A DNA stretch of 35,452 bases from Eubacteriales bacterium (lineage in GTDB: Bacteria > Bacillota > Clostridia > Christensenellales > CALMFG01), in contig JBFLKV010000202.1 in NCBI GenBank assembly GCA_040883365.1, positions 1-35,452 of the forward strand, written 5' to 3'. The notes under the pieces are model-generated. The model was given only the letters and a program-made list of their open reading frames with translations, did no database searches and was not told the DNA's origin. Position 1 is the stretch's first letter. The number at the start of each line of letters is the position of its first letter. A program made the translations under genes and the position numbers. Shown piece after piece: positions 1 through 35,452 of the stretch.

Positions 1-662
1 CCTTGTGATGCGCCCTGAATCAAGCCCGGAATATCTGCCATAACAAAGGAAGTATCCCCATACGCATAAACACCCAAGTTTGGGCTAAGTGTGGTGAAAT
101 GATAATTGCCAATTTTGGGCGTCGCACCGGTCACCACCGACAAAAGCGTTGATTTGCCAACATTCGGAAAACCAATCAACCCCACGTCCGCAATCGTCTT
201 TAACTCCAGCGTCACCCATTTGCCTTTGGTGCGACGACCGGGGGTGGAAAAACGCGGTGTCTGACGCGTGGACGAGCGGAACCTGGCATTGCCTTTGCCG
301 CCAGTACCGCCGGATAGCACTTTGCGTCTTTCTTCCGGGCGTATATCGGCCGCCACCTTACCCGTTTCCTCATCCTTCACGATGGTGCCCGCAGGGACGT
401 GAATAATCAAATCTTCACCATTTTTGCCCCGCATATTGTTTTTGGACCCGTTTTCACCGTTGCCTGCGACGTATTTTCTTTTGTATTTAAAATCCAACAA
501 CGTCCGCACGCGTTCATCCGAGACAAAATAAACGTCTCCGCCGTTTCCGCCGTCGCCGCCATCCGGACCGCCTTGGGTGACATATTTCTCACGGTGGAGC
601 GACACACAGCCGTCCCCGCCGTCACCCGGCTTGATATATATTCTCGCTTTATCTATAAACAT
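1..662 (-). CDS. obg: GTPase Obg, 5' portion (3' end runs off the window start)
   Basis: It is absent from the ORF track because it has no in-window stop. Reverse complement from the ATG at 660-662 reads [46 protein letters not shown] (glycine-rich Obg fold). [11 protein letters not shown] (P-loop) and DIPGLI (G3) follow. Confidence 0.93.
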
Positions 663-685
663 CGCTTATTTACATTTTCCTTTAT

Positions 686-1318
686 CTAATTGGCATCAAT
701 ATAATATACACACAAATCCTTTAAAAAGCAAGCATCGCACAATGGCTTCCTTGCCTTGCAGAACTTGCGTCCGTGCCAGAGAATCCAATGATGAGCATCT
801 TTCCAATCTGCTTTCGGAATCGCCTCACGTAGCTGCATTTCGGTGTGGTAGACGTCTTTAGCCTTGGCCAGCCCCAAACGGTTGGACACCCTAAAAACAT
901 GCGTGTCCACCGCAATAGCAGGCACATCATACGCATTAGAGATGACCACACTGGCGGTTTTTCTGCCCACCCCCGGCAGTTCAATCAACTCCTCAATGCT
1001 CTTCGGTACCACTCCGCCATATTCCGCTACCAGAATACCCGAAGCTTCAATAACGTGCTTGGCTTTGGTCTTATAAAAACCAACCGATTGAATAAGTCCC
1101 TCTATTTCGCCTAAATCCGCTTGCATCAGCTTTTTTGCGGTGCCATAGCGCCGAAACAACTCGGGCGTCACTTTGTTTACCTGAACATCCGTGCTCTGCG
1201 CCGAAAGCATAGTGGCAATTAGGAGTTCAAACGGATTAGTAAAGATCAGCGCGGGTTTCGCATCCGCGTAAAACTCACTCAGTCGCTTTAGTATCTCTTC
1301 TCTTGTTTTCTTTTCCAT
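686..1318 (-). CDS. nth: endonuclease III (DNA glycosylase / AP lyase)
   Basis: FELLIATMLSAQSTD, the HhH-GPD element LPGVGRKTASVV, and a C-terminal 4Fe-4S loop CKARKPLCDACFLKDLC. The track starts at GTG 1345. ATG 1318 (MEKKTREEIL) gives the N-terminal length typical of Nth. Confidence 0.9.
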   Translation of the reverse strand: MEKKTREEILKRLSEFYADAKPALIFTNPFELLIATMLSAQSTDVQVNKVTPELFRRYGTAKKLMQADLGEIEGLIQSVGFYKTKAKHVIEASGILVAEYGGVVPKSIEELIELPGVGRKTASVVISNAYDVPAIAVDTHVFRVSNRLGLAKAKDVYHTEMQLREAIPKADWKDAHHWILWHGRKFCKARKPLCDACFLKDLCVYYIDAN

Positions 1319-1324
1319 ATGCGT

Positions 1325-1353
1325 ATTATACAAAAAGCCTTTCACTTTGGCTA
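1325..1353 (-). promoter_or_regulatory. putative sigma-A promoter for nth (TAGCCA-17nt-TATAAT)
   Basis: Minus strand reads TAGCCA AAGTGAAAGGCTTTTTG TATAAT ACGCAT ATG. A terminator just upstream means nth needs its own promoter within this 70-nt gap. Confidence 0.35.
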
Positions 1354-1385
1354 GCCAATCACCACAAAGGCCCTGATACTGACCT

Positions 1386-1422
1386 TAAAAAAAAGGAGCA
1401 TGGGCCGATGCACACGCTCCTT
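1386..1422 (-). terminator. rho-independent terminator after the Ctp protease gene
   Basis: Minus strand reads AAGGAGC-GTGTGCATCGGCCCAT-GCTCCTT followed by TTTTTTT, 18 nt after the stop at 1440. Confidence 0.7.
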
Positions 1423-1439
1423 GAATATTTTTTAATTAC

Positions 1440-2606
1440 TCATTGAATCGCTTCGGTCAAAACCTCTACAGCTTTATCCATCTGCGGGTCAAGATCGTCA
1501 GTCAAATCCTCGTCTTCCACCGCGTAGTCCGGCGTGACACCAATGCCATTAATCGAACGTCCCAGAGGTGAGAAGTACTCAGATGTCGTCAGCTTCACGG
1601 CCGTATCTCCGTCGCCAAGCGGCAGAATGCTCTGCACAACGCCTTTGCCAAAAGTGATGGTCCCAATAATGGGTCCACGCTCATAGTCTTGAATTGCAAT
1701 GGAGAATAGTTCAGACGCCGAAGCCGAACTTTCATTCACCAAAACCACCATCGGGATATCCCACATATTCGCATCTGAACCAATAGAGGATTCTCTGCCC
1801 AGTCGGTCGCGTGTAATAATCAAATCCCCTTTGGGCAAAAGCTGATCCAGCATTTGGGTGACAATATATAAGTCCCCACCCGGATTGAAACGAAGATCGA
1901 TGATAATGCCTTCGGCACCCTTCGATATAAAGTATTCTTTGGCTTCATTAAAGCCTTCCAAGGAATTTCCACTAAAACTGTATAGTTCAAGATAGCCAAG
2001 CCCATCATCACGCATATAGTAATAAACTTGATCGGCCACCACTGATTGCCGAACGATAGCTACCGTAAAGGTCTCTTCACCGCGATGCACATCCACATCC
2101 ACTGTGGTGCCTTCTTTGCCACGAATGGCATCAATAATGTCCTGATACTCATAGCCTTCAAACGATTCGCCGTCAGCTCCGACCAAAACATCACCAATCT
2201 GTATTCCCGCAGCTTCAGCCGGTGTGCCTTCAAATATACGATTAACCGTCACACCACCAATATCCTCATCAAAGGACACTTGCACCCCAATACCCGAATA
2301 TTCGCCGGACTGTTCCTTTTGGAACTCCGCCCATTCTTCTTTGTCAAAATACATCGAATACGGGTCATCCAGTGCATTGACCATGCCGTGTATCGCCCCA
2401 TCAATCAGCACATCGTCGTCAACCTCCTGATAGTACAGGCTGTCTATCAAACCCTTAACTGAATCCATCTCTTCGATCAGATTCTCGTCTTTATTGCTGT
2501 TGACCAGCGCTACCGTTACGGTATATGTGAAAATCCCCACAACCACTGTTGTGATGATAAACGTTAAAAATATCGCAAGTCCTACTCTACTCTTCTTTTC
2601 GTTCAT
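1440..2606 (-). CDS. S41 family C-terminal processing peptidase with N-terminal TM anchor and PDZ domain
   Basis: TM helix LAIFLTFIITTVVVGIF; PDZ-like GVTVNRIFEGTPAEAAGIQIGDVLVGADG; S41 core IIDLRFNPGG, VNESSASASELF (catalytic Ser) and TFGKG (Lys). Confidence 0.88.
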   Translation of the reverse strand: MNEKKSRVGLAIFLTFIITTVVVGIFTYTVTVALVNSNKDENLIEEMDSVKGLIDSLYYQEVDDDVLIDGAIHGMVNALDDPYSMYFDKEEWAEFQKEQSGEYSGIGVQVSFDEDIGGVTVNRIFEGTPAEAAGIQIGDVLVGADGESFEGYEYQDIIDAIRGKEGTTVDVDVHRGEETFTVAIVRQSVVADQVYYYMRDDGLGYLELYSFSGNSLEGFNEAKEYFISKGAEGIIIDLRFNPGGDLYIVTQMLDQLLPKGDLIITRDRLGRESSIGSDANMWDIPMVVLVNESSASASELFSIAIQDYERGPIIGTITFGKGVVQSILPLGDGDTAVKLTTSEYFSPLGRSINGIGVTPDYAVEDEDLTDDLDPQMDKAVEVLTEAIQ

Positions 2607-2637
2607 CTAATCTATTGTCCTTTCAATGATGCCGTTT

Positions 2638-3801
2638 TTAATATATGGATGAAGCATATGCGCTCGAGACCATTCTTTGATGCTCAGAGTCTTCGGCCGC
2701 GCTACCGTGTCCATAGGAATTCTTAAAATGAACACAGAAGTGACCATTAAAGCCATTTCCGCTAATACGTGCTTCATCCGCGGCATGGGGCATGCCATTC
2801 ATTGATGCGGCATAAGTCGTGCCACCTATGGTCACCCATATTGCACGTCTGTCCCAAGCCCAACCACCATAAATCGATCTCATAATGGCTGTATCCTCAG
2901 CGGTTAAAGGCTCGCAGTCAGCGTGGTTATGTCCCGAGTAGCGCTGAACCTTAAAGGATTTCCCTGTCCTTACATCCGTGATTGTGGCTACTTTGCCTTT
3001 TCCAAATTCAAACTGCACCGTATCCCACCAAGAGGCCATCATCACCGAATTATTAACGCCTCTATCTTGCGCATAAGAATGAATATCTTGGTCTGAATAC
3101 AAAAGTTCTAAGGTCTCAGCATCCGCAATACCCGTCTGCTCCAGCCCCGCATGTTTTTGGAATTTCCCTAAACTCGTTTTTGTCGATTTGCTAAAAACGC
3201 CGTCTGCTGAATACCCATAGAAACCGCGCTCAAAGAGCTTGCGTTGCATTTTTCTAACTTCTGCGCCTTCCATGCCCATTTCCAGTACCATTTCGGATTT
3301 TCCCGAAGCCGTCTGGTTGACATGCTCTTTTTCTACATAGCCTTCAACATCTTTTCCCTCTAAGTCAGTGGCCACTACATAGTAGTAATCACCTTCAATG
3401 TCCTCGATGGTCAGCGGATAGCCGGCATTTAGCGTACCCATTAATGTCCCGTACGGGCTTGGGTTCTCTTTAATCACTAAATCATCAACAAGGGAATTGC
3501 CGTATAGAATATCCGTGGAAGGAAGAAAAACATCATCCACTTTGGCATAGCCGCGATAGTTCCCGTATATGATACGATACCATCCTTCACGCTCTTCACA
3601 AAAAACGCCAATTTCAACGCCGCTTCGCAGTGTGGTCACCACACCGGAATCCTCCCAAGGACGGATCATCACCTGCATATCGTCGGTGATGACGGTTGCG
3701 TCTTCAAAATAGGGCATTGCGGCCGCCTCACTCGGCGTAAACAACACCGCAAGGCTAATCAATAATCCTGCTACCAGCAGAAAGTAATTTTTATATTTCA
3801 A
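2638..3801 (-). CDS. secreted cell-wall protein: signal peptide, 2x SH3b-like, PG_binding_1, uncharacterised C-terminal domain (paralog 2)
   Basis: TTG start at 3801 with GGAG 9 nt upstream. Signal peptide LLVAGLLISLAVLFTPSEAAA. SH3b-like GWYRIIYGNYRGYAKVDDV. PG-binding repeat VRKMQRKLFERGFYGYSADGVFSKSTKTSLGKFQKHAGLEQTGIADAETLELL. The C-terminal ~130 aa is shared with the upstream paralog. Confidence 0.75.
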   Translation of the reverse strand: MKYKNYFLLVAGLLISLAVLFTPSEAAAMPYFEDATVITDDMQVMIRPWEDSGVVTTLRSGVEIGVFCEEREGWYRIIYGNYRGYAKVDDVFLPSTDILYGNSLVDDLVIKENPSPYGTLMGTLNAGYPLTIEDIEGDYYYVVATDLEGKDVEGYVEKEHVNQTASGKSEMVLEMGMEGAEVRKMQRKLFERGFYGYSADGVFSKSTKTSLGKFQKHAGLEQTGIADAETLELLYSDQDIHSYAQDRGVNNSVMMASWWDTVQFEFGKGKVATITDVRTGKSFKVQRYSGHNHADCEPLTAEDTAIMRSIYGGWAWDRRAIWVTIGGTTYAASMNGMPHAADEARISGNGFNGHFCVHFKNSYGHGSAAEDSEHQRMVSSAYASSIY

Positions 3802-3877
3802 CGAAATATCTCCTTTTCGCTATCAACTGTTTGATTTATTTATAGTATACCTTATCTTAAACTTTCAAGCAAAGCAT

Positions 3878-5062
3878 CTAATCCTTTGAAATCCTATACG
3901 CGTATTCCACACACGCTTGATGGGTGGCGTCTATTACACCTGAAGCATGCCCTTCCGAGTTGTAGAAGTGTATGCAGACCTGACCGTACATATTGTCATG
4001 GCGGTTATAGTCTACACCGTGTGGCATACCGTTGGTGGAAGCCGCATACATCACGCCGTTGATAATCACCCAAACGGGACGGCGATCCCAGCTCCACTCT
4101 CCGCCGTAAGTTTCCAGCATAATCGCTGTGTCTTTTGGCGTAGCCGGACAAACGTCCGCGTGGCCGGTGCCCGCATAACGAATCACTTGATATGTTTTTC
4201 CGGTCAGCACATCCACCACCGTTACCGGTGTTAACGTTTTAAACTTGTCGTTCACCACGGTATACCAGTCGGACATCAAAACCACACCGCCCGAACCCGC
4301 AGCCGTAGAACCTTCCAGATGAATATCTTCTTCAGAGTAGAGTATCGATAGCGTTTCAGCCGATGCAATACCGTCTTTGGGTAACCCCGCCAAGTCCTGG
4401 AACAGTCGAACCGCCTTTTTGGTTGCAGTGCCGTACACTCCAGTACAGGGGTAACCGTAGAAATTACGACGCTTCAGCTCCTTTTGCATATTATAAACCG
4501 CAGATCCGGTCATGCCAGGCGCTAAATAATATTCAGCCATGTCATCATCGCTCAGCTCAATATAGTCTTTGGCCACATAGCCTTCAACATCGCTTTCACC
4601 GTTGACCGACACCAAGTACCAATCACCTTGAATATCTTCAATGGTTAGCGGTGTCCCCACTTCCAGTTCAGAGATGACATCGCTGTATTCCGCCGGGGCT
4701 TTTCTAAGCCTTAGTGCATCGCCGTAGACGTTGCCCTGATAGCTATCCTCGGAGGGCAAGAAAACCAAATCGCGTTTAATATAACCCCGATAGTTGCCAT
4801 AGATAACCCGTATCCAACCATCATCATATTCACAGTATATCCCGATTCGCGCACCGGTATCGATTTGGCAAACCACCGGAGAATCAATCGACGGCCGGAG
4901 CCGCATGTTGACTTTCACGCCGGTTACTGTGCCTTCTTCAAACTGTGCAGAATCGGCAAAGGCTGTTTTAGGTAATAATAAAAGCACGAACAGTATCACT
5001 GCCGCAGCTAACCATAGATATTTTTTTTCTTTTATGTTTATATTCACGTTTTTTATAGTCAT
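3878..5062 (-). CDS. secreted cell-wall protein: signal peptide, 2x SH3b-like, PG_binding_1, uncharacterised C-terminal domain (paralog 1)
   Basis: Signal peptide WLAAAVILFVLLLLPKTAFA. GWIRVIYGNYRGYIKRDLV and GDWYLVSVNGESDVEGYVAKDYI (SH3b-like). VYNMQKELKRRNFYGYPCTGVYGTATKKAVRLFQDLAGLPKDGIASAETLSIL (PG_binding_1). C-terminal RYAGTGHAD...WDRRPVWV...AASTNGMPHG...CIHF. Confidence 0.75.
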   Translation of the reverse strand: MTIKNVNINIKEKKYLWLAAAVILFVLLLLPKTAFADSAQFEEGTVTGVKVNMRLRPSIDSPVVCQIDTGARIGIYCEYDDGWIRVIYGNYRGYIKRDLVFLPSEDSYQGNVYGDALRLRKAPAEYSDVISELEVGTPLTIEDIQGDWYLVSVNGESDVEGYVAKDYIELSDDDMAEYYLAPGMTGSAVYNMQKELKRRNFYGYPCTGVYGTATKKAVRLFQDLAGLPKDGIASAETLSILYSEEDIHLEGSTAAGSGGVVLMSDWYTVVNDKFKTLTPVTVVDVLTGKTYQVIRYAGTGHADVCPATPKDTAIMLETYGGEWSWDRRPVWVIINGVMYAASTNGMPHGVDYNRHDNMYGQVCIHFYNSEGHASGVIDATHQACVEYAYRISKD

Positions 5063-5112
5063 TGTACATTATTCACCAGTTAAAATATGTCGCTATCTTA
5101 ATAGCTTGAATT

Positions 5113-5141
5113 ATCATATTACAAAGTATCTGCTTTTTCAA
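5113..5141 (-). promoter_or_regulatory. putative sigma-A promoter for paralog 1 (TTGAAA-17nt-TATGAT)
   Basis: Minus strand reads TTGAAA AAGCAGATACTTTGTAA TATGAT, about 50 nt upstream of ATG 5062. Confidence 0.45.
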
Positions 5142-5218
5142 CCGTATCACAAATTATGCACCAAAAGTTTAAAGTTTGGCAATAATTCATTCCCACCACA
5201 ATATATGGTATAAAGGTA

Positions 5219-5252
5219 ACAAAAAAGAGTGCTTTACTCCCTCACCCTTTTT
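5219..5252 (-). terminator. possible rho-independent terminator after recR
   Basis: Minus strand reads AAAAGGGTG-AGGGAGTAAAG-CACTCTTTTTT. The stem has one G.U pair and is followed by a U-run. Confidence 0.4.
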
Positions 5253-5265
5253 TATGATTTCTCGT

Positions 5266-5862
5266 CTATACTTCTCTTCGGCCTTCCAAAGCTTTGGAGA
5301 GTGTCACCTCATCGGTGTACTCCAGATCTCCGCCAATCGGCACACCATGCGCGATGCGCGAAACCGTAACGCCAATCGGCGCAATCAGCTTTTGAATATA
5401 TACCGCTGTGGCTTCCCCTTTCACATCCGGGTTGGTCGCCAGAATCACTTCTTTCACCGTATCGTCCCTTAGTCGCAAGATTAGCGCCTTTAGGTTGATT
5501 TCCTCCGGCCCTACGCCTTCCATGGGTGAAAGCACCCCGCCCAGCACATGATAAAGCCCGCGGTATTCGCCTGTGCGCTCAAATGCCAAAACGTCTTTGA
5601 AGTCCTCCACCACACAGACAATTGATGCGTCCCTGCGCGTGTCCGCACAGATATGGCAGGTTTCCTTATCGGTCAAATTGTTACACACCGAACACGTGCG
5701 TATACCCGCCTTTGCCGCCACCATGTCGTCTGCAAATTGCTTGACTTCGTCTTTATCCATCTTGATTACATGAAAAGCCAACCGCATTGCGGTCTTTGCG
5801 CCGATTCCGGGCAACTTTGAAAAATGATGAATTAGCTTTGCCAGGGGTTCAATAATATACAT
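5266..5862 (-). CDS. recR: recombination protein RecR
   Basis: HhH N-terminus [16 protein letters not shown]4 zinc finger [16 protein letters not shown], and a Toprim segment [10 protein letters not shown]. It sits in the conserved dnaX-ybaB-recR order. Confidence 0.95.
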
Positions 5863-5883
5863 AAGGTTATTCCACTTTTTCTT

Positions 5884-6198
5884 CTAAAGCAAGCCGCCAA
5901 GCCCGCCGCCGAGTCCTCCGGTCACTTTGCCCATTTCCGCTTTGGCCAGTTCATCCGCTTTGTCCATCGCTTCGCTTACCGCCGCGGTCACTAAATCTTC
6001 AAGCATCTCAACGTCGTCCTTGTCCACCACGTCCGGCGATATTTTAATAGCTTTGATTTTTTTCGCCCCAGTTACCGTCACGGTCACCACGCCGCCGCCC
6101 GCGCTCGCGGTTACTTCGGCTTCTTCCAACTGTTGCTGTACAACTTGCATATCCGACTGCATCTTTTGTGCCTGTCGCATCATTTTTTGAATATCCAT
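5884..6198 (-). CDS. ybaB: YbaB/EbfC family nucleoid-associated protein
   Basis: MMRQAQKMQSDMQVVQQQLEE...ASAGGGVVTVTVTG...I. It lies between dnaX and recR. Confidence 0.92.
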   Translation of the reverse strand: MDIQKMMRQAQKMQSDMQVVQQQLEEAEVTASAGGGVVTVTVTGAKKIKAIKISPDVVDKDDVEMLEDLVTAAVSEAMDKADELAKAEMGKVTGGLGGGLGGLL

Positions 6199-6233
6199 TG
6201 TTTATATCCTCTTCCTTCTATATCAATCTTCTT

Positions 6234-7832
6234 TTAAATCTCTTTAATTTCCTGTCCACCGAACATATCATCGCTGAAAAGAACCGCCTTTTCAGTTTTT
6301 TTTGCATCGCCTTTTTGTGGCTTGATGGTCAGTTTTGCCGCGTCACCAAAAACCGCTTTAATGTGCGCTTCCACTCGCCCATGATTATCAGAATCGATGA
6401 GGAAGTTGAAAGCCGTACCATTCGGTGCGTAAAAAGTCAGTGCGCCGCCTTTGTTCTCAAAAAGCTGCATCTGCTTGGCATATGGATATAAATATCCATC
6501 GTTGTCCCGAATGGCATTCAGCACTTTGCTCCACAACGCTTCCGCGTCTTTGGTTGCCGATGGGTTTGGCGTATTTGTCGGTTTGGGGGCTTCCTCTTTT
6601 TGCAGTGCGCTCGGTTCTACCTGAGTCGTTTTTTGCGTATTCCGGGGTTTTTCTTGTTTGATCGGCGCGGCTATATTAGACCCGTCCTTTAACCCTTTTA
6701 CGATAGCCTCCAATCGCTCAAGCCGTGCACTGTCATCCGCCGACGCATCTATCTGCGGGCTCATCAGACGAATCACCGCAGCTTCCAGTACGATATCAGG
6801 CAAAGAGTTCATCCGCATTTTGGCTTCACTATCCACCAAGGTTTCCACAGCACGCAACAGTGCGTTCCCGCCAAAGTTTTCTGCCATCTTACTCAGTTTT
6901 TCCGCCTCTTCCTCAGAGACTCCTGCCGAAAGTGCATCCGCGCCCTTGGAAAGATATAACATGGCCAAAAACAGATAGGCCAAATCTTTATGTAACAGCT
7001 TGATATCCGCACCTGAATCTTTTAAGTCTTCAAGCTGTAGAATCGCATTTTTTTCGTCGTAAGCCGTGATGCTTTGGACCAAATTTAACAAAGCCTCGCG
7101 GTTGGCTCCGCCCAATACGGTGAGCACACTTTCAATGGTCAACGTATCCTGCCCGGATGTGCATTGATCCAAAATGGAAAGTGCATCCCGCATGCCGCCC
7201 ATCGCTGTTCTTGCAATCAGCGTCAATGCATCTTTATTTGCTTGTATCTTTTGGTCCTGTGTGACATATTCCATCCGCCCCACCATGTCCGCCACAGAAT
7301 GCCGTTTAAAATCGTACTTTTGGCATCGGGATAGGATGGTTGCGGGTAGTTTTTTCGGTTCTGTCGTGGCCAGAATAAAGACCACATGCGCAGGCGGTTC
7401 CTCCAATGTTTTCAAAAGCGCATTAAACGCCCCTTGAGAGAGCATATGCACTTCATCGATAATATAAACCTTATACTTCCCAATTGCCGGCATCAGGTTG
7501 GCATTTTCGCGGATATCGCGGATATTCTCCACGCCGTTGTTGGACGCGGCATCAATCTCCACCACATCCACACTATTGTCATCATAGATGCTCTCGCAAG
7601 ACGCACAAACCAAGCAGGGTTCCACGCCCTTGGGGGAAAGACAGTTGATGGCTTTGGCAAAAATCTTGGCCGTACTGGTTTTTCCTGTGCCTCGCGGACC
7701 ACTAAACAAATAGGCGTGCGCAATACGACCGCCTGATATCTGGTTTTTCAGCACATCAACGATATGTGACTGCCCCACGACATCGGCAAACGTTTCAGGT
7801 CGGTATTTTCGGTAAAGCGCTCGGTATGCCAT
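6234..7832 (-). CDS. dnaX: DNA polymerase III subunit gamma/tau
   Basis: YRPETFADVVGQ, Walker A GPRGTGKTS, zinc module CLVCASCESI, Walker B IIDEVHMLS, and SRC motif TILSRCQ. Confidence 0.96.
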   Translation of the reverse strand: MAYRALYRKYRPETFADVVGQSHIVDVLKNQISGGRIAHAYLFSGPRGTGKTSTAKIFAKAINCLSPKGVEPCLVCASCESIYDDNSVDVVEIDAASNNGVENIRDIRENANLMPAIGKYKVYIIDEVHMLSQGAFNALLKTLEEPPAHVVFILATTEPKKLPATILSRCQKYDFKRHSVADMVGRMEYVTQDQKIQANKDALTLIARTAMGGMRDALSILDQCTSGQDTLTIESVLTVLGGANREALLNLVQSITAYDEKNAILQLEDLKDSGADIKLLHKDLAYLFLAMLYLSKGADALSAGVSEEEAEKLSKMAENFGGNALLRAVETLVDSEAKMRMNSLPDIVLEAAVIRLMSPQIDASADDSARLERLEAIVKGLKDGSNIAAPIKQEKPRNTQKTTQVEPSALQKEEAPKPTNTPNPSATKDAEALWSKVLNAIRDNDGYLYPYAKQMQLFENKGGALTFYAPNGTAFNFLIDSDNHGRVEAHIKAVFGDAAKLTIKPQKGDAKKTEKAVLFSDDMFGGQEIKEI

Positions 7833-7864
7833 CTTCTCTCCTCTAAACTTTTATTTCTTAAAAC

Positions 7865-8758
7865 CTAAACACTGGATGCATCCACAGCATCCTCACGTAA
7901 AGGATCGGTTATGTCGTAATACTTGCCTTTTACACGATCATGAATCGGGTCGATCAGCTCGGGTGTCTCGATGCCTTTGGGGCTGCCGTTAACCACTTCC
8001 ACCGTTGTCCCTAATGGACAGTTCATATATATCCAGTAAGCCGCGCCAGTATAGGTGCGCATGCATCCCGCCGTGGCATTCGTTCCGATTTCTTTATAGG
8101 TGTTGCCAAACATACTGTCGAAATCCATAAATTCGTAGACCGGGCCGTGCATATAGATGCCATCAGTAAACCGAGACACATAAGGCGAATAGGAATAGGC
8201 TCTTTTGTCTCCTGCCGAATCGAACTGCTTCCATTCATACTTTTCAACAATTGCGAATGTACCAGTCGGGGTTTTTCCTGCGGTAAGACCCGTTGCTGTC
8301 AAGAACTGCTTGACCAATGTATTGTATTCGCCGTTTTCATCCATCTCGTAAACATTGATGGTATGAGAGCCCTTTTCGATATAGATATAATAGGGCGAGG
8401 GCAAGGGTTCAACGCCTGTCACATCAGACGCTTTAACATATCCTGTTGTGCCGTTCACCTTCACTTCGTGCCATTCAGTGCCCGCCGCAATCAACTCCGC
8501 TTCGGTACCCGCTGTCAGCGTTCCAATCACATCGTATTCGCTGGTAGACGTGATAATGATCGGTTCACTCACCCATTCGGTATCCGCCGCGATCTCAATC
8601 ATCGTCACTTCCGGTTCAGGTACGGGCGTTGCCGCTACTGCTTCAGATACAACGGGTTCAGTTGTGGGCGTCACTGCGACCGAATCTTCCTTGTTGCCGC
8701 AAGCCGCTAATGTCAATATGAGACCAAGCGCTAAAACTGCGCTAACCATTCTTTTCAT
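7865..8758 (-). CDS. L,D-transpeptidase (YkuD) family lipoprotein with SH3b-like domain
   Basis: Lipobox LTLAAC; SH3b-like WHEVKVNGTTGYVKASDV; YkuD core TPTGTF...YMHGPVY...TAGCMRT (His / Cys-x-Arg catalytic signature). Confidence 0.82.
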   Translation of the reverse strand: MKRMVSAVLALGLILTLAACGNKEDSVAVTPTTEPVVSEAVAATPVPEPEVTMIEIAADTEWVSEPIIITSTSEYDVIGTLTAGTEAELIAAGTEWHEVKVNGTTGYVKASDVTGVEPLPSPYYIYIEKGSHTINVYEMDENGEYNTLVKQFLTATGLTAGKTPTGTFAIVEKYEWKQFDSAGDKRAYSYSPYVSRFTDGIYMHGPVYEFMDFDSMFGNTYKEIGTNATAGCMRTYTGAAYWIYMNCPLGTTVEVVNGSPKGIETPELIDPIHDRVKGKYYDITDPLREDAVDASSV

Positions 8759-8896
8759 TGTTTTGTTTCCTTATCTTTATAAGTATGTATCGTTCAATTA
8801 GTTTATTCTATTTTGCCCTAAAATAATTGTCAAGGGTTTTGGTGGGTGTGGCCCATCGTTCACAAAGCGTTTATAATTTGTTCTGCCCTCGTTTTC

Positions 8897-8925
8897 TTGA
8901 CGAACTTTATTACATATAGTATATT
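8897..8925 (+). promoter_or_regulatory. putative sigma-A promoter (TTGACG-17nt-TATATT)
   Basis: TTGACG at 8897-8902 and TATATT at 8920-8925, just upstream of the GAGG-ATG 8942 start. Confidence 0.5.
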
Positions 8926-8941
8926 TCTTTTGAGGTACAGC

Positions 8942-10057
8942 ATGAAAAAAAACAAATTAAAATCCAGCTACGTGTCATCGCGCCCACAACCGTTGGTGAA
9001 AAGTAGCTACCGCTCCAATAGTTTACACAAATACTCCCCCAAAGCCCGGTTGACCCGCCTTATCATCACACTGGCTATCATTTTTGCGGCGTTTTTCACG
9101 GTGCTGGCTTTGGTGGTTTTCCCAAAAATCAATATTGGCAAACAAGAGGAGAGTGTGGTGGTGGCTTTGCCCACGCCCGACCCGACGCCCAACCCGTACA
9201 GTGCGCTGATAATGCCCGACGATATCGAATATGTTGAAGATATGGCTTCTTGGGTCAAGACCGATGTCTACGACCAGCCTGTCGAACTCAAACGCGCGGC
9301 TTCAGAGAGCAGCGATACCCTGATGACGCTGGTGGACCGTGAGAATGTCATCGTTAAAGGCATATCCGGCGATTGGTCATTGGTGCTGTACAACCGCCAA
9401 TATGGTTTTATCAAAACCAAAGTGATTTATCAGGGGGCCATCCCTGCCGTGCCTGAGGTAATCAACGAGGTGTTGGTGACCGACCTTATTTCGGGCATTA
9501 ATAAAAAGTCTCAGCTTGTCAATGTACAAGAAGTGGTGCCCGGCATCACTGTGGATTTGCAACTGGCGAATGAAGAAAATTATCTTGGCACAAAAATATA
9601 TCCGGTTTCTATCGCTTTGCTTCAAAAGCAAACGGCGGCCAAGCTAAAAGAAGCGCAAGCGCTTTTCAATCAAGACGGTTACACCATCGTGCTTTGGGAC
9701 GCCTATTGCCCCTATTCAACTACATTAGAAATCGAAGAACTTTTCGGCGGTACAAGTGAACTGATTGAACCCGCTTCCAGAGGTTCTAGGAATAATCGTG
9801 GTACCAGCGTGGACATCACCATCGCCAAAAAAGACGGCACACCGGTTGTCATGCCTTCGGACGGTATGACCTTAAATGAAGAATTGGCGGCGCGGGTTTT
9901 CAGCACCATGACCGAAGAAGCCAAAGCCAATGTGAAATACATGTCATCCATCATGCGAAGAGCGGGCTTTATCACCAGCGATGCAGAATGGTGGCACTTT
10001 GATGACGCCGACTGGCAGTACTATCCCGTGATGGACTACGACCTGTTTGATTTTTAA
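8942..10057 (+). CDS. membrane-anchored SH3b + VanX-like (M15 D-Ala-D-Ala dipeptidase family) protein with atypical active-site residues
   Basis: ATG 8942 is preceded by GAGG; the track start at GTG 8846 would read through the promoter. TM LIITLAIIFAAFFTVLALVVF. SH3b-like GDWSLVLYNRQYGFIKTKV. VanX-like VDLQLANEENYLGTKIY, WDAYCP, GSRNNRGTSVDITI and EWWHFD. Confidence 0.75.
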   Translation: MKKNKLKSSYVSSRPQPLVKSSYRSNSLHKYSPKARLTRLIITLAIIFAAFFTVLALVVFPKINIGKQEESVVVALPTPDPTPNPYSALIMPDDIEYVEDMASWVKTDVYDQPVELKRAASESSDTLMTLVDRENVIVKGISGDWSLVLYNRQYGFIKTKVIYQGAIPAVPEVINEVLVTDLISGINKKSQLVNVQEVVPGITVDLQLANEENYLGTKIYPVSIALLQKQTAAKLKEAQALFNQDGYTIVLWDAYCPYSTTLEIEELFGGTSELIEPASRGSRNNRGTSVDITIAKKDGTPVVMPSDGMTLNEELAARVFSTMTEEAKANVKYMSSIMRRAGFITSDAEWWHFDDADWQYYPVMDYDLFDF

Positions 10058-10074
10058 AAAAATAACATAATTTT

Positions 10075-10106
10075 GCACTGACTTTATAAAGGTCAGTGCT
10101 TTTTTT
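10075..10106 (+). terminator. rho-independent terminator
   Basis: GCACTGAC-TTTATAAAG-GTCAGTGC followed by TTTTTTT. Confidence 0.8.
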
Positions 10107-10174
10107 CTGTCCATATCTCTTGGTTTGCGTTATAATGGAGTGAATGAATTTTTAGCAAAGAAGAAGGGATTTAA

Positions 10175-10837
10175 TTGACTCAGCGTTCTTGCGCAACCGA
10201 ATACACCGGGCACTACAACGCCGTCGCGCCGTTCGATAACCGCATCGGCATCATGGGGGGTACCTTTGACCCTGTTCATAACGGACATATCAAGATGGGC
10301 ATGGATGCACACGATGAATTTGGTCTGTCAAAAGTGCTGTATATCCCAACAGGGCGGCCACCGCACAAAGCAAAAAGCGAAGTGACCAACAATGAGCACC
10401 GCATGACCATGCTGGAGCTTGCCGTGGACCAACCCTATATGCAGCCTTCTCGTATTGAAATTGACCGCAGAGGGACGACCTATGCCGTGGACACTTTATC
10501 GCTCCTCAAAAGAATATTTAAAGAGCATGTCTTTTACTATATCATCGGCTCGGATACGCTGTTCAATTTACATTCATGGAAAAATATCAGTCAAGTACTA
10601 ACCATGACACATTTTATTGTTTTTCTTCGCGAAGATGACAACGCGCAAAAGGTCAATGAAATGATCGATTTTTATAACGCATCGGGGATTATGCGGTTTT
10701 TCCTGGCTAGAGAGCCGGGCTTGCCGATTTCTTCCACCGATATCCGGCTTCGGCTATTAAACGGGTCGGACCTTTCGGGACTTTTGCCTGAAAAAGTGAG
10801 TGAATACATTAAGGAGAATAACTTATACATCAAATGA
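10175..10837 (+). CDS. nadD: nicotinate-nucleotide adenylyltransferase
   Basis: IGIMGGTFDPVHNGH ((H/T)xGH nucleotidyltransferase motif) and ISSTDIR near the C-terminus. TTG 10175 follows AAGGGA by 5 nt. The start is uncertain because the N-terminus is longer than usual. Confidence 0.88.
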   Translation: MTQRSCATEYTGHYNAVAPFDNRIGIMGGTFDPVHNGHIKMGMDAHDEFGLSKVLYIPTGRPPHKAKSEVTNNEHRMTMLELAVDQPYMQPSRIEIDRRGTTYAVDTLSLLKRIFKEHVFYYIIGSDTLFNLHSWKNISQVLTMTHFIVFLREDDNAQKVNEMIDFYNASGIMRFFLAREPGLPISSTDIRLRLLNGSDLSGLLPEKVSEYIKENNLYIK

Positions 10838-11415
10838 TAGATAGAGACAAGCAACTGAAACTGCTTAAAAAATACATCAGCGGCGATCGATTGAAGCATA
10901 GTCTCAGCGTCGAAAAAACGGCCGTGAAGCTGGCCAAAAAATTTGGTGCCGATGAAAAAAAAGCCGCGACAGCAGGGCTTTTGCACGACATCGCCAAGGA
11001 CCTCTCAAAGAGTGACAGAAATGCCTTGATTAAAAAATATAATCTGGAACTTTCGCCATTGGAAGAAACCTCCCCGGAACTTTTGCATGGCAAATTTGGC
11101 GCATTGATTTTGGCCGAAAACGGCATCACCAGCAAGAAGGTGCTTTCGGCTGTAGAGAACCACACGATGGGCGCAGACAACATGAGCAAGCTGGATAAGA
11201 TTGTGTACTTGGCAGATTTGCTCGAACCCAAGCGCAGCTTTAACGGGGTTAAAAAGCTACGGTTTTATGCCGCACGGGATCTGGATATCGCTCTATTCGA
11301 ATCGATGAAAGCTTCGATGCTTCGTGTTTTAAAAAGCGATAAGGCCATTCACCCAAAAACCTTGGACGCATACAATCATCTACTGATTAACCATATCAAT
11401 AAAAAACTATTTTAA
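10834..11415 (+). CDS. yqeK: HD-domain bis(5'-nucleosyl)-tetraphosphatase YqeK
   Basis: RLKHSLSVEKTAVKLAKKFG...AGLLHDIAK. A 4-nt ATGA overlap with nadD gives the conserved nadD-yqeK pairing. Confidence 0.88.
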   Translation: MIDRDKQLKLLKKYISGDRLKHSLSVEKTAVKLAKKFGADEKKAATAGLLHDIAKDLSKSDRNALIKKYNLELSPLEETSPELLHGKFGALILAENGITSKKVLSAVENHTMGADNMSKLDKIVYLADLLEPKRSFNGVKKLRFYAARDLDIALFESMKASMLRVLKSDKAIHPKTLDAYNHLLINHINKKLF

Positions 11416-11447
11416 ACATGGATAAACCGATTCTGGAAGGAGACTGG

Positions 11448-11795
11448 ATGGAACAAAACACAAAAACAACTGCACTAGCAATTGCGGAGATTTTACAGAA
11501 AAAAGGGGCAACTGATATTCAACTGATTGATGTGACCAATCAGACCATCATCACTGACTATTTTCTGATTGCTACAGGTAAAAACGTGCCCAACGTAAAG
11601 GCACTAACCGAAGAAGTGAAGAACAAAATGGAGAAAAACGGCAGGCTACCCCGCCGCACCGAAGGTGTGCGTGAAGCCCGCTGGGTGGTCATGGATTATC
11701 AGGATGTTCTTTTACACATCTTCCACAAGGATGAACGCGCCTTTTATGGCCTTGAAAAGCTCTGGGCAGATGGGGATAATGTAGAGCATCTTTAG
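11448..11795 (+). CDS. rsfS: ribosome silencing factor RsfS
   Basis: TDYFLIATGKNVPNVKAL...WVVMDYQDVLLHIFHKDERAFYGLEKLW. ATG 11448 has AAGGAG 5 nt upstream and is preferred over the track start at 11418. Confidence 0.9.
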   Translation: MEQNTKTTALAIAEILQKKGATDIQLIDVTNQTIITDYFLIATGKNVPNVKALTEEVKNKMEKNGRLPRRTEGVREARWVVMDYQDVLLHIFHKDERAFYGLEKLWADGDNVEHL

Positions 11796-11810
11796 ACCCT
11801 GTAATAACTA

Positions 11811-11850
11811 AAAAAATAACCCTTAAGGCATTTTCACCTTAAGGGTTTTA
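11811..11850. terminator. bidirectional rho-independent terminator between convergent genes
   Basis: AAAAAAT-AACCCTTAAGG-CATTTTCA-CCTTAAGGGTT-TTAGTTT. The stem is a perfect 10-11 bp with A/T runs on both sides. Confidence 0.85.
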
Positions 11851-11862
11851 GTTTGTAAAGAA

Positions 11863-12399
11863 TTAGCGTCTACGTCCGCGTCTTTCGCCGTCAGCGCTGT
11901 TCTCATAGCCGTCATAATCTTCGGGCATTTCGGCCGCTGTTGTTGCCGCCAAGACTGCATTGCGGTGTGCAATCAGTTCTTGTAGTGTTTCTGCATCGGT
12001 GGTGGTCGCAATGTGTTCATCCAGATGGGCAAGTTCAATCGCCTTTAAAGCTTGGAAGTTGCCTTCCTGCTCTGCCAATTCCCAGATATCCAGATCGCTA
12101 TCCCGCATGGTGTCATGCACATCGTCCACGTCCTGCCCAGTCATCTCGGCATACTCGCCGATGATGCCACGGTCTCCATTGCGATTACCGTTTCCGGCTT
12201 CTACCGCATATGCTTCCTCTGTGCAATCTTCGTCGCACAATTCTCTGGCAGTGTCTCCTACGCGGGTACTCTGTCCTCCGCGACTGCTACCGCTTCCTGT
12301 TCCTCTACTCGAACCGTTTCCAGCATATACGGACACAGCCGCGATAAGGACGGTCATGACAATGACCAGTATCAACATGGTCTTTACTACTCTTCGCAT
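11863..12399 (-). CDS. hypothetical membrane-anchored/secreted protein
   Basis: AAAGGAG SD upstream. N-terminal TM MLILVIVMTVLIAAVSVYA, then a Gly/Ser/Arg-rich segment, an acidic helical region and a C-terminal RRGRRR. I recognise no family. Confidence 0.55.
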   Translation of the reverse strand: MRRVVKTMLILVIVMTVLIAAVSVYAGNGSSRGTGSGSSRGGQSTRVGDTARELCDEDCTEEAYAVEAGNGNRNGDRGIIGEYAEMTGQDVDDVHDTMRDSDLDIWELAEQEGNFQALKAIELAHLDEHIATTTDAETLQELIAHRNAVLAATTAAEMPEDYDGYENSADGERRGRRR

Positions 12400-12525
12400 T
12401 GTTCTCTCACTCCTTTTTGTTTACTGCTTACGATGACTATTATGGCCATACGTGCTTACAGTCGCCAAACAAACAGATGAACAAATTGTAAAGAAGCGTC
12501 TGTGCATTGCGCTATCTAATTTATA

Positions 12526-13713
12526 TCAGGTTCTATATTCCCCATTAATTTTGACATAATCATAAGTCAAGTCACAGGTCCACATGGTGTCCTCTGCTTC
12601 TCCGTCCTTAAAATCCAATCGGTATGTGACTTCATCTCTGCTTAGCACTTTCAGCGCGGCTGCTTCGTCAAAGGCCAGCCCGCCTCCGTCTCGACAGACC
12701 ATCACATCGCCGATATAGATATCCACTTTTTCCGGGTCGAATAGACCACCTGAGTATCCAGCCGCCGTCAACAGCCTTCCCCAGTTGGCATCCCGCCCAA
12801 ACGCCGCTGTTTTGCATAATGGCGATTTTGCAATAGCCTCGGTTATTTTTTGTGCATCCGATTGGCTACGTACATTCTCGGCTTTAATGGTTAAGAGTTT
12901 GGTTGCCCCTTCGCCGTCAGCCGCCAGCATCTTGGCCAATTTTTGACTGACCTCAATCAGCCCCTGCAAAAAAATCTCATAATCCGGCGTATCTACCAGA
13001 ATATTTTTGCCAACTTTTCCCGAAGCCAAAAGCAACACTTTGTCGCAAACACTGGTGTCGCCATCCACGCTGATACGGTTAAAGCTTTGGCTCACCGCTT
13101 GGTTCAATGCTCTCTGCAATGCTTTTGCATCCATTTTTGCGTCGGTGGTCACAACACCAATCATGGTCGCCATATTGGGGTGAATCATGCCCGACCCCTT
13201 GGCCATGCCGCCAATACGAATCGTCTCGCCGTCAATCACCACTTTCGTTTCAGCGGTTTTAGCCATGGTGTCCGTAGTCATAATCGCCTCGGCCGCGTCC
13301 GTTCCCTCCGTAGAGAGCGCCGCATAAGCCGCGTTAATTCCTGCTTCAATTTTTACCATATCCAGCGGTACACCGATTACTCCGGTCGAACCTGTCAGGA
13401 TTTCTTTTCTTTGTGCTCCGCAAACGTCCGCTGTTATTTTTGCCATCTGCAGCGCATCCGCCCGTCCGCGTTCGGCCAAGCATGCATTGGCATTCCCAGA
13501 ATTCAGCACCACCGCTCTCGCCTGACCGTGTTTAATATTCTCCATTGAAAGTGCCAGCGAATGACCCTTGACGATGTTTTGGGTAAACACACCGGCCGCT
13601 GTCGCTGGCTCTTCCGCTACAATCAAAGCCAAATCTTTGTCGCCGTTTTTCTTAATGCCACAGGCCACACCCGCGGCTTTGAATCCCTTTGCAAAAGTCA
13701 CACCATTACTCAT
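12526..13713 (-). CDS. argJ: bifunctional glutamate N-acetyltransferase / amino-acid acetyltransferase ArgJ
   Basis: GFKAAGVACGIKK..KDLALI, the autoprocessing site HPNMATMIGVVTTDA, and C-terminal DLTYDYVKINGEYRT. Confidence 0.93.
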   Translation of the reverse strand: MSNGVTFAKGFKAAGVACGIKKNGDKDLALIVAEEPATAAGVFTQNIVKGHSLALSMENIKHGQARAVVLNSGNANACLAERGRADALQMAKITADVCGAQRKEILTGSTGVIGVPLDMVKIEAGINAAYAALSTEGTDAAEAIMTTDTMAKTAETKVVIDGETIRIGGMAKGSGMIHPNMATMIGVVTTDAKMDAKALQRALNQAVSQSFNRISVDGDTSVCDKVLLLASGKVGKNILVDTPDYEIFLQGLIEVSQKLAKMLAADGEGATKLLTIKAENVRSQSDAQKITEAIAKSPLCKTAAFGRDANWGRLLTAAGYSGGLFDPEKVDIYIGDVMVCRDGGGLAFDEAAALKVLSRDEVTYRLDFKDGEAEDTMWTCDLTYDYVKINGEYRT

Positions 13714-14557
13714 TTTCTTGTCCCTCAGTCGCTTTTTTATAAAATAATTTCAAACAATAGTCCAGATATTCATCGCGCCGTGTTTCACTGCCAATCGCAA
13801 TTTCCGGCTTGACTCGCCCGTGATAATCGCTGCCGCAAGTCACTAGCATCGCTTTTTTCTGCGCCAGTTTGTTCAGTGTTTTGGCTACCTTATCGCTGTG
13901 GTCGGGGTGGTAGACTTCCAAGCCGTTCAGCCCATAACTCAGCATCTCATCCAGCAAATCATCAAACGCATCGTCCATATGATACACCGGATGCGCCCAC
14001 ACCGAAAGCCCACCGCATTCGGCGATTAGCTCGATGCAATCCTTGATATTGATTTTTTCTTTTTCAATATAAGTATCGGCATCACGTCCCAGATACTGAC
14101 CAAAAGCCTGCTCAATGGTTTGCACATATCCGGCATTTTTCAGTGCATCGGCGAGATGCGCTCGGCTAAGTGCACCGCCACCCGCCAGAGCTTTTAAATT
14201 CGTCATATCCAGATCAATACCGACTTCTTTTAATCGCTTGACATAATCGACAATGCGTTTTTCTCGTGCATTTTTTGTCTTTTTAGTATACGCCGTAAGT
14301 TTTGGGTTTGTGATGTCCACAAAATATCCCAGTACATGCAACTCGGTTTTGTGCGCCGTACTAAACTCAATCCCCGACACGACAGCGATGTTTTCCGCTT
14401 TTCCCAGTGCTTTTGCCGCACTGACGTTTTCGGTCACATCATGATCCGTCACGGCGATCATATCAAGGCCCCTATCCCTTGCCTGCACAATCACGCTTTC
14501 GGGCGTTTCCGAACCATCCGACGCCTTGGTATGAATATGTAAATCCGCTTTAATCAA
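13706..14557 (-). CDS. PHP-domain phosphoesterase (TrpH/YciV-like)
   Basis: IKADLHIHTKASDGS...IAVTDHD...WAHP...GSDYHG metal-ligand pattern. TTG 14557 has AAAGGTG 6 nt upstream; the track start at 14629 would overlap the aminotransferase by 59 nt. Its stop overlaps the argJ start by 8 nt. Confidence 0.8.
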   Translation of the reverse strand: MIKADLHIHTKASDGSETPESVIVQARDRGLDMIAVTDHDVTENVSAAKALGKAENIAVVSGIEFSTAHKTELHVLGYFVDITNPKLTAYTKKTKNAREKRIVDYVKRLKEVGIDLDMTNLKALAGGGALSRAHLADALKNAGYVQTIEQAFGQYLGRDADTYIEKEKINIKDCIELIAECGGLSVWAHPVYHMDDAFDDLLDEMLSYGLNGLEVYHPDHSDKVAKTLNKLAQKKAMLVTCGSDYHGRVKPEIAIGSETRRDEYLDYCLKLFYKKATEGQENE

Positions 14558-14570
14558 TGCATACACCTTT

Positions 14571-15737
14571 CTATTTAAGCATTCCGCTTTTCTCAATGCG
14601 CTCAGCCGCCCGCCAAATATCCGCCTCATCTGCTACCAGCGCAATACGCACATGCCCTTCGCCCGACGGCCCAAAGCTGATGCCCGGCACCACCAAAACA
14701 CCGGCTTTTTCAACCAGCTCCATGGCAAAAGCGAAGGAATCCTGATAGCCTTTTGGGCACTTGGCCCAAACAAACATACTGCCTTGCGTTTTGCGTATCG
14801 GCCAACCGATTTTACCAAACGCTTCAATGATGCAGTCTCGCCGCGCCTGATAGGCATCACACGTGGCTTTGACGCACGTTTGATCCTGTGTCAGCGCAGT
14901 GATTGCACCCTTTTGCACCGGCAAAAACAATCCAAAGTTTGTATTGCTCTTAAAAGTATCAAATGCCGCAATGTATTCGGCATTCCCAACACAAAAGCCC
15001 ACTCGTGCCCCCGCCAAGCCATAGGTTTTAGAAAGCGAGTTAAATTCCACACCCACATCTTTTGCCCCGTCAAACCCCAAAAAACTACCGCATGTTTCGC
15101 CGTCAAAGACCAGCTCTGAATAAGCGTTATCGTGAAAAACAAATATATCATATTTTTTCGCAAACGCGATTAAGCCGCGATAGAAATCCGGCCCAGCCAC
15201 CGCCGCCGTGGGGTTATTTGGGTAAGAAACCACCATGACTTTGGCACGCTTTGCTATATTTTCGGGTACTTCGGATAAGTCCATGATATAGCCGTTTTCT
15301 TCACGTTGCGGTAAATAGTAGACCTCAGCTCCGGCAATCGCCGCACCAGCCGTAAAGGCAGGATAAGCCGGATCGGGCAGAATGACCAGATCACCTGGAT
15401 TGATGATAGGCATAAACGCCGATGTTAAAGCTTCCTGCGTACCAAACGCCGCCAAAATTTCGGTCTCGGGCTTTAAAACAACGCTATAACGCTTTTTATA
15501 CCAGTCCGCTACTGTCTGTCTGAGCTCATCTAAATCTTGAATGGAATAGATATAGTTTTCCGGTTTTTGCGCTGCTTCGGAAATGGCCGCCATCACCGCT
15601 TCTGTGGGCGGAATATTGGGCGTGCCGACCGAAAGGTCAATGACTTCCCTGCCCGCTCTGATTTGCTCGTTTTTCTTGTCCAAAAGCACGGAAAAAACGC
15701 CTTTTCCCAGCCGCTTCATGCGATGTGCCATTTCCAT
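14571..15737 (-). CDS. class I/II PLP-dependent aminotransferase (substrate not assignable)
   Basis: DLSVGTPNIPP, YPNNPT, and SLSKTYGLAGARVGF (PLP lysine motif). Confidence 0.85.
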   Translation of the reverse strand: MEMAHRMKRLGKGVFSVLLDKKNEQIRAGREVIDLSVGTPNIPPTEAVMAAISEAAQKPENYIYSIQDLDELRQTVADWYKKRYSVVLKPETEILAAFGTQEALTSAFMPIINPGDLVILPDPAYPAFTAGAAIAGAEVYYLPQREENGYIMDLSEVPENIAKRAKVMVVSYPNNPTAAVAGPDFYRGLIAFAKKYDIFVFHDNAYSELVFDGETCGSFLGFDGAKDVGVEFNSLSKTYGLAGARVGFCVGNAEYIAAFDTFKSNTNFGLFLPVQKGAITALTQDQTCVKATCDAYQARRDCIIEAFGKIGWPIRKTQGSMFVWAKCPKGYQDSFAFAMELVEKAGVLVVPGISFGPSGEGHVRIALVADEADIWRAAERIEKSGMLK

Positions 15738-15816
15738 AGTCTTGTATCCTTTATAATTATGTTTATTTATGCTTTTTTAAGTCTACTGTAAGCGGCTTAA
15801 CCCGTCAAGATGCCAC

Positions 15817-15846
15817 AAAAAAAAGAAGCCTCGTTTTGAGACTTCT
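15817..15846 (-). terminator. rho-independent terminator after ftsH
   Basis: Minus strand reads AGAAGTCTC-AAAAC-GAGGCTTCT followed by TTTTTTTT. Confidence 0.75.
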
Positions 15847-15867
15847 GTATATCAATTCAATAAAAGA

Positions 15868-17847
15868 TTAGTTTGTATCTGACGCGGGAATCGGGTTGCC
15901 CTGAATCAGCGTTTCTTCCTTAGTCTTAGCTGTATCGGTCGATTTCGCCTTGGGCTCCTCTTTTTTGGGCTCCGGCTTCTTTTCAATCGGTGGCAATGTT
16001 TCACCATCCATCAGCTTCTGGAACTCTTCTTTATTCAGCTTTTCACGTTCAACCAAAGCACGTGTCACTCGTTCAACTAATGCTTTATTTTTGGTCAAAA
16101 TATCTTTTGCGCGTTTTCTCGCATCGTCTAATATCTTAGCAATCTCGGCATCCACCTTGGCTGCAATGTCTTCGGAATAGTTCTTGGTGTGTCCATATTC
16201 CTTGCCGAGGAACACTTCCTCTTCACTGCCAAGGAACAGCATACCAATGTTATCCGACATACCAAAGTTGATGACCATTTTTCTTGCAATTTCGGTTGCA
16301 CGCTGTAGATCGGAAGATGCCCCGGTGGAAACATCGCCCACCATCACTTCTTCGGCCACTCTACCGCCAAGCATCATCGCAATCTCATCCAACAACTTGG
16401 ATTTAGTCATGTGCATCAAATCTTCGCTTGGTAACGTCATGGTATAACCCGCTGCCATACCCCGTGAGATAATACTGATTTCCTGTACATCATCACAATT
16501 TGGCAAAAGGTTGGCGCAGATTGCATGACCCACCTCGTGGTATGCGGTAATTTCCTGATCGCGCGCGGTCACTAAACGGCTCCGTTTTTCGGGGCCTATC
16601 ATTACCTTCATGATGGCGTCTTGGATTTCTGCATTGCCAATGCTTTTCTTATTCCCACGTGCCGCCAAAATAGCCGCCTCGTTTAGAATGTTCTCGATAT
16701 CCGCACCGGTTGTACCAGGTGTGGATCTGGCAAATGCTTTAAAGTCCACATTGTCATCAAACGGTTTATTTCTGGCATGTACTTTAAAAATATTCTCTCT
16801 GCCTTTGACATCGGGTCGGTTAACCACCACCTGTCGGTCAAATCGACCGGGACGAAGCAATGCAGGGTCCAAAATATCCCGACGGTTGGTCGCCGCCAGA
16901 ACAATAATCCCCTCGTTCACTTCAAAACCGTCCATCTCGGTCAACAACTGATTGAGCGTCTGTTCGCGCTCATCGTGTCCACCGCCAAGGCCTGCGCCTC
17001 TATGACGGCCAACGGCATCAATTTCATCGATAAACAAAATACAAGGTGCGTTTTTCTTAGCGTTTCGGAACATATCCCGAACACGCGAAGCGCCAACACC
17101 GACAAACATCTCAACAAAGTCAGAGCCCGAAATAGAGAAGAACGGTACATCCGCTTCACCAGCCACAGCTTTGGCGAGTAATGTTTTACCTGTTCCCGGA
17201 GGGCCCACGAGCAAAACGCCCTTGGGTATCCGTGCACCGATCTTAGTAAAGCGATCTGGATGCTTTAGAAAATCAACCAGCTCTTCCAGCTCCTGCTTTT
17301 CTTCATCAGCTCCGGCCACATCATCAAACGTCTTCTTGTTTTTACCGTCCACGTTCATTTTGGCTTGGCTTTTACCAAAGGACATCGCGTTTTTATTGTT
17401 GCTCTGAGATTGGCGCATAAAGTATACAAACACCAATACCAAAATGCCTGTAATAATCAGTGTCGGCAAAATCTGCATAAACAGTGATTGTGGCGGTTCT
17501 GGATTGTAAGACACCTGAACAATATCGCTGACTTGAACGCCGCGTTCATTTGCTATCTCGGTCAGCCGATTATCTAGCGCTTCCTGAGACGGAGCGATAG
17601 ATGAAGCATCATAACTCTGCGGGAATTTTTCAATTGCAATCGTGGTATCCACGTTTAATGCATACAGATTATTGCCCTCAGCATAAATCTGACCAATTTC
17701 ACCGTCCTCAACCCGCTGCATCAGTTCGGTGTAGCTTAATTCTTCGGTATCCGTCGATTCTTGCGGATTCATAAACGAATATATCAAAAACATCGCCAGT
17801 GCAAATGTCACGAGATAGACGATGAGTCCTCTTCCTGATTTTTTCAA
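15868..17847 (-). CDS. ftsH: ATP-dependent zinc metalloprotease FtsH
   Basis: Two TM helices; AAA+ Walker [19 protein letters not shown]; Walker [10 protein letters not shown]; SRH; zinc site HEVGHAI. TTG 17847 lies 7 nt after AGGAGG (giving MKKSGRG...) and is preferred over the track start at 17898. Confidence 0.95.
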
Positions 17848-17979
17848 ATATAGTTCCTCCTGCATGTTACTTTTTAAGTAATTAACACATGTTAACACAT
17901 CACCCTTTGTTTTTCAATGCAAGGGGTCGCTCACACAACAAACTTAAAAATAATTTTACGGAATATTCATGTTCTTCGT

Positions 17980-18537
17980 TTAAGCGTATATCTCGGGTTT
18001 TAAAACGCCGATATATTTAATGTTGCGATATTTGCCTGCAAAATCCAGACCATACCCCACCACGAACTCATTTGGCACTGTAAAGCCCACATACTCTCCC
18101 TTGACTTCGACTTCTCTTCGTGACGGTTTATCCAAAAGCGAAACCACACTGACAGACGCTGGGTGGCGGGCTTCGAGAATCTCTTTGAGATGCGTGATGG
18201 TGTGCCCTGAATCGATAATATCCTCTACAACGATGACATGGCGGTCTTTGATGCTCTCCTGCATATCATATTGGATGCGTACATCCCCACTGGACTCGGT
18301 ACCGCTGCCATAGCTTGAGATTGCCAAAAAGTTCAGCTCCACATGAATATCCATTTCTCGTACTAAATCCGAAAAGAATAAAATGGCGCCTCTTAAAACC
18401 GCAATCATAATCGGATTTTTGCCTCGGTAATCATCGGATAGTTTTTTTGCCAGCTCCCTTACTCTCGCTTGAATCTCTTCTTCTGTCAGCAAAATCGTGG
18501 CCATATCTTCACTTGCAAACGCATTACTCATCTTCAT
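17980..18537 (-). CDS. hpt: hypoxanthine phosphoribosyltransferase
   Basis: PRPP-binding loop VIVVEDIIDSGHT. It sits in the conserved tilS-hpt-ftsH order. Confidence 0.93.
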   Translation of the reverse strand: MKMSNAFASEDMATILLTEEEIQARVRELAKKLSDDYRGKNPIMIAVLRGAILFFSDLVREMDIHVELNFLAISSYGSGTESSGDVRIQYDMQESIKDRHVIVVEDIIDSGHTITHLKEILEARHPASVSVVSLLDKPSRREVEVKGEYVGFTVPNEFVVGYGLDFAGKYRNIKYIGVLKPEIYA

Positions 18538-18553
18538 ACCTCTCCTAAATGTT

Positions 18554-19912
18554 TTATATTTTTCTAAAACGAATACGACATATCTGCCGCGTTTTTTCGC
18601 TTATTTTGACCTTTTCACTGATGCCAACACCTGTCACCATCAAAATCTCTGCACCCTTCGCCAAAACCGGCAGGTTTTTCCGCCGATGCAACGGCACTTT
18701 TCGATCACTTAAATAATCGCTCAGGCGCTTTTTCCCCGTCATGCCCAACGGTACAATATAGTCTTCTGGTTCTGGTATACGCAGCACCGCCCCGTGCAAA
18801 CCATCGGCCGCCAAGCATTCTGCGTCTTTTCCAAAATCCGCTTTGGACGGCCACGAAATATCAAACTGATATCCCGCATATTCGAAAGATGTCTCTTCAC
18901 TGAGTTTTAAATCAACACTTGTATATTGCGTTTCTTGATTGCGAAAAAAAGACAGTTTGTCATACGCTTTGGCCACGGTCACGTCGCCAAGCATCCTAAA
19001 CCTCTTCCCATTTTCAGACAAAGATATTCCTATTATACTATCAATATGAATAAATTCAACATCAATCAAGGAATAATGCATGTCCAATACCCGCCGGATA
19101 ATCCTGCGTTTCAGCGCAAGGTGAACCGTTTGCCAACTATCCAACGATAACAGTACTTCTTCCCCGTTTTGACTAACTCTTTTATGATATTCAGCTTCCG
19201 TTGCCACATTAATATATTCATCCTCAACCGATAGCGCCTCGGACGTACGGGCGATATTCTGCTCGGCCATGGGGTTAATCTTTTTAAGCTGAGGCAAAAC
19301 GCTATGCCGGATGCGGTTGCGCGCATAAAACGTTTTTTTATTGGTTCTGTCCACGCGGTATTTGATCTTTTCTTCTTTTAAGGTCGTTAGAATGACTTGC
19401 TTTTTCATATCCAGCATCGGCCGAATATACAACGGCGGTCGGAAAGGCCGCATGCCCAGCAATCCTTGCATCCCACATCCACGTGTCAAATTAAAAAGCA
19501 CCGTCTCGGCGCCATCATCCATATGGTGCGCCAGCGCAATTTTATCCAATCCGTACGCATCGGCCATCCGCATAAAAAAATCATAGCGTAATTCTCGGGC
19601 CGCTTGCTCGATCGACCAACCTTTTTTCTTTGCAACAGTCGGTGTATCTACACACTCGGTCAAGAGCGGAATTCCCAGCGAATCGCATAATGCTTTGACA
19701 AACATCATATCCTTTCGCGATGCATGTCCGCGGATACCGTGCTCGAGATGCAACGCGGTGATATTAACCTTGAGCTCCTCTTTTAGTGCAAAAAGGGCGT
19801 GCAACAGAAACACAGAATCTGCACCGCCCGAAACCGCCACTCCGACATGTTCGTCAGGGTGAATCAGCTTGTTTTCTATGATCGATTTTTTAACCGCATC
19901 AATATTCCTCAT
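18554..19912 (-). CDS. tilS: tRNA(Ile)-lysidine synthase
   Basis: PP-loop VAVSGGADSV and LAHHMDD, followed by a C-terminal TilS substrate-binding domain. Confidence 0.92.
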   Translation of the reverse strand: MRNIDAVKKSIIENKLIHPDEHVGVAVSGGADSVFLLHALFALKEELKVNITALHLEHGIRGHASRKDMMFVKALCDSLGIPLLTECVDTPTVAKKKGWSIEQAARELRYDFFMRMADAYGLDKIALAHHMDDGAETVLFNLTRGCGMQGLLGMRPFRPPLYIRPMLDMKKQVILTTLKEEKIKYRVDRTNKKTFYARNRIRHSVLPQLKKINPMAEQNIARTSEALSVEDEYINVATEAEYHKRVSQNGEEVLLSLDSWQTVHLALKRRIIRRVLDMHYSLIDVEFIHIDSIIGISLSENGKRFRMLGDVTVAKAYDKLSFFRNQETQYTSVDLKLSEETSFEYAGYQFDISWPSKADFGKDAECLAADGLHGAVLRIPEPEDYIVPLGMTGKKRLSDYLSDRKVPLHRRKNLPVLAKGAEILMVTGVGISEKVKISEKTRQICRIRFRKI

Positions 19913-20060
19913 CGCATAATAAGTTTATCACAAACAACAGGTTTTAAAAACTATCTGTTTAACTTATGCCATCATCTTATCCGTGTTTAAATAAAAAATC
20001 TTTCAAAACACAAGTCAAAACCCCTTCATACTTTATTTACAAAAGATACATAGAAAACAG

Positions 20061-20089
20061 TTGACCTTGCTTGGGTGCAGCGTTATAAT
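20061..20089 (+). promoter_or_regulatory. near-consensus sigma-A promoter (TTGACC-17nt-TATAAT)
   Basis: TTGACC at 20061-20066 and TATAAT at 20084-20089. The track's GTG start at 20075 lies inside it. Confidence 0.65.
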
Positions 20090-20116
20090 CCCCAAGTCTT
20101 TAATGAGGAGGAACCA

Positions 20117-20650
20117 ATGGATTTTTTTACAAATGACAGTGCTTGGGTTTATCTGGCTATCTTTTTTGGGAAAAACATAGAAGTCACCTTTGCCACTTTA
20201 CGTATTGTGCTCATCAACCGCGGCGAGCGGCTGAAAGGATCAATTGTCGCATTTTTCGAAGTGCTGCTTTGGCTTATGGTAACCGGGTCCGTGCTGGTCG
20301 GCTTAAGCGACTGGCGGCGTATCTTGGTCTTTGCCATCGCTTTTGCATCAGGCAGCTATCTTGGCTCATGGCTGGAATCAAAGTTGGCTTTTGGGCTTTG
20401 TTCTATCCAGGTCATTTCACCCCGATCCAAACCGGCTGAAGCTTTGGTAAAAAACCTGCGCGATCATGACTTTGCGGTGACGGTCGTAGCCGGCGAAGGC
20501 AAAATGAACAGGCGATCGGTAATGCTTTTGCATCTTAAAAGAAGACGCATCCCCGAAGCTGTCGAGATAATCAAGTCTTCAAATATCAATAACCTGATGA
20601 TTACCATCAATGACACGAAAGTGATTCGTGGCGGGTATATCAAAAAATAA
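20117..20650 (+). CDS. UPF0316 family membrane protein (DUF2179 C-terminal domain)
   Basis: ATG 20117 follows GAGGAGG. Three TM segments are followed by a C-terminal soluble domain ...AVTVVAGEGK......INDTKVIRGGY, typical of UPF0316/YebE-like proteins. Confidence 0.75.
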   Translation: MDFFTNDSAWVYLAIFFGKNIEVTFATLRIVLINRGERLKGSIVAFFEVLLWLMVTGSVLVGLSDWRRILVFAIAFASGSYLGSWLESKLAFGLCSIQVISPRSKPAEALVKNLRDHDFAVTVVAGEGKMNRRSVMLLHLKRRRIPEAVEIIKSSNINNLMITINDTKVIRGGYIKK

Positions 20651-20676
20651 CCGAGGACTTAATCCTCGGTTTTCTT
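20649..20676. terminator. bidirectional terminator shared by convergent genes
   Basis: AACCGAGGA-CTTAA-TCCTCGGTT with T-runs on both strands. The TAA stop of the minus-strand amidohydrolase (20659-20661) lies in the loop. Confidence 0.7.
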
Positions 20677-22002
20677 TTGTATATCTCTGTTTTTAAGCCC
20701 TAAGAACCTTAAGGTGTTATCCGTGGATATCTTCTCAAACTCCGAGCCGAATACCCGTCTGAATTCGGTGATATAGCCCTTTAAACTGGGTCGGAACAAG
20801 AGCAGCATATAAAAGTCCGATCCATACATCACTTTTCGCTTGGCTCTTCTTGAAAGGTTCAAATATATTTTTTTATAAACGTCTTCCAGTTTAAAATCAC
20901 TGCCCTCCGGATAATGAAAAGCCGAAAGATCTGTGTAGACATTTGGATATTTGTTCATCAGCTTGATGACCATGCTCGTCCAGTAGGCTTTTTTCTCCCC
21001 TAGCGAATAACTCATCAGTTGATCTGCGCCCCCAAAATGCGCAAAGTTAATCCTGAGTCTAGGATAATGCGCCAGAACTTTTTCCCACAGCTTAGGGTGG
21101 TTATGCATCAGCTGTCGTTCTTTGATAATATCGTCCGTATTGCCCATATAGGTGTGCTCATAATGGATAATCTGGTCCTTAGCATACTCACGCATGGGTA
21201 TAATATCGCCTAATACCGGATAATAAATATCCCCTTCAATCTGCGCATCACTTTGGACATGTGAAAAGCCGGCATCACTGAAATGCACGGTGATCGGTAT
21301 TTGCTTTCTTTGGCAATAGGCATAGACACTATCTATCCCATGAAAAAGCGCAGGGTGCGTGGGCGAATAGCCCAGTCCGGAATATAATTTAATGCCATGA
21401 AACGGCTTTCTTTTACCCACGTATTTCTTAATTTCGGTAATAATGCCCCCTTCAAACAGTTTGTCTTTTCTGGGGTCTACTGAAAAAAAGGGATAAATGC
21501 GGTTTGGCATTTTTTCCTTAAGTGCAATCAATTCTTGTATTTGCACATTGTAACAATCCTTAAAAAAGTTAATGCTTCTGGCCCCTGGTTCTTTTTGAGT
21601 GGGCGCAACCACACGACCCAACCAGCTGACAAATCGGCTCTGATTATCTTGCGTGATTTTGCCAAACTCGCTACGTGCGCGCCGCAACTTACTGGGCGTA
21701 GGTTCCACTATTTCATGCTGCGGTTTTGCCATCGTATAGCTTAAATCGAGCATCAATGGTACTGCTACAAAATCACAATCATATTCCTCTTTCATAAAGT
21801 CATAAATATCATTTGCATTTTTTTCATAAGCAACATCCAAAAACCGGCTAATGGCGCTGTCCGAAATCCAAGACCGTTGTTGACCAAAGGCTAAAATCGG
21901 GTTTTTTCGGATTCGCTCAATAAAATTAGCCATTTCCGGTGAAAACATGTTCTTATTAAAAAGATGGCAATGCACATCAATCATCACTTTTTTCTTTTTC
22001 AT
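20659..22002 (-). CDS. amidohydrolase-superfamily (TIM-barrel metal-dependent hydrolase) protein, substrate unknown
   Basis: MIDVHCHLF (HxH metal ligands), ITVHFSD, NFAHFGG and MYGSDFYM (terminal Asp). ATG 22002 lies 6 nt after GGAG; the track's TTG 22014 is part of that SD. Confidence 0.7.
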   Translation of the reverse strand: MKKKKVMIDVHCHLFNKNMFSPEMANFIERIRKNPILAFGQQRSWISDSAISRFLDVAYEKNANDIYDFMKEEYDCDFVAVPLMLDLSYTMAKPQHEIVEPTPSKLRRARSEFGKITQDNQSRFVSWLGRVVAPTQKEPGARSINFFKDCYNVQIQELIALKEKMPNRIYPFFSVDPRKDKLFEGGIITEIKKYVGKRKPFHGIKLYSGLGYSPTHPALFHGIDSVYAYCQRKQIPITVHFSDAGFSHVQSDAQIEGDIYYPVLGDIIPMREYAKDQIIHYEHTYMGNTDDIIKERQLMHNHPKLWEKVLAHYPRLRINFAHFGGADQLMSYSLGEKKAYWTSMVIKLMNKYPNVYTDLSAFHYPEGSDFKLEDVYKKIYLNLSRRAKRKVMYGSDFYMLLLFRPSLKGYITEFRRVFGSEFEKISTDNTLRFLGLKNRDIQKKTED

Positions 22003-22094
22003 TCTGCGCTCCAATTTTTTGATGCTTCTATTATAATATAAAACCGACTGGCAATCACATGGTTATTTTGAAAAAATTTTATTAACTATCCAAT

Positions 22095-22129
22095 CAAAAA
22101 AGCCACCCGCATTTAGCGAGATGGCTTTT
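22095..22129 (-). terminator. rho-independent terminator after the large surface-protein gene
   Basis: Minus strand reads AAAAGCCA-TCTCGCTAAATGCGGG-TGGCTTTT followed by TTGATTGG. Confidence 0.65.
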
Positions 22130-22142
22130 AGTGTTTTATCGT

Positions 22143-25100
22143 TTAGATGCTAATGTCTCCACCATCATCCATATTCGGTGATTTGTTCATAGAACGCTTA
22201 ACCAGCAAGAATACGATGCCAATCAGCAGTATCACCGCAAATACTATCATTACAATCAGTATGGTTGGGAACCCTGACGAACTGTCGTTTTCGACCGGTG
22301 CGGGTGTATCGGTTGGTTCTTCTGTTGCTGTAGGCTTGACGGTCACTGCTCGTGTCATCAGAATTCTTCCCAAAGAATTACTGCTAAACTGCAATGTACG
22401 TGAGTTGCTGTCATATTGATAACTCACCGCCATCAGCTCACCGCTTGTACCGTCTTCAACAAATAGTCCAATATCCGACAAGCTATCCGCATCTTCAATC
22501 TCGGCTGCCAATTTTGAATCCAGCATGATGGATACGCTAATTGCTTTGTCATAAGATTTTTGGATACCCGATAAGCCATTCTCTGTGTTGTAACCAATAT
22601 AGGTTTCTGCCGCATAAATGACTTCACGATCACTGCCCAACGTTTCCTCTGCATCGGTGATGTCGTCCTCTTCCAAAATCGATTTCGAAATAATGTAATC
22701 TACCACATCATCATCTACAAGGTCTGTGGTGAAAGACGCTGGTTGAATGACCATCTTATAGTTATCCAGTGTCAAGATCAGTCCAACATCCTGATTGAAC
22801 GCAGATTGAACCGCCGCTCCGTCTAACATCACTTTGACACTCTGCTGAGCATCTACCGAATTGGCTTTCGGGAAGCTGACATATGGATGTGCTAAGATAC
22901 CATCCGAACCATCGCCCTCTTCAATTTTTTTCTTTGCCAACGCGTTGGTAATAGCATCTAAGAAAGCATCATCGTCAACTATCAAGACAGCAGTTGTTCC
23001 ATCACGTTCAGCTTCAGTATCTTTCAAAAGAACGTCTTCAATGACATCAACTTCTCTGGTAGGATTAACGACTTCAGACGTATCATTGTCATCATCGTCA
23101 TTGTCATTATCATTATTATCGCCGTCATCATCGTTATCGTCGTTATCGTCGTTGTCATCGTTATCGTCATCATCATCGTCGTCATCGTCATCATTATCAC
23201 CAGAACCACTGGTAGATGTGCTCGATTTTCGTGTGACCGTTACCGTATATGTTTTAGTTGTTGTGTCATCATCTGCTGTAACGACTAATTTCAATGTATT
23301 CGTGCCCACTTTAAGATTCTTCCAACCCGTACCTTTAACGGATGCATAATCGTCGTTAGGCTCGCCCCAGAAAGTAAACCCTTTTGTGGAATAAGGTACT
23401 GTTATTGAGTAATACCTATCGTCCGGGTCAAATCCTGAAATCTCCTTGCCGTCTATGGTGATATTGTCCAAGGTCGCATCACGCAAATAGCCCCTAAATA
23501 TGGTGATATAGTATCTGCGTACCGTTCCAGTTGGACCTACACATTTTACCCTAAAGTCATTTCCACCACGAACCAATGTTTTTGTGCCTGTACCTGTCAC
23601 GATTGTAGAGGAATTAAACGGTGTGCCGCCAATGGTGACACTAGTAGTGGTCGATGCCAGTTTTGTGACATACTCGTAGTTGAGATATGCAAAATTATCA
23701 ATCGTTGCGCCATCCAGCGTCAAATTCCTCAAATGCGGCCATGTTGATAGCGGACGCACAATCGTTACGCGATATGATTTCTTTGTGGTTCCGTCTGCCG
23801 CAGTAACAGTGATATAGTGCAGGTTCTCACCAGCATTAACCGAAAAAGTACCCGTTCCTGTCACTGTCGCGCCGATGACATTGGGAGTCGCCGCAATGGT
23901 TGCGGTGGTATCATCATAGTCTACATAACCGTAATAATAGATTTTATCCGAATCAAAATCGGTCAGCGATGTCCCATTCACCTTGATATCACTCAAAGTC
24001 GCATCGTTGGATCCTGTTCGTGTTATGGTCAATAAATAGTTTTGGGTTTCAGTGCCATCCGAAGACGTGACTGTAATAGTAAATACATTGGCTCCGGCAC
24101 TAAGCGTTTTAGTCCCCGTGCCTGTCACAGTTGCTCCAGCATCAGCCGGATAAGCCCCAATCGTCACAGTCGGTGTCGTTACGGACGCTGCATAGCTATA
24201 TTTATCCATAGCAAAACCAGCTACCGTCACCCCATCAATCGTAAGGTCAAGCAAATCAGCATTCGAATCTGCTTCTATAATGACTATGGAATATGTTTTT
24301 GTTGTGGTTCCGTCTGATGCCGTAACGATAACGTCGGTTGTTGTTAGGCCTAGTGCACTCAATGTAACCGTACCGGTTCCAGAAATGGTTGCCGAAGCAT
24401 CTTCAGCTGTAGCCCCAACCGTAACCGAGCTTGTGCCCGCCGCTACGCCTGCAAAATACGCGGTTGTATCTGGATCAAAAAGCCACACGGTTTCGCCGTT
24501 TACTGTCAAATCGGAGAGATTCGCGTTGGTACTTGTTGACACTGATTCTCGTGTTATCGTCACCGTATAGGTCGCAGTTGTTGTGCCGTCCTGTGCCGTT
24601 ACTAGAATAGTAAAGACATTTGCACCCTCAGACAGCGCATAAGACGCTGCAGCCGCAGCCCCGTTTATCGTATAAGTCGCATATGTATCCGTTGGCGTTA
24701 CCGCGAGTACGGCCGTCGATATGCTATTGCTGACTGTCTGCGCATAGCTGTATGTGGTCGCAGCAAATCCTGACACGGTCGAACCGTTGACTTGTAGACC
24801 CGAAAGCGATGCATCCGAGCTCGGATATGAAGCAGTAATCGTATAGTCTTGTGAAACACCGTCTGATGACTGACATGTCACCGTAAAGGGCGATCCGGTC
24901 AGCGCCAGGCTGGTTCCGGTTCCGCTGGTTACAGTTGCGCCGGTTTCTGGTGTTGCCGCAATATCTACAGTGGTATACGAACCATCCGCTAGGAAAGTAT
25001 ATGCAAATGTGCCCGAATCAAACGTCGGGGTCAGTGTAATCGCGCTACCCCCGCCACCTTCGGAAAGCGTCAGTGCACTCAGCTGATTCGTGGTCTGCCT

Positions 25101-26432
25101 GTATGCATGAACTGTATATGTTGTTGTTGCATTGACAACCACTGCAATGTCTTGCGTGCTACCCGCCGTTAAGCTGATAGCGCCGGATGCCGCACCGCTG
25201 GTCACCGTCGTGCCATCCACAGTAATGGCGGCACCACTGTCAATCGCCGTGGGGGTCACGGTAATCGAATCGTTTTCAAACGGTACCGTCAAAGTGTATT
25301 CTAAATCCTCCGGGTCGAACGCTGAGTCCAACGTTCCTGCCGAGAATCCCAAATTGTTTAAATAATTAGCGGACGTCGTGGTCATTGCCGCATCCATATA
25401 ATAAGGAACATAATCCACTGTACCTGCACCGACGATATTAAAGGTATCTGATATATCGGTGGCACTGGTTAAGTTCCAATAGTTATTCTCAAAACCAAGG
25501 GTTGCAGTTGAATAGGAATCAATGTTGTATCCGCCCGCCGCAATGTTAAAATCACATCCGGACGCAGATGCCGTTGTCCCGTTTTCACTGGTGGACATGC
25601 CTAAAGCCACATTGATAAAGTTATTGGAAAAGTCGGTGTTTGTAATTGTAATATCTGTGGTTGCAGGCGCACCGCTAGATGTCGCACCGACAACAGCCGT
25701 TGAGGCATAGATGGTCGGTGTACCGCTACAGTCCACAATGCTAGAGTTAGCCAGCGTGAGTTGAACGCCATCCACCACTTCTATCGCATAGTCGATTTGA
25801 TCGGCTATATCCTTACCGGTATAGCTAAGTCCGTCAATATCCAGCGTGGTTGAACTTCCGGCCACAGCTGCGCTGGCGTAGATACCAAAACGCCCGATAT
25901 TACTCATGGTTAGATTGGTAAGACTGGTGTCAGCCAAAGCATAAATGCCGATAACCGACGCCGTTGAATGAGAAATGTTCTGCACCGTCGCATCTGCCAC
26001 CGTTAAAGGTGCCGCCGCATTGATGGCGCGCTGAACATCATATGTACTGCCCGAGCCATCCAGCGTCACGTCATTGATTTCAACCCCACTGACCGTATCG
26101 GGGATGTCAATCATATAATTAAGCGCTGAACCCGCTTCAATGGTTGTAGAAGCAGCACCCGCACCTTGAATGACTAGCGCCTTATCAATGGTTACGGTTG
26201 ATGTGATGGTGTAGGTACCCGCAGACAAACTGAGAATATCCCCGTCCACCACAGTCGCATCCGCGATAGCCGTTGCGATATCTGAGTAATCTCCGCCACT
26301 ACCGCCATCCGGGTCCACCGTATAGGTCGCCGCAAAAGCCGTAATAGGTAAAAAGGCAGCTAGGCATATTAGCGCAAACGCCAAAAATGCATACAAGCCA
26401 ACCTTCGTATTGTGTTTCGATAAACTATTCAT
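22143..26432 (-). CDS. 1429-aa cell-surface protein: signal peptide, right-handed beta-helix region, ~8 cadherin-like beta-sandwich repeats, poly-Asp/Asn tract, unassigned ~270-aa region, Thr/Pro stalk, C-terminal TM anchor
   Basis: GGGGG SD. Signal peptide LYAFLAFALICLAAFLPITAFA. Thr/Ser/Gly-rich beta-helix-like segment at aa ~35-350. Repeats recur about every 90 aa, each starting LSxLxvnG...F....Y.Y (aa ~357-1068). C-terminal TM FPTILIVMIVFAVILLIGIVFLLV followed by KRS. No LPXTG motif. Confidence 0.8.
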   Translation of the reverse strand: MNSLSKHNTKVGLYAFLAFALICLAAFLPITAFAATYTVDPDGGSGGDYSDIATAIADATVVDGDILSLSAGTYTITSTVTIDKALVIQGAGAASTTIEAGSALNYMIDIPDTVSGVEINDVTLDGSGSTYDVQRAINAAAPLTVADATVQNISHSTASVIGIYALADTSLTNLTMSNIGRFGIYASAAVAGSSTTLDIDGLSYTGKDIADQIDYAIEVVDGVQLTLANSSIVDCSGTPTIYASTAVVGATSSGAPATTDITITNTDFSNNFINVALGMSTSENGTTASASGCDFNIAAGGYNIDSYSTATLGFENNYWNLTSATDISDTFNIVGAGTVDYVPYYMDAAMTTTSANYLNNLGFSAGTLDSAFDPEDLEYTLTVPFENDSITVTPTAIDSGAAITVDGTTVTSGAASGAISLTAGSTQDIAVVVNATTTYTVHAYRQTTNQLSALTLSEGGGGSAITLTPTFDSGTFAYTFLADGSYTTVDIAATPETGATVTSGTGTSLALTGSPFTVTCQSSDGVSQDYTITASYPSSDASLSGLQVNGSTVSGFAATTYSYAQTVSNSISTAVLAVTPTDTYATYTINGAAAAASYALSEGANVFTILVTAQDGTTTATYTVTITRESVSTSTNANLSDLTVNGETVWLFDPDTTAYFAGVAAGTSSVTVGATAEDASATISGTGTVTLSALGLTTTDVIVTASDGTTTKTYSIVIIEADSNADLLDLTIDGVTVAGFAMDKYSYAASVTTPTVTIGAYPADAGATVTGTGTKTLSAGANVFTITVTSSDGTETQNYLLTITRTGSNDATLSDIKVNGTSLTDFDSDKIYYYGYVDYDDTTATIAATPNVIGATVTGTGTFSVNAGENLHYITVTAADGTTKKSYRVTIVRPLSTWPHLRNLTLDGATIDNFAYLNYEYVTKLASTTTSVTIGGTPFNSSTIVTGTGTKTLVRGGNDFRVKCVGPTGTVRRYYITIFRGYLRDATLDNITIDGKEISGFDPDDRYYSITVPYSTKGFTFWGEPNDDYASVKGTGWKNLKVGTNTLKLVVTADDDTTTKTYTVTVTRKSSTSTSGSGDNDDDDDDDDDDNDDNDDNDDNDDDGDNNDNDNDDDDNDTSEVVNPTREVDVIEDVLLKDTEAERDGTTAVLIVDDDAFLDAITNALAKKKIEEGDGSDGILAHPYVSFPKANSVDAQQSVKVMLDGAAVQSAFNQDVGLILTLDNYKMVIQPASFTTDLVDDDVVDYIISKSILEEDDITDAEETLGSDREVIYAAETYIGYNTENGLSGIQKSYDKAISVSIMLDSKLAAEIEDADSLSDIGLFVEDGTSGELMAVSYQYDSNSRTLQFSSNSLGRILMTRAVTVKPTATEEPTDTPAPVENDSSSGFPTILIVMIVFAVILLIGIVFLLVKRSMNKSPNMDDGGDISI
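23085..23198 (-). repeat. low-complexity GAT/GAC/AAT codon tract encoding a 38-aa poly-Asp/Asn linker
   Basis: It encodes DNDDDDDDDDDDNDDNDDNDDNDDDGDNNDNDNDDDDND. It contains four tandem 9-bp units at 23132-23167 (CGTTATCGT x2, CGTTGTCAT, CGTTATCGT on the plus strand). Confidence 0.9.
23229..25367 (-). repeat. array of ~8 diverged cadherin-like beta-sandwich domain repeats (protein-level repeat, ~270 nt period)
   Basis: Repeat starts are at aa ~357 YLNNLGFSAG, 451 LSALTLSEG, 542 LSGLQVNG, 638 LSDLTVNG, 727 LLDLTIDG, 812 LSDIKVNG, 901 LRNLTLDG and 987 LDNITIDG. Each ends ...Y.(V/I)T(I/V).R. Confidence 0.7.
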
Positions 26433-26677
26433 TTTTAACCCCCAAATGTATAATTTTACTTGCGTTTTAATGTTTTATACACTTTAAAATTTTCGGTTAT
26501 AATTATCGCCGGGAACTCTTCGTTTCTCTCATACTTATAATTATACAACAATATTATATAGAAATGAGCTCAAAAAAACAACTACAAATTCTGAATTATG
26601 TAAAAAAATAGGCTTTTTTTCAGAGTTTTTAACAAAATAACATTGTAAAACGTTCTGTGAACAATATTTTCTTTACT

Positions 26678-26706
26678 TTGACAACCTTTTTTGTATTATA
26701 TAATAT
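26678..26706 (+). promoter_or_regulatory. putative sigma-A promoter (TTGACA, then TATAAT at 15 nt or TAATAT at 17 nt)
   Basis: TTGACA at 26678-26683; TATAAT at 26699-26704 and TAATAT at 26701-26706. It lies in a 298-bp AT-rich divergent intergenic region. Confidence 0.5.
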
Positions 26707-26730
26707 AGTTCTAGCGAAAAACCTTACTGA

Positions 26731-27723
26731 TTGGAGGACATCACAATTTATCGTTTAAGAGCATTCTTGTCCAGCTTTCTCGTGCTGGTTATCATATTAG
26801 GTTTCAGCGTTAAAGCGTATGCAGATGAAGACTACTGGCCCTATTCTACCAATACTTATGCCTATACCCCGGCCGAGTTTGAGGTGCTTGCCAAAGCTAT
26901 CGACTGTGAAGCGCGTGGTGAGCGAATGAGCGGCAAGATTGCCGTCGGCAATGTGATCATGAATCGTGTCTTTGTTTATAATTCGTCCATCACGGCCATC
27001 GTCACCGCACCCGGTCAGTTTGCCTATGACCACAACCGTGTCCCCACCGCCGACTCATATGAAGCCGCCAGACGGGTTTTGGATGGCGAAAAATGGGTGG
27101 TGCCCCAGAATGCCTACTATTTTAGAAACTACGGTGGCAGTACCTGGAGCGGCAAGTCTTCCGACCCCATCAGATTTTGGGGCAAAATTGGTAACCATTA
27201 TATCTATGTACGCAAACTCGAAGGCCGATACAACGGCAATGACGTTCCGGCGCCCATGTACAGCCGCGAATATGATTCCCCCCGCCTTGGTATCATTCCT
27301 TCGGATAAAGTCATTGAAATTCAGCAAATGCTAGTCTCTCTCGGTTATGCGATTGAAGCCGATGGCTATTTTGGAGAGTTGACCGACAAAGCCGTGAAAG
27401 ACTTTCAATCCAAAAACAATTTGACGATAGACGGCATTGTGGGCGATGAAACTTACGCCTTGCTCTACACCGCCGCCGAAGCAACAGGGCTTTTTGCTGA
27501 CGAAGAAACGCTAACCGAAATGCCTATGGAAGCAAAAGCACTGTTTGAGCATATTGGGCGATTAAAAGTCATGTATCACTCAACCCATATTTATGCTTAC
27601 AAAGCACTCTCGGTTTATAGAATCAACCTGTTGGCCGAGCGCCTTCGCAGTGAGTATGGTTACAGCGTAGAGACGATTGTCATGACCGAACCAGAATCGG
27701 TATACTATATCACTGCACCTTAA
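26731..27723 (+). CDS. SleB/CwlJ-type cell wall hydrolase (Hydrolase_2) + PG_binding_1 + unassigned C-terminal region
   Basis: Signal peptide FLSSFLVLVIILGFSVKAYA. LAKAIDCEARGERMSGKIAVGNVIMNRV...APGQFAY (SleB-type motif). IQQMLVSLGYAIEADGYFGELTDKAVKDFQSKNNLTIDGIVGDETYALL. The start codon is ambiguous (TTG 26731 or ATT 26746; see findings). Confidence 0.8.
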   Translation: MEDITIYRLRAFLSSFLVLVIILGFSVKAYADEDYWPYSTNTYAYTPAEFEVLAKAIDCEARGERMSGKIAVGNVIMNRVFVYNSSITAIVTAPGQFAYDHNRVPTADSYEAARRVLDGEKWVVPQNAYYFRNYGGSTWSGKSSDPIRFWGKIGNHYIYVRKLEGRYNGNDVPAPMYSREYDSPRLGIIPSDKVIEIQQMLVSLGYAIEADGYFGELTDKAVKDFQSKNNLTIDGIVGDETYALLYTAAEATGLFADEETLTEMPMEAKALFEHIGRLKVMYHSTHIYAYKALSVYRINLLAERLRSEYGYSVETIVMTEPESVYYITAP

Positions 27724-27732
27724 TCGCAAAAT

Positions 27733-27767
27733 AAAAAAACGCTTTGGTTCTCCAAAGCGTTTTTTTA
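27733..27767. terminator. bidirectional rho-independent terminator
   Basis: AAAAAAACGCTTTGG-TTCT-CCAAAGCGTTTTTTT, a perfect stem with A/T runs on both sides. It lies between the convergent SleB-like and rubredoxin genes. Confidence 0.88.
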
Positions 27768-27769
27768 TT

Positions 27770-27928
27770 TTACTCAAGTTCAAACGCATCCTTAGCAGCA
27801 CCACAGAGCGGACAAACCCACTCATCACTGATTTCGCTAAAAGGTGTTCCTGGTGCTACCCCATTATCAGGATCGCCAACTTCTGGGTCATAAACATAAC
27901 CACAGATTGTACATACATACTTGTCCAT
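27770..27928 (-). CDS. rubredoxin (52 aa; below the ORF-track length cutoff)
   Basis: Reverse complement reads [52 protein letters not shown], with both CxxCG knuckles and the conserved YxP/W core. AAGGAGG SD lies 5-6 nt upstream of ATG 27928. Confidence 0.93.
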
Positions 27929-27965
27929 AGAATCCTCCTTTAATCATATTTTAATGCTTAAATAT

Positions 27966-28163
27966 TTAAGCAAAATACTCATTTAGCTTTTTAATGAGTT
28001 CCTCAACTTCGACACCGTGTACAGCCGAAGCTTCCTCTAATGTTTCGCCGGAAGATACCGGGCAACCAATGCAGTGCATGCCAAATTCAAAGAACACCGG
28101 CGCGCAATTCATATCAATATCGATCACCTGTTTAATTGTCATATCTTTTGTAATTGTAGCCAT
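27966..28163 (-). CDS. DUF1858 / hybrid-cluster-protein-associated redox disulfide domain protein
   Basis: ITKDMTIKQVIDIDMNCAPVFFEFGMHCIGCPVSSGETLEEASAVHGVEVEELIKKLN, with the typical GMxCxGCP motif. Confidence 0.8.
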   Translation of the reverse strand: MATITKDMTIKQVIDIDMNCAPVFFEFGMHCIGCPVSSGETLEEASAVHGVEVEELIKKLNEYFA

Positions 28164-28216
28164 ATTTTAATTCTCCTTTTATCTTATTAATGTAATCGTC
28201 CCTACTCGCCTCGATT

Positions 28217-28603
28217 CTATGTTTTGCGAGTAAAAACGTTACCGCATTTTGAACATCTCACCTTGACCGTGCCCTTATACCGCGGTACGCGCAGTTTCTG
28301 CTTACATTTTGGGCACCGAAAGACTTTATAAAACTTTCTTTCATTATACCTATTTTTTGCTTTTATAAAAGGTCTTTTTACCGCATTCCACACTTTCATA
28401 AACGCAATGTTTTCTCTTCTACGCTTGGGTAAGTTCTTTGACAACATACGAAAGAAAACCCAGCCAATCAAAAGCCAACTGGCTATCGTAAACGCAAGGT
28501 GGTTTATGAGTGACAGCGGAATGGATAGTACCATCAAGAAAAGGCCCAGTTGGTCCGGACCGTTACGTCCATAAAAAAATTGTTGTAACTTCTGCCTAAA
28601 CAT
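28217..28603 (-). CDS. membrane protein with C-terminal zinc-ribbon
   Basis: AGGAG SD. Two TM segments (LGLFLMVLSIPLSLI, FTIASWLLIGWVFF) are followed by CPKC-x19-CSKC (FRCPKCKQKLRVPRYKGTVKVRCSKCGNVF). Confidence 0.7.
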   Translation of the reverse strand: MFRQKLQQFFYGRNGPDQLGLFLMVLSIPLSLINHLAFTIASWLLIGWVFFRMLSKNLPKRRRENIAFMKVWNAVKRPFIKAKNRYNERKFYKVFRCPKCKQKLRVPRYKGTVKVRCSKCGNVFTRKT

Positions 28604-28728
28604 CTTCTGCTCCTAAGGTGTAAAAATCATTTTCTATTAAAATTCTTAAAAAACCAACCAATCACTTAGTGGCTCAAAATTTATTTTAGCAAAACCTTAT
28701 TAAAAAATAAATCGTTTTCACGTATAAT

Positions 28729-29472
28729 TCATAAACTATTATCAATCGGCCTAAGTGCGATATCCCCCACAGCGGCCATCGCATCACCGATTATCGCTAC
28801 AGCGCCCAAAATTCCTTTGATCGAAAAGATCTCTTCCACAGCAGGTTTCAAATCTGCTTCGGTTTTTATCATGTTGCCCAGCCGGGTGGCACACGCATCG
28901 GCCAGCAAAACATCCCGGCTGACACACAGGGCCAAATCAGCTTTACCGTAGCTCAGCGAATGGCCAAACGTCCCGGCCGAAGCACATACACCCAAGGGTG
29001 GGTCTGCGTTTTCAAGTGCCAAGCTTAGTTTCATGCTCAAGGGTGACTTCCCCGCATAAAGCGCAATGGTACGCGGCCTTTTGGACCAAACCAGAGTATC
29101 TCCGCCATTTTCGACGATTAGCTCCTGCGTGATATCTTGAACCGCTTCAAAAGCCGTTTGGCAAAACGCTCCTGCCACCGTGGCCATCGGTCCGACATCC
29201 GCTTTTTCTGCCGCCTTACACATGCGCATCATCATATCATCTTCGATATTATTATACCCAACAGGTATTAACGAACGATGAAATTCGGGATTGTTTGCAA
29301 TATGTTCATCCAACGTTTGTCGAAAACCTTTGACCGCAGAAAGAATCGTTTGGCTTAAGTCTGTTTTTGATCCAATAAAAAGATCGGTCTCCATCATATT
29401 TACACGGTAGAAGACCAAATCTTTAGCGGTAACTCGTTTTCTATATACTTCACGGTCGGAGTATACGTCCAT
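28729..29472 (-). CDS. UPF0280 (COG2122, ApbE-like) family protein
   Basis: YRKRV...DLVFYRVNMMETDLFI N-terminus, size ~245 aa, and conserved position immediately after the COG1900 and NIL-ferredoxin genes. Confidence 0.75.
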   Translation of the reverse strand: MDVYSDREVYRKRVTAKDLVFYRVNMMETDLFIGSKTDLSQTILSAVKGFRQTLDEHIANNPEFHRSLIPVGYNNIEDDMMMRMCKAAEKADVGPMATVAGAFCQTAFEAVQDITQELIVENGGDTLVWSKRPRTIALYAGKSPLSMKLSLALENADPPLGVCASAGTFGHSLSYGKADLALCVSRDVLLADACATRLGNMIKTEADLKPAVEEIFSIKGILGAVAIIGDAMAAVGDIALRPIDNSL

Positions 29473-29474
29473 GA

Positions 29475-29888
29475 TTATACTTCATCATCGAAGAAAGTGA
29501 TAGCCCGTACCGGACATGCTTTTACGCAATGTCCGCACAGCAGGCAAAGCTCCATATCAAACTTTAAGAGGTAATCCGGTGCGCTCATGGTCAACGCTTT
29601 GGATGGGCAAACCCCCACACACGCGCCACATTCCACGCACTGCTCTTCATATCGGATAACCGAATCAGTATAGATTATCACTTCCAGTTTTTCTTTATCA
29701 AGATAATCCAACGCTTCTTCAACGTCCTCATCCTTGCCGGAAAGCTCTAACGTCATCTTGCCCTGCTTACCACCCGATATTGATGCTTTTAAAATATTCA
29801 CCACAATATTGTGGTGCTTGACCATATCAGTAATCAGTGGCTTATCCGCGGTATCAGGAGGAAACAAAAGTGCAATTTTCTTTTTCAT
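29475..29888 (-). CDS. NIL domain + 2x[4Fe-4S] ferredoxin protein (MA1822-like)
   Basis: The N-terminal ~75 aa is NIL-like (PLITDMVKHHNIVVNILKASI). It is followed by CVECGACVGVCP and CLLCGHCVKACP. Confidence 0.85.
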   Translation of the reverse strand: MKKKIALLFPPDTADKPLITDMVKHHNIVVNILKASISGGKQGKMTLELSGKDEDVEEALDYLDKEKLEVIIYTDSVIRYEEQCVECGACVGVCPSKALTMSAPDYLLKFDMELCLLCGHCVKACPVRAITFFDDEV

Positions 29889-31051
29889 TATCTATCCTCC
29901 CCAATCATCGTCATCGGCTTAAATGTGTTATCTTTGGGTAGCGGTGCCACGGGTTGAGTCAGCATAAATTCGCCGCTTTTCACCAGCGTTTTTATCCTAT
30001 CGGCAATCGCTCTGGCTTTACTGATGCTGGAAAGCGAAGCGGTTTTCACCATCTTACCATTCACTTCAACGCTTCCGCTTCGAAGCTCGGCATAAGACAC
30101 CCGTTTTAACTGGGGTTTTTTCAATAACCCAAGGCCATAATCGTATATGTGCGTATATAGTTCATCATCGCGTTTTGCAAGCTGCGCCATCAAATCCGCA
30201 TCCAATACCGGTATCGGAATTCCCATGCCAATAAAGATGGTCGTACCGTAGTTTTCCATCACAGCCGCTCGGATAAACTCAGGGCTCATCTGCTTTAAAT
30301 CCCCAATCAGCGCCAATGTTTGTCCCGAATACATCTCCGCCCCGTCTTCAAAAGTCTCGTGACTTCTGACCGACTGTGTGCCTTCCCACGCGACATAACC
30401 AATCGCGCCGCCAAGGAAAATACGCGTACCCACGCCGATAGTCCGAAGTTCGGGGTCTTTCAGCAAAGGCGAGAGCTGACCGGATGTGGCATACATCACG
30501 TTACCGAAGCTTGGCAATACACAGCCCATATAGGTAAATTTCTTTTTATCTGTCGAGTTTGTTGCGGCCGCATAGTTTTGATACGCATTGCGCGGATTAA
30601 ACATATAGGCCTGATTCATATTGTCCAATGATACTTTTGCTGTCACTTCTTTACGTGGGTAGCAATCGGTGGTGAAGCCCTTGGCTTTCAGCGTCACTTC
30701 TTTTCCCCGCAGTAAGTCTTCAATCACATGCGCCCCACCATAGTTGATGCCGCGATCCACCGAGGGTTCGGCTGCACCGACATATGTGTCCACAGCGGCC
30801 AATCCGCCCGAAGCGGGTACGCCATTGAGCTCCAATTGTGCCATTTTGATAGGCGGATCCGCGTGCCCGAAGTTTAGGAAAACACCCGAAGAACACATGG
30901 GGCTGAAGGTGGCCGTGGTTACCACGTCCACCTCATCCGCCAGCTGTTCTATGCTTTTTGTTTTTGCGAGGTCTGCCACCTCATCGGCCGTGAGCACCAC
31001 AGCCGTGCCTTGCTTGATTTTTTCGTTAATTTCGTCAAATGATTTTGCCAT
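29888..31051 (-). CDS. COG1900/DUF39 homocysteine biosynthesis protein (MA1821-like)
   Basis: N-terminus MAKSFDEINEKIKQGTAVVLTADEV, length ~387 aa, and a stop that overlaps the NIL-ferredoxin start (TAATG). GGAG SD. Confidence 0.8.
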   Translation of the reverse strand: MAKSFDEINEKIKQGTAVVLTADEVADLAKTKSIEQLADEVDVVTTATFSPMCSSGVFLNFGHADPPIKMAQLELNGVPASGGLAAVDTYVGAAEPSVDRGINYGGAHVIEDLLRGKEVTLKAKGFTTDCYPRKEVTAKVSLDNMNQAYMFNPRNAYQNYAAATNSTDKKKFTYMGCVLPSFGNVMYATSGQLSPLLKDPELRTIGVGTRIFLGGAIGYVAWEGTQSVRSHETFEDGAEMYSGQTLALIGDLKQMSPEFIRAAVMENYGTTIFIGMGIPIPVLDADLMAQLAKRDDELYTHIYDYGLGLLKKPQLKRVSYAELRSGSVEVNGKMVKTASLSSISKARAIADRIKTLVKSGEFMLTQPVAPLPKDNTFKPMTMIGEDR

Positions 31052-31095
31052 TATTTCTCCTTGTATATCTGTCTAAATCCTGCTGCCGGCATCGA

Positions 31096-31452
31096 TCATT
31101 TAACTTCCATCCAGTAGCCGTCAGGATCGACGACGAAATATACTCCTATATCTTTATTCTCATAACAGATGCAGTGCATCTCTTGATGTCTCTCGTGTGC
31201 GGCCTCAAAATCCTCGGCCTCAAAGCATATATGCGTTTCATTGCTGCCAAGATCATATGGCTCCTTTTGCTCTCGCAGCCAAGTCAGTTCAATCATATAG
31301 TCCGAGTGCGGCGCTTTTAGAAAAGCCAGTTTATAACGCTTGCTGTTCGATTCCTTGGTCTTTACAACTTCCATATCAAATGCGCGTCTGTAAAAATCAA
31401 TACTTTTGTCCATGTCCATGACATTGATATTCGTATGGTCAATCTTAAACAT
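31096..31452 (-). CDS. VOC family protein (glyoxalase I-like)
   Basis: IDHTNINVMDMDKSIDFYRRAFDMEV...HICFE...DPDGYWMEV. AGGAGGG SD. Confidence 0.8.
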   Translation of the reverse strand: MFKIDHTNINVMDMDKSIDFYRRAFDMEVVKTKESNSKRYKLAFLKAPHSDYMIELTWLREQKEPYDLGSNETHICFEAEDFEAAHERHQEMHCICYENKDIGVYFVVDPDGYWMEVK

Positions 31453-31464
31453 AATCCCTCCTAG

Positions 31465-32190
31465 TCATAAGGCCAGGCACAATTGGGCTCCCCGTCTCGG
31501 GATTGCCCAGATAGCCGTATCCTTGCTTTCATACTTTTCTTTGAACGCCTCAATTTTGTCAAAACGATTTTGAAAATGCATGGGCACAAAGACCGAAGGG
31601 GCCAGCGTCTCAATCATACGCTGCGCACCTCTATCCCCATTCTCCCCCATACGATAATCGCAAGGGAAGAACATCACATCAATCCGCTCACCTTCGTCTT
31701 CAAGCGTGCTTAAAACTCTCATAAAATCCTTTTCGGCTTTGGAGATAAATGCGTCGTCCGCTTCTTTCTCCCAATGCCAAAAATTAAGATCGCCCGCGTG
31801 AAAAAAAGTTTTTCCTTCGGCTTTAACCAGAAAAGATATACCAATGTCTGTCGAACCAAAGGCCTTAACAAATATGCCTTCGTCCTTATAGACATCACCT
31901 TTTCCTAAGTGGATGATGCTATCGCTTTTGCTCTCAACATCGTTGTCAAAAATGTAGCGTATCCCTGGGTTGTGTTTTTGCCATGTCAGAATGCTCTTGT
32001 TGTAATGGTCATAGTGGTTGTGCGAAGCAAACACATACGTGTTGCCCTGTCCGGTGATGTCCTCCTGCGTCACCAGTCCGTTATCCAGCGTTTTTGGGCC
32101 GTCTGCACGTACGTTATAGTAATCAAAAACCATCGTGGTCTTTGAAAGTGCAACGTGAAAGCCTGAGTTGTCCAAATACGTGATTACCAT
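31465..32190 (-). CDS. MBL-fold metallo-hydrolase
   Basis: VFASHNHYDHYN (HxHxDH), with later HAGD and PMHF ligands. Confidence 0.8.
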   Translation of the reverse strand: MVITYLDNSGFHVALSKTTMVFDYYNVRADGPKTLDNGLVTQEDITGQGNTYVFASHNHYDHYNKSILTWQKHNPGIRYIFDNDVESKSDSIIHLGKGDVYKDEGIFVKAFGSTDIGISFLVKAEGKTFFHAGDLNFWHWEKEADDAFISKAEKDFMRVLSTLEDEGERIDVMFFPCDYRMGENGDRGAQRMIETLAPSVFVPMHFQNRFDKIEAFKEKYESKDTAIWAIPRRGAQLCLAL

Positions 32191-32231
32191 ACGCTCACCA
32201 AAATGCTCTGGATTTGCCTATCTTTTTGGTT

Positions 32232-32260
32232 ATTATATCATGAGATGCCAAAATTGCCAG
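32232..32260 (-). promoter_or_regulatory. putative sigma-A promoter for the MBL-VOC-COG1900-NIL/Fd-UPF0280 operon (CTGGCA-17nt-TATAAT)
   Basis: Minus strand reads CTGGCA ATTTTGGCATCTCATGA TATAAT, about 40 nt upstream of ATG 32190. The -35 overlaps a 9-10 bp inverted repeat (32246-32255 / 32273-32282). Confidence 0.45.
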
Positions 32261-32302
32261 CGGGTTAAATAAATTTTTGGCAGAAAGATTGATTTATATT
32301 CG

Positions 32303-32632
32303 CTAAAGCTCGGTTAAATAATCCATGCCAAAAGACACCACCAAAAGCAGCCCATCATCATCACCATAAATATTAAACTTAGTCGCCAGTTCCTCCTTGT
32401 CGCGATAGTGGCATCGGTCATAAAACGCCTTCTCCCAACTTTGGGTATCATAAACACCTGATTGACGGCGATAAACCTGATTGACCGGATATCGCTCGGC
32501 AATATACGACACCACGCGCTGGTTCTCCATCTCACTTAATATCTTCCATGTGGGCTCGAATGCATGCCGAGAAACCAGCCCCAGCACTTCCATCATAAAT
32601 TCCTTTAATCCATAAAAACCGCTGTACACCAT
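32303..32632 (-). CDS. hypothetical protein (109 aa), no recognisable family
   Basis: A strong SD (AAGGAAGG) lies 8 nt upstream of ATG 32632. It is flanked by a terminator upstream and a stem-loop downstream, so it looks monocistronic. Confidence 0.6.
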   Translation of the reverse strand: MVYSGFYGLKEFMMEVLGLVSRHAFEPTWKILSEMENQRVVSYIAERYPVNQVYRRQSGVYDTQSWEKAFYDRCHYRDKEELATKFNIYGDDDGLLLVVSFGMDYLTEL

Positions 32633-32690
32633 TTTTTGCGCCTTCCTTTTTTCTTACATTCTAAACAAATAGGCGTCCCAAAAAGGGTAC

Positions 32691-32725
32691 AAAAAAAGCA
32701 AAGGCGAATTCACCCTTGCTTTTTT
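32691..32725. terminator. rho-independent terminator closing the CotH-VTC-DUF4956 operon
   Basis: AAAAAAA-GCAAAGG-CGAATTCA-CCCTTGC-TTTTTT, with one mismatch in the stem and A/T runs on both sides. Confidence 0.7.
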
Positions 32726-32747
32726 GTAACTGTTTATATCTGGCTAG

Positions 32748-33425
32748 TTACCCTACCACATCGCCGGCATAGGATATAAGCGAAGCATCATTGACGCCGT
32801 GAATGTCCGCAATGGTTTCCACCACCGCAAAATCGGCTTCACGAACACTCATTTCAATGGTCAGCTCAATAAGCCCATTGGACACGGTCTTGGATTTTAG
32901 ATTGCCCTGTGGTAGCTTTCTCAGCGCATTCTGCACTTCGGTTTTTGCATCTTTGGTAAAGGACAAAATCAAAAGATACGGACGATCTTTCTTGAACTTA
33001 AACATGGAAAGAATCAGCATCAGCGCCGCAATCACCAAAACGCCAAGCCCCGCCATAGCATACTGTCTGGCGCCCAGGGTCAGGCCGGTGGCAATGCCCC
33101 AAAACATGAAAATGGTATCCATCGGCTCTTTGACCGCTGTTCTGAAACGGACGATGGACAACGCACCCACCGCACCCAAGGACAGCACCACGTTGGTGGA
33201 GATGGGCATAATAATCATGGCCGTAACCATGGTGATCATAATCAGCGATGCCGCAAAGTTTTTAGAAAACATCACGCCGCTGAACGTACGCTTATAAACC
33301 CAGTAGACGATTAGTCCGCAAACAAAGCTTAAAGCCAAAGTCAGCAGAACCGACTGAATGCTTAGATCAGATGATAGAGAAAAATCCTCTAAGACACTAT
33401 TTTTAATGACATCTTGTGTAGACAT
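32748..33425 (-). CDS. DUF4956 family integral membrane protein
   Basis: 4-5 TM segments. Hallmark LSLGAVGALSIVRFRTAVKEPMDTIFMFWGIATGL. C-terminal soluble ~75 aa. Confidence 0.8.
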   Translation of the reverse strand: MSTQDVIKNSVLEDFSLSSDLSIQSVLLTLALSFVCGLIVYWVYKRTFSGVMFSKNFAASLIMITMVTAMIIMPISTNVVLSLGAVGALSIVRFRTAVKEPMDTIFMFWGIATGLTLGARQYAMAGLGVLVIAALMLILSMFKFKKDRPYLLILSFTKDAKTEVQNALRKLPQGNLKSKTVSNGLIELTIEMSVREADFAVVETIADIHGVNDASLISYAGDVVG

Positions 33426-33469
33426 AAAACTTCACCATTTCCTTCTTTAAAATTATATCATTTTATTAT

Positions 33470-34960
33470 TTACGCTTCATACTTGCGGCACAACGCATAT
33501 TTAGATATGGCCGAGCGTTGAGACGCTTTCGCGTTGTTTAAAACTGCAATCAGATAATCCGGCAAACCGTGCTGGAACTTGACTTCCATCACCACCATAC
33601 CCGGCTTTAATACCGTCGCCAGCGGCACTTTATCGTCAAACATATCCGTCGCGTTTCGACCGGTTTTTACCGTCTTATCAAAAGTTATGCGCAAGTTTTT
33701 AATGGGATGCACATAAGCTTCGCGGACATAGTCGACAATCACCATGGGTTTTAGTCTCTTGGTCTTCACCTCATAGTAAAAATCTTTTGCCAGCTGATTA
33801 TTCTTCTTTAAAAGAAAACCAAGATCCTCTGCAATAATTTTTTCATACTCAGCCCGGGTCAGTCGTAAGCTGTCCTTGCTGATATAGTCTTTATCCTTGT
33901 TTTTGCGTTCCAGACGAATCATATCGTCCTTTAAGCCATATATGCGAATACGGTACTTTTTGCGCTTTTCCACGCCCGCCAGTTTTTCCACTAGCGCCGA
34001 ATTTTTAAAATCATCAAAATACAAAGATCGTATATAATAGTCGCCGTCTTCGCCCGCATTTTCATCATGCTTAAGCAAGCGATTTAGCTGAGCTGAAAGC
34101 AATTGATAATCCGCCTCTGAGATATAGTACTTAAGCTCATGGCGATAGACTTTCTCGGAGTCCGCCCGCAGCGAACGACTGGCTCGTGAAGGCGTCCTCG
34201 GTGCTAACGGCTTTTTCTCCCCTGCCGCTTCTAACGATCGGATGTGCACATCCTGCGCCTCCGCTTGCGCTGCCAGCGTTGCATCGTCATACTTGGGTTT
34301 TTCTTGCCCTTTGGTACGGAGCATGGGCCGAATGGTTTCCAGCGCTTCGGTATTGTCGTCTTCCCTCTTTTTGGGCGCTTCTACTATATCCTTGGCCAAA
34401 AGTGCTTTTAGCGCTTCTTTATCCAGTGTATCCGTTTTTTTCGGCTGCGGTTCTGGTTTCGACTTTTTCACCAGCTTAGCTTTTTCGCGCACGATGACCG
34501 GCGTTTCCACCAAATCCTCAAACAGTGCATCTCGCTTTTTCAGTTCCAGCGTCTGCTCTAATGGCTTTTCGCCTTTCTTGGTAATCACCACCTTGGGCGC
34601 ATCACTGCGCTCCACCGCAATCAGCGGCTCATCAGTTTCCACCTTGGGCTGTGGCTTTTCTTTCTGCCGATTCAACGCCTCGGGTTTAAACTCTGTTTTG
34701 CCTTTTTTCACTTGAATACGGGGTTTCTCAGCAAAGCCTTTTTCCTGCCATAGCTGCTCTTTTCGCGCCTTGGCTTCGGCCTTCTTTTTCCGCTCTTCCT
34801 CAAGCATCGCCTCAATATGCGCCTGGGCTTCGGCATGCCGTTCTTCCGCTTTTTGGGCGCGGCGCTCTGCACGCGCTTCAGGCGAATCCTGTGCCTTATC
34901 AGCCCGTTTTTTCTTAAAATAGCTGGATGATTTTATATCGATATCTTTCTTTTTTGCCAT
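33470..34960 (-). CDS. VTC-domain (polyphosphate-polymerase-like, triphosphate-tunnel) protein with ~270-aa Lys/Glu-rich N-terminal extension
   Basis: C-terminal 226 aa: YRHELKYYIS...YYIRSLYFDDF...RKKYRIRIYG...RLERKNKD...VMEVKF (VTC/CYTH-like strand pattern). The N-terminus is low-complexity K/E/A/P-rich. Confidence 0.8.
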   Translation of the reverse strand: MAKKKDIDIKSSSYFKKKRADKAQDSPEARAERRAQKAEERHAEAQAHIEAMLEEERKKKAEAKARKEQLWQEKGFAEKPRIQVKKGKTEFKPEALNRQKEKPQPKVETDEPLIAVERSDAPKVVITKKGEKPLEQTLELKKRDALFEDLVETPVIVREKAKLVKKSKPEPQPKKTDTLDKEALKALLAKDIVEAPKKREDDNTEALETIRPMLRTKGQEKPKYDDATLAAQAEAQDVHIRSLEAAGEKKPLAPRTPSRASRSLRADSEKVYRHELKYYISEADYQLLSAQLNRLLKHDENAGEDGDYYIRSLYFDDFKNSALVEKLAGVEKRKKYRIRIYGLKDDMIRLERKNKDKDYISKDSLRLTRAEYEKIIAEDLGFLLKKNNQLAKDFYYEVKTKRLKPMVIVDYVREAYVHPIKNLRITFDKTVKTGRNATDMFDDKVPLATVLKPGMVVMEVKFQHGLPDYLIAVLNNAKASQRSAISKYALCRKYEA

Positions 34961-34963
34961 CGT

Positions 34964-35452
34964 CTATTTCCAGTCTCCAAATAATTCTTGCATCCGTTCA
35001 TCCGATATATCGAGTTCTTGTTGCAAATACAATTTTGCATAATACGGCCGATTTTCCAAAAAGGTTTGCATCATGTTAATCTGCGTATTAAAGTTGTTGG
35101 ACCAGTTGAATATATCACACTCATGTTGTACCTCCGGCTCTATATTTGCCGCAAGCTCCAACATGTAAGGCAAAGCTACCTCTGGGTCAAACACTTCATT
35201 GATATAGTAGGCATAGCGCTCGATAAACTCCTCGCGCCATGTGTCATTTTCCATAAGTCCTCTTGCGATAGACGTTGAAAACGCATTTCCTGAGCCCGTT
35301 CCTCCCGGGTTTAGTACTTCTTCCAAGTAATTATTTTTATATCTCACATTACTGCTGGTTATCCACATACCCCAATCCAAGTCATACAGAATCCAGCGCC
35401 ATAAGCCATCATCGGTACGCACCCGGTAGAACTTGCGGTTTCCGTCATCCGA
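34964..35452 (-). CDS. CotH kinase family protein, C-terminal part (5' end beyond the window)
   Basis: The frame stays open to the window edge: ...FYRVRTDDGLWRWILYDLDWGMW...FIERYAYYINEVF..., typical of the CotH C-terminal lobe. The stop lies 3 nt from the VTC gene start. Confidence 0.78.
   Translation of the reverse strand, partial: SDDGNRKFYRVRTDDGLWRWILYDLDWGMWITSSNVRYKNNYLEEVLNPGGTGSGNAFSTSIARGLMENDTWREEFIERYAYYINEVFDPEVALPYMLELAANIEPEVQHECDIFNWSNNFNTQINMMQTFLENRPYYAKLYLQQELDISDERMQELFGDWK

Follow-up and report, generated by a model that had tools for sequence, protein, structure and literature searches.

A CotH-family kinase, a VTC-domain protein and a DUF4956 membrane protein are encoded by three minus-strand genes of one direction at the end of the window (the whole 35,452-nt stretch of DNA that was analyzed), and their synteny is kept across bacteria and archaea, in ∼150 loci that include Bacillota and other bacterial phyla. 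We tentatively read the trio as a self-contained envelope module in which polyphosphate would be synthesized at the membrane and then passed outward to a surface partner, a reading that we consider possible but somewhat short of probable.

Operon structure and genomic context

The genes were located from the list of open reading frames and from the sequence itself. Features of the unit, with the basis of each assignment, are as follows.

34964–35452, minus strand: 3′ end of the cotH-family gene (last 162 codons and TAG stop), open to the window edge; kinase C-lobe
33470–34960, minus strand: VTC gene, 496 amino acids (open reading frame and Pfam)
34151–34960, minus strand: N-terminal extension of the VTC protein, ∼270 amino acids (composition; no Pfam match)
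33488–34144, minus strand: VTC catalytic domain, amino acids 273–491 of 496 (Pfam VTC, AF2, Foldseek)
33426–33469, minus strand: 44-nt spacer between the VTC and DUF4956 genes, with a GGTGA ribosome-binding site before the DUF4956 ATG (sequence)
32748–33425, minus strand: DUF4956 gene, 225 amino acids (Pfam DUF4956)
33000–33359, minus strand: predicted MgtC-like five-helix membrane domain of DUF4956, amino acids 23–142 (AF2 model)
32772–32978, minus strand: predicted cytoplasmic ACT-like domain of DUF4956, beta-alpha-beta-beta-alpha-beta, amino acids 150–218 (AF2 model, Foldseek)
32681–32728, minus strand: intrinsic terminator, a GC-rich hairpin (32728 to 32688) followed by a U-run (RNA folding)

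An earlier, sequence-only reading of this DNA had assigned the three families and described how the operon is arranged, including its terminator, and these proposals all stand. Pfam scores of CotH, VTC and DUF4956 each exceed the curated cut-off; the VTC ATG is 3 nt past the CotH TAG stop and the DUF4956 ATG is 44 nt past the VTC TAA stop. When the minus strand from 32680 to 32750 was folded as RNA, the terminator hairpin had a free energy of −20.8 kcal/mol (z = −3.94), with 0 of 200 shuffles as stable; a bulge hid it from a simple consensus scanner. The same reading had placed the upstream part of the operon outside the window, which is correct for the N-terminal ∼870 amino acids of CotH and for nothing else: judged by synteny with relatives at 88–95% identity, no upstream operon genes appear to be lost at the window edge, and in close relatives the operon begins at CotH. 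Upstream of CotH, the three closest relatives carry a divergent Ppx/GppA phosphatase gene, an adjacency confined to them (Ppx/GppA, Maf and Rnf in loci L082 and L003). Downstream of the operon, the window encodes a 109-aa open reading frame, an MBL-fold protein, a glyoxalase and HcyBio. The host of the three-gene unit is a gut Clostridia bacterium.

Conservation was surveyed in two sets. Set 1 comprised 80 species-level genomes retrieved through their VTC domain, for which all neighbors were clustered; set 2 comprised another 80 loci, screened with module-specific profiles only. The co-occurrence is non-random, as had been anticipated, with all three partner types within 9 kb in 72 of the 80 set-1 genomes and in the same order as in the window in 54. 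VTC and DUF4956 genes were adjacent in 75/80 (set 1) and 77/80 (set 2) loci; of the eight exceptions, seven lie on contigs that break off next to the gene, and only L053 has no DUF4956 despite room for it. A CotH and/or lamin-tail domain (LTD) partner was present in 68/80 set-2 loci. The median gap is 27 nt from VTC to DUF4956 (49 loci) and −4 nt, a stop/start overlap, from CotH to VTC (47 loci). One diderm lineage has a phosphate-selective porin O/P inside the operon (E = 3e-63), and a phytase-like beta-propeller accompanies this diderm version. The adjacency of the trio is far beyond chance, and the synteny counts refute both chance adjacency and mis-annotation (a separate or spurious N-terminal half of the VTC reading frame), to which we give next to no weight. 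Mis-annotation might be suggested by L082, where the VTC gene is called as two reading frames of 288 and 240 aa; this looks like a frameshift limited to that assembly, set against a single open frame of 487–498 aa in the window, L002 and L003.

The trio had been put forward as undescribed. In fact Gram-positive pel clusters have a published accessory group made up of cotH, DUF4956, DUF4832 and a gene for a poly-phosphate polymerase (Whitfield et al., 10.1101/768473, PMC7112168), the trio being contiguous with pelDEA(DA)FG in Streptococci, Clostridia and Bifidobacteria (10.1101/768473), and the three genes have been deleted in Streptococcus intermedius (SIR_1594-1591; mBio 2025, PMC12345266); the claim therefore falls. 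Pel level and aggregation were altered in the S. intermedius DUF4956 and CotH mutants; deletion of the VTC gene, unlike that of both neighbors, gave no aggregation phenotype (PMC12345266). The operon described here resembles the pel accessory genes in that the same three families share an operon and CotH is secreted or anchored (10.1101/768473; PMC12345266). It differs in that the trio stands alone, here and in the surveyed loci (∼150), in that CotH has three lamin-tail domains where the pel version has an FN3 tail, and in the ∼270-aa VTC extension and the divergent Ppx/GppA neighbor. No pel genes or DUF4832 hydrolase were found near the trio in the window, in close relatives or in the surveyed loci (with full neighbor clustering in the first 80). 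The stand-alone trio contradicts a published remark that its synteny is absent outside Pel loci (PMC12345266).

The pel association and the S. intermedius Pel phenotypes argue for an alternative in which the trio is an accessory module that tunes or phosphorylates an exopolysaccharide or cell-wall polymer encoded elsewhere, the VTC protein giving a phosphoryl or pyrophosphoryl group and not a long polymer. Consistent with this are NELoc-2 of C. perfringens, where the trio lies beside a chitin-synthase-like glycosyltransferase (PMC2879425), and the carbohydrate-associated CHB_HEX_C_1/Fn3_assoc domains of CotH orthologues. The genomic surroundings make it rather unlikely. There was no glycosyltransferase among the Pfam-scanned neighbor families of the first 80 loci, the recurrent ones being alpha/beta hydrolase, ABC transporter, MBL-fold protein and housekeeping genes and no others, and in the window and closest relatives the module is flanked by Rnf, Maf and Ppx to one side, by MBL, glyoxalase and HcyBio to the other.

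The VTC-domain protein

The Pfam VTC domain (PF09359; 135.1 bits versus a cut-off of 23, E = 3.8e-39, profile positions 2–230 of 235) covers amino acids 273–491 only of the 496-aa protein, which corrects the earlier account. The first ∼270 amino acids are a low-complexity, lysine/glutamate-rich extension (K/E/R/A/P-rich; 17% K, 13% E, 13% A; net charge +14) in which no tandem repeat was found; a Pfam search of the protein gave no match other than the VTC domain, and thus no SPX. The extension is kept in frame in L002 and L003 (76–81% identity across the whole protein), while L005, L006 and L015 have a shorter, divergent version; many Christensenellales VTC homologues span 290–415 aa. The extension is specific to this lineage. 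A TM-like segment was found in 0/65 VTC homologues.

In a profile search against the PDB with the VTC domain, Vtc4 was the sole match (E = 1e-6). Invariant residues in the homologue alignment are R273, K277, R337, R339, K353, Y411, R413, R424, E459, K461 and K487, and profile alignment to 3g3q and 8i6v equates Vtc4 R264 with R337, R266 with R339, E426 with E459, K200 with K277 and K281 with K353. The R264A/R266A/E426N triple mutant is an inactive yeast VTC (PMC9911596). The tunnel retains the basic and acidic catalytic residues of Vtc4: equivalents of K200, R264, R266, K281 and E426, like those of Y359, R361 and R373, are invariant in 24–51 homologues. Invariant K487 (in S-K-Y) was matched to Vtc4 K458 by spacing only, lying 28 residues past E459 where the K458–E426 spacing in Vtc4 is 32 and a 4-residue Vtc4 insertion is visible; the inactive Vtc2/3 subunits have another residue in place of the K458 lysine.

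The AF2 model of the VTC domain (pLDDT 90.1, pTM 0.86) has at least eight long strands and folds as a closed beta-barrel tunnel. Its best Foldseek matches were Vtc4 structures 3g3r, 3g3q and 5iiq (E ∼4e-13, TMq 0.70), and the top 12 were all Vtc4 or Vtc3 (E from 4e-13 to 2e-11, TMq up to 0.70); among hydrolase TTMs, ygiF scored 1e-8 and others 1e-6 or weaker. The modeled fold is nearest Vtc4, then Vtc3/Vtc2, well ahead of hydrolase TTMs.

These values bear on the alternative that the VTC protein is a hydrolase or other TTM (an ygiF-like tripolyphosphatase, nucleotide cyclase or polyphosphate degrader) in a module that imports and consumes external polyphosphate. The porin O/P family serves phosphate or polyphosphate uptake in Pseudomonas, the diderm beta-propeller is phytase-like, and some homologues give weak CYTH family scores. 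Most characterized prokaryotic TTM/CYTH enzymes are hydrolases (PMC4641920). We nevertheless judge a hydrolase improbable, with both sequence and fold nearer Vtc4 (E 4e-13 versus 1e-8 or weaker) and the full Vtc4 residue set kept, including the lysine matched to K458 by spacing.

The membrane protein and the surface kinase

The DUF4956 protein matches its Pfam family (PF16316) with 39 bits versus a cut-off of 30.6 over amino acids 37–177, as do 51/51 aligned homologues. Homologues go under the name YhiD in some sources. Pfam MgtC (PF02308) had no match in the window's own protein; it gave weak matches in 30/51 homologues (best E 9.4e-5, counted at whole-protein E ≤ 5), and NapD gave weak matches in 38/51. 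The AF2 model has a pLDDT of 74, its membrane part being moderately confident, and Foldseek of the C-terminal domain returned the M. tuberculosis MgtC C-domain 2lqj (TMt 0.60) and the ACT domains 2ko1 and 3ibw. From these models the protein is predicted to have an MgtC-like membrane domain of five helices and, after it, an ACT-like domain in the cytoplasm, the arrangement of MgtC/SapB/YhiD proteins, with which it also shares a similar glycine-rich helix and R-x-x-T...W signature. The universally kept block (amino acids 81–118, 153 sequences) reads LSLGMVGALSI-RFRT--KDP-D--F-FW---G---G. DUF4956 of the pel accessory set has been described as an MgtC-like TM domain plus ACT (10.1101/768473; PMC12345266).

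A Vtc1-like channel subunit was rejected as an identity for DUF4956: Foldseek gave no match to the VTC channel chains of 7ytj or 8i6v, and the weak Pfam relatives are MgtC and NapD. The proposal that the operon mirrors eukaryotic VTC logic therefore survives as an analogy that does not extend to homology of the membrane proteins. Members of the MgtC family are known to regulate and are not known as channels, which counts against polyphosphate export. MgtC itself works through the binding of partner proteins (F-ATPase, PhoR) and, in contrast to DUF4956, has no link to a TTM enzyme.

One alternative is an intracellular polyphosphate synthase, distinct from PPK1/PPK2, in which DUF4956 would only tether or regulate the enzyme, its ACT-like domain sensing a metabolite in the manner of MgtC-type regulators, and in which CotH/LTD would be co-regulated and mechanistically separate. 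MgtC relatives regulate phosphate and ATP homeostasis, according to work cited in PMC12345266. The ACT-like domain itself, the cytoplasmic Ppx/GppA gene adjoining the operon in close relatives, and the VTC–DUF4956 pairs with neither CotH nor LTD (set 2) fit this alternative as well. We regard it as unlikely, as it leaves unexplained the extracytoplasmic partner in the same operon in ∼140/160 loci, at a median gap of −4 nt, and the phosphate-selective outer-membrane porin within the operon of diderms; in yeast, moreover, free cytosolic synthesis of the VTC type is separated from translocation by artificial means only.

The window's CotH fragment matches Pfam CotH (PF08757) with 50.3 bits versus a cut-off of 23.8 (E = 3.3e-13, profile positions 197–321 of 322), and a full-length orthologue with 119 bits (positions 2–320 of 322). 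Orthologues in L082, L003 and L002 (1,034–1,065 aa) have an N-terminal TM anchor, three LTDs, Fn3_assoc/CHB_HEX_C_1 and a C-terminal CotH domain; the N-terminus of one orthologue reads MRKDTAVQILSIIIVIVLAIGVAIYFF. An N-terminal hydrophobic anchor or signal was found in 62/68 CotH/LTD partners. CotH is extracytoplasmic in relatives, and its suggested action at the cell surface is therefore reasonable. The idea that the kinase is a universal member of the trio was not upheld: in some versions, archaeal and diderm, the partner has lamin-tail domains alone and lacks the kinase domain. Lineages with an LTD-only partner or none imply that the kinase is dispensable to the core, and they were counted against polyphosphate export.

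The fragment starts S-D-D-G-N and contains Y-D-L-D-W. In B. cereus CotH 5jd9 the counterparts are N-x-D, with the catalytic Asp, and W-D-Y-D, with the metal-binding Asp. This mapping is indirect, through a Paenibacillus operon CotH. A direct sequence search of CotH versus 5jd9 gave no detectable similarity. N-F-D and W-D-Y-D of 5jd9 align to N-M-D and W-D-Y-N of the Paenibacillus protein, and the Clostridial group that includes the window keeps N-(T/S)-D-x-x-N and Y-D-(F/L/M)-(C/D)-W. The D224/D247 spacing of the 5jd9 chain, 23, equals that of B. subtilis D228/D251, of which D228 has a catalytic and D251 a metal-binding role (PMC7821199). With both Asp equivalents kept, the kinase domain is predicted to be catalytically intact. 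The family and the catalytic aspartates are thus those of Bacillus spore-coat CotH (5jd9/5jda); unlike it, the proteins here are membrane-anchored and outward-facing, are fused to LTD and Fn3-associated domains in relatives, and occur in non-sporulating Christensenellales and archaea. A spore-coat location and role was rejected on these grounds: the orthologue is TM-anchored with LTD/Fn3_assoc domains, and the module is also archaeal.

Proposed mechanism and related systems

In the polyphosphate export reading that we tentatively prefer, the cytoplasmic VTC protein would be an active Vtc4-type triphosphate-tunnel phosphotransferase, most likely polymerizing polyphosphate from ATP and working at the membrane with its obligate neighbor DUF4956. 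DUF4956 probably oligomerizes; its conserved basic RFRT-x-x-K motif, at the inner face of the membrane, could take up the growing chain, and the protein could pass polyphosphate, or control its passage, across the membrane. The membrane-anchored, outward CotH (three lamin-tail domains plus kinase) would act on or with the exported polymer at the surface. Because ATP is not available outside the cell, CotH may use polyphosphate as phosphoryl donor.

In favor of this export reading were counted the Pfam identity, kept catalytic residues and Vtc4-like fold of the VTC protein, its adjacency to DUF4956 at short gaps, the predicted locations of the VTC and CotH/LTD proteins, and the kept CotH aspartates. 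The phosphate-themed neighbors (Ppx/GppA; porin O/P in diderms) were likewise counted for it, as was the altered surface polymer phenotype of the S. intermedius DUF4956 and CotH deletions; the VTC deletion result was counted against it (PMC12345266). Direct electrostatic polyphosphate binding is argued against by the LTD-only partner of L072, which is visibly Asp/Glu-rich (judged by eye, one sequence). We know of no protein-kinase-fold enzyme with polyphosphate as donor, and this too was counted against export. Also weighed against it were the moderate confidence of the DUF4956 membrane model, the restriction of the Ppx adjacency to the closest relatives, the spacing-based assignment of K487, and the literature searched, which gave no biochemical result for any prokaryotic VTC-domain protein.

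The closest known system is eukaryotic VTC (Vtc4/Vtc3 or Vtc2/Vtc1; 7ytj, 8i6v, 3g3q), with which the operon shares a Vtc4-type tunnel domain, the same key residues and the closest fold. Encoding of the VTC protein with a dedicated membrane partner suggests membrane-coupled synthesis, as in that complex. Here, however, the SPX sensor of inositol pyrophosphates is absent and a K/E-rich N-terminal extension is present instead; there is neither a fused three-helix VTC transmembrane domain nor a Vtc1-like subunit, and the partner, an MgtC-like protein of five helices with an ACT-like domain, is unrelated; an extracytoplasmic CotH/LTD component is added; and the target would be the cell exterior, not the vacuole. 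PPK1/PPK2 differ from the VTC module in being of unrelated fold and sequence, cytoplasmic, and without a dedicated membrane or surface partner; what they would share with it is the presumed product, polyphosphate made from nucleoside triphosphate.

Gene order and flanks of the operon

ORF calling and the sequence itself place three minus-strand genes in the final 2.7 kb of the window, as follows.

Operon genes in the window
34964..35452, minus: CotH-family fragment of 162 codons, open to the window edge and ending in TAG (Pfam CotH, 50.3 bits, C-terminal third of the profile)
33470..34960, minus: VTC gene of 496 codons, with its ATG 3 nt past the CotH TAG (Pfam VTC, 135.1 bits, aa 273-491)
32748..33425, minus: DUF4956 gene of 225 codons, beginning 44 nt past the VTC stop behind a GGTGA ribosome-binding site (Pfam DUF4956, 39 bits, aa 37-177)

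All three Pfam matches exceed the curated thresholds, and no NCBIfam model matches any of the three proteins. A hairpin directly downstream (32728..32688; -20.8 kcal/mol, z = -3.9, with 0 of 200 shuffles folding equally well) is followed by a U-run; it was missed by a simple terminator scanner and is shown by folding. The sequence-only reading of these genes, their families, spacing and terminator is thus correct in every particular, and its interpretation as a VTC-like system is supported in part. An Rfam scan found nothing in the 3' part of the window or in the orthologous promoter region, and base composition was unremarkable.

An exact look-up of the 496-aa VTC protein returned no record. 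The contig was therefore extended using the DUF4956 protein and its 95%-identical relative, which is found on longer contigs, and a genome scan provided two further relatives (88-89% identity). Synteny downstream of the operon is shared with the window in 3 of 3 relatives (a 109-aa ORF, then MBL-fold, glyoxalase and HcyBio genes), and in all three the first gene of the operon is cotH. The complete CotH orthologue is 1,034-1,065 aa long. It starts with a membrane anchor at the N-terminus (MRKDTAVQILSIIIVIVLAIGVAIYFF), continues with three lamin-tail domains (LTD) and then an Fn3-associated/CHB_HEX_C_1 domain, and ends in the CotH kinase domain. Upstream of cotH lie a divergent Ppx/GppA-family phosphatase gene, then maf, then the rnf operon. 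By synteny, the phosphatase gene should be located just past the window edge; its positions in the three relatives are listed below.

Ppx/GppA-family gene, divergent from cotH, in the closest relatives
L082, 4023-4931, minus
L003, 4807-5814
L002, 1408-2418

Because the operon of the relatives begins at cotH and is bordered by the divergent Ppx/GppA gene, the window lacks only the 5' part of cotH. The earlier statement that an upstream portion of the operon falls outside the window therefore holds for this part of cotH and not for any further gene. The divergent Ppx/GppA gene was found in the lineage of the window only (3 of 3 close relatives), and its presence fits a polyphosphate theme.

The 109-aa ORF immediately after the terminator (32303-32632, minus) has no Pfam or NCBIfam match, is kept in the closest relatives alone (L001 and L082) and lies outside the conserved module. 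The genome scan places the bacterium in the Clostridia, as a Christensenellaceae-like member. The remainder of the window is ordinary chromosome (ftsH, tilS, hpt, dnaX, argJ). It includes a gene (22143-26432, minus) whose 1,429-aa product has six cadherin-like repeats of the beta-sandwich type and is likely a large surface adhesin; in L082 the matching region is split among several small cadherin-like ORFs.

The tunnel enzyme and its two partners

The VTC domain, a triphosphate-tunnel domain of the Vtc4 type, makes up only the C-terminal half of the 496-aa protein. Within it, a set of charged residues is invariant in an alignment of 24 sequences, and a profile built from this alignment had yeast Vtc4 as its sole PDB match (E = 1e-6), with the following correspondence.

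Residues of yeast Vtc4 and of the window's VTC protein paired by profile alignment
R196, K200 of Vtc4: R273, K277
R264, R266 of Vtc4: R337, R339
K281 of Vtc4: K353
Y359, R361 of Vtc4: Y411, R413
R373 of Vtc4: R424
E426 of Vtc4: E459

The basic and acidic tunnel residues are thus kept, including those altered in a catalytically impaired VTC mutant, R264A/R266A/E426N (PMC9911596). An invariant K487 (S-K-Y motif) stands at the place of Vtc4 K458 by spacing alone; searching PDB with a profile of the C-terminal 53 aa, aimed at placing K458, gave one spurious match only. The AlphaFold2 model of the domain (pLDDT 90) matches Vtc4 best (E ~4e-13, TM 0.70), then Vtc3 and Vtc2. A tunnel enzyme with a hydrolytic or uptake role is the rival explanation here, and the hydrolase-type tunnel enzymes, such as E. 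coli ygiF, rank well behind in the same search. Homologues carry the NCBI name “polyphosphate polymerase domain-containing protein.” Judged by residues and predicted fold, the domain looks catalytically competent and Vtc4-like, and we consider it highly probable that the enzyme is an active Vtc4-type phosphotransferase.

The first ~270 aa of the protein (34151-34960, minus) form an extension rich in K, E, A and P with a net charge of +14; a search for tandem repeats and a search for known families were both negative. The closest relatives keep it in frame. Across Christensenellales its length varies (VTC proteins of 290-498 aa), and elsewhere it is absent; it may function as a tether, as a tail that binds polyanions, or in regulation. 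Note that in L082, the 95%-related contig (8422-9955, minus strand operon region), VTC is called as two overlapping ORFs of 288 aa and 240 aa rather than one, which probably reflects an assembly frameshift or a pseudogene.

In the DUF4956 model (pLDDT 74), a five-helix region (aa 23-142) precedes a beta-alpha-beta-beta-alpha-beta domain. A structure search matched this second, C-terminal domain to ACT domains and to the C-domain of MgtC from M. tuberculosis; the same search with the DUF4956 model gave no match to the VTC transmembrane channel. MgtC profiles match 30 of 51 DUF4956 homologues below threshold, and some homologues are named YhiD in some databases. On these grounds a Vtc1-like channel subunit was rejected: the membrane partner is MgtC-like and unlike Vtc1, so the likeness to VTC logic drawn in the sequence-only reading is one of analogy, not of homology in the membrane part. 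An intracellular polyphosphate synthase paired with an MgtC-type regulator is the corresponding rival. Among 153 diverse sequences a single block is universally conserved (LSLGMVGALSI-RFRT--KDP-D--F-FW---G---G), spanning helices 3 and 4 together with the short turn that links them. The acidic N-terminus and the KFKKDR cluster after helix 5 favor, by their charge, an N-out/C-in orientation, which would put the conserved basic residues at the cytoplasmic face.

For the third family, partners were typed with separate kinase-only and LTD-only profiles and checked by Pfam. In Clostridia the partner combines LTD and CotH, in Paenibacillaceae it is CotH lacking LTD, and in several archaea and one unclassified diderm lineage it is an LTD-only protein that has no kinase domain. 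Both catalytic aspartates are retained in the CotH kinase domain. A phmmer search of PDB with the orthologous CotH domain gave no match, and neither did a CotH profile whose alignment included LTD regions of archaeal and “MF1” proteins; an operon CotH of the Paenibacillus type matches the Bacillus CotH structure 5jd9. A hydrophobic anchor or signal is present at the N-terminus of 62 of 68 partners, and 0 of 65 VTC proteins have a membrane segment. The anchor, the LTD domains and the occurrence in archaea speak against a spore-coat role for CotH, and that role was rejected. Electrostatic binding of polyphosphate by LTD is not favored, since the one LTD-only protein inspected by eye (L072) is rich in acidic residues.

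Distribution and relation to Pel loci

Two genome scans were performed, with ORFs called by a crude longest-ORF method. The first gave 80 species-level loci, mostly from Clostridia MAGs but also from Paenibacillaceae and several archaeal lineages, in which ORFs were clustered and profile-searched. The second, seeded with a distant member, gave at least 587 confirmed relatives (species genomes), of which 80 loci were examined with module-specific profiles only. About seven loci are common to both scans, so roughly 150 are distinct.

All three partner types occur within 9 kb in 72 of the 80 first-scan loci. The order is CotH-VTC-DUF4956 in 54 loci, VTC-DUF4956-partner in 10 and DUF4956-partner-VTC in 8, the last in archaea. 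DUF4956 is missing from five, of which four are on contigs that end beside the gene; only L053 has room for it. In the second scan VTC and DUF4956 are adjacent in 77 of 80 loci, and a CotH and/or LTD partner is present in 68. Median gaps are -4 nt (CotH to VTC) and 27 nt (VTC to DUF4956), and neighbors are otherwise heterogeneous housekeeping genes. The trio is a conserved module with the VTC-DUF4956 pair as its core. Its carriers include common human-gut Clostridia.

In archaeal MAGs (L035, L050, L061, L064, L066 and L072; Bathyarchaeia, Methanomethylicus and others) the order is DUF4956, LTD protein, VTC, and the VTC domains are 45-49% identical to that of the window. The archaeal partner is commonly LTD-only and kinase-free, 226-245 aa long, and bears a signal peptide as well as an anchor at its C-terminus. 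This suggests transfer between archaea and bacteria and shows that the kinase is dispensable. The diderm lineage (L055, L071 and L073, also L083 and L131) has an extended operon in a region that begins ~2 kb before VTC and runs to 4 kb past it: an unknown 209-aa gene, a phosphate-selective porin O/P (E = 3e-63), VTC, DUF4956, an SdiA-regulated, weakly phytase-like beta-propeller and an LTD-only protein, with a large CotH+LTD gene a few kb off on the opposite strand. Two VTC-DUF4956 copies on different contigs occur in one MAG (L061 and L089), in Cohnella mopanensis (L068 and L144) and in Gorillibacterium (L104 and L130). A duplicated VTC-membrane gene pair is also present in C. perfringens NELoc-2 (PMC2879425).

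The trio had been taken as undescribed, which proved wrong. Whitfield et al. reported that the pel operons of Gram-positive bacteria adjoin an accessory group made up of cotH, a gene for poly-phosphate polymerase, DUF4956 and DUF4832 (bioRxiv 10.1101/768473; PMC7112168), and C. perfringens NELoc-2 has the cotH/VTC/DUF4956 set (PMC2879425). In Streptococcus intermedius, where the products are a secreted CotH, a polyphosphate-polymerase-domain protein and an “MgtC TM + ACT” protein, single deletions of DUF4956 or CotH altered the level of Pel and cut aggregation in sputum medium by half; deletion of the VTC gene caused no such change (mBio 2025, PMC12345266). These data bear on a further rival, namely that the module modifies glycan or cell wall, as in Pel loci. 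Clustering of all neighbors in the 80 first-scan loci revealed no recurrent glycosyltransferase or other family of the pel type, and the Pfam-annotated flanks of the window, of its close relatives and of one common gut species lack pel genes. Membership of the window's trio in a Pel locus was ruled out on this basis. The roughly 150 stand-alone loci contradict the statement that the synteny is not found beyond Pel loci (PMC12345266, discussion). The locus is a stand-alone, non-Pel-linked variant of a gene set noticed but unexplained in the literature.

A candidate route for polyphosphate export

In reviews of polyphosphate, VTC figures as an enzyme of eukaryotes only, and the prokaryotic route is assigned to PPK1/PPK2 (PMC10657179, PMC12526157); our literature search found no paper with biochemical characterization of a prokaryotic VTC-domain protein. 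Given the VTC hallmarks, the near-constant DUF4956 neighbor, the outward-facing kinase partner and the phosphate-themed accessory genes, the simplest model that uses all parts is an analogue of eukaryotic VTC. The cytoplasmic VTC enzyme would polymerize polyphosphate from ATP at the membrane, and the chain would be passed to or through a DUF4956 oligomer and used outside. Because an extracellular kinase has no ATP supply, we infer that the exported phosphoanhydride polymer would be a natural phosphoryl donor for CotH. Compared with the characterized VTC complex, the module has a different membrane partner, lacks an SPX sensor and adds a surface component.

The steps differ in strength. Functional coupling of VTC to DUF4956 is probable; outward delivery of the polymer can be proposed only tentatively; and use of the polymer by CotH, which is purely inferential, is unlikely. 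The combined scheme, in which a Vtc4-like polymerase docks onto an oligomer of an MgtC-family protein and polyphosphate is threaded out of the cell as energy and phosphoryl source for a surface-anchored CotH kinase, is at least as doubtful. If this scheme were true, it would provide the first polyphosphate-driven enzyme with a protein-kinase fold and, for bacteria and archaea, the first supply line devoted to extracellular phosphorylation; it would also assign a molecular function to the enigmatic MgtC superfamily and offer a possible prokaryotic ancestor for the catalytic subunit of eukaryotic VTC. Should the module make and export polyphosphate, it would constitute a third prokaryotic polyphosphate pathway, would give the MgtC superfamily a definite biochemical task, and would explain both the fuelling of an extracellular kinase and the accessory genes found with Pel biofilm loci in pathogenic streptococci and clostridia. 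The module is widespread, and for the polyphosphate field a positive result would come as a surprise.

An alpha/beta-hydrolase gene (Abhydrolase_1, 320-436 aa) lies near cotH in 18 of the 80 first-scan loci (among them L008, L009, L013, L014, L019, L027, L074 and L163), mostly immediately upstream on the same strand, and may be an optional fourth component.
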